Made by a program: the position numbers and the translations under genes
The notes under the pieces: generated by a model
What the model was told of the DNA's origin: nothing
Seen by the model: the letters and a program-made list of their open reading frames with translations, nothing else
Database searches by the model: none
Part shown: in pieces, positions 1 to 64,000 of the stretch
Layout: every line of letters starts with the position of its first letter
How positions within the stretch are numbered: the stretch's first letter is position 1
Assembly (NCBI GenBank): GCA_043822705.1
Contig: JBDRBK010000060.1
Coordinates: 26,529 to 90,528, forward strand
Direction of reading: 5' to 3'
Length of the DNA stretch: 64,000 bases
Source of the DNA: Fidelibacterota bacterium
Lineage (GTDB): Bacteria; Fidelibacterota; Marinisomatia; Marinisomatales; TCS56

Positions 1-545
1 TCAAATCTTCCTGGCCCGGCATGATGCGTACCCTGTACGGCGACCATGAACGGTTCCGGCTGACCTATTTCGGTCTGTATCCCGGTTACTACCTGACCGG
101 CGACGGTTCCCGCCGCGATGAAGACGGCTACTACTGGATCACCGGCCGGGTCGATGACGTACTGAACGTTTCCGGTCACCGGATCGGTACCGCCGAAGTC
201 GAAGGCGCCATCGGCAAGGCCACCAATGTGGCCGAAGCAGCCGTGGTCGGTTTCCCTCACGATATCAAGGGCCAGGGCATCTATGCCTACGTTACCCTGA
301 TGAGCGGCGTTGAACCGACAGCGGAAATCGAAAAGGATATTATGAAAACCGTTCGGGCCGAAATCGGTCCCCACGCCACCCCTGATAAAATCCAGTTTAC
401 GCCGGCTCTGCCGAAGACCCGCTCGGGGAAAATCATGCGCCGGATTCTGCGCAAGATTTCCGAAGGCGAGATCGACAAACTGGGCGACATCTCGACCCTG
501 GCCGACCCCACCGTCGTGGATGCACTGGTAGAAGGACGTAAATAA
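1..545 (+). CDS. acs: Acetyl-CoA synthetase, C-terminal part (5'-truncated by window edge)
   Basis: Motifs [29 protein letters not shown] and [12 protein letters not shown]. The frame is open upstream of 21 (KSSWPGMMR). Confidence 0.95.
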
Positions 546-568
546 GCTTTTCCGGCTTAGTCCAATCG

Positions 569-600
569 AAAAGGGGCTTCAATCGAAGCCCCTTTTTTTT
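569..600 (+). terminator. Intrinsic terminator (probably bidirectional)
   Basis: AAAAGGGGCTTC-aatc-GAAGCCCCTTTTTTTT between convergent genes. Confidence 0.9.
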
Positions 601-659
601 ATAGATAAGTAGTTGTGGGTTGGGGAGAACTGGTCTCTATAATTCAGACCGGGGATAGA

Positions 660-857
660 TCAAATCGTTTTTAAATCACCTACCTGGCAGACGATTTCGC
701 CGCAGGAGCAGACGATCAGATCATGATCCTGCATACCGGCGTAATCAGCATAATCGGCGCTCCAGATCTGATAACAGTGATCGCAGCGTAGCGGATCGCC
801 GGCAAATATAAAACCGCGATTTATGTTCTTGTCGACGGTAAAGTGGGCGTGTTCCAT
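660..857 (-). CDS. Small hypothetical protein, possible zinc ribbon
   Basis: 65 aa from the ATG at 857 with GAAAGGA upstream. CDHC and CSC motifs. Confidence 0.5.
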   Translation of the reverse strand: MEHAHFTVDKNINRGFIFAGDPLRCDHCYQIWSADYADYAGMQDHDLIVCSCGEIVCQVGDLKTI

Positions 858-1039
858 GCTATTTCCTTTCAAGTTCTACGATAGGTGTACAAAAGGCGTA
901 CAAAATATAAGACCGGAAATTCACTAGTGCAAGACCAGATCGGAATAATTATTGAGAATGTGACGCGGTGGGGGCTAATTTCCAGTGCTTGCAGCTTATA
1001 AAATGACATTCAATCAGGAATTATAACCAAGGAGAAATA

Positions 1040-2503
1040 ATGGCTCATCTCAAGCAAGTGACCGCCACCAAAAAATCATGGAAAGATCTGCAGTTTGATC
1101 TGATTGCGACTGGCGTTTTCGAAGAAACGCGACTCAGCGGATTGGGAGAGGAAATTGATGCGGTTATCGGGGGACAGATAACGGCTGCAATTAAAAATGG
1201 TGATATCCGCGGTAAAACCAAGGAAACCACCCTGTTTTACGGTAAAGATTTTCGCGTTTTAGTTCTCGGACTGGGTAAAAAGGATAAATTCAACTCTGAA
1301 GTCGTACGCCGGGCCGCCGCCACCGTTGCCAGGACCGGGCTGGAAAAGAAAACCGGCCGTATGGTTCTGGAATCCTTCGGCGGGGACAATTCCGCCCTGG
1401 CGAACCAGGCCCTGGCCGAAGGTGTCGTGCTGGGCAGCTATCAGTTTCTGAATTACAAGAAACCTGATGAGGAGCGTTTTGAGCTGACCGCTGCCGCGGC
1501 CCTGAATACCGACCCCGCGGCCATCCGTAAGGGCAGCCTGATCGGTGCGGCCGTCTGTTTCGCCCGCGACCTTGGTAACCATCCCGGCAATGTGGCCACG
1601 CCGACCTATCTGTCACAACAGGCCGCAGCGATCGCCAAAGACGGCGATATGAAATTGACCGTATTCGATCGGGACGAATTTACCAAAATGGGCATGGGCG
1701 CCTTGGCCGGTGTGGCCCAGGGTACCGACGAGCCGCCTAAATTTATCCTGCTGGAATACAATGGCGGCGGAGCCGCAAAACCGGTGGCCCTGGTCGGCAA
1801 GGGTCTGACTTTCGACAGTGGCGGTATCTCGATCAAACCCGGCGCGGGCATGGACGACATGAAATATGACATGTGCGGTTCGGCCGTGGTGCTGGGAGCG
1901 ATGCAGGCGATCGCCGCCCTGAAACCGAAAATGAACGTGGTTGCGGCGATTCCGTCCACCGAAAACCTGAGCGGCGGCAAGGCTTACAAGCCGGGCGATA
2001 TTCTGACCGCCTACAACGGCAAAACTATCGAAATACTGAACACCGACGCCGAGGGCCGGGTGATACTGGCCGATGCCCTGAGCTATGTCAGCAAGCACTA
2101 CGAGCCGCAGTATATCCTGGATTTCGCCACCCTGACCGGCGCCGTTTTAATCGCCCTGGGCCATATCGCCACCGGCATTCTGGGCACCGATGAAGAACTG
2201 ATCCAAAAAATCAAGACGGCAGCCGATGTGACCGGTGAGAAATTCTGGCAATTGCCCCTGTGGGATGAATATTGCGAACAGGTTAAATCCAAGATCGCCG
2301 ATGTGAAAAACGTGGGTAAGGAACGCCAGGCCGGCACGATCGCCGGGGCGGCCTTCCTGAAGGAATTCGTCGGCGAAGGCATCTCCTGGGTGCACTTCGA
2401 TATCGCCGGCACGGCCTGGAGCGACGAGGATATTCCCTATAATGTGAAAAACACCGCCAGTGGCGCCGTCATCCGGACTGTACTGGAAGTAATGGGCGTC
2501 TGA
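1040..2503 (+). CDS. pepA: Leucyl aminopeptidase (M17)
   Basis: VGKGLTFDSGG, MKYDMCG and NTDAEGR motifs. AAGGAG RBS. Confidence 0.96.
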   Translation: MAHLKQVTATKKSWKDLQFDLIATGVFEETRLSGLGEEIDAVIGGQITAAIKNGDIRGKTKETTLFYGKDFRVLVLGLGKKDKFNSEVVRRAAATVARTGLEKKTGRMVLESFGGDNSALANQALAEGVVLGSYQFLNYKKPDEERFELTAAAALNTDPAAIRKGSLIGAAVCFARDLGNHPGNVATPTYLSQQAAAIAKDGDMKLTVFDRDEFTKMGMGALAGVAQGTDEPPKFILLEYNGGGAAKPVALVGKGLTFDSGGISIKPGAGMDDMKYDMCGSAVVLGAMQAIAALKPKMNVVAAIPSTENLSGGKAYKPGDILTAYNGKTIEILNTDAEGRVILADALSYVSKHYEPQYILDFATLTGAVLIALGHIATGILGTDEELIQKIKTAADVTGEKFWQLPLWDEYCEQVKSKIADVKNVGKERQAGTIAGAAFLKEFVGEGISWVHFDIAGTAWSDEDIPYNVKNTASGAVIRTVLEVMGV

Positions 2504-2533
2504 TAGCGCCTGATAACAACGGACTTACTAAAG

Positions 2534-2565
2534 ATAAAGCCCCTGGTGTATGCCGGGGGCTTTAT
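2534..2565 (+). terminator. Intrinsic terminator hairpin
   Basis: ATAAAGCCCCTGG ... CCGGGGGCTTTAT after pepA. Confidence 0.75.
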
Positions 2566-2957
2566 TATGAGCTGAAAATTGATGTACTACCTATCGATTT
2601 TTTTTTGAAAATAATACGCAAATGCTGGTAATTAGTTCAACGATAGCAAAGATGTGGCCTACTATTAAGGTTGCCTCAGTTTTATTTATGTATTACAACT
2701 CTGAAAATAAATAGAGCTATACAGATTAGTATATTCACCTGGTTAGATTAATTAACTGATATTATTAATAGTTATTTAGAATACTGCTGTATTGAGGTCT
2801 TGCCTGATCTTAAGTATTCTCGGCAAATAGACCGTCAAACCGCGGCTGTATACAAATTTCGTTTTTCAATTGCTGATCCTTCAGTAGGTTATGTATAACA
2901 AATTTGAATTTGATCGGATTGTAGTTGGTCACTGGTTATATCGATGATGGAGGCAAT

Positions 2958-3533
2958 ATGGCTGATTATCCTTCCCGCGCTGAGGCGCTGGAATTATTTT
3001 ATGAGTACACTAAAAGTGAATCGCTGCGTAAGCACGGCCTGGCAGTGGAACAGGTGATGCGTAAGCTGGCCGCGAAATACGGTCAAGATGTTGAATTATG
3101 GGGCATCACCGGTCTGCTGCACGATTTTGATTATGAGCGCTACCCCACGGCTGAGGAACATCCCTGGAAAGGCAATCAAATCCTGAAAGCAAAGGGGTAC
3201 CCAGCCGAAATGCTGGCGGCCATCATGGGGCATGCCGATTACACCGGCATCCCCCGGGAAAGTCTGATGGCTAAAGCCCTGTTCGCATGCGATGAATTAT
3301 CAGGTTTCATATTTGCGGTGGCATATGTGCGGCCGTCGAAGTCGGTGCTGGATGTGAAAGTCAAATCGGTCAGTAAAAAGCTGAAGGACCGCAGTTTCGC
3401 CGCCAAGGTCAGCCGTGAAGATGTGGAAATGGGGATCGTCGAGTTGGGCGTGGACCGGGCTGAACATATCCAGTTCGTAATCGACGCCCTGAAGGAAAAG
3501 GCCGCCGAGCTGGGACTAGCCGGAGAATTGTAG
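2958..3533 (+). CDS. HD/HDIG-domain metal-dependent phosphohydrolase
   Basis: LRKHGLAVE, GLLHDFDYE and ACDELSG motifs. GGAGG RBS before the ATG at 2958. Confidence 0.88.
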   Translation: MADYPSRAEALELFYEYTKSESLRKHGLAVEQVMRKLAAKYGQDVELWGITGLLHDFDYERYPTAEEHPWKGNQILKAKGYPAEMLAAIMGHADYTGIPRESLMAKALFACDELSGFIFAVAYVRPSKSVLDVKVKSVSKKLKDRSFAAKVSREDVEMGIVELGVDRAEHIQFVIDALKEKAAELGLAGEL

Positions 3534-3615
3534 ACAAGAGCGGAGGAGCAGAAGGGCAGGGGAGCATAGGGGGAGCGGCCGGGAATGGTTTGCAATCCGG
3601 TGGAGAGAATATTGA

Positions 3616-3972
3616 CTATTGTCCAGTTAGTTTCTGGCGGAATACGAAGAAAACAGCGCCCAGAATGCAAAGACCGGCCCACAGATAATCCAGTTTGAGC
3701 GGCTCTTTCATGAACAAGATCGAAAAAGGCGCAAAAATCGACAGCGTGATGACTTCCTGAAGTATTTTTAATTGGCCGAGGTTCATCACCTGAAAACCGA
3801 TCCGGTTGGCCGGCACTTGCACCAGGTATTCGAACAGGGCGATTCCCCAGCTGACCAGTGCGGCGATAATCCAGGGTTTTCCAGTCAGGTTCTTCAAATG
3901 TCCGTACCAGGCAAAAGTCATAAACACATTACTGCAGCATAACAGAAAAGCCGTAATCAGAATCGTACGCAT
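3616..3972 (-). CDS. DMT-superfamily small membrane protein (DUF486-like)
   Basis: SNVFMTFAWYGHLK, SWGIALFEY and QLKILQEVITL motifs. ATG at 3972 with GAGG RBS. Confidence 0.88.
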   Translation of the reverse strand: MRTILITAFLLCCSNVFMTFAWYGHLKNLTGKPWIIAALVSWGIALFEYLVQVPANRIGFQVMNLGQLKILQEVITLSIFAPFSILFMKEPLKLDYLWAGLCILGAVFFVFRQKLTGQ

Positions 3973-4083
3973 ATTCGTATCCTCGGCGTCAGCGGTGGAA
4001 TCTTCTATGAAAAACCTGCCATTTTCCCCGGTGGGTCGACTGACGGTCATCCGGTTCGAAAACGCTGGCAGGCAATGGGATAG

Positions 4084-4111
4084 AATATAGCGGAAACAGG
4101 AATATTGTCAA
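4084..4111 (-). promoter_or_regulatory. Sigma70-type promoter for the DMT gene leader
   Basis: Minus strand TTGACA-N16-TATATT. Confidence 0.6.
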
Positions 4112-4127
4112 GAGGGACGGTGATAAT

Positions 4128-5111
4128 TCAGCCGGAATAAATACGCCAGATACTGAATCCAAAATACAGAAATAACAAAAACAGACCTTCCCGCCAGACG
4201 ATTTTCCGTCTGTCGGTGATGCATAGGGGCAGTAAAAGAAATGCCAGAAATACCATCATCACCAAATCTTGTATTCCTTCCGCCGCCGGAACGGGGATCG
4301 GCCGCAGGGTCGCGCCGATGCCGTTAATGAAAAGCAGATTAAATATATTCGACCCGACGATATTGCCGATGGCGATATCGGTCTGACCTTTCCAGGTGGC
4401 GATAACCGACGTAACCAGTTCCGGCAGACTGGTACCGACGGCGATTACCGTCAGTCCGATGATGACCCGTGGCACATGCAGCGATTCAGCCACAGTCACT
4501 GCGGCGTCGACGGCCAGTTTACCGCCGGCAACCAGGAGAACCAGCCCGGCGATAAACAGAAACAGGTTGTAGGTAATTTTTCCGGAGCTTTTTCCCGCTG
4601 ATATTTCCTCGGCCTGCATAAGCAGCGGGTCCGCTTTCCTTTTTCGAATGACATCGCCGATCGTATAAAACAGAAAGACACAAAATATCAGAAGAAAAAC
4701 CAATCCGTCCGAACGATCAAAAGTGTTGGGGGAATTACGCAGGAAAATATCCATCCCGGCCACCAAGGCGATCAGGGAGGCCAGCAACATCATCGGGATT
4801 TCCCGCGTTATAATGATCCCTTCGATGGCCAGTGGTTTGATCAGGGCCGCAATTCCGATGATCAACCCGATATTGGCGATATTGGAACCGATTATATTGC
4901 CGAAAGCAATTTCCGTGTTGCCCTGAACGGCGGCCAGCAGGGTAACCGAAAGTTCCGGAGCGCTGGTCCCGAAAGCGACGATCGTCAGACCGATTACCAG
5001 CGGGGAAACCCGCAGGCTTTTAGCCAAAGCGGAGGCGCCGCGAACCAGTAATTCGCCACCGCCCAGCAGCAGGGCGAGGCCTGTCAGCAGGATTAAGAGT
5101 TGAATCAGCAC
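4128..5111 (-). CDS. Calcium/sodium antiporter (CaCA family, YrbG-like)
   Basis: Two alpha repeats: GTSAPEL/GNIIGSNIAN and GTSLPEL/GNIVGSNIFN. Confidence 0.93.
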   Translation of the reverse strand: MLIQLLILLTGLALLLGGGELLVRGASALAKSLRVSPLVIGLTIVAFGTSAPELSVTLLAAVQGNTEIAFGNIIGSNIANIGLIIGIAALIKPLAIEGIIITREIPMMLLASLIALVAGMDIFLRNSPNTFDRSDGLVFLLIFCVFLFYTIGDVIRKRKADPLLMQAEEISAGKSSGKITYNLFLFIAGLVLLVAGGKLAVDAAVTVAESLHVPRVIIGLTVIAVGTSLPELVTSVIATWKGQTDIAIGNIVGSNIFNLLFINGIGATLRPIPVPAAEGIQDLVMMVFLAFLLLPLCITDRRKIVWREGLFLLFLYFGFSIWRIYSG

Positions 5112-5254
5112 TGGATTTTGCTTGGAAAATTGCTTGTGAATTTACATTATTCCGGATGGCCGGATTTATTTGGTTATATTATACGATTATTGCCGGGCTT
5201 CCCGTCGAAAATCAGTATGCCAGTATTTTCACCGGGTTGATTCGTGCAGTCCGG

Positions 5255-5725
5255 TTAAATATATCTTCTCACACGCTGCCGGTATTTTATATATTGTTCC
5301 GCAAATCGATTTTCAAGGAATTTTTCTTCACCGAGGATTATCCGGTGATAAATCACAATACTGTATATCCCAAAAATTAAAACCGGGAAGTTTTTGAGAT
5401 AGAGTACCGCTGACAGCGTCAACAAATTAAAACCCAGGTACATCGGGTTACGGCTGATTCTGTACAGGCCATTTGTTTTGAACGCAGTGGTGTCACCGGG
5501 AATACCCAGGCAGGTGGATTTCCCCAGGTTTATCAGGCTGATGACCGTGAATGTCAGTCCGATGAACAGGCCAATTACAGTAATCCACTTTTGCAGACTC
5601 ATTGTGATTGTCCAACCAGTGGATAACAGTGCCTGCAGCAGCAGAATCCATAGTACATAGCCGGAAATTTTCCCGGAGTAAAATAGCAGGGGGTTGATGG
5701 TCGCTTTCCCGATAAGATTTTTCAT
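5255..5725 (-). CDS. Isoprenylcysteine carboxyl methyltransferase / PEMT-family membrane protein
   Basis: TNGLYRISRNPMYLG, EEKFLENRF and YRQRVRRY motifs. Confidence 0.85.
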   Translation of the reverse strand: MKNLIGKATINPLLFYSGKISGYVLWILLLQALLSTGWTITMSLQKWITVIGLFIGLTFTVISLINLGKSTCLGIPGDTTAFKTNGLYRISRNPMYLGFNLLTLSAVLYLKNFPVLIFGIYSIVIYHRIILGEEKFLENRFAEQYIKYRQRVRRYI

Positions 5726-5895
5726 TTTTTACCTCAATTGACTTGTTGTGCTGGCTGAATAATTATTGTATCCGAGACTATGTCAATTTAAGACTCCATA
5801 AGGCTTTGGAAGATAATATTTGTTAGTGGCAGCGACCGCTGTTTTCACCATCCAATTTCCATTTAACAATTGCCTACATTTCCGTACCTTTAACC

Positions 5896-6993
5896 ATGAC
5901 AAATTTTACCGGAATTGCACTATTTGTAATTGGATTTATCAGCGGGGCGATCGTGATCTGGCTGGTCCGCCAGCGGGAGCTGAAATCAGTTGCCGCCAGT
6001 CAGAAGCAGTTGGAGGACGCCTTTGGCAGCCTCTCCCGGGAAGCACTCGACGCCAACCAGAAAACCTTTCTGGAACTGGCCCGGTCGCAATTCGATAACC
6101 TGCTCAAATCGTCGGACAATCAGTTGGACGAAAAGAAAAAGTTGATCGATGGCACGATCAATGATATGAAAACCCAACTGGAAAATTTAAATCGTCAGAC
6201 CTCGGCCCTGAAAGGTTCCCTGGAGGAATCCCAGCAGGGCATTTCCCGGCTCACCGACACCACCGGTCAACTGCGCCAGATTCTGTCCAGTTCCCAGGCC
6301 CGGGGGCAGTGGGGCGAGCGGATGGTCGAAGATATCCTCAATTTTATTGGCCTGGTGGAAGGCATCAATTATTCCAAACAATCCATGGAGGGGAGCAACC
6401 GGCCTGATTATACTTTTATCCTGCCCCACGACAAGCGGATCAACATGGATGTTAAATTTCCCCTGGTCCACTACGAACGCTACCTCACAGCCGAACAGGA
6501 CGATCAGCGTGAGAACGCCAAAAAGCAGTTTCTCAACGATGTGCGCGGCCATATCAAGGCGATTGCCAAACGCGATTATATCGATCCTGCCGGGGGGACC
6601 GTCAATTACGTCCTGCTGTTTATTCCCAATGAAAGTATTTATTCATTTTTGAACCAGGCCGATACGGAATTGATCGATTTTTCCCTGTCCCAGCGGATCA
6701 TTCTGTGCTCGCCGATCACCCTGTATGCCGTGCTGTCGCTGATCAGGCAGGCAGTGGACAGTTTCGCCATGGAAGCGCGGGCCGGCGAGATGCAGAAACT
6801 GGTCCAGGAATTCAAACAGCAGTGGGGGAAATTCAATGAAAAAATCGATTCACTGGGAAAATCATTGACCGCCACCCGTAACCATTTCGAAGATTTAGCC
6901 ACGACCCGCACCAACAAGCTGCAAAAACCGATGGACAAGATCGCCGATCTGCAACTGGCGCCGGGTTCCGAACCGGAATTATTGGAGGAATGA
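5896..6993 (+). CDS. rmuC: DNA recombination protein RmuC
   Basis: N-terminal TM, coiled coil, then RGQWGE, RPD, DVKFP and LFIPNES motifs. Confidence 0.92.
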   Translation: MTNFTGIALFVIGFISGAIVIWLVRQRELKSVAASQKQLEDAFGSLSREALDANQKTFLELARSQFDNLLKSSDNQLDEKKKLIDGTINDMKTQLENLNRQTSALKGSLEESQQGISRLTDTTGQLRQILSSSQARGQWGERMVEDILNFIGLVEGINYSKQSMEGSNRPDYTFILPHDKRINMDVKFPLVHYERYLTAEQDDQRENAKKQFLNDVRGHIKAIAKRDYIDPAGGTVNYVLLFIPNESIYSFLNQADTELIDFSLSQRIILCSPITLYAVLSLIRQAVDSFAMEARAGEMQKLVQEFKQQWGKFNEKIDSLGKSLTATRNHFEDLATTRTNKLQKPMDKIADLQLAPGSEPELLEE

Positions 6994-6994
6994 C

Positions 6995-7429
6995 GTGAAA
7001 ATTCAAGGGATTATACTTATTTTGTTTATTAGTCTGATTGTGCTGGTTGGCACCGCCTGCGTCGGCCCGGCCGAGCCGGACGACGGATTACTGGAGAACC
7101 TGACAGCCGTCGTCAATACCGCAACCGCCTTTACGCTGCATCTCAAGGCCGATGAATATACCTTTGACGAAGACTATACCCTGTCAATGACTTACACCGA
7201 TACCAACGCCGTGCTTTCAAAGGTGTTGCTGGTGGAGAACTACACCAAACCAGATTCGGCATACATTTATTTTTACCGGGCCGACAACACCTTGCTGACG
7301 GCTTGGGTCATCGGTGGTGCCGAAATGCGTGTTGAGACTGACTCGGTAAAACATTTTGCGCCCAAGAAAATCAAATTCCAGGGTGAAAAATTCACCGGTG
7401 TGATTGAATTCATCCTGGCCAAGGATTGA
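6995..7429 (+). CDS. Hypothetical lipoprotein
   Basis: GTG start coupled to rmuC. Hydrophobic signal ending in GTAC lipobox. Confidence 0.7.
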   Translation: MKIQGIILILFISLIVLVGTACVGPAEPDDGLLENLTAVVNTATAFTLHLKADEYTFDEDYTLSMTYTDTNAVLSKVLLVENYTKPDSAYIYFYRADNTLLTAWVIGGAEMRVETDSVKHFAPKKIKFQGEKFTGVIEFILAKD

Positions 7430-7446
7430 CCGGCGGTCGGCCAGCA

Positions 7447-8175
7447 ATGATTATCAAGTCGATTCCGCTGCTGCTGATCCCGGTCCTGATAATGGGAGGA
7501 ACGATGGATAATTATCAGACCGACCGCCTGCAATCGACGGCCGGCGTCATTGAAATAACCGCCATCGGCCACGCCTCGCTGCAGTTACGGCTGGCCGATA
7601 AGGTCATCCACATCGATCCGGTCCTGCGTGAAGGCGATTATGCCACCCGGCCGAAAGCCGACCTGATCCTGGTCACACACGACCATTTTGATCACCTGGA
7701 TTCCGACGCCATCAACCTGGTCCGGACTACCGCCACCCGCCTGGTTTATACGGCCGGTTGTGCGGCACGGATGCCGGGAGGAACAGTCCTGGCAAATGGC
7801 GCCACGATGGATTTGGGCTGGATTCACATCGAAGCCGTGCCGGCCTACAACATCAAACATCTGCGGGCCCCGGGGCAGCCGTTTCATCCCAAAGGTGTGG
7901 GCAACGGCTATGTGCTGACACTGGGGGACAAGCTGATCTACATCGCCGGTGACACCGAAGATATACCCGAGATGCGTGAGCTGAAAAATATCACTATCGC
8001 CTTTCTGCCGATGAACCTGCCCTACACGATGACCCCGGAAATGGTGGCTGGTGCCGCCCGTGCCTTCCGGCCGGCGATCCTGTATCCCTACCATTTCGGC
8101 AACAGCGATCTGCAGCAACTGGTCAAACTGCTGGCAGACCGGCCCGCAATTGAGGTGCGACTGCGGGATTTCTAA
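7447..8175 (+). CDS. MBL-fold metallo-hydrolase (UlaG-like)
   Basis: GHAS, IDP, THDHFDH, YIAGDTE and PYHF motifs. Confidence 0.88.
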   Translation: MIIKSIPLLLIPVLIMGGTMDNYQTDRLQSTAGVIEITAIGHASLQLRLADKVIHIDPVLREGDYATRPKADLILVTHDHFDHLDSDAINLVRTTATRLVYTAGCAARMPGGTVLANGATMDLGWIHIEAVPAYNIKHLRAPGQPFHPKGVGNGYVLTLGDKLIYIAGDTEDIPEMRELKNITIAFLPMNLPYTMTPEMVAGAARAFRPAILYPYHFGNSDLQQLVKLLADRPAIEVRLRDF

Positions 8176-8270
8176 GCCGGCGATCCGGCGCCTCGAAAAA
8201 TTCGTATTGTTAACCGGATACCTTCCGGTGGCCGGTGTAAACCGGAAGGTTGTAAAATAAGGGAGGTCTT

Positions 8271-9251
8271 ATGCCGGGAGCCAACAAAAACGCGATTCCC
8301 CGAATGCTCACTTTTTACTTTTTACTGATCACTCTCGTTTTATCCCAGCCGGGACCAGTGGCTACTTTTTCGATCGTGGCCGCCGATACGGCCGCCGGCG
8401 AATTGGGCATCGCCGTGGCTTCACGCTTCTTCACCGTCGGCAATGTGGTTCCCTGGGCCAAAGCCGGAGTGGGGGCGGTAGCGACCCAGTCCTTCGCCAA
8501 TACCAGTTTCGGCTGGCGCGGGTTGGACCTGCTGGAACAGGGGACCGCCCCGGATGAAGTGGTCGCGATCCTCATACGCAACGATGATAATCCCACCCGG
8601 CGTCAGTTCGGGGTGGTGGCTGCCGATGGCCGATCGGCGACCTACACCGGCGAAAACTGCCTGGACTGGGCTGGCGGCCGCAGTGGGTCCTGTTATGCCG
8701 TGCAGGGCAATATTCTGGCCGGTGAGGCGGTCGTAGCGGCCCTGGAGAAAACCTTTCTATCCACGACGGGGACGCTGGCGGAACGGTTATACGCCGCCCT
8801 GATTGCCGGTGAAGCGGCCGGCGGTGATTCCCGCGGGAAACAGTCGGCGGCGCTGCTGGTGGTGAAGGCCGGCGCCGGCTATGGCGGATATACCGACCGG
8901 GCCATCGATGTGCGTGTGGACGATCACGCCGAACCGTTCGTGGAACTGGGTCGGATTTTGGCGATTGCCCGGATGAACTACGCCTGGAACGAAGCCTGGA
9001 CGCTGTTCATGCAGAAACGGCCGCAGGAGGCGCTGCCCCACATCGAACGGGCCGTCGGCCTCGATCCGGACTACCCGGAACTGCTGTACGATCAGGCGGT
9101 GATTCGCCTGGCAGCCGGGCAGCCCAAGGCTGCCCTGGAGGCGTTGGAGCAGTGCCTGAAACTGAATCCGAAACTGAAAACCCAGGCCGCCGTCGACAAC
9201 GACCTGGAACAATTACGTGCCGATTCGGCTTTCCGGAAATTGATCAAATAG
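8271..9251 (+). CDS. DUF1028 (Ntn-hydrolase-like) protein with C-terminal TPR repeats
   Basis: Signal peptide, then TFSIVA, GAVATQ, GGDSRGKQSAAL and DVRVDDH motifs. TPR-like tail. Confidence 0.85.
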   Translation: MPGANKNAIPRMLTFYFLLITLVLSQPGPVATFSIVAADTAAGELGIAVASRFFTVGNVVPWAKAGVGAVATQSFANTSFGWRGLDLLEQGTAPDEVVAILIRNDDNPTRRQFGVVAADGRSATYTGENCLDWAGGRSGSCYAVQGNILAGEAVVAALEKTFLSTTGTLAERLYAALIAGEAAGGDSRGKQSAALLVVKAGAGYGGYTDRAIDVRVDDHAEPFVELGRILAIARMNYAWNEAWTLFMQKRPQEALPHIERAVGLDPDYPELLYDQAVIRLAAGQPKAALEALEQCLKLNPKLKTQAAVDNDLEQLRADSAFRKLIK

Positions 9252-9271
9252 CCGGCGCTGACGCTCCCGGT

Positions 9272-12262
9272 TCAGTCGCGGTCTTCCCAGGCCGGGCAGA
9301 GCAGTTCCTTATAGTCGCACCAGTCGCAGTGCATCCCTTTTTCGGGGTCGAAGCGGCGCTGGTTGATACCACCCACGACTTCCCGGATTTTATTCAGGAA
9401 TTCATCCAGTTCGGCAACGCTGAAACGATGGGAAAATTCCGGTTCTGCCTGGCGCAGGAATAACAGCGAAGCTTTCTCCGGCAGGCCCCCCGGTTCCCGG
9501 TCGCTTTGCCGGGCCAGGAACAAGCAGTAGACCGCTAACTGCAGGCTGTCCTTCGGTTCGCTGGGTTTCTTGCTGGTTTTATAGTCGACCACCCCGATAC
9601 CGGCGCCCTCCCGGTCGATCCGGTCGATCTTGCCGCGGATTGTACAGAAATCCAAGTCGAATTTGAATTTGTATTCCGTTTCCAGAACCTGCGGCGGACT
9701 TGCCTGAAAGTAGCGGAAATAATTCTTCAGGATTTCCACGGCCTGTTCGCGGAAACTCAGCTCACGGGACTGGTAGTCGAAGCCTTCCGATTGCCAGAAG
9801 CGGTCCAGCAATTCCAGCAGTTGCACTTCGGTGCCGTCGCCCTCGCGGTGGAAATGCTCCAGCACCTGGTGGATGATATTGCCGAAGGTGAGTTGCGGCT
9901 TGCTGGCAGTCTCGGGCACGTTGTCGATATAACCGAGGCGGTATTTGAGCGGGCAGGCGGCGTAGGTCTCGATGGCGCTGGCGGAAAGGACCGGATGGGC
10001 CGGCACCTCCGGCAGTGGCTGGCCGGCCAGTTTTCCCTGCAACTCACGTTCCCAGTCGGTCGAGCCCCAGGCGATTGATTCGCCGCGGGTCACGGCGGTC
10101 AGCTGTTCCAGCGCTGCGATCAGATCCCGGGCCGTGTCAAACTGATCCTGGGACAGGGCGGCGTTCAGCCGTTGTTCATAGGCGACGCGCAATTCATTGT
10201 AAACATCCTGGCCGTTGTCGGCAATTACTGGTTCCATCACGATTCTCCGGGTCAACTCGGTTGGGATTTCCTTGATAAACGGTGAGCAGCGTTTTTCCGG
10301 GGCCAGCAGGATCAGTCGTTCCCGCGCCCGCGTGATCGCCACGTAGAACAGCCGCCGTTCCTCCTGGCGGTGCAGATCTTTCGACGGCAGATCGACGGTG
10401 CCGGCGAACGGCTGCCATTCCGGCGGTGGTTCGGCCGTCAGCCGGTCCGGCCGGTAATTCAGCGGGAAACGCTGGCTCTGGTTGTAGGGCACGATCACTA
10501 CCGGGTATTCCAGTCCCTTGGCCTTGTGGACGGTCTGCACGGTGATCGCCGCCAGGTGCGCTGGCCGGGGCGGTTCCATTGCCGGGATCGCGTCGGCCCG
10601 TTGCAGTGTCGCCATGAAGCGCAGGAAGCGTTCCAGTGAATTGTCATTATAATGACGGCGGCTGAATTCCTGGGCACGGGCGATCAGATCGCCGACGTTG
10701 GTCAGGGCGATCTGGTCGGTGTATTCGTAGCGGCGGGCATAGGGGCGCAGCAGGGCCGTCGCCCGGAAGATTTCCCAGACCATTTCGCCGGCGGTTTTAC
10801 GGCGCTGTTGCAGATGCTGCCGGAGGTCGTCGATCCGGCGGATCAGGTCAATCACTGGTTGCGGCAGCTGTGCCGGGTCGTCGGCTAAATCCCGCAGCAG
10901 GCGCAGGCGGCTGGTCAGGTCACGCCGCGAATAGGCGCCGTACAGGCTCCGGGCGGCGGCGGGTCCGATCGTCCGGATCAGCAGGCGATAGAGGGCATTG
11001 TCGGCCTGGGGACCGTCGGCGACCACCTGGCACCAGGCCAGCAGGTCACGGATCACCGGCAAGTGGAAATAATCGGTCAGGAAAATGCTCACCGGCAGAT
11101 GAACCCGCTGCAATTGCCGGGCGGCTTCCCGGGCCTGGGCGCGGGTGCGACAGAGTACGGCGATATCACCGAAGGCCCGGCCCTGGGCGAGTAATTCGTC
11201 GATGATCGCCGGCAGATTGCCGTTCTGCGTGGTGGTGTCGCCGATGTACAGCAGCGGCCGGTCACCCGTCGGCCGATGCGGATTGACCAGCGTCTTGGGC
11301 TGGCGGCCGTGATTATTGGCGATCACAACGTTGGCGGCGTTCAGGATCGGCTGGACCGAGCGGTAATTCTCTACCAGGGCGATTTCACGGTAATCAGTAA
11401 AGGCCCGGTAGCGGGCCTGGAAATCCTGGATATTATAAGCACTAGCCCCCCGGAAGCTGTAAATCACCTGATCGTCGTCGCCCACAACGGTGATGCTGCC
11501 CCGGTTTTCAGCCAGTTTGCCAATGACGGCATTCAGGGCGAAATTGTTATCCTGAAATTCATCGATGATCAGATGCCGGTAGCGCTCCTGGAGTTGTACC
11601 AGGATGGCGGGATCGTCCAGCAATTGCTGGCAGAGCTGGATCATGTCACCGTAATCCACCAGGCCTTCGGCCCTTTTCCAGTCCTGGAAGATACCATACA
11701 CCCTGGTCAGGTCCTGTAACTGGGCAGCCGGTTCCTCTGATTCATCGTCACTGCCGCTGGGAACTGATTGCCGGGCGGGATCGATCAGGGCGTCGCGCAG
11801 GTGGTTGAAGAACGGCAGGAACGAATTGCTCACGGTCCGTACCGGGTCCTGTGGGAATTCCCGCGACTCGAACGGCGCCAACTCGTCGAAACGATCCAGC
11901 AGCATAAATAGGGCGTCGCCTTCCTCCATCAATACCGGCGGCCGCTCCGGTTGGAAAGCGAATTCCCGCACTACGCCGTAGCAGAAAGCATGGAAAGTGC
12001 CGACGGTCAGTTTTTCGGCGGCGGCGCCGATCTCGGCAATGATCCGGTTTTTCAGTTCATCGGCCGCTTTTTCAGTGTAGGTAATGACCAGCAGATTTTC
12101 AGGCGCCAGCGCGTAATGCTCGATCAGATGGATTATGCGCTGGATCAGGGTCGTGGTTTTACCAGTTCCGGCCCCGGCGATTATCATCAGCGGCGCCGGC
12201 GGATGGGTGATCGCCGCGGACTGGGCGGTGTTGGCGGTGAAGTCTCCCCGTGAATATGGCAT
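9272..12262 (-). CDS. UvrD/PcrA-family SF1 DNA helicase fused to a C-terminal PD-(D/E)XK nuclease with Fe-S cysteines (AdnB/AddA-like)
   Basis: Helicase motifs AGAGTGKT, TFHAFC, DEFQD, VGDDDQ, TVHKAKGLE and EERRLFYVAITRA. Nuclease motifs SAIETYAACP, GKIDRID..VDYKT and CDWCDYKELLCP. Confidence 0.9.
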   Translation of the reverse strand: MPYSRGDFTANTAQSAAITHPPAPLMIIAGAGTGKTTTLIQRIIHLIEHYALAPENLLVITYTEKAADELKNRIIAEIGAAAEKLTVGTFHAFCYGVVREFAFQPERPPVLMEEGDALFMLLDRFDELAPFESREFPQDPVRTVSNSFLPFFNHLRDALIDPARQSVPSGSDDESEEPAAQLQDLTRVYGIFQDWKRAEGLVDYGDMIQLCQQLLDDPAILVQLQERYRHLIIDEFQDNNFALNAVIGKLAENRGSITVVGDDDQVIYSFRGASAYNIQDFQARYRAFTDYREIALVENYRSVQPILNAANVVIANNHGRQPKTLVNPHRPTGDRPLLYIGDTTTQNGNLPAIIDELLAQGRAFGDIAVLCRTRAQAREAARQLQRVHLPVSIFLTDYFHLPVIRDLLAWCQVVADGPQADNALYRLLIRTIGPAAARSLYGAYSRRDLTSRLRLLRDLADDPAQLPQPVIDLIRRIDDLRQHLQQRRKTAGEMVWEIFRATALLRPYARRYEYTDQIALTNVGDLIARAQEFSRRHYNDNSLERFLRFMATLQRADAIPAMEPPRPAHLAAITVQTVHKAKGLEYPVVIVPYNQSQRFPLNYRPDRLTAEPPPEWQPFAGTVDLPSKDLHRQEERRLFYVAITRARERLILLAPEKRCSPFIKEIPTELTRRIVMEPVIADNGQDVYNELRVAYEQRLNAALSQDQFDTARDLIAALEQLTAVTRGESIAWGSTDWERELQGKLAGQPLPEVPAHPVLSASAIETYAACPLKYRLGYIDNVPETASKPQLTFGNIIHQVLEHFHREGDGTEVQLLELLDRFWQSEGFDYQSRELSFREQAVEILKNYFRYFQASPPQVLETEYKFKFDLDFCTIRGKIDRIDREGAGIGVVDYKTSKKPSEPKDSLQLAVYCLFLARQSDREPGGLPEKASLLFLRQAEPEFSHRFSVAELDEFLNKIREVVGGINQRRFDPEKGMHCDWCDYKELLCPAWEDRD

Positions 12263-12422
12263 GGGTGAAATTAAGTCGGCGCGCCGCAAACGGGGAACTG
12301 TAAAAGTTGACTGGTTCAGTGCGATGCTTAATATAGGACGGCTGGGAAGGAAGGGACGTCGAAGGTCAGGTTATCCAGAGATTTGGCGTTTCCGCTCTTA
12401 GCTCTTTGCTTGGGTAGCCCCC

Positions 12423-12800
12423 TCAACCAAGCCAGTCCAGGGCGGCCGCTTCTTCCGTGAAGCGCTGGCAGTTGTAGCCGGCATTCAGAAATACCGTCTC
12501 GATGAAATTATGGGAAATATCGTCGGGAGCGGTCAGGATTGCTACCCGGGTGGTCTTGTCCAGATCTAAAATCTTCATGTCGGAATAGGCGAAGTTATAT
12601 AATTCAGCAAAGGAGGCCTGATTAAATACCCGGGTGACATCGACCAGGTATCTGGTCAGATTATTCTGCTGGGCCAGCCGGATCGCTTCCCGGGCGAACT
12701 CACGCTGGACTGTGTATGATATTGGTGTCGATACGTCGATCCGGATGATCTTCCCCCTGATAATCCCAATGACATATCCGTCATTTATTTTATCGGGCAT
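12423..12800 (-). CDS. Hypothetical protein (SpoIIAA/STAS-like)
   Basis: 125 aa ending F..EEAALDWL, a typical ending for this group. Confidence 0.55.
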   Translation of the reverse strand: MPDKINDGYVIGIIRGKIIRIDVSTPISYTVQREFAREAIRLAQQNNLTRYLVDVTRVFNQASFAELYNFAYSDMKILDLDKTTRVAILTAPDDISHNFIETVFLNAGYNCQRFTEEAAALDWLG

Positions 12801-12910
12801 CAGGTACGAGTATAACCCGCAGGAGAAATAAAAACAAGCGACTGGTTAAAATAAGCGCGACCGGTGGTTGGCGATTTCGCTCCGATCTTTCATTATCAGA
12901 AAAAAATATT

Positions 12911-12937
12911 TAACCTTTCACAGTTCCATTGGTCTAA
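12911..12937 (+). promoter_or_regulatory. Putative ECF-sigma (autoregulated) promoter
   Basis: TAACCTT ... GGTCTAA, with AAC-N17-GTC spacing, 14 nt before the sigma ATG. Confidence 0.5.
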
Positions 12938-12951
12938 TTGGACGTAATTGC

Positions 12952-13485
12952 ATGAAAACCGATCATGAAATCATTAAATCATTTCAGGCAGGCAATCGCA
13001 GCGCATTCGATGAACTGGTACGCCGTTACTTGTCGCTGGCGTTCGGTTTTTTTGCCGGTATCACCGGCGACCGGATGGCGGCCGACGATCTGGCTCAGGA
13101 AGCTTTTCTGCGCATCTACAAAAATCTGGGGAAGTTCCGGTTCGAAGCCGAATTCAGCACTTACCTCTACCGGATCAATCTCAATCTGGCCAGCAGCTAT
13201 CTCCGCCGGAACCGCTGGAGAAATTTCCTGCACCTGGACCAGGCTCCGGAACCGGTTGCTGCCGGGCCAGAGAGTGAATCCGATTGGAACCGGCGGCAAT
13301 TATGGAATGCCGTGGCGCGTCTGCCCGGCAAACAGCGGCAGGTCGTGATCATGCGGATTTCGCAAGAATTGCCGTTCCGCGATATTGACCAAATTCTGGA
13401 TATTGCCGAAGGAACAGCCAAGGTCAATTATCAACATGCCGTCCGCCGGCTGAAACAATTACTGGAAAAAGAAAATGGATTTTGA
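12952..13485 (+). CDS. ECF RNA polymerase sigma factor
   Basis: AFDELVRRY, ADDLAQEAFLRIY, FSTYLYRI, LPGKQRQV and EGTAKVNY motifs. Confidence 0.93.
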   Translation: MKTDHEIIKSFQAGNRSAFDELVRRYLSLAFGFFAGITGDRMAADDLAQEAFLRIYKNLGKFRFEAEFSTYLYRINLNLASSYLRRNRWRNFLHLDQAPEPVAAGPESESDWNRRQLWNAVARLPGKQRQVVIMRISQELPFRDIDQILDIAEGTAKVNYQHAVRRLKQLLEKENGF

Positions 13486-13855
13486 ATCAAAATTAGCAAA
13501 ACTGTCGGCCGATCCGGTCGCGGTGCCGGACAGTGCTGATTTCATCGCCCGGCTGCATACCCGCCAGATTGAACAGGCCAATATGCGACAGAGTCGGCGC
13601 TATGGGGCAATGGCGGCGCTGTTGTTGGTCACCGTTCTCTTGATCGGCCGGTTCCAGCTCAATAACACCCTGGACCGGCTGGTTGGTCTCGACGCCGCCT
13701 ACCTGACGCAGGAGGAACGGCAGTCGTACGACCGTTTTATCGACGATGCCGCTCTGTATTTAATCAGCGAATCAGAAGATGTCTGGGCTACAGTCGAATT
13801 TTTCGGGGAAATCGACTATAAACCGGCCATCGCAACCCTGGAGCAACCATTATGA
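13475..13855 (+). CDS. Putative single-TM anti-sigma factor
   Basis: Overlaps the sigma stop codon and has one central TM helix. Confidence 0.6.
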   Translation: MDFESKLAKLSADPVAVPDSADFIARLHTRQIEQANMRQSRRYGAMAALLLVTVLLIGRFQLNNTLDRLVGLDAAYLTQEERQSYDRFIDDAALYLISESEDVWATVEFFGEIDYKPAIATLEQPL

Positions 13856-14355
13856 GGATATTTATTTTGATCATTGCAATGACCATCGCGACCGCGCAGA
13901 ATGTTCCGGTGGTCGATCCGGAGCCGAATGCCGAAAAAATGGAACTGATGGCCACCTGGCGGATGACGGAATACCTGAAATTGACCAGTGAACAGGCCCA
14001 GGTCCTGTTTCCGTTGCTGCGCGAACAACGCGAACGGACCGCCGAACTCAACCGCCAGCGGCGTGAACTGGGCAAGGATCTGTTGGATCGCGCCGAACGC
14101 GGCGAGGATATTTCCAATACGGAATTCCGGTCGATGCTGGACAAGATTTCCACGCTGGAAAAGCAGAAAATCGAATACCAGACGGAATACCTGAACAGCC
14201 TGCAAGGCAAACTGACCAACCTGCAGCGCGTCCGGCTGATGATGTTTGAGGAACGTTTTCGAAAGGAATTGCAGCAGAACATCAAGCAGCAGCGTGATGT
14301 TCTGGATCGTCACCGGCGGTCCATGGGCCCGGATATAAAGTCGCGCCGGAAATAG
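13852..14355 (+). CDS. Exported helical protein, Spy/CpxP-like
   Basis: Signal peptide and LTSEQ / LTNLQ (LTxxQ) motifs. Confidence 0.65.
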   Translation: MRIFILIIAMTIATAQNVPVVDPEPNAEKMELMATWRMTEYLKLTSEQAQVLFPLLREQRERTAELNRQRRELGKDLLDRAERGEDISNTEFRSMLDKISTLEKQKIEYQTEYLNSLQGKLTNLQRVRLMMFEERFRKELQQNIKQQRDVLDRHRRSMGPDIKSRRK

Positions 14356-14396
14356 CGGAAATAAATTATTCGTATTAATTACAGAAAGGTTTTGAA

Positions 14397-15383
14397 ATGA
14401 AAAAACTATTGATTCCGGTAGTGGCCATATTCATGCTGCTTCTGGTCGGCTGCGAGGATAGTGATACTAATACTGCCACTACCGAACAGCAGTTGTTGGC
14501 TTTACTCGACGGCGATGATATTTTCGGTTTGGATGGCCTGGACGATGGGGAGGCTATCGAAGGCGATTACGAGAGCGGACTGGAATTACCCGGCACCTAC
14601 AAGACTCTGGGCGATACGATCGACCCGGACAGCGGCCTGCGGATTCGCTTCGGCCGCCGGATAACCAGTGTCGCGCGGGAGGTCGAGTTCCGCGACACCG
14701 ACGCCGACACCGCCTATGCCACGATCACCCGTGTCGTCAACGGTAATTTTGTTATCTTCACCCGCGACACGGCCAGCGGCGATACCAGTCGCTGGATCAA
14801 GCCGTTCACCACAGATTTTATCCGCCAGGTGCGCTTTGTCCGGGTGGCTGATTCCGATACTCTGGACTGGAAAATCGATGCCCTGACCGTTGGTGTCGGA
14901 ATTACCGGCACGAAAGTCAATATTGCGCGGGTTGACTGGTTCACCGCCGATGGTACGACTGTGCTGTTTTCCTATGGCGGCGATGTAATCAATCAATTCT
15001 TTTCCCGGGACGAAATTGCTGCTTTCACGGCTTGGGAAACACTGCGGGTCGAAGTTACCGTAACCAACCAGGGACCGGAATTTCCTTTCAACAGCGGCGA
15101 AGGCGTGCTGCTGCATTATGGCAGCGGCCCGGGTGTGAAGGGCCGCAAGGCAATTAATGACAGTGGGCGTAGCGGCGATGCGGTCGCCAGTGATAATATT
15201 TTTACCGGTTACTGGCGTGTCCATGGACCCGGTTGGGATAACCGGCAGGGGCGGTGGTACCAGCACCGGGCCTTTCGCAGTTTCGTGGATGTGATTGATT
15301 TTGGATCACTATATGCGGAGGACGAAGCAATTCATTCAGTTTTTTGGGCTTTACCCTACCGCAGTATGCGTCCTGATGCTTAA
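14397..15383 (+). CDS. Hypothetical lipoprotein
   Basis: MKK signal with LVGC lipobox. Acidic, with a DSGRSGDAVASDNIFTG motif resembling choice-of-anchor X. Confidence 0.75.
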   Translation: MKKLLIPVVAIFMLLLVGCEDSDTNTATTEQQLLALLDGDDIFGLDGLDDGEAIEGDYESGLELPGTYKTLGDTIDPDSGLRIRFGRRITSVAREVEFRDTDADTAYATITRVVNGNFVIFTRDTASGDTSRWIKPFTTDFIRQVRFVRVADSDTLDWKIDALTVGVGITGTKVNIARVDWFTADGTTVLFSYGGDVINQFFSRDEIAAFTAWETLRVEVTVTNQGPEFPFNSGEGVLLHYGSGPGVKGRKAINDSGRSGDAVASDNIFTGYWRVHGPGWDNRQGRWYQHRAFRSFVDVIDFGSLYAEDEAIHSVFWALPYRSMRPDA

Positions 15384-15426
15384 ATTGCGGCCACACTGAT
15401 TTGTAAATCTGGCTGTGGAATATATT

Positions 15427-15463
15427 AAGGCGCCGCTTCATGCAAGCGGCGCCTTTCATTTTT
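15427..15463 (+). terminator. Intrinsic terminator
   Basis: AAGGCGCCGCTT-catgc-AAGCGGCGCCTT followed by a T-rich tract. Confidence 0.8.
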
Positions 15464-15622
15464 GGCCGGTCCGGCCCGTATCGACCATACACCTGCGGCA
15501 AAAATCCTTTCCCTGTAATAAGCGGATACGCCTAACTTCTTATCTTGTTTTGATTGCATTAATTAGTAATGTAAAAATCGTTAGTCGATAGATAACAGTT
15601 CCTGACAACCAAGAGGTTCACG

Positions 15623-16492
15623 ATGTACGAAATTATTGAGGCGCGATTCCTGGCCCGGGACATTAAATTATTTAAAATATATTCTCCCCCGGTCGCGAAA
15701 AAACGGAAGGCTGGCCAGTTTGTAATTATCCGCGTGTCCGAAACCGGTGAACGGATTCCGCTGACCATTGCCGATTCCGATGCCGAGCGGGGGACAGTTA
15801 CCATCATCGTCCAGGGCATCGGCAAAACCACCCGTGAGTTAAACCGCAAGCAGGCCGGCGACTTCATCGCCGACGTGGTTGGTCCGCTGGGCAGACCGTC
15901 GGAGATCGAGAATTTCGGCACGGCCGTCAGTATCGGCGGCGGCGTCGGGACGGCGATTGCCTACCCCACTGCCGTGGCCCTGAAACAGGCCGGCAACCAC
16001 GTGATTACCATTAACGGCGCCCGTTCCAAAGATATGGTCATCCTGGAAGAGGAAATGAAGGCCGTCAGCGATGAAGCCTACATTACCACCGACGATGGCA
16101 GTTACGGTTTGCATGGCTTTGTCACCACCCAGTTGCAGCAGCTGATCGATTCCGGTAAAAAAATTGATTTTGTGCTGGCGATCGGCCCGATCCCGATGAT
16201 GCGGGCGGTGGCCGATGTGACCCGGCCCCACGGTATCCACACCGTCGTCAGTCTGAATCCGATCATGGTGGATGGCACCGGCATGTGCGGCGGCTGCCGG
16301 GTGACCGTCAACAATAAGGTCAAATTTGCTTGTGTCGACGGACCCGAATTCGATGCCCACCAGGTCGATTTCACCAATCTGGTGAATCGCAACCGCGTCT
16401 ACGCCGACAAGGAAAAACAATCGCTGGAAAGCTTCGAGCACCGCTGCAACCTGGATCGACAGGCGGCCGCGCTGGCAACCGAAACCGTTTAA
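15623..16492 (+). CDS. nfnA: Electron-bifurcating transhydrogenase small subunit (NfnA/SudB-like, FAD and [2Fe-2S])
   Basis: ERIPLTIAD, GPLG, GGGVG and MVDGTGMCGGCRV...CVDGPEFD motifs. Confidence 0.88.
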   Translation: MYEIIEARFLARDIKLFKIYSPPVAKKRKAGQFVIIRVSETGERIPLTIADSDAERGTVTIIVQGIGKTTRELNRKQAGDFIADVVGPLGRPSEIENFGTAVSIGGGVGTAIAYPTAVALKQAGNHVITINGARSKDMVILEEEMKAVSDEAYITTDDGSYGLHGFVTTQLQQLIDSGKKIDFVLAIGPIPMMRAVADVTRPHGIHTVVSLNPIMVDGTGMCGGCRVTVNNKVKFACVDGPEFDAHQVDFTNLVNRNRVYADKEKQSLESFEHRCNLDRQAAALATETV

Positions 16493-16514
16493 TTATTGAC
16501 AATACGAGATTATA

Positions 16515-17945
16515 ATGGCTGAATTTCTCCCTGTAAAAGAACGGACTAAAATTCCGCGTCAGAATATGCCCGAACAGGATGCGCTGGCACGTAGTCAAAA
16601 TTTTGAAGAAGTAAACCTGGGCCTGACCCGCGAACAGGCGATCCTGGATGCCCAGCGCTGCCTGCAGTGCAAAAAGCCGACCTGCATGGAAGGCTGCCCG
16701 GTGGAAGTGGACATTTTCGAGTTTCTGCAACTGGTGGTTCAGGAGGACTTTCTGGGCGCCGCGAAGAAGATCAAGGAAGACAATGTTTTGCCGGCGATCT
16801 GTGGTCGGGTCTGTCCCCAGGAAACCCAGTGCGAAGCCCAGTGCAAGATAGCCAAGAATTTCGGCGCCGTTTCCATCGGCCGGCTGGAACGCTTCGTGGC
16901 CGATTATGAAATGGCCCAGGGTGTTTTCCCCGAGCCGCCCAAAGTCGCCAAAACCGGCAAGAAAGTGGCCATTGTCGGCAGCGGTCCCGCGGGGCTGAGC
17001 TGCGCCGGCGACCTGGTGAACATGGGTTACGACGTTACCGTTTTCGAGGCGCTGCACGAGCTGGGCGGGGTGCTGGTCTACGGCATCCCCGAATTCCGGC
17101 TGCCGAAAGAGATCGTCCGCAAGGAAGTGGACAACATGCGCAAAATGGGCGTCAAATTCGAGACCAATGTGGTCATCGGCGCCACCTATACCATCGATGA
17201 ATTAATGCAGGAAGAAGGCTTCAGCGCCGTTTTTGTCGGCGTAGGCGCGGGGCTGCCATGGTTCATGAATATTCCCGGCGAAAACCTGGCGGGGGTCTAT
17301 TCCGCTAATGAATTTTTGACCCGCGTCAATCTGATGAAAGCCTATAAATTCCCGGATTACGATTCGCCGATCCTGGATTGCGCCGGCCGTAATGTGGCCG
17401 TATTCGGTGGCGGTAACGTGGCCATGGATGCGGTCCGCACCGCCAAACGGCTGGGCGCCAAATCGGCCTCGATCTATTATCGCCGCTCGGAAGCGGAAAT
17501 GCCGGCCCGCACCGAAGAAATTCACCACGCCAAGGATGAGGGCGTCATATTCGAAATTTTGACCACACCGATCGAACTGATCGGTGATGACCAGCAGCGC
17601 CTGCATTCGATGAAATGCCTGCGGATGGAATTGGGCGAGCCCGATGCTTCCGGCCGCCGCCGCCCGGTACCAATCGAAGGTTCGGAATACGCCGTGCCGG
17701 TGGATATTGCCATCGTTTCGATCGGCAACGGCTCCAATCCGCTGATCAGTCAGACCACCCCGGATATCAAGACCAACAAATGGGGCGACATCATCGCTGA
17801 TGAAGATTCCATGAAGACCACCAAAACAGGCGTATTCGCCGGCGGCGATATCGTCACCGGTGGCGCCACGGTGATCCTGGCCATGGGCGCCGGCCGCAAA
17901 GCCGCCCGCGGGATTCATGAATACCTGACCAGCGAGAACTGGTGA
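16515..17945 (+). CDS. nfnB: Transhydrogenase large subunit (NfnB/SudA-like, glutamate synthase beta-like)
   Basis: RCLQCKKPTCMEGCP, CGRVCPQETQCE, GSGPAGL and GGGNVAMD motifs. Directly follows nfnA. Confidence 0.87.
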   Translation: MAEFLPVKERTKIPRQNMPEQDALARSQNFEEVNLGLTREQAILDAQRCLQCKKPTCMEGCPVEVDIFEFLQLVVQEDFLGAAKKIKEDNVLPAICGRVCPQETQCEAQCKIAKNFGAVSIGRLERFVADYEMAQGVFPEPPKVAKTGKKVAIVGSGPAGLSCAGDLVNMGYDVTVFEALHELGGVLVYGIPEFRLPKEIVRKEVDNMRKMGVKFETNVVIGATYTIDELMQEEGFSAVFVGVGAGLPWFMNIPGENLAGVYSANEFLTRVNLMKAYKFPDYDSPILDCAGRNVAVFGGGNVAMDAVRTAKRLGAKSASIYYRRSEAEMPARTEEIHHAKDEGVIFEILTTPIELIGDDQQRLHSMKCLRMELGEPDASGRRRPVPIEGSEYAVPVDIAIVSIGNGSNPLISQTTPDIKTNKWGDIIADEDSMKTTKTGVFAGGDIVTGGATVILAMGAGRKAARGIHEYLTSENW

Positions 17946-17979
17946 TCAGAAGTCATTAGTAGTCATTGATTGTTATTTG

Positions 17980-18008
17980 AAAAAGTCCGTTGGTTGGCGG
18001 ACTTTTTT
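17980..18008 (+). terminator. Intrinsic terminator
   Basis: AAAAAGTCCG-ttggttgg-CGGACTTTTTT. Confidence 0.85.
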
Positions 18009-18045
18009 GTTTATATAAGTAACCTGGAAGGTTACAGTACTAATT

Positions 18046-18149
18046 ATTCCCCTCTGAAGAGGGGGACCTCACACAGTGAGCAGGGGTGTGTGAAAATACT
18101 ACAAAACCCACCCCGTCCCTGCGGGACACCCCTCCTGTGAAGGGGGATT
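18046..18149. repeat. REP-like palindromic extragenic element
   Basis: TCCCCTCT..AGAGGGGGA hairpin, GGGGTG...CACCCC, GTCCC-tgc-GGGAC and a second CCCCTCC...GGGGGA hairpin, between convergent genes. Confidence 0.6.
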
Positions 18150-18286
18150 ATCGGGCTTGCGTTTCGAATTAGAATGTTTTTCATCAGTTTTTGTCATTTG
18201 TATAATCTAAACAGTAACACCACAAGCTGGCCTGGGCCTTGTTGCCTTGGTGGAGACGAGGGCGGAAACCTATCCCGGTCACTCGT

Positions 18287-19138
18287 TCATTTAACTAACG
18301 CTTTCCTCTTTCGCAATTGGCGCAAACCAATCCCGGTCGCTAAGAAGAGTAGGATACTGATGAGTCCGTTAACCGGTGAAATCAGCCAGTCCGTACCCGG
18401 TATGATCTGAATATGACGTTCCGTAAAAAGCTGGTTGAGAAAGGCATCCTCCACCGTATGCATCAAAACTGCCGGCCAGATTGAATTAGTTAACAGGCGG
18501 ATCTCTCCATATACAATTCCCCATACAATCATTACTACGATTGATAGGGGAATAAAGATTGCCAGTTTCAATACGGTAAAGTTTTGGAGAATGGCTGGAT
18601 CCAAATAAAACAAATAGTATGGAATATGCCAGGCTCCCCAAACGAATCCAACGATCAAATGGCCGATATAATCATTCATGCGCAGGGAGTAGACCTTGGG
18701 GGCGAGGTATCCACGCCAAGCAGCCTCTTCAAAAATATTCTTAATGAATTGCGAGAGCATGCCCAAAGCGAAAGTCTGCAGGATCAGCCAAAGTGTGTTC
18801 TGGGAGAAATTGGGAAATGAAATCAGGCCTGAACCTCGACCGATTATCAGGACAATTATTGTTAGCAGGGGATACACAAGCAGGGCGATGATGTACCACG
18901 GCAGATTCCCCTTAAAATTTGGTTTGATTCCAAAGTCTTTCCAGCCATCACCGGCAAACGACCTTAGTAATACTGAGACCAGAAGTGGCGTGATTAGCCA
19001 CAGGAGCATTCCCAGACTTTCCGAAGAAGGATTACCCATCAGTATATCCAATCCTCGCCCAATCCAGCCAATCGCCAGCACGGCGATAATGAAAATCGCC
19101 AGGTTGCGAATCGTAGTCTTATTATTGGGGAAACTCAT
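18287..19138 (-). CDS. CPBP (CAAX protease/Abi) intramembrane metalloprotease
   Basis: FEEAAWRGYL, WGAWH and SIWPAVLMH motifs. Lower GC than neighbours. Confidence 0.9.
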   Translation of the reverse strand: MSFPNNKTTIRNLAIFIIAVLAIGWIGRGLDILMGNPSSESLGMLLWLITPLLVSVLLRSFAGDGWKDFGIKPNFKGNLPWYIIALLVYPLLTIIVLIIGRGSGLISFPNFSQNTLWLILQTFALGMLSQFIKNIFEEAAWRGYLAPKVYSLRMNDYIGHLIVGFVWGAWHIPYYLFYLDPAILQNFTVLKLAIFIPLSIVVMIVWGIVYGEIRLLTNSIWPAVLMHTVEDAFLNQLFTERHIQIIPGTDWLISPVNGLISILLFLATGIGLRQLRKRKALVK

Positions 19139-19485
19139 TATTTATGACTCCTTTAAGATTGAATAATAATTATCTGAGGTAAATTATCTGACCTGGATAG
19201 GGTTTTTGTACAAGGAATTAAGGTGATAACATTTGGCATATTAAAATATCGTATCACCCTGGACAGGGAAAATTAAACAGCTGATTTCAGCAATTCAAAT
19301 GGAATGTTAGCTATGATTGATAATGGTCTACTCTTTGATATTATTTCCGTTAATAATTTTCCACCCAAATATTAAAGCGCCAAATCATCTGGTAACCATC
19401 ATCGATGGCCGAAAGGATACCTTCCCGGTCACACAATTTCGTTTTCTGATATCAAACCGGGTTTGGTAAGCTACTGCGCTCCTTT

Positions 19486-19514
19486 TTGCATTTCCCCATT
19501 CAATAGTATATATT
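19486..19514 (+). promoter_or_regulatory. Sigma70-type promoter of the pnt operon
   Basis: TTGCAT-N17-TATATT. Confidence 0.55.
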
Positions 19515-19633
19515 AACCCCACTGCACGGGGGACGGTAAATGAGAATTATTCGCAAATAGTTTGGAACCGTTGTAACCATGTCCGGTATAAGCCATCAAA
19601 CAAACAGCAGCTTAAACCAAGGAGCATAAATTT

Positions 19634-20800
19634 ATGTTAACTATCGCAGTCCTGAAGGATACGGCTCCCGGGGAACGTCGTATCGCCCTGGTACCCGAAA
19701 GTGTCAAGCGGCTGACCAAACTGGGTGCTCGCATCCTGATCCAGGCTGGCGCCGGGGCCGAAGCCGGCTTCACAAGGGAAGAATTTGAGTCCTCCGGCGC
19801 CACCTTTGTCACTGATTACGACCAGTTGTTGAAGGAAGGGAAGGTTTTCCTGAAAGCCCAACTGGTCTGCCTCACCAGCGCCGAAACGCTGAAAATGATC
19901 GATCCCCTCCCCAAAGATTCGGTAATTATCGGGTTCATGAATCCCTTTAAATACATCCACAATGTGGAAAAGCTGGCGAACAAGGGAGTCACCAGTTTTG
20001 CTATGGAACTGGTACCGCGAATCAGCCGGGCCCAGCGCATGGACGCTCTCAGCGCCATGAGTTCCGCCGCCGGCTACAAGGCCGTGGTCATGGCCGCCGC
20101 CTCGCTGAACAAATTTTTCCCCTTGATGATGACCGCCGCCGGAACGATTTCGCCCGCCAAGGTGCTGGTGATCGGCGCCGGGGTGGCTGGTTTGCAGGCC
20201 ATCGCCACCGCCAAACGCCTGGGCGCCAAGGTCTTCGCCTTCGATACCCGCCCGGTGGTAAAGGAACAGGTCGAAAGCCTGGGTGCCAGCTTCGTATCGC
20301 TGGAAACCACCGCCGAAGCGGAAACCGCCGGCGGTTACGCCGCCGAACTGTCCGAGGATTTTTATCGCCACGAGCAGGCGATCATTGCCGCCCATCTGAA
20401 AGATAGCGATGTAGTGATCTCCACGGCCCAGATTTTTGGTAAGCGGGCGCCGCTGCTGATTACCGAGGAGATGGTCAAATCGATGCGCTCCGGCACGGTG
20501 ATCGTTGATCTGGCGGCCGAAGCCGGCGGTAACTGTGAACTGACCGTGGCCGGTAAAACGGTGCAGCGTTATGGTGTCAGCATCCACGGCGAAACCGACC
20601 TGCCGGGATCGCTGTCCTACCACGCCAGCGAAATGTACAGCCGCAACGTCACCGCCCTGCTACAGGAAATGATCAAGGACGGCGAGCTGGTGATCGATCC
20701 GGAAGACGATGTCATCGGCGGAACGCTGCTGACGCATGCCGGCAAAATTATGAACAAGCACGTCCAGGACCTGCTGGACCGGGAAAAGGAGGAGAAATGA
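19634..20800 (+). CDS. pntA: NAD(P) transhydrogenase alpha subunit part 1 (domain I)
   Basis: ERRIALVP, PRISRAQRMDALS, GAGVAGLQA and DLAAEAGGNC motifs. Confidence 0.95.
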   Translation: MLTIAVLKDTAPGERRIALVPESVKRLTKLGARILIQAGAGAEAGFTREEFESSGATFVTDYDQLLKEGKVFLKAQLVCLTSAETLKMIDPLPKDSVIIGFMNPFKYIHNVEKLANKGVTSFAMELVPRISRAQRMDALSAMSSAAGYKAVVMAAASLNKFFPLMMTAAGTISPAKVLVIGAGVAGLQAIATAKRLGAKVFAFDTRPVVKEQVESLGASFVSLETTAEAETAGGYAAELSEDFYRHEQAIIAAHLKDSDVVISTAQIFGKRAPLLITEEMVKSMRSGTVIVDLAAEAGGNCELTVAGKTVQRYGVSIHGETDLPGSLSYHASEMYSRNVTALLQEMIKDGELVIDPEDDVIGGTLLTHAGKIMNKHVQDLLDREKEEK

Positions 20801-21105
20801 GCTCGGACCTGTTAATCCAGATTTATGTTTTCGTGCTGGCGGTGTTCGTCGGTTTTGAAGTCATCACCAAGGTGCCGCCGACGCTGCACACGCCGCTGAT
20901 GTCCGGTTCCAATGCCATTTCCGGGATAACGATCGTGGGCGCTTTAATCGCCGCCGGCTTCACCGACCTGCACGTGCAGACGTTTATGGGCGACCTGAAT
21001 ATCAGCGCCGTCCTGGGTTTCATTGCGATCGTGTTCGCCACGATCAACGTGGTGGGCGGTTTCTTGGTGACCAACCGCATGCTGAAGATGTTCAAGGGTA
21101 AGTGA
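20797..21105 (+). CDS. pntA: NAD(P) transhydrogenase alpha subunit part 2 (membrane)
   Basis: VPPTLHTPLMSGSNAISG and NVVGGFLVTNRML motifs. Confidence 0.95.
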   Translation: MSSDLLIQIYVFVLAVFVGFEVITKVPPTLHTPLMSGSNAISGITIVGALIAAGFTDLHVQTFMGDLNISAVLGFIAIVFATINVVGGFLVTNRMLKMFKGK

Positions 21106-21112
21106 GGCCGCC

Positions 21113-22510
21113 ATGAATATGTTACAAGACGTCCTGATCCCCATCGCTTACCTGCTGTCGGCGGTCCTGTTTATCATGGGACTCAAGCAGCTTTCCCATC
21201 CCAAGACCGCGCCCGCCGGTAATCGCACCGCCGCCATAGGCATGCTGATCGCGATCGTGGCAACGCTGGTTTACCGCGACGTGATCGATTACACCCTGAT
21301 CATCGCCGGTATCGTGCTTGGCTCAGCTACTGGCGCTTATGCCGCCAAGAAAGTCGAAATGACCGCGATGCCCCAGATGGTGGCGATTTTCAACGGCTTC
21401 GGTGGCGGCGCATCGGTGCTGGTGGCCGCGGCGGAATTTTACCGTCAGGTTTCCGGTGCCGGCGATTTATCCGGATTTACAATGACTACCATCGGGTTGA
21501 GTATTATCATCGGTGGGATCACCTTTACCGGCAGCATCGTGGCCTTTGCCAAACTCCAGGGCATCATGCGCGGGGCGCCGATCCTGTTCAAAGGCCAGCA
21601 GGTGGTCAATAGTCTGCTGCTGCTGGCGACCCTGGTGCTGGCCGTGCTGGCGGTCCTGGCTGCCGCCACCGCCGGGAATTACATTCTTGGAATCATTGTG
21701 GTAGCGCTGATTCTCGGTTACATGTTCGTGATTCCCATCGGCGGGGCCGACATGCCGGTGGTGATTTCGCTGCTGAATTCTTTCTCCGGTATCGCCGCTG
21801 CCGCCACCGGATTTGTCCTCTCCAACAACGCCCTGATCATCAGTGGTTCGCTGGTGGGCGCCAGCGGGATCATCCTAACCAATATCATGTGCAAGGGAAT
21901 GAACCGCACGATCTGGAACGTTTTGTTCGCCGGTTTCGGCGGCGAGGATTTCGCCCCCGGCGCCGGTGCCGTGGTCACGACCAAGCCGGTGAAATCCTAT
22001 GAACCGGAAGACACGGTAGTTATCTTCGAGAACGCCCGCCAGGTGATCATCGTCCCGGGGTACGGCATGGCCGTAGCCCAGGCTCAGCATGCGGTCCACG
22101 AACTGGAAAAAGTGCTCGAAAAGAAGGGCGTCAAGGTCAAGTATGCGATTCACCCGGTGGCCGGGCGCATGCCGGGCCACATGAACGTGCTGCTGGCCGA
22201 GGCCAACGTATCGTACGACAACCTGTACGATCTGGACCAGATCAATCCCGAATTCGAACAGACCGAGGTAGCGCTGGTGATCGGTGCCAACGACGTAGTT
22301 AATCCTGCCGCCCGTCACGATAAATCCAGTCCGATCTACGGCATGCCGATCCTGGATGTGGACCGGGCCCAGACGGTGTTTGTGCTCAAGCGCAGCATGA
22401 ATCCGGGCTTCGCCGGTATCGAAAACGAATTGTTCTACAACGATAACACGATCATGCTGTTCGGCGACGCCAAGGATACGGTATCCAAGCTGGTGGCCGA
22501 ATTAAAATAG
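21113..22510 (+). CDS. pntB: NAD(P) transhydrogenase beta subunit
   Basis: PIGGADMPVVIS, HPVAGRMPGHMNVLLAEA and GANDVVNP motifs. Confidence 0.96.
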   Translation: MNMLQDVLIPIAYLLSAVLFIMGLKQLSHPKTAPAGNRTAAIGMLIAIVATLVYRDVIDYTLIIAGIVLGSATGAYAAKKVEMTAMPQMVAIFNGFGGGASVLVAAAEFYRQVSGAGDLSGFTMTTIGLSIIIGGITFTGSIVAFAKLQGIMRGAPILFKGQQVVNSLLLLATLVLAVLAVLAAATAGNYILGIIVVALILGYMFVIPIGGADMPVVISLLNSFSGIAAAATGFVLSNNALIISGSLVGASGIILTNIMCKGMNRTIWNVLFAGFGGEDFAPGAGAVVTTKPVKSYEPEDTVVIFENARQVIIVPGYGMAVAQAQHAVHELEKVLEKKGVKVKYAIHPVAGRMPGHMNVLLAEANVSYDNLYDLDQINPEFEQTEVALVIGANDVVNPAARHDKSSPIYGMPILDVDRAQTVFVLKRSMNPGFAGIENELFYNDNTIMLFGDAKDTVSKLVAELK

Positions 22511-22534
22511 GAAAATCAATCAATATCTGGCGGA

Positions 22535-22566
22535 AAATAAGGGGGTTGGATTCAATCCCCTTATTT
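22535..22566 (+). terminator. Intrinsic terminator hairpin
   Basis: AAATAAGGGGGTTG ... CAATCCCCTTATTT. Confidence 0.75.
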
Positions 22567-22640
22567 AGTTTCTTGCCTTGGGTAGGATATTTATTGTAGT
22601 ATTCCCAGGGAAATAACCAGCCAGTAAATAAAGTAAGGTA

Positions 22641-23588
22641 ATGAACGAATTATACCCGCCGATCGAACCGTATAACGAATTTTTCCTGGAAGTATCCGAT
22701 CTTCACACTATCCGGGTGGAACAGGCCGGCAATCCCGCCGGCAAAACGGTGGTTTTCATCCATGGTGGACCGGGCGGCGGCATCGAACCGGTCTATCGTC
22801 AGTTCTTCAATCCCGAGAAGTGGCGGATCATTCTGTTCGATCAGCGCGGCTGCGGTAAAAGCACACCGTTTGCCGAGCTGCGGGAAAACACCACCTGGGA
22901 TTTGGTGGAGGATATGGAGAAAATCCGGCGCCACCTGAAAATCAACCGTTGGGCGGTTTTCGGCGGTAGTTGGGGCAGCACCCTGGCCCTGGCCTACAGC
23001 CAGACCCATCCGGACCGCACGGTGGCTTTGATCCTGCGTGGTATCTTCCTGCTGCGCCGGCAGGAACTGGACTGGTTCTACCAGGATGGCGCCAGTCACG
23101 TTTACGCCGATGCCTGGGAACAGTACCTGAAGCCGATCCCGGTGGAAGAGCGCGGCGATCTGCTGGCGGCCTATTACCGGCGCCTGACCAGTTCCGACCA
23201 TGAAACCCGCCTGGAAGCCGCCCGCGCCTGGAGCGTCTGGGAAGGCAGCACCAGCAAGCTGTATCCCAACCCGGAGGCGATCCAACGTTTCGGCGCCAAC
23301 CAGTTCGCCGAGGCGTTCGCACGGATCGAATGCCATTATTTCACCAACGGCGGATTCCTGCGCAGTGAGGACCAGTTACTGGAGGATATCGGTCTGATCC
23401 GGCATATTCCGGCGGTGATTGTCCAGGGGCGCTACGATGTGGTTTGTCCGATGACGACCGCCTGGGATCTGCACAAAGTCTGGCCGGAGGCCGATTTCCA
23501 CATCATTCCCGATGCCGGGCACTCGATGACCGAGCCGGGCATCCGGTCGAAATTGATCGAGTATACCGACAAGTTTGCCGATTTATAA
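22641..23588 (+). CDS. pip: Prolyl aminopeptidase (proline iminopeptidase, S33)
   Basis: HGGPGGG, DQRGCGKS, GGSWGSTL, GRYD and AGHS motifs. Confidence 0.95.
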   Translation: MNELYPPIEPYNEFFLEVSDLHTIRVEQAGNPAGKTVVFIHGGPGGGIEPVYRQFFNPEKWRIILFDQRGCGKSTPFAELRENTTWDLVEDMEKIRRHLKINRWAVFGGSWGSTLALAYSQTHPDRTVALILRGIFLLRRQELDWFYQDGASHVYADAWEQYLKPIPVEERGDLLAAYYRRLTSSDHETRLEAARAWSVWEGSTSKLYPNPEAIQRFGANQFAEAFARIECHYFTNGGFLRSEDQLLEDIGLIRHIPAVIVQGRYDVVCPMTTAWDLHKVWPEADFHIIPDAGHSMTEPGIRSKLIEYTDKFADL

Positions 23589-23594
23589 TTGAAT

Positions 23595-23629
23595 TGTCGT
23601 TGTCAGCCCGTCCGGGATCGACAACGACA
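23595..23629. terminator. Hairpin between convergent genes
   Basis: TGTCGTTGTC ... GACAACGACA, a perfect 10-bp stem. Confidence 0.55.
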
Positions 23630-23644
23630 CGGATTCAGGGCTGG

Positions 23645-24877
23645 TTAAAATTTTAGATATATCGAAAAGATATAGGGTTGGAAGTGTATTCCAAAGCGCA
23701 ACCAGTCTGAGATTGAGTAGATAAATCCCAAGTCATAATGGACCGGGTTGATCCATGATTTTTTCGGTTTTTCGGTCGCTAGTTCCTGTTCAAAATCCAA
23801 CAGGAAGTCGCCTCGATTCCACCATTCCACATACCAGGGATCATAGAAAATCTCATAATTCATAATCAGGTTTTTCCGGATATCAATACCACCGCCATAA
23901 TAGACGCGGTACATGATATCGTCGGTGCCATCGTATTTGCTAACAATGGTACCTATTGTGTGGTTGATCCGCCCGGACATATTTGAACGGGCCTTTGAAA
24001 ATGAATAGGCGAGAAAGGTCTCATAATAACCCCGATAATCGGGATCGACAATATCAACCCAAGCGTCGACTTCGTTGTATTCTGTGTTAAACCGTTTATA
24101 ACCTTCGGTAAAATTAAGGGCGCTGCCAATTTGGACATATTCGCCATAATACACGGTCGTGTCACGGTCGGATGACACCCATTCGCCGTTTACTCCGCTA
24201 TACGATCCCACATCGACCAGATAGCTGTTTTCCAGCCATTCAAATTTGTCGGGTACATAACGGCTGTGATAATGAGCACCAATCGCCAGAGTGTGTTCTT
24301 TTTCCCAATTCCCAAGTTTAAACAACTGTAGTTTGGGCCGTAGATTGAAGTCACCTGAGAAATAACCAGACCATTTGGAAGTAACCTGGAATTTGTCGGT
24401 CACACCAAACCCCCAGCTTAAACCGCTGACGTATAAAACACCGCGATCCAGTGTATATCCGGTGGGATCGTAAAAAATGTCGATTTGCTGTTCCTGGCCA
24501 GTGGTAAATTTCTCCAATAGTGGCCGCACTGCTCCGGTCGACTGGCGCAGGCCGTACTCAATACTTTCGATCATGCCCTTGGCAATCGTCAGCCGGCCCA
24601 TTCCCGAATTGAGAATGATGACGTCGGCGTTTTCCGATTCGATCGTGCCCTTGAGCTGGTCGCCGAATTTCAGGGTGACGATAACGAACTCCTCATTCAG
24701 GTTGGCGCGTTCGATGGTCACTTCGCCATAAGCGGTCTTAATGGTGATCCGATTGTCGTCCTCGGCCACGATTGTACCGGTGATTTTTTCCCCGCTCTTG
24801 AGATGGTAGGTCCGCTGTTCCTGGGCCAGTCCGGCAGCCAGGAGGACTGTCAGCAGGATCGTTATTGACTTGTGCAT
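23645..24877 (-). CDS. Exported hypothetical protein with two N-terminal LK.G..I.G.I repeats and a probable beta-barrel C-terminus
   Basis: Signal peptide, tandem small beta-domain repeats, aromatic-rich body and C-terminal F. Confidence 0.7.
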   Translation of the reverse strand: MHKSITILLTVLLAAGLAQEQRTYHLKSGEKITGTIVAEDDNRITIKTAYGEVTIERANLNEEFVIVTLKFGDQLKGTIESENADVIILNSGMGRLTIAKGMIESIEYGLRQSTGAVRPLLEKFTTGQEQQIDIFYDPTGYTLDRGVLYVSGLSWGFGVTDKFQVTSKWSGYFSGDFNLRPKLQLFKLGNWEKEHTLAIGAHYHSRYVPDKFEWLENSYLVDVGSYSGVNGEWVSSDRDTTVYYGEYVQIGSALNFTEGYKRFNTEYNEVDAWVDIVDPDYRGYYETFLAYSFSKARSNMSGRINHTIGTIVSKYDGTDDIMYRVYYGGGIDIRKNLIMNYEIFYDPWYVEWWNRGDFLLDFEQELATEKPKKSWINPVHYDLGFIYSISDWLRFGIHFQPYIFSIYLKF

Positions 24878-24896
24878 GTTGCCTAACCTCCGTTGA

Positions 24897-25736
24897 TTAG
24901 TGGGTAACCAAAACCGTCACCGAACCGTCTTCGACGATTTTCCGGGCGGTGGAGCCGTAAAATAACCGGGAAATGCCTTTCTGACCGTAGGCGCCCAGCA
25001 CTACGGCGCTGGGTATCCGCCGCTTTGCTTCTTCCAGAATCACTTCGTGGGGTTTGCCTTCGCGGATGATTGAAGTCGCCGTGAGGCCGTGGGCCTGCAG
25101 GTAATGGTGGGCGCCTTCGTGCAACGGCAGCATTTCTTCCCGGGTACCGGCCGACACCAGGAAGAAATTAATATCGGTGAAAATATCGCGGTCCTCGTAC
25201 AGATCGACGAATTCGCGCAAACCGCGGGCGGCGGCACGGGAGCCATCCAGGGCGACGATAACGTTTTTCGGGAATTCGGCCTGCTCCGGAACCGCCACTA
25301 CCGGGCAACTGGCGTATTTCAACAGCCGCATTACCGTTTCACCCGGTTTGGAATTGGTCTCGAAATGGAAAAAAGTCTTGACGCCGACGTAGATCAAATC
25401 GGCGAAATTTGCTTCCTTGATAATTTCTTCGAATGGCACGCCTTCGTGGGAGCGGATTTCATAATTAACACCGGATTTTTCACAGAAGGCCTTGAAATCG
25501 GCGATGAAACCGGCCATTTTCGTGCAGGCATCCTTGATTTTGGTCTCCTCTGCCCGGTGGGCGTAGTAACTGGCCCCCGCCGGTGCGCCGGCTTCCTGCC
25601 GGGTGATTCCCGGAATATCGACCACGCCGACACCGCAAATCAGGGCGCCGGTTTTTTTCGCCCGCGTACAGGCCAGGTTGAGGGCGGTTTTTGCATAATT
25701 GGAACCATCGATCGCTACAACAATTCTTTTAACCAT
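24897..25736 (-). CDS. Universal stress protein (tandem USP)
   Basis: RIVVAIDGS, VIVALDGS and VLGAYG...GSTA motifs. Confidence 0.9.
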   Translation of the reverse strand: MVKRIVVAIDGSNYAKTALNLACTRAKKTGALICGVGVVDIPGITRQEAGAPAGASYYAHRAEETKIKDACTKMAGFIADFKAFCEKSGVNYEIRSHEGVPFEEIIKEANFADLIYVGVKTFFHFETNSKPGETVMRLLKYASCPVVAVPEQAEFPKNVIVALDGSRAAARGLREFVDLYEDRDIFTDINFFLVSAGTREEMLPLHEGAHHYLQAHGLTATSIIREGKPHEVILEEAKRRIPSAVVLGAYGQKGISRLFYGSTARKIVEDGSVTVLVTH

Positions 25737-25877
25737 TCCAACTCCCATTTCGGTTGTAATTCATAATTTTGACTGTCCCAGTTTACAGACATTCGGGAAT
25801 ATGTTCATTAAAAACGTGTTTTGTCATCAGTAAGGTACCGGTTATGAGCTTAAATTTCAATCCGGGTAAATATAAAT

Positions 25878-26114
25878 ATGATCAAGATATATACTATTGC
25901 CAATTGTCCTTCCTGCAACGCTGCCAAACGATTCCTGCGGGAACGTAACCAGGAATACGTGGAAATTGACATCACCACCGCCGGCATCAGCCGTTCCGAT
26001 CTGGAACAACTGACCGGCGGTCGCACGGTGCCCCAGATCGTGATCGACGATAATCCCATCGGTGGTTATGATAATCTACTGGCCCTGGACCAGGCCGGAA
26101 AACTGCCATTCTGA
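25878..26114 (+). CDS. Glutaredoxin (GrxC-like)
   Basis: CPSC, TVPQI and IGGYD motifs. Confidence 0.9.
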   Translation: MIKIYTIANCPSCNAAKRFLRERNQEYVEIDITTAGISRSDLEQLTGGRTVPQIVIDDNPIGGYDNLLALDQAGKLPF

Positions 26115-26123
26115 GGCGGCCCG

Positions 26124-27848
26124 TCAGCGGATCAGGGTGATCTTCTCGCGGTAGGTCAACCGGTCGCCACTGACCAAAATAAAATATATTCCCGAAGGCG
26201 CCCGGCGCCCGTCGGACAGGTAGCCGTCCCAGACGAATTGATGCATACCGAACTGGACATGACCGTGCTGTAACTCTTCGACCAACTGTCCCGACAGGTT
26301 GAATATCCGGATTTGGATCGGCTGGGGAATACGGGCGATCAGATCAAAAGTAACTTTGCCACTTGACGGGAAAAAGGGGTTGGGGCCCGGTCGGCTGACC
26401 GAATAATCGTTGGGAATTTCCACCGGGCCGCTGAAACCGTTCTGGAAGGTCAGATTGAAGTCCCAGTCGCGGTCTAACGTGTCCTGGCTGACGATCGCCA
26501 GATTAATCTGTTCCCAGTCGTTTTGAATATTCAACATCGACCCGGATTCAACCACGACCGTGCCGTCGCTGGCCTGGAGAATAGCGATCAGGTTCAAATC
26601 CGTTTCAGGACCGTCCAGATTGGTGAGCGTCACCAGCACCGGCACCAGCGTGTTTATTTTATAGTACTGGCTGGCGTAGCGGTTCAACTTGGTATTATCG
26701 ATCGAATGCCAGTCGTCCGGGGCGAAATTGACGGTCGCTTCAATCCGTGGCCCGCTGACCGGGTAGCCGGCGGCTTCGACATATGAATATTCACCGGCCG
26801 CCGGTGACGCCGACATTACCAGGTTGGCCACTACCATTCTATTCAGTGCATCCTGAAAATCGGACCCTTCCGGCTCCAGGGCCTCGGTGATCTCCTGGCG
26901 GCTGTAATCGCCGTAATAACTGTCGTACTCAATACTGCGCTCAAAAATCCGGTGGATGGTAGCATAGCCGCCCAGATGTTCCTGGATATACTGGAAATAG
27001 ATAAACGAACCATATTTGTGAGTCGAATTGATAGAATAAAAATCCAGGGCCACATCCGGCGCGTTGAACCAGCCGCGCATGTACTGATAGCAGTCGTTGA
27101 TATCATCGTAAACTGCTTCTTCCATTAGTACCGCCGTGGCTTCGAGCAGCCAGGATTCCTGATCGGCATCCCAGGCGTCAATGCCGTATTGCACGGCATG
27201 GAAATATTCATGGGCGGCGGTTACCCGGATATTTTCCAGCGGTGTGTTGGGAAACCCGCCCCATTCGTTGCGGATGGTAATATAGGTAGACCAGGCGTTC
27301 ACTTCTTCGACCGGCGAATTTTCATTGTCACCGATCTCCGTTTCCGGAATCGTGTAGGCATAAACGCCGGCTTCCTGCCTGGCGATGTAAATATCATATT
27401 TATTCGATCCGCCCTCATTCTGGTCGGATGGCGGCCGGGTGAAATTCAGCTCTTCCATAATGACGGTGTCGGTGTGGGCGAAGGCCTGGGCCACGATTTC
27501 CACATAATCAGGCACACCGCTGACGCCGCTGATATCATCCGGCGGCACCGGGCCGGTCCCGTCCAAATCGTAATGAATCCTAAAATTCTGATAGTCATAG
27601 TAGTAGGGCAGCACAGGCCGCATGTAGGCCACGTAACTGCGGGAAAAGTCGAATCCGAGCGCTGCCAATTGGATTTTAACATCATCGGGCAGCTCGTGGC
27701 CGAAATTGGCGATGTACAACAGGCCGGCGGCCAGGTGGTCCGGCGCCGCGTCACCCTGTAAAATAGCGATTACCTCTTGGGCGGCGCTGACTGCGGTGGC
27801 GGTGGACGGCCGGGCCGACAGGGTCAGCGGTACAACCAGCAGCAGCAA
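26124..27848 (-). CDS. Secreted zinc metalloprotease-like protein (HEYFH) with FlgD-Ig/T9SS-like C-terminal domain
   Basis: TAAHEYFHAVQ and WLLEATA motifs. C-terminal PNPF...IFNLSGQLV...WDG...SGIYF. The start may be further upstream, at the ATC at 27866. Confidence 0.8.
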   Translation of the reverse strand: MLLLVVPLTLSARPSTATAVSAAQEVIAILQGDAAPDHLAAGLLYIANFGHELPDDVKIQLAALGFDFSRSYVAYMRPVLPYYYDYQNFRIHYDLDGTGPVPPDDISGVSGVPDYVEIVAQAFAHTDTVIMEELNFTRPPSDQNEGGSNKYDIYIARQEAGVYAYTIPETEIGDNENSPVEEVNAWSTYITIRNEWGGFPNTPLENIRVTAAHEYFHAVQYGIDAWDADQESWLLEATAVLMEEAVYDDINDCYQYMRGWFNAPDVALDFYSINSTHKYGSFIYFQYIQEHLGGYATIHRIFERSIEYDSYYGDYSRQEITEALEPEGSDFQDALNRMVVANLVMSASPAAGEYSYVEAAGYPVSGPRIEATVNFAPDDWHSIDNTKLNRYASQYYKINTLVPVLVTLTNLDGPETDLNLIAILQASDGTVVVESGSMLNIQNDWEQINLAIVSQDTLDRDWDFNLTFQNGFSGPVEIPNDYSVSRPGPNPFFPSSGKVTFDLIARIPQPIQIRIFNLSGQLVEELQHGHVQFGMHQFVWDGYLSDGRRAPSGIYFILVSGDRLTYREKITLIR

Positions 27849-27849
27849 T

Positions 27850-28005
27850 TTAGTCAGCTTCCTGATCTGATTGCTCCTTCCGCTGTTTTAATATTTCTTC
27901 CAGATTGCGCATTCGTTTTTTACGATAAAAGAACCGGATAAACAGGGCCATGATCACCATGCCGATGACATAATACCAGGCAAAATAGGTCGCCGAATCA
28001 GTCAT
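27850..28005 (-). CDS. Small single-TM protein (51 aa), not in the ORF track
   Basis: MTDSATYFAWYYVIGMVIMALFIRFFYRKKRMRNLEEILKQRKEQSDQEAD. The ATG overlaps the upstream gene end and the ORF fills the gap in the operon. Confidence 0.65.
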   Translation of the reverse strand: MTDSATYFAWYYVIGMVIMALFIRFFYRKKRMRNLEEILKQRKEQSDQEAD

Positions 28006-28660
28006 CGATCAGCGGTTTGATATATTTGTCGAATAAATAAGTTCCGCCGATCAACCCGATCCCGGTGCCGAATTCCCAACTCAGGCCGCCGGCATTATCC
28101 TGTTGAATCACACCGGCGATGGTCAGGGACGCTCCCGTCAGGTACAGGGCGGTGCGAATTTTGGCATACATCCCGCCGTCGGTTGGGGCAGCCGCGGCCG
28201 CCTGCCCGGTCAGTGCTTCCGGTGCTGATTGCGCCTTTTCCTGCTGCAGGGCGACCAGGACATCGGTGATCGGGAAGCGTAGCGATACCAGCAGTTCCGG
28301 GGGCTTTTCCGACTGGTACAGGTCGAACGATTCGACTTTCCGGTCCAGTTCGAAGGCAAACTGGGCCGATTCGCCGACCTGGCTGAGTTCGAAATTTTTC
28401 ACCGGGCGGTTTGGTGCCGTGGTCATGATAGCAGCACTATCAAAAGTGGCATTCATGATTGTGAGATAAAAATAATTGTCCTTGCGGATCCAGCCCGAAG
28501 TGTTGCGCAGGTCGATCGGCCGGCTCAGGTCGATCCGCAGAAAAGCGCCGTTTTTTTTACCTTCGATCGTCAGGTTCCGGATCGTTGTCTGTCCGGAGAG
28601 GGAAAACACCGTAGTCAGCAGGAGCACAGGGAGAATTCGATAGTGTTTCGTAATCTGCAT
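27998..28660 (-). CDS. Exported hypothetical protein (AMIN-like N-terminal domain, C-terminal TM hairpin)
   Basis: Signal peptide, beta-rich domain and hydrophobic C-terminus. Confidence 0.6.
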   Translation of the reverse strand: MQITKHYRILPVLLLTTVFSLSGQTTIRNLTIEGKKNGAFLRIDLSRPIDLRNTSGWIRKDNYFYLTIMNATFDSAAIMTTAPNRPVKNFELSQVGESAQFAFELDRKVESFDLYQSEKPPELLVSLRFPITDVLVALQQEKAQSAPEALTGQAAAAAPTDGGMYAKIRTALYLTGASLTIAGVIQQDNAGGLSWEFGTGIGLIGGTYLFDKYIKPLIDD

Positions 28661-28840
28661 CGGGTATTTAACTTGGTCTAAACTAAGTAAGTTTCAACAA
28701 GCGAATCACGCTAAATATATGCTGGTTGGCGGGTAGTAAAGATCGGGTGAAAATTCAACCATGGTGCGCGCGTCACAAATTTTTGCGGTTGAACGGACCT
28801 TGCCGTCACGGTAACTTCCCCGTCTGAAATGGGAGAATTT

Positions 28841-30448
28841 ATGCCAAAGATTTATTCGCGGATTTTTCTGCTCCTGTTGTTGACCTTTGCGGCCGGTTTC
28901 GCCCAGGAAGAACGCTCGGTGCAGGGCGCCCTGGGGGCGGTTACGATCGATGGTAAAATCTGGAATCAGATCGCCATCCGGCCGGTACTGCCGATCTGGA
29001 AATTCGGTCTGGCCCTGGACTTGGTCTTTTACGTCGATGAGAATGGCAATATCCATAAGGATGAATGGGATTTTTCCGATGGCACCGCCATTAAAAACAC
29101 CCTGATCGATAAGATTTATTACCTGCGTTTCGGACAGAAATCGGACCCGCTGTATTTCAAGATCGGCGCCCTCGATTATGTCGACCTGGGCTACGGCATC
29201 CTGGTCAACGGCTATACCAATACCTGCGAATATCCCAATGTCCGCAAGGTCGGGCTGGATCTGGCACTGAAAACCAAACGGTTTACGGCCCAGGGTTTCG
29301 TCAGCGATTTCAAGGAAAACATCGGCCTGTTCGGTATGCGGGTCACCAGCCCGCTGGTGGGCGGCCTGCCGGTGGGCGTTTCGCTGGTCGTGGACCGTAA
29401 CCAGTACCTGGCCCTCCATGACCGGGACGGCGACGGCGTGCCGGATGAAGTGGACGATTTTCCCGACCGGAAAAAATGGCAGATCGACAGCGATTACGAT
29501 GGTCTGGCCGACAATCACCCTGACGAATTCGATCGTGACGGTGACGGCCGGCCCGATGTAGATAATATTGCGGCAATCCACGATTTCTGGGACGAATTGG
29601 GCAACGACGTTGGATTCGATTTCAGTAACGAAGCCTACTATGATTCGCTGCCGGATAAAAACGCCACCCTGCGTGAGCCGCTGATCAATCTTAACGACGA
29701 CGCCAATCCGATCGGCGCTTTTGCCCTCGATATCGGCTACCCGATTCTGACCGAAGGTGCGTTCAAATTGTCAATTTACGCCCAACTGGCCAAGATGCTC
29801 GGCCAGACCGTCGATCCGGCCAGTGGAATGGAAGTGGACCTGGGACTGGGGCTGATCCCGCTCGGTATATCCGCCGGTTTCGGACCGGCGCGCCTGAACT
29901 TGGAGTACCGGATGATTCCTAACGACGGCCGTTTCGATTTCAGTTACTGGAACCGCTCCTACGACCTGGAGCGGGCCGTATTCGCCACGGCGGCCGGCCA
30001 ACTGGTCGTCCGCACCAAGGAACAGTCCCTGGGACGGTTCGGATCGCAAAACGGCCTGTTCGGCCAGGTACGGATCGACGTCAGCCATCTGCTGGCCGTC
30101 TCGGCCCAGTATCAGAATCTGGACGGCACGATGTGGCACGAGGCCGATCAGGCTTTCGTTACCGAGAACAACCAGAGTCTGCTGGGTCAGATCCAGTTGC
30201 AGAAATCGATCAGCAAGCTTAAAGTCGCCCAGTTGTTTTACGAGCAACGTAATACACCCAATCCCTTCAAATTTGAGTTGACCGAAAGCACGATCATGGG
30301 TTACCGGCTGGGACTGGAAATGGGCGGTGGTATCGTCCTGAATTACATCTTCCAGCGCACTTTCCGTGATATCAACGGCGACGGCCGGATCAAGGGGGAG
30401 CGGGAGACGATTAACATAACCTCGATTGAAACATCTTTCGCTTTTTAG
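28841..30448 (+). CDS. Probable outer-membrane beta-barrel protein with an Asp-rich Ca-binding (TSP3-like) insert
   Basis: Signal peptide. DRDGDGVPDEVDDFP, DSDYDGLAD and DRDGDGRPD repeats. C-terminal FAF. Confidence 0.7.
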   Translation: MPKIYSRIFLLLLLTFAAGFAQEERSVQGALGAVTIDGKIWNQIAIRPVLPIWKFGLALDLVFYVDENGNIHKDEWDFSDGTAIKNTLIDKIYYLRFGQKSDPLYFKIGALDYVDLGYGILVNGYTNTCEYPNVRKVGLDLALKTKRFTAQGFVSDFKENIGLFGMRVTSPLVGGLPVGVSLVVDRNQYLALHDRDGDGVPDEVDDFPDRKKWQIDSDYDGLADNHPDEFDRDGDGRPDVDNIAAIHDFWDELGNDVGFDFSNEAYYDSLPDKNATLREPLINLNDDANPIGAFALDIGYPILTEGAFKLSIYAQLAKMLGQTVDPASGMEVDLGLGLIPLGISAGFGPARLNLEYRMIPNDGRFDFSYWNRSYDLERAVFATAAGQLVVRTKEQSLGRFGSQNGLFGQVRIDVSHLLAVSAQYQNLDGTMWHEADQAFVTENNQSLLGQIQLQKSISKLKVAQLFYEQRNTPNPFKFELTESTIMGYRLGLEMGGGIVLNYIFQRTFRDINGDGRIKGERETINITSIETSFAF

Positions 30449-30461
30449 AATTAGAACCCAG

Positions 30462-33089
30462 ATGAATTCCAAGACAATCCGCCAGCAGTTTATCAGTTTT
30501 TTCAGTGAGCGGGGACACCGCTTCGTCCGCAGCGCCCCGGTGGTGCCGATCGACGACCCGACCCTGCTGTTCACCAACGCCGGGATGAACCAGTTCAAGC
30601 CGATTTTTCTCGGGCAGGAATCCCGCGCTTACGTCCGGGCGGTTAACAGCCAGAAATGTATCCGCGTCAGCGGCAAGCACAACGACCTGGAAGAGGTGGG
30701 GGTCGATACCTTCCACCACACTTTTTTCGAGATGCTGGGCAACTGGTCCTTCGGCGATTACTACAAGGCCGAGGCGATCCGCTGGGCCTGGGAATTGTTC
30801 ACCGAAGTCTGGAAGCTGGATAAAAACCGTCTGTGGGTCACGGTATTCGAGACCGACGATGAGGCATTCGAACTGTGGGCCAGTGTTACGGACATCGCCC
30901 CGGACCGGATTCTGCGCTGCGGCGCCAAGGATAATTTCTGGGAGATGGGCGAAACCGGTCCCTGCGGACCCTGTTCCGAAATCCATTATTACATCGGCAA
31001 TGATCCCGCCGGTCAGATCGCCGGGGGCGTAAATAACAGCGACGAATACTGGGAGCTGTGGAACCTGGTGTTCATCCAGAACGAACGCCTGGCGGACGGC
31101 AGCCTGATCGACTTGCCGGCCAAGCACGTGGACACCGGCGCCGGTCTGGAACGGATCGTAGCGGCGTTGCAGGGCAAATCCAGCAATTATGAAACCGACC
31201 TGTTCCGGCCGATAATCGATCGGACCGCCGCATTAGCGGGTGTTAAATATGCCGATAATCCGATTCCGTTCAGAGTAATTTCCGACCATGTCCGGATGCT
31301 GAGTTTCTCGATCGCCGACGGCGCCATGCCATCCAATGATGGGCGGGGCTATGTATTGCGCCGGATTTTACGCCGGGCCTCGCGCTTCGGCCGGATGTTG
31401 AATTTGCACGAACCATTCCTGTATCAGCTGGTCGACACGGTCGGTGAAATCATGGGTGAGGATTTCCCGGAAGTGCTGGAGAAGGCCCGGCACATTAAGA
31501 ATGTGATCAAGGCTGAAGAAACCTCCTTCAACGAAACGCTGGATCGCGGCCTGAATAATTTTGAGAAAGTGGTGCGGAGTTTGTCCGGCACAGAAATTTC
31601 CGGTGCCGATGCCTTCCGACTTTACGATACTTTTGGTTTTCCGCTGGACCTGACCCAGTTAATGGCCCGGGAACGGAATCTGACTGTCGATGAAGCGGGC
31701 TTTGAAAAAGAAATGAAACAGCAGAAATCCCGCGCTAAGGCGGCTGGCCGGTTTCGAATAGTTGATAAAAAAATAAATTGGATTACCATAAGTGAAGGTA
31801 AAGACTCTGAGTTTGTCGGATACGAGACTACCTATGCAATGGTGCAAATCAGGAGTTGGGCAAAAGAAGATGATCATTATTTGATAATTTTAGATCGTAC
31901 ACCGTTCTATGCTGAATCAGGTGGGCAAATTGGAGATACTGGAAATTTAATCAGCAATGGTAAATATCTAACTATATATGATGTTTGGAAAGAAGGAGAA
32001 TCATTTATTCATCAGGCTATTCCTAATACTGATGATGCAAAAATCGATGATTTCCTTGGTAGAATCACGGCAGTTGTAGACAAAGAACGGCGTGACGACA
32101 TCCGCCGCAACCATACCGCCACGCACCTGCTGCATGCCGCCCTGAAACAGGTTTTGGGCGAGCACGTTCATCAGGCCGGATCGCTGGTGGCGCCCGATCA
32201 TTTCAGGTTTGACCTGACCCATTTTGAAAAAATTACCACCGAACAGCTGGCCGGGGTGGAACGGATCGTCAACCGCGAAATCCGCCGGAACACTGTTTTG
32301 AATATCGCTCACCGTTCCTACGATGATGCCCGCGCCGCCGGTGCCGAGGCACTTTTCGGTGAGAAATACGGCGATGAAGTGCGGGTAATTACGATCGGGG
32401 ATTTTTCGATGGAGTTATGCGGCGGCACCCACGTGGAGCGGACCGGCGATATCGGCTTTTTCAAGATTACCGAGGAATCGGCCCTGGCGGCGGGCGTCCG
32501 CCGGATCGTGGCCCTGACCGGCGCCGGCGCCGTAGAGCGGGTGCAGGCGCTGACGGATACGATCAGTAAAATTCAAGCACGCTTCAATAGTCCGCCGGGC
32601 GAATTGCCCGAACGGATCGACCAGTTACTCGATGTCCGCAAGGAACTGGAACGGGAGCTGAAACGGTTGAAACGGGACGATCAACGCGCCAGCACCGGCG
32701 ATCTGACCGAGCAGGGAACCGCGGTCGGTGAGCACCTGCTGGTGGTTACCAGAGTCGCTGCCGCCGATGATGAAGATTTGAAGGCCCGAGGCGACAGCCT
32801 GCTGGAAAAACTGAAATCAGGCATCGGTCTGCTGGGGGCCGTGATCGACGACAAACCGGTGGTAGTGGTGGTGGTCACCGCGGACCTGATCAAGGCCGGA
32901 ATCAAGGCCGGCGACCTGGCCCGGGTAATCGGAAAAAGCATGGGTGCCGGCGGCGGCGGTAAACCGCACCTGGCAACAGCCGGGGGCAAAGACGTGGCCC
33001 GACTGGATGACGCTCTGGCCCAGGCCAAGGCCGATTTGCTGAACCGACTGGCGGCGCTGAACAAACCGGGCGACGAAATAATACTCTAA
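30462..33089 (+). CDS. alaS: Alanine--tRNA ligase
   Basis: TLLFTNAGMNQFK, HHTFFEMLGNWSFGDY, NHTATHLLH, ELCGGTH and GGGG motifs. Confidence 0.98.
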   Translation: MNSKTIRQQFISFFSERGHRFVRSAPVVPIDDPTLLFTNAGMNQFKPIFLGQESRAYVRAVNSQKCIRVSGKHNDLEEVGVDTFHHTFFEMLGNWSFGDYYKAEAIRWAWELFTEVWKLDKNRLWVTVFETDDEAFELWASVTDIAPDRILRCGAKDNFWEMGETGPCGPCSEIHYYIGNDPAGQIAGGVNNSDEYWELWNLVFIQNERLADGSLIDLPAKHVDTGAGLERIVAALQGKSSNYETDLFRPIIDRTAALAGVKYADNPIPFRVISDHVRMLSFSIADGAMPSNDGRGYVLRRILRRASRFGRMLNLHEPFLYQLVDTVGEIMGEDFPEVLEKARHIKNVIKAEETSFNETLDRGLNNFEKVVRSLSGTEISGADAFRLYDTFGFPLDLTQLMARERNLTVDEAGFEKEMKQQKSRAKAAGRFRIVDKKINWITISEGKDSEFVGYETTYAMVQIRSWAKEDDHYLIILDRTPFYAESGGQIGDTGNLISNGKYLTIYDVWKEGESFIHQAIPNTDDAKIDDFLGRITAVVDKERRDDIRRNHTATHLLHAALKQVLGEHVHQAGSLVAPDHFRFDLTHFEKITTEQLAGVERIVNREIRRNTVLNIAHRSYDDARAAGAEALFGEKYGDEVRVITIGDFSMELCGGTHVERTGDIGFFKITEESALAAGVRRIVALTGAGAVERVQALTDTISKIQARFNSPPGELPERIDQLLDVRKELERELKRLKRDDQRASTGDLTEQGTAVGEHLLVVTRVAAADDEDLKARGDSLLEKLKSGIGLLGAVIDDKPVVVVVVTADLIKAGIKAGDLARVIGKSMGAGGGGKPHLATAGGKDVARLDDALAQAKADLLNRLAALNKPGDEIIL

Positions 33090-34549
33090 TGGAACACATC
33101 CCAATGGAAAAAATATTGATTATTGACAAGAGCGCGTCGGGCAGAGTGGGGATCAACCTGCCGCCGGTCGATGTGCCCGAGACCGATCCGACCACGATCT
33201 TCGCCGATCGCTATTTCCGCCGGAGCGAACCGCGTCTGCCGGAAGTCAGCGAACCGGAAGTGGCCCGCCATTATATCGGTTTATCGACCAAGAACCACCA
33301 CGTGGACAAGGATTTCTATCCGCTGGGTTCGTGTACGATGAAGTACAATCCCAAGATCAACGATGCGGTGGCGGCGCTGCCGGGTTTTGCCGGCATTCAC
33401 CCGGCCCAGCCCGAGGAAACCGTCCAGGGTGCCCTGCAACTGCTGTGGGAACTGGAGCAGCAGTTGAAAGCCGTCACCGGCATGAGCCGTTTCACGTTGC
33501 AGCCCAGTGCCGGCGCCCAGGGCGAGCTGGTGGGCGTTTTTATTATGAAAAAATATCACGAGAAACGGGGAAATTCCGGCAAGACCCACATCCTGATTCC
33601 CGACAGCGCCCACGGCACCAATCCCGCCAGCGTCGCTATCGGCGGCTTTCAGACCCGTCAGGTCAAGTCCGGACCCGACGGCCTGGTGGATATCGAAGAT
33701 TTGAAAGCCAATCTGGACGATTCGGTGGCCGGGATGATGCTGACCCAGCCCAACACCCTGGGTCTGTTCGAAAGCAATATTTGTGAAATTACCGAATTGA
33801 TCCATTCCGTGGACGGCCTGATGTACATGGACGGTGCCAACCTGAATGCTCTGATCGGCATCGTCCGGCCGCTGGACATGGGCTTCGATATCGTCCACAT
33901 CAACCTGCACAAAACTTTTTCGACGCCGCACGGCGGCGGCGGTCCGGGGGCGGGTCCGATCGGCGTCGTGGAACAACTGGTGCCCTACCTGCCCGTGCCG
34001 CGGGTGGAAAAATCCGGGGCGGATTACCGGTTGAATTATGACGGTCCGGATTCCCTGGGTCGGATTCACGGTTTTTACGGCAACTTCGGCGTGCTGGTGC
34101 GGGCCTACACTTTCATCAAATCGATGGGCGAAAAAGGCCTGCGCGACATGACCCGCAACGCCATCGTCAACGCCAATTATCTGATGCGCTGCCTGAATGG
34201 CAAATACGAGGTGGCCTATCCGGGTCATTGCATGCACGAATTCGTGATCACCGCCCGCGGCCAGAAGGAACGCGGCGGCCGGGCGCTGGATATCGCCAAA
34301 CGGCTTCTGGACCATGGATTTCATGCGCCGACGATCTACTTCCCGATCAGCGTGCCGGAAGCGATGATGATCGAACCGACCGAATCCGAATCGCGGGAAA
34401 CGCTGGACCGCTTCGCCGCCACCATGCTGGCCATCGATGAGGAAATCGACCGCGATCCCAATATTCTGCTGCAGGCACCGACGAAGACACCGGTCCGCCG
34501 CCTGGATGAAACCACCGCCAATCGCAACCCCAACCTGCGCTGGAGCTGA
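33089..34549 (+). CDS. gcvPB: Glycine dehydrogenase (decarboxylating) subunit 2
   Basis: PLGSCTMKYNP, SAHGTNPAS and NLHKTFSTPHGGGGPG motifs. Confidence 0.95.
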   Translation: MEHIPMEKILIIDKSASGRVGINLPPVDVPETDPTTIFADRYFRRSEPRLPEVSEPEVARHYIGLSTKNHHVDKDFYPLGSCTMKYNPKINDAVAALPGFAGIHPAQPEETVQGALQLLWELEQQLKAVTGMSRFTLQPSAGAQGELVGVFIMKKYHEKRGNSGKTHILIPDSAHGTNPASVAIGGFQTRQVKSGPDGLVDIEDLKANLDDSVAGMMLTQPNTLGLFESNICEITELIHSVDGLMYMDGANLNALIGIVRPLDMGFDIVHINLHKTFSTPHGGGGPGAGPIGVVEQLVPYLPVPRVEKSGADYRLNYDGPDSLGRIHGFYGNFGVLVRAYTFIKSMGEKGLRDMTRNAIVNANYLMRCLNGKYEVAYPGHCMHEFVITARGQKERGGRALDIAKRLLDHGFHAPTIYFPISVPEAMMIEPTESESRETLDRFAATMLAIDEEIDRDPNILLQAPTKTPVRRLDETTANRNPNLRWS

Positions 34550-34551
34550 AG

Positions 34552-34971
34552 ATGCAATACCGCAAAGCCGGCGACCGCTATTTCGTCTATATCCGGAAGA
34601 ATGAACCGGTCCTGGAAACATTGACCGAATTTTGCATAGCCCATAATATCGACAACGGCCAGTTATCCGGCATCGGCGCCCTCAAGGATATTGAAATCGG
34701 CGCCTTCGACCCGGACACCAAACAGTACACCCGTAAGCTGTACGCCGGCAACTATGAATTGATCGCCTGCCAGGGCAACATTACTTTACTCGATGGCAAG
34801 CCGTTCATCCATGCCCATGTTTCCCTGGGGGATCACGGCTTCAACCTGGTAGGGGGGCATTTGTTCGCCGGCCAGGTGGCGGTAGTGGGTGAATTCATTA
34901 TCATTCCGCTGGCGGGTGACGCCCACCGTGAATTCGATCCGGAAATCGGTCTGTCGACCTGGCATTTTTGA
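34552..34971 (+). CDS. PPC-domain (DUF296) protein
   Basis: SGIGAL, HAHVSLG and GGHL motifs. Confidence 0.88.
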   Translation: MQYRKAGDRYFVYIRKNEPVLETLTEFCIAHNIDNGQLSGIGALKDIEIGAFDPDTKQYTRKLYAGNYELIACQGNITLLDGKPFIHAHVSLGDHGFNLVGGHLFAGQVAVVGEFIIIPLAGDAHREFDPEIGLSTWHF

Positions 34972-34973
34972 AA

Positions 34974-35007
34974 TAGTAATAAGTGAGAAGTGATTAGTAA
35001 TAAGTGA
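34974..35007. repeat. Short degenerate heptamer tandem repeat
   Basis: TAGTAATAAGTGA occurs twice with a 21-nt period. Confidence 0.5.
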
Positions 35008-35085
35008 AGAGGGTCAAGCGGACTGTTGGATGATCCGGTGGCCGGTGTTAATATTTCCAGCAATTAAGCCTCAAGGGAGGGCAGA

Positions 35086-35475
35086 ATGGACAGAAAAGTA
35101 GTTCATACCGCGTTGGCGCCGGCGGCCATCGGACCTTACAGTCAGGGGATTGTTGCCAACGGATTTATCTTTTCGGCCGGCCAGATACCGCTGGACCCGG
35201 TAACCATGAAGCTGATCGACGGTGATTTCAAGCAGCGCGTGCAGCGTGTTTTGAAAAATCTCAATGCCGTGCTGGCGGCTGCCGGCTCCGATTTGTCGCA
35301 GGTGGTCAAATTCACTGTCTTTCTCACCGACCTTTCTCAGTTTGCCCAGGTGAATGAAGTATTCAACGAATGCTTTGCCGGCCTTGAACCGCCGGCCCGG
35401 TCGGCGGTGCAGGTGGCCGCCCTGCCGCTGGGAACCGATGTTGAAATCGAATGCATAGCTTTAGCGGAGAATTAA
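35086..35475 (+). CDS. ridA: RidA/YjgF family enamine deaminase
   Basis: APAAIGPYSQ, AGQIP, PARSAV and VEIECIA motifs. Confidence 0.92.
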   Translation: MDRKVVHTALAPAAIGPYSQGIVANGFIFSAGQIPLDPVTMKLIDGDFKQRVQRVLKNLNAVLAAAGSDLSQVVKFTVFLTDLSQFAQVNEVFNECFAGLEPPARSAVQVAALPLGTDVEIECIALAEN

Positions 35476-35476
35476 T

Positions 35477-36391
35477 ATGAGCAAGAAAAAACGTTATCTG
35501 CTGATCGTTAATCCCGAAGCCGGCAGCCGCCGGACGATGCAGGCCCTGCCGGATATTGACCGGATCCTGCGGCAAAGAGAAATCGATTTCGAATTCCATT
35601 TTACCGATGAACCGGGCCATGCTACCGAGTTGGTCCGGGACTACAAGAACCGATTTGATGTCGTCGTGTCGGTCGGCGGCGACGGCACCATCAATGAAGT
35701 CATCAACGGCTTGCCGGACCTGGTGATTCCCTTCGGCATGATCCCGATCGGCACCGGCAATGATTTTGCCCGCAGTTGTTCGATCCCCCATGATTCGGTG
35801 GAAAAAGCGATCGATATTCTGCTGCAGCACGATGTAAAAACTATCGATGTGGGCGAGGTTAACGGACGCCGTTTCGTCAACGTTATGGGTCTGGGTTTCG
35901 AAGGCCGTGCCAACGAAGTCGGCCGCGCCGTGGAATTCATCAAGGGCGCCCCGCGCTACCTGGTCGCAATCGGCTACACTTATCTTTCCTACCGGCGCCT
36001 GCCGATCCGGATCAGCTTCAATAATCTGGTCCTTGATGATGATGTCTTCCTGCTGAGCATCGGCAACGGCTGGAATGTCGGCGGCGGACTGCAACTGACA
36101 CCCAAGGCCAAACTGGACGACGGCGTTTTTGACATCTGTTATATCAAGAATATTTCCCGGCCGCGGATTCTGGCCGTGTTCGGCCGGCTGTATGACGGTA
36201 CGATCGACACCGTCACCGAAGTGGACAGCTACCAGACCAGTCACCTGACGATCGAATCCGAAGCCCGGCTGCCGATTCATATCGACGGTGAAAAGCTGGA
36301 ATACGAAGGCAATAAACTCGAGATTAAGGTTATCCCGGCCTGCCAGCCGGTGATTGGGAACTGGTCCGCCGATAAACGCTTTGATGCGTAA
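35477..36391 (+). CDS. Diacylglycerol kinase-family lipid kinase (YegS/DgkB-like)
   Basis: VNP.AG, GGDGTINEV, GTGNDFAR and IDGE motifs. Confidence 0.9.
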   Translation: MSKKKRYLLIVNPEAGSRRTMQALPDIDRILRQREIDFEFHFTDEPGHATELVRDYKNRFDVVVSVGGDGTINEVINGLPDLVIPFGMIPIGTGNDFARSCSIPHDSVEKAIDILLQHDVKTIDVGEVNGRRFVNVMGLGFEGRANEVGRAVEFIKGAPRYLVAIGYTYLSYRRLPIRISFNNLVLDDDVFLLSIGNGWNVGGGLQLTPKAKLDDGVFDICYIKNISRPRILAVFGRLYDGTIDTVTEVDSYQTSHLTIESEARLPIHIDGEKLEYEGNKLEIKVIPACQPVIGNWSADKRFDA

Positions 36392-36806
36392 ATTCTCGCT
36401 GGTTTTACTGATCACCGGATTAATTGCCGTTGCAGCGGCAGCGGATTCAACTTTGGTCAGTTCACCCCGGACGGCGGCCCGCTGGTCGTTTATCTGTCCG
36501 GGTGGCGGTCAGATTTACAATCGCAAGTACATCAAGGCGGGGATTCTTGTCGGCGCGGAAGCAGTAGCGCTTTGGCGATTTGCCGAAAACCGGCAAGCCT
36601 ATGCCGATTACGCCAGCGGCGATTACTCTCTGGTGCGGCACCGCTATCTGGAAAAGCGCAACAAGTACGCCTGGTGGGTCGCGTTCATCTATTTTTACGG
36701 TGTCATCGACGCCGTAGTGGATGCGCACCTGGAACCGTTTGATGCCGTCATGCAGGAGAATTTGGAAATTAACGAAACACCAATCAAACCAGACGAGACA
36801 CCATGA
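36384..36806 (+). CDS. DUF5683-like protein
   Basis: SPRTA.RWS..PGGGQIYNRKY.K and IDAVVDAHL motifs. Confidence 0.75.
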   Translation: MRKFSLVLLITGLIAVAAAADSTLVSSPRTAARWSFICPGGGQIYNRKYIKAGILVGAEAVALWRFAENRQAYADYASGDYSLVRHRYLEKRNKYAWWVAFIYFYGVIDAVVDAHLEPFDAVMQENLEINETPIKPDETP

Positions 36807-38191
36807 TTAATCAGCGGGAACACTGGGGCTCCAGGATCGGCTTCATCCTGGCGGCCACCGGTTCGGCCATCGGCCTGGGCAATATCTGGAAATTTCCATA
36901 CATCGCCGGTGAAAATGGCGGTGCCGCCTTCATTTTTATTTACCTGATCTGCATTGCCATCATCGGGCTGCCGGTCCTGATCGCCGAGATTCTGCTGGGA
37001 CGTACCACCCAGCGCAACCCGGTCGGCGCTTTCAAGGCGCTTTCCAGTTCCCGGGGCTGGATGGCAGTCGGCGGTATGGGTGTGGTCGCCGGATTCGTGA
37101 TCCTGTCATTTTACAGCGTCGTGGCCGGCTGGTCGCTGGGCTACATTATCGAGGCCGGCAGCGGTGTTTTTGCCGGTTTCACCGATGCTACCGTCGCCGG
37201 CGCTCATTTTGCAGGACTGGTCGCCAGTCCCGGCTGGACGGTCGGTTTCCATGTGGTTTTTTTCCTGTTGACGATGGGCGTGGTTTACGCCGGCGTTCAG
37301 AAAGGTATCGAACGCGGCAGCAAAATCATGATGCCGGTCCTGTTTGTAATTCTGCTGGTTCTGGTCATCCGCGGGCTGACCCTGCCGGGCGCCGAAGCCG
37401 GGATGGATTTCCTCTGGAACCCCGACTGGAGCAAGGTCACCGGTTCGGCCGTTCTGATCGCCCTGGGCCACGCTTTTTTCACTCTGAGCCTGGGCATGGG
37501 CGCCATGATGACCTATGGTTCCTACATGTCGGACCAAGATAATATACCCGTGGCGGCGGTTCAGATTGTTTTCCTGGATACGCTGATTGCCCTGTTGGCG
37601 GGGGTTGCCATCTTTACCGCGGTGTTCGCCACCGGACAGGATCCCGCGGCCGGTCCCGGCCTGATCTTCCAGACCCTGCCGGCGGTCTTCGCCCGCATGC
37701 CCGGCGGTACCGGGTTTGCCGTTCTGTTTTTCCTGCTGCTGACGATCGCGGCGCTGACCTCGGCCATTTCGCTGCTGGAAGTGGTGGTGGCCTACTTCGT
37801 CGATGAAAAAGGCTGGCGGCGACACCGGGCGGTACTGGTCTTTGGAATCGTGATTCTGCTGGTGGGCGTTCCTTCCGCACTGAGTTTCAATCTGCTGGCG
37901 GATTGGAAATTGTTCGGCCTGACATTTTTCGATCTGGCCGACTTTCTGGCCTCGAATGTCCTGTTGCCGGCCGGGGGACTGGCGATCGCCGTATTCGTGG
38001 CCTGGATCTGGGGCTTCGATCGCGCCCTGCCCAAGTTGAAAGCGGGGGCGGTGGAACTATTTGAACACTCTCCGGGCCGGGTAAAACTGCTGGCGTTTTT
38101 CCTGAAATTTGTATCGCCGATCCTGATTTTCCTGGTGCTGCTAAATTCAACCGGCCTGCTGCCGAAAATAATTTCTTGGTTCAAAGGTTAA
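36803..38191 (+). CDS. Sodium-dependent transporter (NSS/SNF family)
   Basis: GSAIGLGNIWKFPY, FFTLSLGMG and GPGLIF motifs. Confidence 0.95.
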   Translation: MINQREHWGSRIGFILAATGSAIGLGNIWKFPYIAGENGGAAFIFIYLICIAIIGLPVLIAEILLGRTTQRNPVGAFKALSSSRGWMAVGGMGVVAGFVILSFYSVVAGWSLGYIIEAGSGVFAGFTDATVAGAHFAGLVASPGWTVGFHVVFFLLTMGVVYAGVQKGIERGSKIMMPVLFVILLVLVIRGLTLPGAEAGMDFLWNPDWSKVTGSAVLIALGHAFFTLSLGMGAMMTYGSYMSDQDNIPVAAVQIVFLDTLIALLAGVAIFTAVFATGQDPAAGPGLIFQTLPAVFARMPGGTGFAVLFFLLLTIAALTSAISLLEVVVAYFVDEKGWRRHRAVLVFGIVILLVGVPSALSFNLLADWKLFGLTFFDLADFLASNVLLPAGGLAIAVFVAWIWGFDRALPKLKAGAVELFEHSPGRVKLLAFFLKFVSPILIFLVLLNSTGLLPKIISWFKG

Positions 38192-38207
38192 CTCAAGGAT
38201 AACTGCC

Positions 38208-39143
38208 GTGATAATTTCCCGCTTCATTCCGCTCGAATCGGCCCGCTACAAAAAAGCGCAGAGCTGGTCCCGCGGCCTCGATCGCTTCTTCCTGTTCCGC
38301 TGGGAGATTTTCTTTGTACTCTGGACAATGCTGCTGGCCGGGTTCAGCGCCGCCCTGATGCAGGAAGTTCGCCATCTGTACTGGGAAACAGCCCTCAGCG
38401 GGCGAACGGTCCTGATGTTTTTCGGTTTTACGCTGCTGTTGGCCGGTTTTTTCGGGTTTTGCGGCCTGAAAGCGGCGCCCATCGAAACCGATCGACGGAA
38501 AACCGGGCGGATTGTCTGGATTCTGGCGCTCGTCGGTCTGTTGTTGTTGCTGTTTTCCGAGCCGCTGGTCCTGCTGCCGCTGGCGCTGGTACTGGTCCTG
38601 CTGGGTCCGGCCACCGGCTACCGGCCTTTCAACCTGGAAGACCGCTCGCCCCTGCGGGCCGGCAGCTACCTGCTGGCCGCCTATTTCCTGTTTTTCAGCG
38701 GCTGGATTTACAAGGGCGGCGATTTTATATCCGGTTTAATAGCCGGTCTGCCGTACGTGCTCGGGTTCCTGGCTGTACTGCTGATTTACTGGATACCTCT
38801 GACAATCGGGAATTCCCCTAAAAATTTACGCATGTCATTATTGCTGGCGGGATTGGCACTCGATCTGGCTGCCGCCGCAGTGGGTCTGCTTAACAACGAT
38901 CCGGTGATCAGTACGGCTGCCGCGATTTACGCGCCATTCCTGCTGATCGCGATTGTTTTTCCACCCCACATCCGCCACCTGCAGCGGGCCCGGATTTATC
39001 CGATTTTCATACTGGCGCTGCTGGTGGCGGTGCGTCATCCCTGGTTCCTGCTGCCGCTGATCCTGAACTTCTGGCTGCTGCGCAGTTACAGCTACCTGCG
39101 CTACGGGCATCCGCAACCGACCTTTGGAGTCGATTTTGATTAA
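38208..39143 (+). CDS. Polytopic membrane protein, distant UbiA-prenyltransferase-like
   Basis: About 9 TM helices. LDRFFLFR..F...WT start and Y.PFNL.DR loop reminiscent of the UbiA family, but no Asp-rich motifs. Confidence 0.5.
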   Translation: MIISRFIPLESARYKKAQSWSRGLDRFFLFRWEIFFVLWTMLLAGFSAALMQEVRHLYWETALSGRTVLMFFGFTLLLAGFFGFCGLKAAPIETDRRKTGRIVWILALVGLLLLLFSEPLVLLPLALVLVLLGPATGYRPFNLEDRSPLRAGSYLLAAYFLFFSGWIYKGGDFISGLIAGLPYVLGFLAVLLIYWIPLTIGNSPKNLRMSLLLAGLALDLAAAAVGLLNNDPVISTAAAIYAPFLLIAIVFPPHIRHLQRARIYPIFILALLVAVRHPWFLLPLILNFWLLRSYSYLRYGHPQPTFGVDFD

Positions 39144-39312
39144 TATTGTCGAAGGAAAATGTGATTTTTGCGGTACCTGTGTCGGCGTCTGCCCGGTCGA
39201 TTGTATCGAGCTGCGTGAGACGGTCATCCGGATCGATCAGGAACTTTGTAGCGACTGTGAATTGTGTGTTTACATCTGTCCGATCGAGGTATTAAAACAT
39301 GTGGCGGAATAA
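39136..39312 (+). CDS. 2[4Fe-4S] ferredoxin
   Basis: CDFCGTCVGVCP and CSDCELCVYICP motifs. TTG start 6 nt after GGAG. Confidence 0.9.
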   Translation: MINIVEGKCDFCGTCVGVCPVDCIELRETVIRIDQELCSDCELCVYICPIEVLKHVAE

Positions 39313-40486
39313 AAAATTCGATGTGGTGATAGTCGGAGGCGGTCCGGCCGGATCGACCTTTGCCCTGCAGGCCGCCCGCGGCGGTCTGGCGGTTCTGCTA
39401 CTGGAAAAAGACCGCGATATCGGCATGCCGGTCCGTTGCGGTGAGGCGGTTAGCGATGCCGGGTTGCGGATTTTCCACGAGCCGCAGGCGCGCTGGATCA
39501 AAACGACAATCAACCGCATCAAATTGGTGGCGCCGAATGAAACCACGATCGAGTTTGACCTGCAGGACAAGGGTTATATTCTTGACCGCAGGATTTTCGA
39601 CTACGATCTGGCCCATCTGGCAGCCGCGGCCGGGGCGCAGATTGTCACCAAGGCATATGTTGACGGACTGATCATTGACGATGACCGGGTTGCGGGCGTG
39701 ACCGGTCAGTATCTCGGCGAACCATTCACGGTTCATTCCAAGTTGGTGGTGGGTGCCGACGGGGTCGAGAGCCGGGTCGGTCGCTGGGCCGGTATCCGCA
39801 CCCAGTTGAAGCTCAAGGACATGGAATCGGCGATCCAGAAGACCGTTTCCGGCATCGCCGTTCGTGAAAATATGTTTGAATTTCATATGTCGATGAAATG
39901 GGCGCCGGGCGGTTATGTGTGGGTATTTCCCAAGGGACCGACTTCCGCCAATATCGGGCTCGGCATTTCCGGTATCTATGCCCGGGACGGCAAGTCCGCC
40001 CAGCGTTACCTGGACGAATTTATCGACCGCAACTTCCCAGACTGCTCGGTACTGACGACGGTCGCCGGCGGTGTGCCCGTTGATAAAACGTTGAAACAGT
40101 TGACCACCGACGGACTGATGCTGGTGGGCGATGCCGCTCATACCGTCAACCCCATGACCGGCGGCGGAATCATCTCGGGCATGCGCAGCGGATTGCTGGC
40201 AGCCGAGGCGGCGGTAGCGACCCTGAACGCCGGAAAGCAGCCGACCCGCGCCAACCTGGCAGCCTATGAAAAGAACTGGCATAAAATCGGCGGTAAAAAT
40301 CATGAACGTTTTTACCGCATCAAGGAGACGATCTTCAAATTTACCGATGATGAATTGAACCGGATTGCCGACGGTATCGCCGCCGTGCCGGAAGTCGACC
40401 GGACTTTACTGAAACTATTTTCCGTGGCCGTCAGGAAGAAACCATCGCTGTTGATCGACGTCGCCCGCCTGTTCGCAGGTATCTGA
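39299..40486 (+). CDS. Geranylgeranyl reductase-family flavoprotein (archaeal DGGGPL-reductase-like)
   Basis: GGGPAG, PVRCGEAVS, GADGVES, PGGYVWVFPKG and VGDAA..VNP.TGGGI motifs. Confidence 0.88.
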   Translation: MWRNKKFDVVIVGGGPAGSTFALQAARGGLAVLLLEKDRDIGMPVRCGEAVSDAGLRIFHEPQARWIKTTINRIKLVAPNETTIEFDLQDKGYILDRRIFDYDLAHLAAAAGAQIVTKAYVDGLIIDDDRVAGVTGQYLGEPFTVHSKLVVGADGVESRVGRWAGIRTQLKLKDMESAIQKTVSGIAVRENMFEFHMSMKWAPGGYVWVFPKGPTSANIGLGISGIYARDGKSAQRYLDEFIDRNFPDCSVLTTVAGGVPVDKTLKQLTTDGLMLVGDAAHTVNPMTGGGIISGMRSGLLAAEAAVATLNAGKQPTRANLAAYEKNWHKIGGKNHERFYRIKETIFKFTDDELNRIADGIAAVPEVDRTLLKLFSVAVRKKPSLLIDVARLFAGI

Positions 40487-43305
40487 TGGACCGTCTGCAA
40501 CTGCTCGAGGCGCTCAACCTTTCCACTTTTATCGCCTTCGATTTCGAAACCACCGGTCTGAGCGCCGATGATGATCGCCTGATCGAAATCGCCGCCATCC
40601 GTTTCGTAAACGGTCAGGCGCAGGATCGGTTCGTCACGCTGGTCAATCCCGGCATGGAAATTTCCCCCTTGATTGCCGATATTACCGGTATCACCAACGC
40701 CATGGTCAAAGATGCGCCGGCAGAGGAGGACGTTGTCGACGAATTCCTGAAATTTCTGGGCTCGGCGCCCCTGGTGGCCCATAATATTCCTTTCGACCTG
40801 GCCTTTCTGAAGGCGCTCCGTCAGCGTTACGGAAAACCGGATGTCGCCCACGATCTGTACGACACGCTGCAGCTTAGCCGGGTTTTTCTGTTTTTCCGTC
40901 CCGCCCATAACCTGGGCAGCGTAGCCGAATTTTTTAATCTCAATGCCGATGATGCCCACCGGGCCGAGTCCGATACTGAAAACTGCGGCCAGGTTTTTCT
41001 CAGCCTGGTCGAAGAGGCCGCCAGCTATCCGCTGGGTGTGGTCACCAAGCTACTGGAAATCCTCAAACATGTCGATGTTCATAACAAGGCCTTTTACGTC
41101 AATCTGGCCAATGCCCTGACCCGCACCGGCGACCTGAAGAACGGCCTGGTGAAATCGACGATCGAAAAACCGGTCAACGATAATCTGTATATTCATCGCG
41201 GCAGCCGCGATTCGGTCGATTTTTCGGTCCGGGAAGTATTCGGACCGGATGGCGTCCTGAAAAAGACGCTGGCCAATTTCGAGTATCGTTCCCAGCAATT
41301 GGAATATGCCGAATTTGTGGATCAGGCCCTGGGCGACAACCGGATTGCCGTAGTCGAGGCCGGGACCGGCCTGGGCAAGACCCAGGCCTACCTCTATCCG
41401 TCGATCAAACGCACCTTCAATAAGGAAGACCAGGGTCCGACGATCATCTCCTGCCACACCAAGCATTTGCAGGACCAGCTTTTTTATAAGGACCTGCCGA
41501 TGCTGGCCGAGGCGCTGGATCTGTCACTGCAGGCGGTGATGCTGAAGGGCCGTAACAATTATATCTGCCGGACCCGGCTGGGCTGGGTGATCGCTGACGC
41601 CGGCAGGAATCTGAATCCGCTGGAGGCGGAAAGCCTGTTGCCGCTGGTGATCTGGCTGGAATGGACCCAAACCGGCGATCTGTCGGAATGCACCGGCTTC
41701 TGGAGTTTTCGCCAGAACCGGATCGCCGCCATGATCCGCAGTGAACCGGGTTTCTGTACGTCACCGCTATGTGCCCGCCACCAGGGTTGCTTTTTCGGGC
41801 CCCTGCGCCGCAATACTTTCAACGCGCGGGTGATTGTCGTTAATCACGCCCTGCTGCTGGCGGAAACCAGAAATCCCGGCGTTCTGCCGCCATTCAGTTC
41901 GGTCGTGATCGATGAGGCGCACAACCTGGTCAGCGCCGCCTATGGCCAGTTCACGCTGGCCGTGGATCAAAACCTGATCACCGGTTTGATCCAGCGCATC
42001 GACCTGGATTCAGCCGGGGCGGTACGGCTGAAAAACAGACTGACCGAGCTGGCCAAGCTTCATTCAGGACTGGAACGGCCGCTGGCGGACCTGCTCCACG
42101 ATACGGCTCGCGCCCATTCCGCCAACCGCTCCTTTTTCGACGAATATACCGCCCAGGTCGGCAGCCGCTTCCGGGTCGATTCGCCCTATACCGAGAAACA
42201 CCTGATCGAATCGCTGGCAGAGGAATTTTCCGCCGTCGATCAGGAATTAAAGGCCCTCGAACTGACGCTCAAAGAACTGGTTCTGACGTTGCAGAAAATC
42301 GAGCGGGAACTGAATAAAATCGACTCCGACCAGAATGATTACACCGACCTGATCCAGGTATTCGAACAGGCGCGCCAGCAATTCGGCGAGTTGCTGGAAA
42401 ACCTGGCCAGCCTTACCCGCCGGCAGCAGGACGACTGGGTCTACTGGCAGGAAGGCTACTACCGCACTTTCGGTCGCAAGCAACCGGAACTGACCCTGAA
42501 TCTCTGCGCCGCGCCGGTGGATGTTTCCGGAGCCCTGGTCGATTCGCTGTTTGCCGCTCTGGACAGTGCCGTCCTGACCTCGGCCACCCTGCGCATCGAC
42601 GATTCCTTCGAATATTTTCTCCACCGCACCGGCCTGGACCGGCCGGAGCTGACCAATGTGGTGACCACCGATATCGCCAGCCCGTTTTACTATCAGGACC
42701 AGGTAAAATATTTTCAGTTGGGCGGCGCCCAGAACGGCAGCAAAGATCCGGTATTTATCGCCGAACTGATATATCAGTGCCATAAACATTACGGCAAGCG
42801 GATGATGGTACTGTTCACTTCCTGGGCGATGCTGAACGGCTGCTACAATGCCCTGCGCCAGAAACCGGAGGGGCGCAGCCTGCCGATTTACGCTCAGCGC
42901 GCCACCACTTCGCGCTATGCCCTGATCAAGGGCATGTCCGAGACGCCCAACGGCATCCTACTGGGGACTGACGCCTTCTGGGAGGGCATCGATCTGCCGG
43001 GCGAGCTGCTGGAAATCCTGATCATCACCAAACTGCCTTTCGCCGTACCCAGCGAACCGCTGATCAAAGCCTATTCGGACCTGTTGAACCGGCAGGGACG
43101 CAATTCCTTTCTGGAATTCTCGGTCCCGGAGGCGGTGATCAAATTCCGCCAGGGCTTCGGCCGCCTGATCCGTTCCACCACCGACGAAGGTATTTTCATT
43201 GTCCTGGACGAACGGATTGTCGCCAAACGCTACGGCAGCTATTTCCGCGATGTCATCCCGACCCCGATGTCGGTGTTCCAGTCGATTCACGAACTGCTGT
43301 TCTGA
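40486..43305 (+). CDS. dinG: DnaQ-exonuclease-DinG helicase fusion
   Basis: N-terminal FDFETTG/HNIPFD/HRAESD exonuclease motifs. Helicase motifs EAGTGLGKT, DEAH, SATL, FWEGID and QGFGRLIR. Confidence 0.9.
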   Translation: MDRLQLLEALNLSTFIAFDFETTGLSADDDRLIEIAAIRFVNGQAQDRFVTLVNPGMEISPLIADITGITNAMVKDAPAEEDVVDEFLKFLGSAPLVAHNIPFDLAFLKALRQRYGKPDVAHDLYDTLQLSRVFLFFRPAHNLGSVAEFFNLNADDAHRAESDTENCGQVFLSLVEEAASYPLGVVTKLLEILKHVDVHNKAFYVNLANALTRTGDLKNGLVKSTIEKPVNDNLYIHRGSRDSVDFSVREVFGPDGVLKKTLANFEYRSQQLEYAEFVDQALGDNRIAVVEAGTGLGKTQAYLYPSIKRTFNKEDQGPTIISCHTKHLQDQLFYKDLPMLAEALDLSLQAVMLKGRNNYICRTRLGWVIADAGRNLNPLEAESLLPLVIWLEWTQTGDLSECTGFWSFRQNRIAAMIRSEPGFCTSPLCARHQGCFFGPLRRNTFNARVIVVNHALLLAETRNPGVLPPFSSVVIDEAHNLVSAAYGQFTLAVDQNLITGLIQRIDLDSAGAVRLKNRLTELAKLHSGLERPLADLLHDTARAHSANRSFFDEYTAQVGSRFRVDSPYTEKHLIESLAEEFSAVDQELKALELTLKELVLTLQKIERELNKIDSDQNDYTDLIQVFEQARQQFGELLENLASLTRRQQDDWVYWQEGYYRTFGRKQPELTLNLCAAPVDVSGALVDSLFAALDSAVLTSATLRIDDSFEYFLHRTGLDRPELTNVVTTDIASPFYYQDQVKYFQLGGAQNGSKDPVFIAELIYQCHKHYGKRMMVLFTSWAMLNGCYNALRQKPEGRSLPIYAQRATTSRYALIKGMSETPNGILLGTDAFWEGIDLPGELLEILIITKLPFAVPSEPLIKAYSDLLNRQGRNSFLEFSVPEAVIKFRQGFGRLIRSTTDEGIFIVLDERIVAKRYGSYFRDVIPTPMSVFQSIHELLF

Positions 43306-43575
43306 TTAACCACGCCATTATCCTTGAAGGGATAATCTGGAATCAATCACTGGGATTCCGGTGATTTTGACCTGTCAGTGACCTGTCGGTGTCTGAATTT
43401 TGTACCAATAATTATACCCAATCCCTCTGCTTTGGACCGCTTGAATTATTGGATGGTCGTTGCGGCAGTTCTAAATTCTTGACCGATAACTCGAGATTTT
43501 ATATCGGAATGAGACTGCCCGTGGGGGTTACTGCTGATCTAAATTTAGTGATACCAACCAACTAAGGAGACAGGC

Positions 43576-45099
43576 ATGGCTATCGTATTGGAAGGTTCCG
43601 GATTAACCATTGATCAACTGGTAAGGGTGGCGCGCTTCGGGGAAAAAGTGGAACTGCACCCGCAGGCGCTGGAGCGGATTAAAATCTGCCGCAAGATGTT
43701 GGAAGAGAAGGTCGTCGCGCATGAAATCATGTATGGCGTCAATACCGGCATCGGTGAATTTTCCGAGGTGGTTCTCAACGACGACCAGGTCAAGGATTTC
43801 CAGAAATACCTGATTTATAACCACGCCGCCGGCATCGGCGACCCGGCCCCGATCGAATATATCCGCGGTGCGATGGTGGGTCGGATCAATGTCCATGCCC
43901 ACGGCAACTCCGGTTGCCGGCCGGAGATCACCCAGACCCTGGTGGATATGCTCAACAAGGGCGTGACGCCGGTGGTCTGTCAGAAAGGTTCGGTGGGGGC
44001 CTGCGGCGACCTGGCGCCCATGTCGCAGATCGCCCTGCTGATGATGGGCGAGGGTGAGGCCTACTACCAAGGCGAAAGATTACCGGGGCAGGTCGCCCTG
44101 GAAAAAGCTGGTATCCCGATTCCCGGCCTGCAGGCCCGGGACGGGCTGGCCACCATCAACGGTTCTAATCTGCTGACGGCCATGAGCGCAATCCAACTCT
44201 ACGACATCAACCGCTGGCTGAAACAGGCCGAGATTGGTGCCGCCATGACGATCGAAGCGCTGATGGGTAACCTGAAGCCCTATGATGTGCGCCTGCATCA
44301 GGTGCGCGGATTCGCCGGGGCGGTCCGCACCGCCAATGCGATTAATAAATGCATCGCCGGCAGCGATCTCCAGACCGGCAAATTGAAAGTCAAGGTACAG
44401 GACGCCTATTCGATGCGCTCGACACCGCAGGTGATCGGTGCCGCCCACGATGCGGTGCGCTATGCCCGCCAGCAGGTGGAAATCGAATTGAACGGAGTCG
44501 GCGACAACCCGATTTTCCTGCCCGAATTCAGACTGACCCTCACCGGCGCCAATTTTCAGGGAACGCCGGTCTGCCTGCCGATGGATATGATCGGGGCGGC
44601 CGTGACAATGGTCAGCGTATTGTCGGAACGGCGTCTGAACCGGTTGACCAATCCGGCGCTCAGCGTCGGTCTGCCGTCATTTTTGACCAAAGGCGCCGGC
44701 ATGTTTTCGGGCATGATGCTGAGCCAGTACACCGCCGACACACTGATCGTCGAACAGCGGATCTTGTCCGCGCCGGCTTCGATCCAGTCGATTCCGGCCG
44801 CCGCCGATCAGGAGGATTTCGTATCGATGGGAATGAACACGGCCATTAAAACCGGACAGATTCTTGAAAATGCCTACGGCGTGCTGGGGATCGAATTCAT
44901 GGCCGCCGCCCAGGGACTGGATTTCCGTGAATTCCAGCCCGGCATGGGTGTGCAGACTGCCCGCGAAGTAGTCCGGCGGCATGTTAAATTCCTGGATGTG
45001 GACCGGCCGCTCTATCCCGATCACACGAACATGATGGCAGTGGTGAAATCGGGCGAAATCCTGGAAGCCGTCGAAGCAGCGGTCGGCAGCCTGGAGTAA
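43576..45099 (+). CDS. Aromatic amino acid ammonia-lyase (HAL/PAL family), substrate uncertain
   Basis: MYGVNTGIG, GSVGACGDLAP, QDAYSMR, ANFQG and QEDFVSMG motifs. Confidence 0.88.
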   Translation: MAIVLEGSGLTIDQLVRVARFGEKVELHPQALERIKICRKMLEEKVVAHEIMYGVNTGIGEFSEVVLNDDQVKDFQKYLIYNHAAGIGDPAPIEYIRGAMVGRINVHAHGNSGCRPEITQTLVDMLNKGVTPVVCQKGSVGACGDLAPMSQIALLMMGEGEAYYQGERLPGQVALEKAGIPIPGLQARDGLATINGSNLLTAMSAIQLYDINRWLKQAEIGAAMTIEALMGNLKPYDVRLHQVRGFAGAVRTANAINKCIAGSDLQTGKLKVKVQDAYSMRSTPQVIGAAHDAVRYARQQVEIELNGVGDNPIFLPEFRLTLTGANFQGTPVCLPMDMIGAAVTMVSVLSERRLNRLTNPALSVGLPSFLTKGAGMFSGMMLSQYTADTLIVEQRILSAPASIQSIPAAADQEDFVSMGMNTAIKTGQILENAYGVLGIEFMAAAQGLDFREFQPGMGVQTAREVVRRHVKFLDVDRPLYPDHTNMMAVVKSGEILEAVEAAVGSLE

Positions 45100-45145
45100 G
45101 GGACGAACATTTTCCATAATAATTTGAAAAAACCGGAGTGCGGTA

Positions 45146-46615
45146 ATGAAAAACCGACCACCATTTAAACTGGCACTTACTTTCGATGACGTATTGCTGG
45201 TGCCCCAGGCATCGCAGGTGCTGCCGCGGGATGTGGACCTCACAACGAAACTTACCGACTCGATCAGGTTGAATATTCCCATAATATCCGCCGCCATGGA
45301 TACGGTCACCGAAATTGCCATGGCCAAGGCCCTGGCACGGGAGGGGGGAATGGGGATCATCCACAAGAACCTGTCGATCGAGCAGCAGGCTGGCATGGTG
45401 GATCAGGTCAAGCGCTCCGAAAGTGGCATGATCATGAATCCGATCACCCTGACGGCCGACAAGACAATTCGCGAGGCCCGGGAACTGATGAGCCGTTACC
45501 GGATATCGGGGCTGCCGGTTGTGGAAGACAACCGGCTGGTGGGAATCCTGACCAACCGTGATATCCGTTTCGAGACCGATCTCAGTCTGCTGGTCAGCGA
45601 CCGGATGACGGCCGATAATCTGGTGACGGTACCGTTGGGTACGACTCTGGACAAGGCCAAGGAAATCCTCCAGAAGCACCGGATCGAGAAACTGCTGGTG
45701 GTGGACGGCAACGGCGCACTGGCGGGATTGATAACGGTCAAGGATATTCAGAAAAAAGAACAATTTCCCAATGCCAGCAAGGATGAAAACGGCCGCTTGC
45801 GGGTCGGCGCCGCCGTCGGTGTTGCCGGCGATACGCTGGAACGGGCCCAGGCTTTGGCCGCGGCCCATGTGGATGTGATCGTGATCGACACCGCCCACGG
45901 CCACTCCGCCGGAGTGCTCAAAATGGTCAGAACAATCAAGCAGTCCGTCTCCGGCATCAACCTGATTGCCGGCAATGTCGCCACCGCCGCCGGGACCAAG
46001 GCGCTGATCGATGCCGGTGTGGATTGCGTGAAAGTCGGCATCGGTGCCGGTGCCAGTTGCACGACCCGGATTATTGCCGGTATCGGTGTTCCGCAATTAA
46101 CCGCCATCATGGAATGTGTCGATGAGGCGCAACGCCATAATATGCCGATCATCGCCGACGGCGGCATTCGTTACAGCGGCGATATCGCCAAATCACTGGC
46201 CGCCGGCGCCAATACGGTCATGCTGGGCAGTCTGCTGGCCGGCATGGATGAGAGTCCGGGCGAGACTATTCTATACGAGGGACGTCAGTATAAATCATAT
46301 CGCGGCATGGGATCGCTGGGAGCAATGAAACAGGGCAGCGGCGACCGTTATTTCCAGGAAGGCGCCGAAGCCGCCAAACTGGTGCCGGAAGGAATCGAGG
46401 GCATGGTACCCTACCGGGGGTCGGTTCGGAATACGATTCACCAGATGCTGGGTGGTATTCGGGCGGCGATGGGTTACAGCGGAGTGCGGACGATCGAGGA
46501 ATTTCACCGCGGCAGCGAATTTGTGCAGATCACCACTGCCGGTATAAAAGAAAGCCACCCCCACGAAGTACGGATCGTGAAGGAGGCTCCTAATTATCAG
46601 ATTTCGGAAAGTTAG
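45146..46615 (+). CDS. guaB: IMP dehydrogenase
   Basis: [21 protein letters not shown] pair, GASCTTR and YRGMGS motifs. Confidence 0.97.
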
Positions 46616-46875
46616 GCTTTCTGTAAACCGTTCAAATGCCGCGTGATCTGCGACTTGCGCCGGGCTGCGGTATTTTTGTGGATCAAGCCGCTGACGGCCA
46701 TTTTATCGATTGTTGAAACGGCCTGACCGTAAAATTTTTCGGCATCGGCGATAACTGTCGTATCCAATACCTTTTTTACAGCTGAACGTAACTTTGACAT
46801 ATTGCGCACATTGACTGCGCGACGTTTCAGGTCCTGTCGTTGACGCTTGATCTGCGATGCGTGTCTGTCTACCAT
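46612..46875 (-). CDS. rpsT: 30S ribosomal protein S20
   Basis: Basic 87 aa protein with [11 protein letters not shown]. Confidence 0.93.
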
Positions 46876-47077
46876 ATTGAAATTATTCCTTAATCATAAA
46901 TATAGAGCCCGCAAAATTATCGCCGTCAGGACTTGATGTCAATCAATGGAATTATAATAACCGGATTAATGTAAGATGCAATTCCAGCAGTTAGGTAGTG
47001 GACCGAATCAGGATGTCTATTATAATTCGGTATCCGCCTTGACTCTGCTCGGCCGGACGGCCTAAATTCGTCTTCCT

Positions 47078-47446
47078 ATGGGCGTCATACGATTAAAAAA
47101 TATGCAGTTTTACGGTTATCACGGTGTTCACGATTCGGAGCGGGGACTGGGTGGAAAATTCGAGGTCGATTTGGAATTATACGTTTCTTTGAAGAAATCG
47201 ATCGCCAGCGACGACCTGCGGGATACGATCGATTACCAGGCGGTTTATGATACCGTTGAACACAGCCTGCAGAAACATAAATTTTACCTGCTGGAAGCGC
47301 TGGCCGGTCATATCGCCCAGGCTCTACTGAAAAATTTTCATATTGACAGTCTGCTGATTCGTGTACGCAAACCGCATGCCCCGGTGCGTGGTGTTCTGGA
47401 TACGGTCGAAGTGGAAATCGAACGCCACCGGTCCGATTATGAGTGA
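47078..47446 (+). CDS. folB: Dihydroneopterin aldolase
   Basis: FYGYHGV...ER, TIDY, LLEALA and RKP motifs. Confidence 0.93.
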   Translation: MGVIRLKNMQFYGYHGVHDSERGLGGKFEVDLELYVSLKKSIASDDLRDTIDYQAVYDTVEHSLQKHKFYLLEALAGHIAQALLKNFHIDSLLIRVRKPHAPVRGVLDTVEVEIERHRSDYE

Positions 47447-47945
47447 ATTGGTCTTCCTGTCACTCGGCTCCAACCAGGGTGACCGGGAAACATTCATCCG
47501 GAACGCCGTAGCCGAATTGCGGCAACATCCCGCGATCGAGTTTGAAAATTCATCGCCGATTTTCGAGACCGAGCCGTTATATAACCGCGAACAACCGGCT
47601 TTCCTGAATGCGGTCGTGGCGATCCGGACCATCCTGAAACCGTTGGAGCTGCTGGATTACATCAGCCGGCTGGAAGCCGCCGCCGGCCGCCCAGCCCTGC
47701 GGTCGAAAAACCAGCCCCGGTCGCTTGATATCGATATTCTGAGTTACAGCGATCATGTACATCAGGATGAAAGATTAACCATTCCCCATCCGGACCTGCA
47801 CCGGCGCCGCTTCGTGCTGGCGCCGTGGAATGAAATCGCACCGGAGCATACCATTGCCGGGGAGCGCAGGAGCGTTCGGGAATTATTACAAACCTGCCCG
47901 GATAGCTCGCAGGTCAAAATCGCTGAAATGGAACGTATAGCATGA
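47439..47945 (+). CDS. folK: HPPK (6-hydroxymethyl-7,8-dihydropterin pyrophosphokinase)
   Basis: LSLGSNQG, FLNAV, PRSLDIDIL and IPHP...RRFVL motifs. Confidence 0.93.
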   Translation: MSELVFLSLGSNQGDRETFIRNAVAELRQHPAIEFENSSPIFETEPLYNREQPAFLNAVVAIRTILKPLELLDYISRLEAAAGRPALRSKNQPRSLDIDILSYSDHVHQDERLTIPHPDLHRRRFVLAPWNEIAPEHTIAGERRSVRELLQTCPDSSQVKIAEMERIA

Positions 47946-48583
47946 GAAACCTGTATTATATCGCGATCGAAGGTCCGATCGGTGTCGGTAAAACCAGCCT
48001 GTCCCGGTTGCTGGCGGAGCGGCTGGGCGCCCGGCATGTAACCGAGGAATTCGAAGACAATCCTTTTTTACCGGATTTCTACCGCAACCCCGAGCAGTAT
48101 GCTTTCCAGACCCAATTGTTTTTTCTCCTGCAACGCTATCAGCAGCAGCAGGAACTGCGCCAGGTGGATATGTTCCACAACCTGCTGGTGACCGATTACA
48201 TGTTTGTGAAAGATCGGCTGTTCGCTTCATTGAATCTCAATGAAAAAGAGATGAGCCTGTACGATACGGTGGCCAATCTGCTGGAAAAAAACATCATCAA
48301 TCCTGACCTGGTGATCTACCTCCAGGCCGATACCGATTCGCTGATGAGGCGGATCTCGCAGCGCGGCCGCAGCTACGAATCGGATATGGACCGCAATTAT
48401 ATCGATGCCCTGAATCAGGTTTATAACGAATATTTTTTCCGCTATAAGGATACGCCGCTGATCATTATTAATACTAACAATATCGATTTCGTCCACAATC
48501 CGAACGATCTGGAAGAGGTCATCAAATGTATCCGCCAGCCGGTGACCGGCACTAAATTTTTCAATCCCGCCACCGCCTTCTGA
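47942..48583 (+). CDS. Deoxynucleoside kinase
   Basis: IEGPIGVGKT and QLFFLLQR motifs. Typical folK neighbour. Confidence 0.92.
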   Translation: MRNLYYIAIEGPIGVGKTSLSRLLAERLGARHVTEEFEDNPFLPDFYRNPEQYAFQTQLFFLLQRYQQQQELRQVDMFHNLLVTDYMFVKDRLFASLNLNEKEMSLYDTVANLLEKNIINPDLVIYLQADTDSLMRRISQRGRSYESDMDRNYIDALNQVYNEYFFRYKDTPLIIINTNNIDFVHNPNDLEEVIKCIRQPVTGTKFFNPATAF

Positions 48584-48759
48584 TGATTAAATTCCTGTTA
48601 TACGGCGTCATCGTCTATCTGGGCTACCGGATTTTCAAATATATGTCGAATCTGCAGATATCAGCATCGGTTAAATCCAAGTCCAAAAAAAACGGAGACA
48701 AGAAACCGTATTCGAAATTTGATATTCAGGATGCCGAATTCAAAGATATCGATGAATAG
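48583..48759 (+). CDS. Small membrane-anchored protein (58 aa), not in the ORF track
   Basis: MIKFLLYGVIVYLGYRIFK...DIQDAEFKDIDE. TGATG overlap with the upstream stop. Confidence 0.7.
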   Translation: MIKFLLYGVIVYLGYRIFKYMSNLQISASVKSKSKKNGDKKPYSKFDIQDAEFKDIDE

Positions 48760-48773
48760 GGGGCGGTGGTAGG

Positions 48774-49796
48774 ATGCAGGCGATCCGGATTGAGCAACAT
48801 GGCGGACCTGAAGTACTGCGAATAGTAACACTTCCCGATCCGGTGCCGGCGACCGATCAGGTGCTGGTGAAAATCCGGGCGGCCGCTCTGAATCATCTGG
48901 ATATCTGGGTCCGGCGCGGCTTTCCCGGCATACCGCTGCCGCTTATTCCCGGCAGTGATGGCGCCGGCGAAGTGGTCGCGACCGGTTCCGCGGTAACTGC
49001 CTATAAACCGGGCGACCAGGTACTGATACAGCCGGTGGTTTATTGCGGACAGTGCCGATTTTGCCGTCGCGGCCGGGAAAATTTTTGCCGGGAATTCGGT
49101 ATCTTTGGCGAGACTCGCGACGGAACTAACTGTGAATATTTGCTGGCGGGGGAACGGAACCTGCGACCGATGCCCTCTGGACTTAGCCATATTGAAGCAG
49201 CGGCCCTGCCGCTGGCCGCCATGACGGCCTATACCATGCTGATCCGCCGGGCTCGGCTGGAGGTCGAAGATACGGTGCTGATCTGGGGCGCCGGGTCGGG
49301 TATCGGTCATCTGGCGGTACAGATCGCCAAATGGAAGGGCTGCCGCGTCATCGCCACCGCCGGCGGTCCGGCGAAGCTGGAAAAGACCCGCCAACTGGGG
49401 GCGGATGTTGTCATCGACCATTACCAGGAAGATGTGGCGGCGATCGTCCGACGGGAAACCGACCGGCAGGGAGTCGACGTCGTATTCGAACACGTAGGGG
49501 CCGCCACTTGGGACACCAGCCTGAAAGTGCTGGCCAAAGGAGGTCGGCTCGTGATCTGCGGCGCTACCACGGGAGCACGCGTCAGCCTCGACCTGCGGCA
49601 CCTGTTTTACAAGCAGCAATCGCTGTTAGGGTCGACCATGGGCGATGCGGCCGGATTCGATGAAATCCTTTCGCTGGCGCAAGCCGGCACGATCCGGGCC
49701 GTGGTCGACCGGGTATTCCCCTGGACGGAAACAGCGGAGGCCCATGCCTATTTGGAAGCGGGCGGGCAGTTTGGTAAAATCGTATTGGAATTTTAA
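48774..49796 (+). CDS. Zinc-binding MDR-family dehydrogenase
   Basis: NHLD, GSDGAG, CGQCRFC...C, GAGSGIG and GKIVL motifs. Confidence 0.9.
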   Translation: MQAIRIEQHGGPEVLRIVTLPDPVPATDQVLVKIRAAALNHLDIWVRRGFPGIPLPLIPGSDGAGEVVATGSAVTAYKPGDQVLIQPVVYCGQCRFCRRGRENFCREFGIFGETRDGTNCEYLLAGERNLRPMPSGLSHIEAAALPLAAMTAYTMLIRRARLEVEDTVLIWGAGSGIGHLAVQIAKWKGCRVIATAGGPAKLEKTRQLGADVVIDHYQEDVAAIVRRETDRQGVDVVFEHVGAATWDTSLKVLAKGGRLVICGATTGARVSLDLRHLFYKQQSLLGSTMGDAAGFDEILSLAQAGTIRAVVDRVFPWTETAEAHAYLEAGGQFGKIVLEF

Positions 49797-49854
49797 ACGC
49801 TTTCGATCAGATTATTTGAAACAAATCAGCGAAATACGGATTTTCAATAGCATT

Positions 49855-50430
49855 ATGAGAAAATTACTAATTATCCTGACCTTTTCCACTCTTGCCTGGG
49901 CGGCTGACCCGGTGTCCGAAACCGGCGCCGGATTCAGCTCCGGCATGCGCGGCAGCGGCTTCCACGGCCAGTTCGCACGAATTCAGAGCGATGCTTTTCA
50001 CTGGTTGCTGGAAACGCGCTTTTTCGATTTGAAAGGGAAAAACGAAGTCATTACCTATGACTATTATTATCAACCGACCACGACCGGCGGCATCAGCCTG
50101 ATAATGCTGACCGCTGAGGCCGGTGCCCGTTATTTTCCGTTTGCCGGTAAGATAGCCAATAATTTTGCGCCCTTTGTGACCATCATGGCGGGGCCGAACC
50201 TGGTGCTCGACGCACCGGAAAGCGGTGCCTTTCTACAGCGCTGGCAGGCGGCGCAACCCACCCTGGCGCTGGCCGGTTACATCGGCGTCGGCTTGTCTTT
50301 TTATCCGTCGCCCCGCACCGTTTTCGGGATCGGCGCCGGTTATGATTTTCTGCTGTTACCGAAGGTAGTCGACGGCACCGACAATTACAGCGGTCTGGTG
50401 CTGAAGTTCAGTTACAGCCGCCAAAAATAA
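49855..50430 (+). CDS. Exported small beta-barrel-like hypothetical protein
   Basis: ATG at 49855 with signal MRKLLIILTFSTLAWA. Alternating aromatic strands. Confidence 0.65.
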   Translation: MRKLLIILTFSTLAWAADPVSETGAGFSSGMRGSGFHGQFARIQSDAFHWLLETRFFDLKGKNEVITYDYYYQPTTTGGISLIMLTAEAGARYFPFAGKIANNFAPFVTIMAGPNLVLDAPESGAFLQRWQAAQPTLALAGYIGVGLSFYPSPRTVFGIGAGYDFLLLPKVVDGTDNYSGLVLKFSYSRQK

Positions 50431-51170
50431 TGGGCGACCACCACTATTTTCTGGTGGACCCGCAGAGCGTCCGGCAGGGAGCTTTTACGCTGGACCAGGC
50501 CGAAACCCGGCATTTGCGACAGGTTCTGCGCCTCCAAACGGGCGCGGAAATCTGGTTGACTGACGGCCAGGGGATGATGTATTCGGCGATCGTCGAACGG
50601 TTTGCCGGTTCCGTCGCCCAGGGGCGGATAACCGGTATTTTTCCCGCGGCCGGTGAGCTGTCGCTGCCGATTGAACTGGCGGCCGGCCTGATCCGCCGCG
50701 AGAAATTCGAGCTGCTGGTCGAGAAGGCGGTCGAACTGGGCATAGCGGCGATCCGGCCGCTGATCCTGGACCGCTGCATCAAGCGGTCACTGAACCAGGA
50801 ACGAATCCGCAAGTTGATCATCGCCGCCGCCAAACAGTGCGGCCGCAGCCGGGTTGCGACACTGCACGAACCACAACCATTTGAAAACTGGCTGGCGGAG
50901 ACCGCCGACAACGTCCGGTTGATCTGTCACCCTTCCGGTGATCGAACCATTTCCGACTGGTTCGCCGCCGATGGACTGACCGCTGGGCGCATCATGGTTT
51001 TAATCGGCCCCGAAGGCGATTTTTCGGAGCGGGAATTGACGACGGCAATAGCAGGGGGCTGCATTCCGGTGACTTTAGGCGACCGGCGGCTGCGCTCGGA
51101 AACGGCTGCCCTGACGGCCCTGGCGATACTGAGTGAATGTATTCAGAGGAAAGGAATCGGTAATGAGTAA
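50430..51170 (+). CDS. rsmE: 16S rRNA m3U1498 methyltransferase
   Basis: HLRQVLR, EKAVELG, AAKQCGR, IGPEGDF and LRSETA motifs. Confidence 0.93.
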   Translation: MGDHHYFLVDPQSVRQGAFTLDQAETRHLRQVLRLQTGAEIWLTDGQGMMYSAIVERFAGSVAQGRITGIFPAAGELSLPIELAAGLIRREKFELLVEKAVELGIAAIRPLILDRCIKRSLNQERIRKLIIAAAKQCGRSRVATLHEPQPFENWLAETADNVRLICHPSGDRTISDWFAADGLTAGRIMVLIGPEGDFSERELTTAIAGGCIPVTLGDRRLRSETAALTALAILSECIQRKGIGNE

Positions 51171-51507
51171 TTGTCTGTTCTGCAAAATCCGCGATCATGA
51201 AATTCCAGCGGAAATCATTTATGAAAATGAATACGTAATGGCCTTCAATGATATCAACCCGCAGGCTCCGGTCCATATCCTGATCATTCCCAAGGAACAC
51301 CTGCCGACTGTCAACGATATCACCGCCGCTAATATGGATCTGCTCGGTGAAATGTATCTGGCGGCCCAGGCGCTGGCCGCAAAGAAAGGTATCGCAGAAA
51401 GCGGTTACCGGACGGTAATCAACTGCAACGACGATGCAGGCCAAGTCGTGTTCCATCTGCACATGCACCTGATCGGTGGCCGCGGTCTGGGCTGGCCGCC
51501 GGGATAA
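51163..51507 (+). CDS. HIT-family nucleotide-binding protein
   Basis: CLFCKI, DINPQAPVH, HLHMH and WPPG motifs. Confidence 0.94.
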   Translation: MSNCLFCKIRDHEIPAEIIYENEYVMAFNDINPQAPVHILIIPKEHLPTVNDITAANMDLLGEMYLAAQALAAKKGIAESGYRTVINCNDDAGQVVFHLHMHLIGGRGLGWPPG

Positions 51508-51587
51508 TTCAAACAGGCGCATATTAAAAATTAACCTAAAAGGATTCGTTGCACCGCACAAACGCATAAAACGACTATTCACCTAAG

Positions 51588-54500
51588 ATGTATATATCCG
51601 AATTGAAAATCCAGGGATTCAAGACATTTGTTAAAAAGACTTCGCTGACCTTTGGTGAGGGCATCACCACGGTGGTCGGACCAAATGGTTGCGGCAAGAC
51701 CAATATCGTTGATGCGATCCGCTGGGTGCTTGGTGAACAGAAGACCAGCGTGTTGCGGGGCGGGAAATTGGAAGATGTGATTTTTAACGGGGCGGAAGGC
51801 CTGAAGCCGCTGAGTATGTGCGAGGTTTCTTTGACCGTGCATAACAACAAGGGCAAACTGCCGATTGAATATAACGACGTGGAAATCACCCGTCGCGCCT
51901 TCCGTGACGGCGAAAGCGAATATTTCATTAACCGCACCTTATGCCGGCTCAAGGATATTCATGACCTGTTCATGGATACCGGCATGGGCGCCGACGCTTA
52001 CTCAGTAATCGAACTGGGGATGATCGAAAGCATCCTGTCCGAAACCCGCGACGACCGTAAACACATGTTCGAAGAGGCGGCCGGGATCAACAAGTACAAA
52101 CTGGAACGGCGCTCGGCACTGCGCAAATTCGATGCCGTGCGGGCGGACCTGGAACGGATCAACGATATTGTCGGCGAGGTCGAATCCAAGGTTCATAATC
52201 TGGCATTGCAGTTGAAGCGGTTTAAGCGGCACGCCGGCCTGGTCGAAAAATTGCGGGAAAAGGACCTGGCGTTGGCCTTTCTGCGCATCGATTATTACAA
52301 AGGACAGGCTTTACCGCTGGAACAGCGGATCGCCGAATTAAAGCATTTGCGGGAATCCACCGTGACCAGCGGTAACCGGCAGGATCAGGAGCTGCAGCGG
52401 TTAAAGGAAATGTACCGGACCCAGCGCGAAGAGCTGGATGGAATTAAAGGCCGCCTGGCCGAGGCCGAAAGCGAGCGCGAGGAAACCCGCAACGGTATTC
52501 TGGTACGCACGGAACAGCAGCGTGCCGCGGGCGACAGTATTACCCGGCTGGAAAACGAGACGACCAATATCATCGCCAAACAGGATGAGCTGCGCCGATC
52601 AGTCGCGAACTTCACGGAAAACGTCCTGGAAATCGATCCGCAGATTGAAGAAAAACTGGAATTGTACCAGCAGAAGAAGGCGGAATTCGAACAGGCCGAA
52701 GACCAGTATAAAAATTCCCGGGAAAAAGTACGGGAGTTGCAGGCGGAACGCTGGCAGCACCAGCAAAAAGCCAGTGAACAGAATTCCCTGCTACAGCGTA
52801 CCGAACAGATGCTGGCCGATTTCAGCCAGCGCCGGCAAAAAATCACCGACCGCCGGGAAGAACTGCTTCACCTGCAAACCGCCGACAAGGATGTCCGGAA
52901 TGGCCTGGAGGCCAGCCAGCACGACCTGCAGGCGCAACTGGCTCGGAGACAGGCTGCTTTTGAGCAAGAGGAACTGGCCTTAAACCAGTACCGTGAGCGC
53001 CGGCAGGAACTGGAACAAAATCGCCAGTCGGCCCGCAACCGGTTGGAGACATCGGATTCGCAACTGCGCTTCTACCAGGAACTGATTGAAAAGAGTGAGG
53101 GCTATCCGGCCGGCGTTCGGCAGGTGCTGGCTCGGCGTCAGGATTATCCCGGTGTGCTGGGCAGTCTGAGCGAACTGATTTCCGTCCCCGATGAATATGG
53201 TTCCGCGCTGGAAAATGCCCTGGGTCCCCTGGCCTATTGCCTGGTGGCCGAGGATCGTGCCAGCGCCTTGGAAGTATTAAACCTGGCCGGGAAAAACAAG
53301 GCCGGACATCTGACGATTCTGCCGTTGCAGGAAATTGCCGCGCTGCCGGCCCGCGACCGAGCTACACCGGCAGCTGGTCAGCCGCTGGTACGGGCGCTTG
53401 ACCTGGTGATGGCCACCGAGCAAATCCAGCCGCTGGTCCGCTACCTGTTGGGCGACCTGTTGCTGGTTACCGATCTGGCGGCAGCCCTCCAGGATCGTGC
53501 CCTGGCCGGTTGGGACCTGCTGGATCGTGAAGGGCGTTTTGCCGGATCGAATCAGATTTTGAAAAATTCGACCTCCGCGGCTGGTTCCGGTGTAATCGGC
53601 CGCCGGCAGAAAATCACCGATTTGGAGCAGCAAATTGCCCAGACCAACGAGGATCTGGAGCGTCAGACCAGAGAACTGCAGGAACTGGACACGCTGCTGG
53701 AAAAACATCAGCGATCGGTTGGGATCATCCGGGCCAATATCGTCAGTCTGTCTGAACAGGCATCGACTGCTGAAAACCAGTTGATCCGTAACCAGTACCG
53801 CCAGTCCCAGACCGATGAGGCGCTGACCGGTATCAAGCAGGAAATCGATGAACTGACGGCGCAAATCCTCGCGTCCGAGGCAGCCCTGACCGGCTTACAA
53901 CCAGCGGTGGCGGCTTTCACCGGCGAACTGGCGGATATCGACCAGAAGATTACCGCCGCCAACGAGCAATCGGACCGGGGTCGTCTGAACCGTGACAACC
54001 TGAGCCGGCAGGTTCAGGATCTGCGGATTGAAACCATGGGTCTGGAGAACCAGCGCGAGAAGCTTCTCTTCCAGAAACGCACGGCCGACGAGACAATCGC
54101 CGAATTGGACAATCGTCAGGTCGCAATAAAGGCCGAAATCGAATCGCTGCAGCAGCAGCGGGAAACGTTGTCCGCCGAGATGGCCAGCGCCGAAAAGGCA
54201 CTGGAATCGATCAATTCCAGGATCAAGCAGCAGCGCTCGGTGCTGGATCTGAAACAGACTGTTTTTGACGAAACCTACCAGTCGATTGACGACCTGGAAG
54301 CGCGGATGCGGGCGGAGCAGAAGGACCGTGAAGCATTATTGGAGGAACTGCGCGATTGTGAAGTCCGGGGAGCGCGTTATCGGGAGCAGATTCGTACGAT
54401 CCGGGAACGGATCGAAGAAAAATACCGCACCGTTGTTCCGGATGGCTTAATTGTGGATGAAAGTGAAGAGGAACTGGTCCGGGAAATCGACCGGTTGCAA

Positions 54501-55112
54501 CATGGGATCGATGCCATCGGACCGATCAATATGGCGGTTCAGGCCGAGCACACCGAAGAAGAAGAACGGCTGCAGATTATCTGCGCGCAACGCGCTGACC
54601 TGATCGCATCGGAAGAAAATCTGCGCGAAACGATTAAGAAAATCGACCGCGTCGCCCGCAAGCGCTTTCTGGACACCTTTACCCAGATCAAGTCCAATTT
54701 TGAGCGGATGTTTGCCATGTTTTTCGAAGGTGGTGAAGGCACACTATCGCTGGCTGGTGATCCCGATCCGCTGGAAGCCGATATCGCCATCTTCGCCCAG
54801 CCGCCGGGCAAGCGCAACCAGTCGCTGCGGGTTTTATCGGCGGGTGAAAAAGCGCTCACGGCGATCGCCCTGTTGTTCTCGATCTACCAGGTCAAGCCCA
54901 GCCCCTATTGCATCCTGGATGAAGTCGATGCACCGCTGGACGATGTGAATATCCGTAAATTCACGCGGGTGCTGCACAAATTCAGCGATGAGACCCAGTT
55001 CATCGTTGTGACCCATAATAAGCTGACGATGGAGGCGGCTAATTACCTGTATGGGGTGACGATGGAGCGCAAAGGCGTTTCGAAACTGGTGTCGGTGAAA
55101 TTCGAAGACTGA
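51588..55112 (+). CDS. smc: Chromosome segregation protein SMC
   Basis: GPNGCGKTN, long coiled coils, hinge, then LSAGEK, LDEVDAPLD and VTHN motifs. Confidence 0.96.
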   Translation: MYISELKIQGFKTFVKKTSLTFGEGITTVVGPNGCGKTNIVDAIRWVLGEQKTSVLRGGKLEDVIFNGAEGLKPLSMCEVSLTVHNNKGKLPIEYNDVEITRRAFRDGESEYFINRTLCRLKDIHDLFMDTGMGADAYSVIELGMIESILSETRDDRKHMFEEAAGINKYKLERRSALRKFDAVRADLERINDIVGEVESKVHNLALQLKRFKRHAGLVEKLREKDLALAFLRIDYYKGQALPLEQRIAELKHLRESTVTSGNRQDQELQRLKEMYRTQREELDGIKGRLAEAESEREETRNGILVRTEQQRAAGDSITRLENETTNIIAKQDELRRSVANFTENVLEIDPQIEEKLELYQQKKAEFEQAEDQYKNSREKVRELQAERWQHQQKASEQNSLLQRTEQMLADFSQRRQKITDRREELLHLQTADKDVRNGLEASQHDLQAQLARRQAAFEQEELALNQYRERRQELEQNRQSARNRLETSDSQLRFYQELIEKSEGYPAGVRQVLARRQDYPGVLGSLSELISVPDEYGSALENALGPLAYCLVAEDRASALEVLNLAGKNKAGHLTILPLQEIAALPARDRATPAAGQPLVRALDLVMATEQIQPLVRYLLGDLLLVTDLAAALQDRALAGWDLLDREGRFAGSNQILKNSTSAAGSGVIGRRQKITDLEQQIAQTNEDLERQTRELQELDTLLEKHQRSVGIIRANIVSLSEQASTAENQLIRNQYRQSQTDEALTGIKQEIDELTAQILASEAALTGLQPAVAAFTGELADIDQKITAANEQSDRGRLNRDNLSRQVQDLRIETMGLENQREKLLFQKRTADETIAELDNRQVAIKAEIESLQQQRETLSAEMASAEKALESINSRIKQQRSVLDLKQTVFDETYQSIDDLEARMRAEQKDREALLEELRDCEVRGARYREQIRTIRERIEEKYRTVVPDGLIVDESEEELVREIDRLQHGIDAIGPINMAVQAEHTEEEERLQIICAQRADLIASEENLRETIKKIDRVARKRFLDTFTQIKSNFERMFAMFFEGGEGTLSLAGDPDPLEADIAIFAQPPGKRNQSLRVLSAGEKALTAIALLFSIYQVKPSPYCILDEVDAPLDDVNIRKFTRVLHKFSDETQFIVVTHNKLTMEAANYLYGVTMERKGVSKLVSVKFED

Positions 55113-55287
55113 TTAACTATAGATCGCTAAATCTGCCGTTTTTGCTGGCAAATTACTGCACTATACGCGTGAAAACGGAATTGAACTTATCCGTTAAGAT
55201 GGTGATTTCGACACCAGGGAAAACGATTTTGGATAAAATCAAAAGATAAAGGAACAGGCGGGAGTGTATAACTATAAGTTATTAATC

Positions 55288-55316
55288 TTGCTATCTTTTG
55301 AGGCATTAGCTATATT
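55288..55316 (+). promoter_or_regulatory. Candidate Pc-like promoter facing the cassette array
   Basis: TTGCTA-N17-TATATT, the same -10 as other promoters in the window. Confidence 0.45.
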
Positions 55317-55656
55317 CACGCACAACTGCTGCGACATATCGTACATACTGTTATTATTCACCAATCCTGCTGTTCAATTCCGCGTAACTTGTTTATCCGG
55401 CCCGCTTGGTGTTACTGAGGGGGCGGAGCTATGATAAAAAAGTAATAATGTTATGGCAATAACCATCGGATGCGTGCGGTGTTGCGAACAAAAACGGGAG
55501 TTACAGTCTCGTGTTCAGGAATTTTATCCGTCAGAGTTTGTCAACTAAAAGCTCATATCCAAGTCGGATATGCATATAATAGACCGACCGAGATACATGT
55601 AGCATTTGGAAAGGTTAGAGGGGCAAAGTACTGATAGGTGAATGGCAGAGGAGAAT

Positions 55657-56133
55657 ATGAACAATAAGACCAGCAATTTCATAAAAATAATCATCATTTT
55701 AGCTGTCGTAGTGATGATGATTAACTGTAGTTCGGAAAAGTCACAAAATATAGATCTTGTGAATCAGTACTATTTTGCGATGATGAATGGTGATTCGAGC
55801 ATTGCAGAATCGATACTCAGTAGTAGTTTCACTAAAATCAATAATGGGAATCGTGAGAAAGTTATTGGGCCCGAAGTTCTTCACAAATCAATCCGGGATC
55901 ATCAGAGTCGAAATTCTGAATATGCTTATATCTTAGAAGAGATTTTCTCAGATAAGCAATTTGTTGCTGTACGCTGGCGATGGAAGTCTATTAACATCAA
56001 AACAGGGACCCCCAGAGAAATGGATATCCCCGGCTTGGCTATTTTCCGAATTGACTCCGGAAAAATTGCTACTCAATGGCAAAGTTTTGATATGGTGATG
56101 TTCGAAAAGCAACTTGCTGGTGATGACAAATAA
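55657..56133 (+). CDS. Cassette 1: SnoaL/ester-cyclase (NTF2-like) protein, probable lipoprotein
   Basis: Signal ending MINC. VAVRW and GLAIFRIDSGKI..W...D motifs. Confidence 0.8.
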   Translation: MNNKTSNFIKIIIILAVVVMMINCSSEKSQNIDLVNQYYFAMMNGDSSIAESILSSSFTKINNGNREKVIGPEVLHKSIRDHQSRNSEYAYILEEIFSDKQFVAVRWRWKSINIKTGTPREMDIPGLAIFRIDSGKIATQWQSFDMVMFEKQLAGDDK

Positions 56134-56203
56134 TCAGTGTTGTGTAGTTTTCGGATATTGAATTATCGATTTGATAATGAGATAAATTTGATGTTAAAAA
56201 GCG

Positions 56204-56328
56204 GTCTAACAAATGCTTAGAGCTGATCCACACGAGGGGTAGTGCAAAACGAAAATTATGTGGATGGATTCAATTATCGAATATGGCGAATCTGTATTGG
56301 GATGCAGCTCAAGCCTATAGCGTTAGCC
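56204..56328 (+). repeat. attC site 1 (125 bp)
   Basis: GTCTAAC ... GCTTaGAGCTG / CAGCTCAAGC ... GTTAGCC, with one extrahelical base. Confidence 0.9.
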
Positions 56329-56378
56329 AGCAAATATTTTTAATTGAAATTAAAGATTTATCAAAAATGAGATGAGAA

Positions 56379-56981
56379 ATGTTAAATTATAAAAACAGAT
56401 TCATTTTAATTATTTCAGCATTGATTTTTTCTTTATCATGCAGTGATGATCCTACATCTTCAACGAATATGACTCATGAAACCGGTACTTTTACTGATAT
56501 AGACGGCAATGCTTACCAAACTATAAAGATTGGCAATCAGTGGTGGATGGCTGAAAATTGGAAAACAACTCATGCAACAGATGGATTAATTTTGACAGGG
56601 ATTTTCGCTTATAATGATAATGAAAATAACGTAGGTGAATATGGCCGACTTTATACTTGGCAAGCAGCATTAGATGCTGAACCAGAAGGCTGGCATCTTC
56701 CAAGTACAGAAGAGTGGAATATTTTAGAAGCTTCACTGGGATCAGATGCCGGTGCAAAATTAAAGGTAGATGGAAACAGCGGATTTAGTGCCAAATTAGG
56801 AGGAAGTAGAAACTATGATGGCGGATATGCTGGTATTGATTATTGGGGGATGTATTGGACTTCCACAGTCTATACTAACGATCATTCATATATTATAAAT
56901 TTGTTTTCTGACAGGCCTGATATAGTCCAATCAGGATTAGGTATTATCGCGGCTATTTCTGTTCGATATGTTAAAGATTAA
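56379..56981 (+). CDS. Cassette 2: FISUMP (Fibrobacter succinogenes major paralogous domain) lipoprotein
   Basis: SLSC lipobox. DIDGNAYQTIKIGNQWWMAEN, YGRLYTW, PEGWHLPS..EW and SVRYVKD motifs. Confidence 0.88.
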   Translation: MLNYKNRFILIISALIFSLSCSDDPTSSTNMTHETGTFTDIDGNAYQTIKIGNQWWMAENWKTTHATDGLILTGIFAYNDNENNVGEYGRLYTWQAALDAEPEGWHLPSTEEWNILEASLGSDAGAKLKVDGNSGFSAKLGGSRNYDGGYAGIDYWGMYWTSTVYTNDHSYIINLFSDRPDIVQSGLGIIAAISVRYVKD

Positions 56982-56992
56982 TAAGAACAACA

Positions 56993-57098
56993 GGCTAACA
57001 CGCGTATGGAGCCAACCGGATCAGCTGTCCGGGTCTCCGAGAAGTGTGTTGGTAAATGTTAATAAAATGGCCGGCGGCTCATACGCCAGCCGTTAGGC
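56993..57098 (+). repeat. attC site 2 (106 bp)
   Basis: GGCTAAC ... GCGTATGgAGCC / GGCTCATACGC ... GTTAGGC. Confidence 0.9.
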
Positions 57099-57131
57099 AT
57101 TTTAAGAAAACAACAATTATTAGTTACTCAA

Positions 57132-57446
57132 ATGAAATACAACCACTTCGGTATCCCAACAAGCTCTTGTTTTGAGGATGAAATCGATTTGCCTAATCTC
57201 AAGATGACTGTGTCTGATCATGAGAATAATCCATACGGGATTCAATGGCAAAGATATTGGGAAAATGCCCCCTATCCTGATCTTGTCAAGTCTGTTCCAC
57301 ATGTTGCGTTTGAAGTTGATGATTTACAAAAAGAATTGAGTGGTAAAAAGATCATTATCAAACCTAATAGTCCGAGCGATGGTTTGTTGGTCGCATTCAT
57401 AGAAGTTAATGGTGTGCCAATTGAACTAATGCAATATACAAAATGA
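57132..57446 (+). CDS. Cassette 3: VOC/glyoxalase-like protein
   Basis: HFGIPT, PHVAFEVDDL and G.PIEL motifs. Confidence 0.8.
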   Translation: MKYNHFGIPTSSCFEDEIDLPNLKMTVSDHENNPYGIQWQRYWENAPYPDLVKSVPHVAFEVDDLQKELSGKKIIIKPNSPSDGLLVAFIEVNGVPIELMQYTK

Positions 57447-57477
57447 TTTGAGTAAACTGTGGTCTTTCGCGAAAAAT

Positions 57478-57608
57478 GCTTAACAACCACTGCATCGGAC
57501 GCAAATAGCGGGCTTTTAATTTGCCAAAATGAAGATTTTTAAACAGGAATTGATAATAGACCAACTAACGCCTGGCCAAGTTGCGCCCGGTGAGTTAGAT
57601 CGTTATAC
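57478..57608 (+). repeat. attC site 3 (131 bp)
   Basis: GCTTAAC ... ACTgCATCGGACGCAA / TTGCGCCCGGTGAGT ... GTTATAC. Confidence 0.87.
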
Positions 57609-57663
57609 CCACGAAATAGTCAAATTTAAAATGATGAAAAATAACCTAAAGAGGAAATTAACG

Positions 57664-58296
57664 ATGTATTATTCAAGAATAACAATGATCATTTTATTAT
57701 CAGTATTTATGGGATGTTCGGATAATTCTGTAAATAGTGACAATCAAAGTGACAATCAAATTGATGTCATTGGGGATGAAACGTTTGAAAATGGAATTTT
57801 AACCGATGTGGAAGGTAATACGTATTCAACTATTCAAATCGGGGACCAGCTATGGACTGCTGAAAACTGGGAATGCACACACTCTACTGATGGCAATATT
57901 CTTGATGGTGTTCACCCATATGATCGTAACGATACCTACATTGAAGAGTATGGAAGATTATACACATGGGAAGCTGCTAATGATGCTTGTCCCTCCGGAT
58001 GGCATTTACCGAGTAATAATGAATGGCAGGTGCTGATTAATGCGGTCGGTTCAAGTCCCGCCGATAAATTAAGAGAGGGAGGGAGTTCGGGATTAGACAT
58101 TAAATTGGGTGGTCGCCGAACAGAAAGCGGCAGTTATGGCTACGTGGGACAAGTCGGAATATATTGGACGGCCGATCAATCAGATGCAACTCATGTTACA
58201 GTAAAATTGTTTGCTTTAGGCGAGATAAATGTTATAACAGATAACACGCCAAGGGCTGGTGAATTATCTGTAAGATACATCAAAGATAGTAATTAG
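57664..58296 (+). CDS. Cassette 4: FISUMP lipoprotein (paralog of cassette 2)
   Basis: ATG at 57664 after GAGG, FMGC lipobox. DVEGNTYSTIQIGDQLWTAEN, YGRLYTW and CPSGWHLPS motifs. Confidence 0.88.
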   Translation: MYYSRITMIILLSVFMGCSDNSVNSDNQSDNQIDVIGDETFENGILTDVEGNTYSTIQIGDQLWTAENWECTHSTDGNILDGVHPYDRNDTYIEEYGRLYTWEAANDACPSGWHLPSNNEWQVLINAVGSSPADKLREGGSSGLDIKLGGRRTESGSYGYVGQVGIYWTADQSDATHVTVKLFALGEINVITDNTPRAGELSVRYIKDSN

Positions 58297-58372
58297 GTTT
58301 TTTAGAATGACAGCAGTATGTAAGGAAAGTCAAACAAGTTTTAAGGCATGTATCTTAATTAAGTAAGGGTAG

Positions 58373-58502
58373 GTATAACAATAGTATCAAACCGACAAAA
58401 AACGCGTGCGTTTTTTGTCAGGGAATTGAAACTCGGTGAAGTTCGGTGGTTGGTAAAAGTGACTTGCCGTCACCTTTTTGCAGGTTATACTCACCGTTAT
58501 AT
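58373..58502 (+). repeat. attC site 4 (130 bp)
   Basis: GTATAAC ... AGTATcAAACCGACAAAAA / TTTTTGCAGGTTATACT ... GTTATAT. Confidence 0.85.
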
Positions 58503-58705
58503 GTGAGGTTTTTATTCAATATTTGAAAGGATAAGTTGTAATGACCAGTAAAACAAAAATCAGAATGGGCTTCACTAAAGCTCTTCTTTATTTTAGGCAG
58601 TGTAATGTTGAGTTATTGGCGATGCCATACTAATGAGTAGTGCTCAGCAGATAGAAATGATGTTATATTATAATGCTAAATTAATAAGGAATTGAGAGGT
58701 CAAAT

Positions 58706-58900
58706 ATGGGAACACAAGTGAACCATTTTTGGACAAATATAGCAGTTGGTGTGCTTGGTCTGTTTGTGGGGATTGATAATCTCTTGGGATGGATGAGTGA
58801 TAGTTCTTTAACACAAGAACTAGTAATTGGCAGCATATGTACAATACTTGCTACTACTTGGCTTGTTTATGTATTCGTTAAAAGAAACAAAGAGAGTTAA
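58706..58900 (+). CDS. Cassette 5: small two-TM hypothetical protein (64 aa)
   Basis: GAGG RBS, two hydrophobic helices and a basic tail. Confidence 0.65.
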   Translation: MGTQVNHFWTNIAVGVLGLFVGIDNLLGWMSDSSLTQELVIGSICTILATTWLVYVFVKRNKES

Positions 58901-58939
58901 TAATATACTGGATCAACTATTAGTTATTGGGAAAACTAC

Positions 58940-59071
58940 GCATAACAAAAGTATTAACCTGACAAAAAACGCGTAAGATTTTTGTCAGGGATTTTAAACC
59001 CGGTGAAGTTCAGTGGCAGGTTAAAGTTACTGGCCATCGCCTGTTTTTGCAGGTTATACTCACCGTCAGGT
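58940..59071 (+). repeat. attC site 5 (132 bp; GTC core)
   Basis: GCATAAC ... AGTATtAACCTG / CAGGTTATACT ... GTCAGGT. Near copy of attC4. Confidence 0.87.
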
Positions 59072-59131
59072 TTACTTAATCATTCTTGGTTACGGTTGAA
59101 TAAAATCATCCACAATTAACTTAGGAGACAA

Positions 59132-60073
59132 ATGAAAGCAGTCATCTGTACAAAATATGGACCTCCTGAGGTCCTTGAGATTCGGGACATTGAAAAACCT
59201 ACTCCCAAAGACAATGAGGTGCTGATAAAAATTCATGCAACAACGGTGCACATTGGGGATACTAAAATTCGGGGCTTTAAACCCGGACTAGGTAAGTATC
59301 AGGATATTCTTTTTAAGCCCATCATGCGTTTTATGATTGGTTTCAGGGGACCACGTAAAAAGGTATTGGGGATGGAATTAGCAGGGAAAATCGAAGCAAT
59401 CGGAAAGGATGTTAGACTTTTCAAACCAGGAGATCAAGTTTTTGCGGCGACCGAGATGACTTTTGGTGCATATGCTGAGTATAAATGCATGTCAGAAAAC
59501 GGCGTGTTGGCAAAAATACCAGCCAATATGTCCTATGAAGAGGCTGCACCTATTCCCAACGGTGGTATTACAGCATTGCGTTTTCTAAGAAGAGCCAATC
59601 TTCAGAAGAACCAAAGAATTCTTATTTATGGTGCCTCAGGAAGTGTAGGAACCTTTGCTGTTCAGCTCGCTAAAAGTTTCGGAGCGGAGGTCGTTGGGGT
59701 TTGCAGTACAAAAAACATAGACATGGTACAATCACTAGGCGCGGACAAGGTTATTGATTATACGAAAGAAGATTTTACTAAGGGTCCTGAAACTTATGAT
59801 GTTATTTTTGATGCAGTAGGCAAGACTTCCCATTCTTTTTGTAAAAATTCATTGAAGCAAAGGGGTGTCTATCTAAACGTACTCAAGTCCTCGGGAGGAT
59901 TGAAGTTGAAAATTGAAGAGTTAATGTTTCTTCAGATGCTTTTTGAGAAGGGTGAAATTAAATCGGTCATAGATAAACGATTTTCGCTTGATCAAATTGT
60001 TGAAGCTCACAGATACGTCGATAAAGGGCATAAAAAAGGCAATGTGATTATCACCGTAGGAACAAAAACCTAA
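59132..60073 (+). CDS. Cassette 6: NAD(P)-dependent MDR/quinone oxidoreductase-like protein
   Basis: [27 protein letters not shown] and GNVII motifs. The stop TAA lies inside the attC6 inverse core. Confidence 0.9.
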
Positions 60074-60192
60074 CAAAGGCTTAGAGCTGACTCATTCGAG
60101 GGGAAGTACAAGACGAAATTGATGTGGATGGATACAGTGAACATACAAAGCGATGCTTTCTTGGGAAGCAGCTCAAGCCTAAAGCGTCAGGC
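60068..60192 (+). repeat. attC site 6 (125 bp; GTC core)
   Basis: ACCTAAC ... GGCTTaGAGCTG / CAGCTCAAGCC ... GTCAGGC. Near copy of attC1. Confidence 0.9.
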
Positions 60193-60225
60193 GCAACAAA
60201 TAATTCAAATTCATGTGAGGAAATC

Positions 60226-60690
60226 ATGTCTGATTATCTGCCTCCGTTACCAAAAATTCTCATCATCATTCTTATTCAAGTAGCCATTGCCTTGGTTCAT
60301 GTTTTTAGGCTGGGGCAAATTTTTCAAGGTCAAGCCTATAATCTCTACTATAGTTATTTTTCAGACGTCATATTGCCATTTGGAATGTATTTTCTCCTTT
60401 CATTGAACGATGTAATAATTTCAGTTTTCCAAAAAAATATCTGCCTTCCGCCTGGAGAGTGGTATGTTAAAGCCGGTCTCATTTTCACCTTGACAACATT
60501 TGCTGAAATTTGTCAATTCTTTGGAATCGAAGTTTTAGGAGTTACTTTCGATCCTTTTGATATACTGATGTATGGAATTGGTGTTTCAGTTGCCGCATTA
60601 ATCGATGTAAAGGTTTTTACCAAATATCTTGGATTTTGGACAATTCCAAAGAATGGGAACAAAGATCAAGCTGATTTGCGCCTGACATAA
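60226..60690 (+). CDS. Cassette 7: membrane protein (VanZ/DUF2809-like)
   Basis: ATG at 60226 after GAGG. About 4 TM helices, with EICQ..G....G.TFDPFDILMY.IG. Confidence 0.7.
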   Translation: MSDYLPPLPKILIIILIQVAIALVHVFRLGQIFQGQAYNLYYSYFSDVILPFGMYFLLSLNDVIISVFQKNICLPPGEWYVKAGLIFTLTTFAEICQFFGIEVLGVTFDPFDILMYGIGVSVAALIDVKVFTKYLGFWTIPKNGNKDQADLRLT

Positions 60691-60809
60691 CGTGCGGCGG
60701 CGGCGGGGATTCGGCGGCTTCGACAGGCAGGTTCCTACGCCCGAACATTTTTCTACATACTGGCTTTTATCCACACACACCCGTCCGCCGCTAAAGCAAA
60801 CCGTTATGA
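60680..60809 (+). repeat. attC site 7 (about 130 bp; GAC inverse core)
   Basis: GCCTGAC (or ACATAAC) ... GCGGCGGCGGG / CCCGTCCGCCGC ... GTTATGA. Confidence 0.72.
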
Positions 60810-60851
60810 GGTATCAGTACTTTACAGTCAACCATTAAGGAGGTATAAAAT

Positions 60852-62171
60852 ATGAATTCGAAAATTCAACTACGCTGTTTTCTGTTGGTCATATCATTTT
60901 TCATTGCATTTCCAAAAAGCGCAATCTCTCAAGCGAATACCAGTGTTCCACTTACAAGCCAAAAACGATCAGCAATTATCAAAAAAACCGCAGAAATATT
61001 TGCTGAATTTTATCCGATTCCTGAAGTTTCAACAGAAATGATAGGTTATATCGATAAGAGACAAAGAGAAGGCGCCTATGATAAATTCAATAATGTAGAT
61101 GATTTCACATCGCAGTTAACGAAAGATATGCGTTCAAAATCAAACGACGACCATATAAGAGTTTACCCCTATGAAAAAATACCCGATGACCTGGCGGCTG
61201 AAAAGAAATTAGGCTCACCTGAAAATAATTACGGCTTCCAAAGGGTTGAAATTTTACCGGGCAACATCGGATATATCAATCTTACAACATTTATCAATCC
61301 AAAGACAGCGGGATCGACGGCTGTTGCCGCTATGAATTTTGTTGCTCACTGTGATGCATTGATCATTGACCTAAGATTCAACGGAGGAGGCGATGAAGCA
61401 ATGGCTCAATTCCTGAGTAGTTATTTTTTTGATCAAAGTACGCATATGACAGATGTAATCACTCCCAAGGACAATTTAACAGAACAAATATGGACGCAAG
61501 AATGGGTACCCGGATTACGCATAACAGTAGCTCCGATTTATATTCTTATGAATACGTATTCTTACTCTTCAGCTGAAGTACTGGCCTATCAATTGCAACA
61601 GATCCGCAGAGCAAAAATAGTCGGCGAAAAAACGAAAGGCGGGGTACACGGCGTCAGATTTATGAGTTTCCCTGATTTATCAATTAATCTAAAAGTACCG
61701 TATAAAACAGAAATAAATCCTTATTCAAAAACGAACTATATTAACGGTGTTATGCCCGATATTACCGCATCATCGCGAGAGGCATTAATAGTTGCTCATT
61801 CAGAGCTTGCCAAGCTTTTATTGACAACTGAGACAAACATTAAAAAGAAATACCTGCTTGAGTGGATAATTGCCGGTTATGAAATAGACCGGAATCCAAT
61901 CATTCGTAATGATAAAAAACTGGCCGAATACGTCGGTACCTATGCAAATGTAGTCATCACCCTTGATTGCAGTACATTAATGCTTCAGAGAAATGATTTT
62001 AAAAAACAGGCAATGATCCCGATGGGGGACGACCTGTTTAAGTTTAAGGACATAAATGAACAGAAATACCGAGTGCAATTTATACGTGATGATAAAGGCA
62101 AGATAACCGGCTTGTCCGATCTTGACAGTGATGGTGATACATATCCTGTAAAAGAACGTGAACGAAAATAA
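60852..62171 (+). CDS. Cassette 8: secreted S41-family peptidase
   Basis: Signal peptide. ILPGNIGYI, LIIDLRFNGGG, SYSSAE and IVGEKT.GG motifs. Confidence 0.9.
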   Translation: MNSKIQLRCFLLVISFFIAFPKSAISQANTSVPLTSQKRSAIIKKTAEIFAEFYPIPEVSTEMIGYIDKRQREGAYDKFNNVDDFTSQLTKDMRSKSNDDHIRVYPYEKIPDDLAAEKKLGSPENNYGFQRVEILPGNIGYINLTTFINPKTAGSTAVAAMNFVAHCDALIIDLRFNGGGDEAMAQFLSSYFFDQSTHMTDVITPKDNLTEQIWTQEWVPGLRITVAPIYILMNTYSYSSAEVLAYQLQQIRRAKIVGEKTKGGVHGVRFMSFPDLSINLKVPYKTEINPYSKTNYINGVMPDITASSREALIVAHSELAKLLLTTETNIKKKYLLEWIIAGYEIDRNPIIRNDKKLAEYVGTYANVVITLDCSTLMLQRNDFKKQAMIPMGDDLFKFKDINEQKYRVQFIRDDKGKITGLSDLDSDGDTYPVKERERK

Positions 62172-62289
62172 TTGTGCCAAATAACAAGCGCTGGCTGCTG
62201 ACCAAACAAAGATTGAATCTTAACGTATTTGAATAAACTCTGGTGAAATACCTGTATTAGAAGTCCAATTACCATTTTTATTGTGTCAT

Positions 62290-62324
62290 AAAAGGCCGGT
62301 AAACCAACCGGCCTTTTCTTTTTA
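62290..62324 (+). terminator. Intrinsic terminator at the end of the array
   Basis: AAAAGGCCGGT-aaacca-ACCGGCCTTTTCTTTTT. Confidence 0.8.
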
Positions 62325-62814
62325 TCAGTAATCTTTATACGAAGGATACGGATTGTCCCTCTGGTATAACGGCTGTTTATGAAGCACATACATCAAGCCA
62401 GTGTCTATTTAATTGGCCCGACAGGATACTCAAGCCGTTTTTAAAGATTAAAAAATGGTTTTCCCGCTTAAAAAAAGCATTTACCAGACAGTATTGACCA
62501 TTTTACAGCTTTAACAAACGGGCTTTTAGTTTATATAAATGGTTTTATATAGCCTGGTAATGAGGTACATAATTTGACAAATGATTTTACCGTCAGGCTA
62601 AATTGGTTTTATGTTTACTAAACTAATCAATATGAATTGAAAAACCGGTTATCAGGAAAAGACAATTGGTTGTGTAAACTGTAGAATCGTTATTTCTTCG
62701 ATTCTTACAGGACGGATATCGTCCCAATAGCGGACTATGGATTATCGGCAGGCAAATCCACAAATTATTTTCCGAATTCTCTTGTGTTGTATGTTTACGA
62801 TACTGTAATATGTA

Positions 62815-62846
62815 TACGAAATAAGTCATGAATAACGCATTTCGTA
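62815..62846. promoter_or_regulatory. Candidate TetR autoregulatory operator
   Basis: TACGAAAT-N16-ATTTCGTA immediately upstream of the TetR gene. Confidence 0.45.
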
Positions 62847-62859
62847 AATTCGTAAGTTA

Positions 62860-63453
62860 ATGTCACCGGCAGAAAAAACCAGTTCACCAAAGTATGCCCA
62901 ACTGCTAGATACCGCACAGGATTTATTCATGCGCTTTGGCGTGAAGCGGGTTACCGTTGAAGAAATCTGCCAAACCGCCGCCGTCAGCAAAATGACGTTC
63001 TATAAATATTTCAAAAATAAGAATGACCTGGTAATGCGGATAATGGAAAAATTACTGGATGAAGGACAGGGGAAATTTGACCAAATTATGGCTGGTGAGT
63101 TGTCGTTTGCAGCAAAAATGGAGCAGTTCATTAAAATGAAAACTGATTACGGCAGTAAGATCAGCAAGGAATTTTATATTGATTTCATGAATTACTCACC
63201 GGAAGTGCGTGATTTTATCATGGCCCGGTCGCAGCGCAGTATGCAGATTTTGATAGGGGCTTTTCAGAATGCTCAAGAGAACGGGGAAATTCGAGCTGAC
63301 ATGGATCTAAAATTTCTGACTTTCATGCTGAACAAACTGATGGATATTGGCGAAGATCCGCAATTACTGGCGCTGTTTTCCGATACCGGTGAATTGACAC
63401 GGCAGTGGATAAATTTTTTCATGTATGGTATAATTGGTGACAATCCGAAATAA
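62860..63453 (+). CDS. TetR/AcrR family transcriptional regulator
   Basis: HTH motif LF.RFG...VTVEEIC..AAVSKMTFYKYFKNK. Confidence 0.93.
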   Translation: MSPAEKTSSPKYAQLLDTAQDLFMRFGVKRVTVEEICQTAAVSKMTFYKYFKNKNDLVMRIMEKLLDEGQGKFDQIMAGELSFAAKMEQFIKMKTDYGSKISKEFYIDFMNYSPEVRDFIMARSQRSMQILIGAFQNAQENGEIRADMDLKFLTFMLNKLMDIGEDPQLLALFSDTGELTRQWINFFMYGIIGDNPK

Positions 63454-63454
63454 A

Positions 63455-64000
63455 ATGACCAGGTATTTACTGGTTTTGGTTTTGAGTCCCGTATTGCTGA
63501 CGCCCCAGTCTGATTTGAAAGGTGAAGTTACATTTTCCGGAATTCAAGCCTGGGGACAAGACAACAATCCCGGATCACATATTAGTTTTCGCTATATACC
63601 GACCTGGAGTGCCGGTCAACCGGAAACCAGGGAAATCCGCGTGGATTTGGAAATAGCCGGGAAATTTTATTTGAATAATAATCCCGCTGGTACGGAGTTT
63701 ACTCTGGCGGGTGATTGGGCTGCATTTCACCGCTGCTGGGTCAGGGTGACCAGCGATCGCTTCGAAGCCCGTCTGGGACTGCAAAAAATCACTTTTGGTT
63801 CGGCCCGTCTATTTCGAACGTTAATGTGGTTTGATACGATCGATCCGCGCGACCCCCTGCAGTACACTGCCGGTGTATCTGGTTTGCGATTACGTTATGA
63901 TTGCGCAAGCAATGCCGGAATCTGGTTGTGGGGTGTCTACGATAAGTTCGAGTTTGACCAATTAATCGACGATGTAGAACAACATCCCCAGTACGGGGGC
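63455..64000 (+). CDS. Exported, probably outer-membrane protein (3'-truncated by window edge), not in the ORF track
   Basis: Open frame MTRYLLVLVLSPVLL...RLGLQKITFGSARLFRTLMWFDTIDPRDPLQ running off the end. Confidence 0.75.
   Translation, partial: MTRYLLVLVLSPVLLTPQSDLKGEVTFSGIQAWGQDNNPGSHISFRYIPTWSAGQPETREIRVDLEIAGKFYLNNNPAGTEFTLAGDWAAFHRCWVRVTSDRFEARLGLQKITFGSARLFRTLMWFDTIDPRDPLQYTAGVSGLRLRYDCASNAGIWLWGVYDKFEFDQLIDDVEQHPQYGG

Follow-up and report, generated by a model that had tools for sequence, protein, structure and literature searches.

A chromosomal cassette array left by integrase loss from a co-oriented integron in a Marinimicrobia-lineage genome

Results

The window, by which we mean the whole 64,000-nucleotide stretch analysed, carries an array of eight captured genes between the host genes smc and a TetR regulator (55578 or 55614..62203, all on the + strand). 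The array comprises eight cassettes, six canonical attC sites, one atypical attC and one half attC. As the earlier note had claimed, its genes are co-oriented and AT-rich: the eight + strand ORFs lie in an island of 38% GC, compared with 55% in window positions 1-55112. The features of the locus, with a second platform copy found elsewhere in the window, are listed below.

19184..19348, -, second platform copy, a more decayed intI-spacer/attI (nhmmer E 3.5e-12)
51588..55112, +, smc, host gene of the left flank (Pfam SMC_N and SMC_hinge)
55401..55430, +, conserved leader motif directly 5' of the intI start, 29/30 identical to the intI leader of the related genome G004
55431..55495, +, intI 5' stub, decayed, first ~28 codons with stops and a 22-nt gap, aligning with the start of the G004 intI
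55496..55584, +, attI platform, 67/90 ungapped identity to the G004 attI
55578..56321, +, cassette 1 (alternative start 55614), SnoaL-like protein with a lipoprotein-type signal (ORF 55642-56133; Pfam SnoaL)
56204..56328, +, attC1, 125 bp, L box 7/7, spacers of 5 and 8 nt, covariance model (CM) 31.3 bits
56379..56981, +, cassette 2 gene, FISUMP (Fib_succ_major) lipoprotein-like protein
56993..57098, +, attC2, 106 bp, L box 7/7, spacers of 5 and 8 nt, CM 36.7 bits
57132..57446, +, cassette 3 gene, 104 aa, no family match, VOC-like lead only (Atlas 0.89)
57478..57608, +, attC3, 131 bp, L box 6/7, spacers of 5 and 7 nt, CM 27.2 bits
57664..58296, +, cassette 4 gene, second FISUMP lipoprotein-like protein
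58373..58502, +, attC4, 130 bp, L box 6/7, spacers of 5 and 6 nt, CM match
58706..58900, +, cassette 5 gene, 64-aa hydrophobic protein, no family match
58940..59071, +, attC5, 132 bp, L box 7/7, spacers of 5 and 6 nt, CM 17.3 bits, E 0.16
59132..60073, +, cassette 6 gene, zinc-type alcohol dehydrogenase / quinone oxidoreductase family
60068..60192, +, attC6, 125 bp, L box 7/7, spacers of 5 and 8 nt, CM match
60226..60690, +, cassette 7 gene, membrane protein, no family match, VanZ-like/DUF2809 lead only (Atlas 0.91)
60680..60809, +, attC7, atypical, 130 bp, R boxes and an inner G+C stem, no canonical L box
60852..62171, +, cassette 8 gene, secreted-type S41 peptidase
62179..62203, +, attC8, left half, read from the sequence, right arm missing
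62290..62317, +, intrinsic-terminator-like hairpin after the array
62860..63453, +, TetR regulator, host gene of the right flank

The two FISUMP proteins, of cassettes 2 and 4, share 41% identity. No defence or resistance family was detected among the eight cassette proteins with PADLOC, NCBIfam and Pfam, and family searches agree with the earlier statement that no known resistance or toxin-antitoxin genes occur among the cassettes.

The attC sites were evaluated with a covariance model trained on 19 attC from other genomes, which is distinct from IntegronFinder's own model. In the 64-kb window the model finds exactly attC1-6 (E 2e-5 to 0.16), all on the + strand and within 4 kb, and nothing elsewhere. 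These six sites have the anatomy of attC, with paired R and L boxes, 6-7 of 7 L-box pairs, an extrahelical base and a spacer' of 6-8 nt; attC4 and attC5 form one subfamily (84% identity), attC1 and attC6 another (79%). Neither attC7 nor attC8 has the canonical R/L anatomy or is found by the model. The best L-box match of attC7 is 5/7 across the registers tried, while its own-cassette core match is 11/11, and no R/L fold was found for attC8. The seven complete sites of 106-132 bp described earlier keep their lengths, but only six are canonical and one is atypical, with a half site in addition. A heuristic attC scan, too insensitive to class orientation across related intI loci, finds five sites, where 60 shuffles gave 0.28 on average and 4 at most. 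Folding energies of the bottom strands have z-scores of -0.3 to -4.2, energy alone being weak evidence. The R/L-paired fold is predicted with probabilities of 0.72, 0.049, 0.32, 7e-6, 7e-4 and 0.48 for attC1-6, that is, as dominant in attC1, 3 and 6 and rare in attC2, 4 and 5. An Rfam search of 55000-63000 returned three chance-level matches and no attC or leader family.

The core at the start of each cassette matches the inverse core of the same cassette with a summed score of 61, equalled by 2 of 40,320 permutations, and all six core pairs quoted in the earlier note are present. By established integron biology, the matches arise because each cassette entered as a circle at G^TT through recombination of attC with attI, the newest cassette standing first. 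The attC anatomy, the covariance model and profile searches uphold the earlier reading of the array as a chromosomal CALIN, from a poorly studied lineage, whose cassettes were integrated by IntI.

The array had also been described as inserted between flanks that encode no tyrosine recombinase. Such a gene is indeed absent from both flanks, which consist of assembled host genes, but insertion as a bare array lacking a platform is not supported. The 500 bp that separate smc from the first cassette represent what is left of a co-oriented, intI-deleted integron, namely its leader, a 5' stub of intI and attI. The intact counterpart occurs in G004, which belongs to a different genus from the window genome (G000). 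There, the leader after smc precedes the gene of a 331-aa IntI, which scores 432.7 bits with TIGR02249 against a cut-off of 265; a 174-bp spacer separates this gene from attI, two attC cassettes follow, and all lie on one strand. The C-terminal 270 aa of the two smc products are 82% identical, and the leader, stub and attI block of the window stand in the same order as in G004. A 19-nt core of the leader has exact matches in only these two of 301 genomes, and the 3' part of the leader is also present 5' of a related IntI in L124; two-mismatch matches in five other genomes equalled the reversed-control level and were dismissed. The stub matches the G004 intI at 22/29 nt, a value that 8 of 1000 shuffled sequences attain when compared with the gene as a whole (p ~0.008 alone). 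The deletion junction (55490-55495) lies within a short A-rich microhomology, and ~1001 bp are removed relative to G004. The G004 intI is transcribed toward attI on the cassette strand, which is the inverted-integrase (co-oriented) type, and the stub and leader of the window likewise lie on the cassette strand. The window does not hold a complete integron, since only the stub stands beside attI in place of an intact intI.

The window attI contains a GTTAC accessory-like site (55500-55504) and a TATCC-N5-GGATA palindrome (55556-55570). Its crossover core at 55578 reads AATAGAC, compared with GTTAGAC in G004; the window has AAT at the homologous position, where G004 and two further attI copies in the window genome, at C93 and C199 (see below), have GTT, so that the window attI lacks G^TT. 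Positions 55578 and 55614 tie as the start of cassette 1, each matching its inverse core at 7/11, but only 55578 is in register with the G004 attI core. Because the attI core is mutated from GTT to AAT, cassette 1 likely begins at 55578, and the start proposed earlier, 55614, probably lies 36 nt too far downstream.

An array can also form de novo, by insertion of cassettes at an attG between smc and TetR and stacking at attC, with no resident integron. According to the accessible text of 10.1101/2022.09.11.507474, insertion by attC x attG works efficiently in E. coli and has been proposed to give rise to small CALINs. The GTT at 55614, as good a start for cassette 1 as 55578, would suit such an origin, and in the relative G002 the site is empty, with TetR 150 bp after smc. 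However, this empty site has no homology to 55401-55584, which argues against a host-sequence origin of the segment, and the leader, stub and 90-bp attI block are homologous to the intact integron after the G004 smc. An attG-derived CALIN or SALIN would have no attI or intI remnant at its upstream junction, and the window has both. A de novo origin is largely refuted, and we consider it extremely improbable.

The array is a CALIN, left when an inverted-type integron of a Marinimicrobia-lineage genome lost its integrase. Very probably, it is the stack of a chromosomal co-oriented integron from which ~1 kb of intI and spacer was deleted and whose attI core was mutated, leaving the cassettes likely frozen. 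The deletion would have run between the short A-rich repeats and would have set the intI leader and smc read-through directly before cassette 1. No terminator is predicted between smc and cassette 1, and with the leader and read-through ahead of them the first cassettes are likely still expressed. The change from GTT to AAT would prevent new insertion at attI, even with an integrase supplied in trans. A promoter scan recovered 19 sites against 26.9 expected and favoured no particular Pc. On inspection the intI leader shares no motif with SOS boxes, and a recA motif search came back empty; LexA-domain genes are present.

At the right end, the hairpin after the array is possibly the displaced smc terminator: a terminator-like hairpin lies immediately 3' of smc in the G002 empty site. 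The G004 contig ends inside its array and its TetR gene adjoins other genes, which leaves no right-flank comparison. In a quick, unfinished smc tree with one fork open, G004 is not the sister of the window genome, and G002, with the empty site, is closer (support 92). Position and sequence make single ancestry at smc probable rather than proven. Among 151 genomes of the order, the attI type was found only in the window genome and G004. Searches with the attI palindrome gave no match in metagenome contigs or plasmids, and two of three matches in genome contigs are the G004 loci. The third had no flanking homology and was dropped, and five of five viral matches were motif-only and treated as chance.

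The assembly, which is 93% complete in 218 contigs and could leave an intact intI unassembled, contains three PF00589 matches, which neighbours and profile scores assign to a XerD-like protein, a XerC-like protein and an integrase of phage type; all three stay below the TIGR02249 cut-off (265). With the IntI proteins from the loci of relatives, tblastn against the genome recovers nothing beyond XerC, XerD and a single C-terminal stub of IntI, 30 residues long, and blastn with the 5'-most 900 nt of the G004 locus matches the leader alone.

At least five further intI-tail/attI platforms occur at other loci of the genome, one of them within the window, and most then carry one or two cassettes. 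The copy in the window (19184..19348) is also found with a profile built from the G004 copies alone (E 3.6e-5), and is followed by a CAAX-protease-family gene (18287-19138, -) with no recognisable attC. The satellite attI blocks are identical at 53-79 of 90 positions. The C93 and C199 copies keep GTT cores, with own-cassette matches of 11/11, and the C93 locus ends with different genes in two related strains of the bin. Three satellites end at the last attC crossover, where host sequence resumes with no extra element DNA. Their left edges differ and none is tied to a G^TT; a left-edge alignment that over-extended was discarded. Target-site duplications are absent from the window element and four other satellites, marginal at the 19-kb copy (3/200 shuffles) and clear only at the C122/C140 copy, which has 36 bp from the dedA 3' end duplicated at its borders.

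The three ends at the last attC crossover suggest IntI-driven dispersal. In the accessible text of Loot et al. (10.1101/2022.09.11.507474), attC x attG insertion takes place at GWT, excision can be imprecise, falling away from the point of insertion, and attI itself shows no recombination with sites in the genome, so that dispersal here would have to go through attC. IntI may, with less certainty, excise attI-containing units and reinsert them at genomic GWT sites. Such a unit would run from a GWT in the 3' end of intI via attI to an attC, and would become a promoter-bearing satellite integron on reinsertion. We tentatively propose, at rather less than even odds, that co-oriented integrons seed their docking site around the chromosome and that the satellites capture cassettes in trans, forming a distributed integron of at least six attI loci.

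There is close to an even chance that each satellite instead began as a whole integron of separate arrival, brought in by an island or by transformation, whose intI was then lost starting at the 5' side while the tail was retained for its promoter. The dedA duplication at C122/C140 resembles island-type integration, and the divergence among the attI blocks and the differing left edges fit separate arrivals, as does the fact that the last attC of any integron abuts whatever lay after its original attI. Against this, at least six independent arrivals of one type, so rare in the order, all losing the same end, are less economical, and in three copies host sequence restarts exactly at the last attC crossover.

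The satellites also bear on whether the array is frozen. An intact intI elsewhere, unassembled or visiting, may still excise its cassettes and feed the intact attI copies at other loci, the whole acting as a distributed integron. The canonical boxes kept in six attC, the intact cores and core matches of C93 and C199, the strain difference at C93 and the frequency of IntI among relatives (14 of 30, and 5 of 8 in the family) are all consistent with this. Nevertheless, the assembly holds no intact intI, and the window attI core, attC7 and attC8 are decayed. No joints appear in the only sequencing run with any of the stretch, an RNA library that covers it as only six short contigs (7% of words, five of the six at least 99% alike); three of them lie inside cassettes 4, 7 and 8, a coverage too slight for judging transcription or excision. 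We regard continued mobility as unlikely, and the frozen, integrase-deleted stack remains the preferred reading.

Discussion

CALINs that arise by integrase loss from such integrons are of an already known kind. In the accessible text of the CALIN survey (2016, PMC4889954), CALINs have at least two attC, no nearby intI, a chromosomal location and cassettes of unknown function; the array shares these features and fits route (iii), the loss of intI. Unlike in the survey, the origin is demonstrable here. The survey's pseudogene search (>50% profile coverage) would require a much longer stub, and the array would fall among the 95% of CALINs 'without recognisable intI pseudogene' despite its origin by intI loss. 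Standard pseudogene searches would thus miss the remnant. Taken alone, the array is an ordinary relic, yet one with unusually good documentation: the same locus is available empty, complete and with its integrase deleted, which bears on the question of how CALINs originate.

Of greater importance than the array itself are the dispersed attI copies. If IntI spread them, integron platforms multiply without transposons, and if the dispersal reading is true, it provides a natural route to CALINs and breaks the rule that the platform is unable to move itself. As far as the accessible texts go, the reactions that dispersal would need are known from laboratory assays and from class 1/2 clinical integrons (10.1101/2022.09.11.507474; PMC12901181), the latter including delta-attI-type cassettes, mobile units that hold pieces of attI (PMC12901181). 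Our literature searches found nothing joining integron, attC and Marinimicrobia, and nothing describing multiple or duplicated attI platforms, although supplementary integron tables could list this lineage. The ilvD integrons of Xanthomonas share large intI deletions, frozen arrays and extra CALINs elsewhere; those CALINs occupy several fixed loci and, in the accessible text, are not described with an intI tail and attI, whereas the satellites here have both (10.1101/2025.06.18.660453).

A further parallel to the locus is in Treponema, whose inverted-integrase integrons likewise have intI directed toward attI and co-oriented with the cassettes (PMC3607928). In Treponema phagedenis, intI was lost at the syntenic locus and attC left behind (Wu et al. 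2013, PMC3607928). The window differs in phylum and IntI clade, and its leader, junction and mutated attI are still visible; the accessible text on Treponema describes no multiple attI copies. The inverted-integrase group has been called paraphyletic (PMC4889954, accessible text). In our FastTree IntI tree, the nearest entries to the G004 IntI are those of L124 and L125 (support 0.58), and these related IntIs also have an attI-like site downstream.

A relic cassette array between smc and TetR

The interval between smc and a TetR gene contains eight ORFs, all in one orientation, with a GC content of 38% against 55% in positions 1-55112 of the window. They are separated by seven attC-like elements of 106-132 bp each.

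Flanks of the cassette array
51588-55112: smc, left flank
62860-63453: TetR gene, right flank

IntI integrates cassettes as circles through attC x attI recombination at G^TT. Each cassette start in the array matches the reverse complement of its own inverse core. Of 40,320 permutations, 2 attain the observed summed match of 61; with the first seven cassettes alone, the score is 54 when each is paired with its own inverse core and 38 when pairing is in place. Together with attC1-6, this bears out the eight-gene array structure proposed in an earlier note, while the proposed origin, start and attC count have to be revised.

The sites attC1-6 have spacers of 5 nt and 6-8 nt, L boxes in which 6-7 of 7 positions pair, and one extrahelical base. 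In three of them this base differs from the usual bottom-strand G, a change described as having little effect on integration (PMC2727003). A covariance model was trained on a heuristic choice of 19 attC sites from other genomes (2 from G004, a relative in the same family); its structure was set by hand and its E-values are rough. Across the 64-kb window it matched all of attC1-6 and no other sequence. There is no canonical L box in attC7, which the model missed, so that the claim of seven complete sites holds for six; attC8 (62179-62203) is a left half alone. A hairpin with paired R and L boxes is predicted as likely in attC1, 3 and 6 and unlikely in attC2, 4 and 5. Sigma-70-like promoter matches (TATACT, L' arm) directed into the following cassette lie inside attC4 (58464-58491) and attC5 (59031-59060); in the array region as a whole such matches are not above chance.

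The array fits the definition of a CALIN, a cassette array without a nearby integrase (PMC4889954), and works like the intI-less arrays described for T. phagedenis (PMC3607928) and Xanthomonas (10.1101/2025.06.18.660453).

The leftover integron platform

In G004, which belongs to another genus, intI lies on the strand of smc and begins ∼220 bp past it; a 174-bp spacer, attI and cassettes come next. The left flank of the array retains the same order. A leader motif (29/30) precedes a decayed stub that covers ∼28 codons at the start of intI (22/29 nt, equalled in 8 of 1000 shuffles), and a 90-bp attI block (67/90, ungapped) comes after it. Relative to G004, ∼1001 bp are absent, and the gap is flanked by two short A-rich repeats. 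Insertion as a bare array, as had been supposed, is therefore not supported; the flanks contain no intact tyrosine recombinase, as claimed, but the left one keeps the decayed 5' stub of intI. The crossover core reads AATAGAC at 55578, against GTTAGAC in G004. Because seven contiguous bases match the cassette 1 inverse core there, cassette 1 likely starts at 55578 and not at 55614, as previously placed, although 55614 ties by count. The comparison shows a platform co-oriented with its cassettes, with intI deleted and the attI core altered. Co-oriented integrases are already known, Archaea included (10.1101/2022.02.06.479319). The leader motif (55401-55430) is near-perfectly kept relative to G004 although intI is lost, unlike the adjoining non-coding DNA, which has diverged. 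The 3' part of the motif also precedes a 62%-identical IntI at another locus (L124).

The relative G002 has an empty site (smc, 150 bp, TetR). The smc loci of 26 relatives were examined, and G004 is the single one with intI directly 3' of smc. In G004, TetR is located elsewhere and the contig stops within the array; in a quick smc tree, moreover, G004 does not come out as sister to the source genome. These points count against a simple single-locus history.

None of the three tyrosine recombinases in the assembly passes the integron-integrase cut-off, which is exceeded by IntI in 14 of 30 relatives. A tblastn search with relatives' IntI proteins recovered nothing but XerC, XerD and, on contig C93, an IntI tail of 30 residues. 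No intact intI was found in the assembly, which is 93% complete and 6% contaminated; at that completeness, absence from the organism is not proven. The array would no longer be able to capture cassettes, and their loss would require an integrase supplied in trans.

The deletion would have brought the intI leader directly 5' of cassette 1. Terminators are predicted past the array (one) and nowhere from smc to the array. On both grounds, transcription of the first cassettes is likely. Three short RNA-library contigs fall within cassettes, and contigs of this kind cannot prove expression.

Five of the eight cassette products have a family match: a SnoaL-like protein, a pair of FISUMP proteins (41% mutual identity, with unrelated attC sites), a zinc-type dehydrogenase and an S41 peptidase. 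The other three have none, although one of them has a VOC-like lead and another a VanZ-like lead. Family profile searches of the eight proteins gave no match to defence, resistance or toxin-antitoxin families, in agreement with the earlier note on the latter two. By eye, four of the eight (55642-62171) have signal sequences of the lipoprotein or secretion type at their N termini. The host is judged to belong to the Candidatus Marinimicrobia lineage, on the basis of the nearest named homologue (74%) of a core gene in the neighbourhood.

Scattered copies of the attI platform

While the relic array is of an ordinary kind, the further copies of its platform are the experimentally worthwhile part. 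A profile of the intI tail, spacer and attI matches seven places in the assembly: the array and the six below.

Satellite platforms
Window 19184-19348, minus: decayed attI platform, 5' of an AT-rich CAAX-protease-family gene (18287-19138, minus)
C93 (L071:5981-8056): IntI C-terminal stub, intact attI, HNH-domain cassette, second cassette
C17 (L212:3042-4790): IntI tail, attI, one 445-aa lipoprotein-type cassette
C199 (L211, C199:13000-17000): intact attI past an MFS gene, one 411-aa cassette, complete attC
C122 (L213) and C140: attI platform between dedA and tRNA-Pro, in both strains of the bin

G004 has three copies of the platform. A profile built from G004 copies alone recovers the identical seven places, with E-values from 3e-39 to 4e-5; no match was obtained in the reversed genome, used as a control. 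Two copies share contig C60. The bin contains ∼250 kb of inter-contig duplicates at at least 80% identity (85-93% in inspected pairs), representing a second related strain, and the count is therefore per bin; C122 and C140 represent the same locus from two strains that are 91% alike. A search of 151 genomes of the order did not detect this attI type outside the source genome and G004, save for two short weak matches. The literature searched on this point, in the portions accessible, yielded no description of multiple dispersed attI platforms.

In the majority of satellites, one or two cassette-like genes follow. The cores of C93 and C199 are intact, with 11/11 own-cassette matches and attC sites scored by the covariance model. 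In the attC of the second C93 cassette R' is mutated, and the HNH-domain cassette has weak ZorE-like matches. The attI of C17 has its core changed from GTT to GCC and carries a 23-nt insertion. The module was not found at the orthologous sites examined in relatives: the position of the 19184-19348 copy and its CAAX-protease-family gene, between a glutamate-synthase-like gene and pntA, is empty in G002 and holds an unrelated gene in G004. Contig C47 (L238) is an empty counterpart of the C17 locus. The C93 locus ends with a different gene on the second strain's contig (L239), and C93 and C126 differ in the last gene and have the junction in common.

In C17, C93 and the second G004 copy, host DNA restarts at the last attC crossover; in the last, a host stop codon lies at most 10 nt from it. 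Such crossover-bounded right edges fit a scheme in which attI-containing units would be excised by recombination of attC with attG, a genomic GWT insertion site, and put back by attC x attG at other sites. Both reactions were demonstrated in E. coli, where attI itself did not recombine with genome sites, as described in 10.1101/2022.09.11.507474. Two points count against this scheme: at C122 the platform has a 36-bp duplication of the dedA 3' end at its borders, and the left edges of satellites are too decayed to place. Separate arrivals followed by decay are about as likely.

Related loci in other families

Two loci from other families (L038 in G028, L040 in G013) have intI followed directly by the probable start of a miaA-like gene, to judge from its motif; in G028, intI lies upstream of smc on the same contig. 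In a further family (L016, G022), the region just past smc is AT-rich, carries genes on the opposite strand and has an attC-like end, a hint of recurrent cassette insertion 3' of smc.
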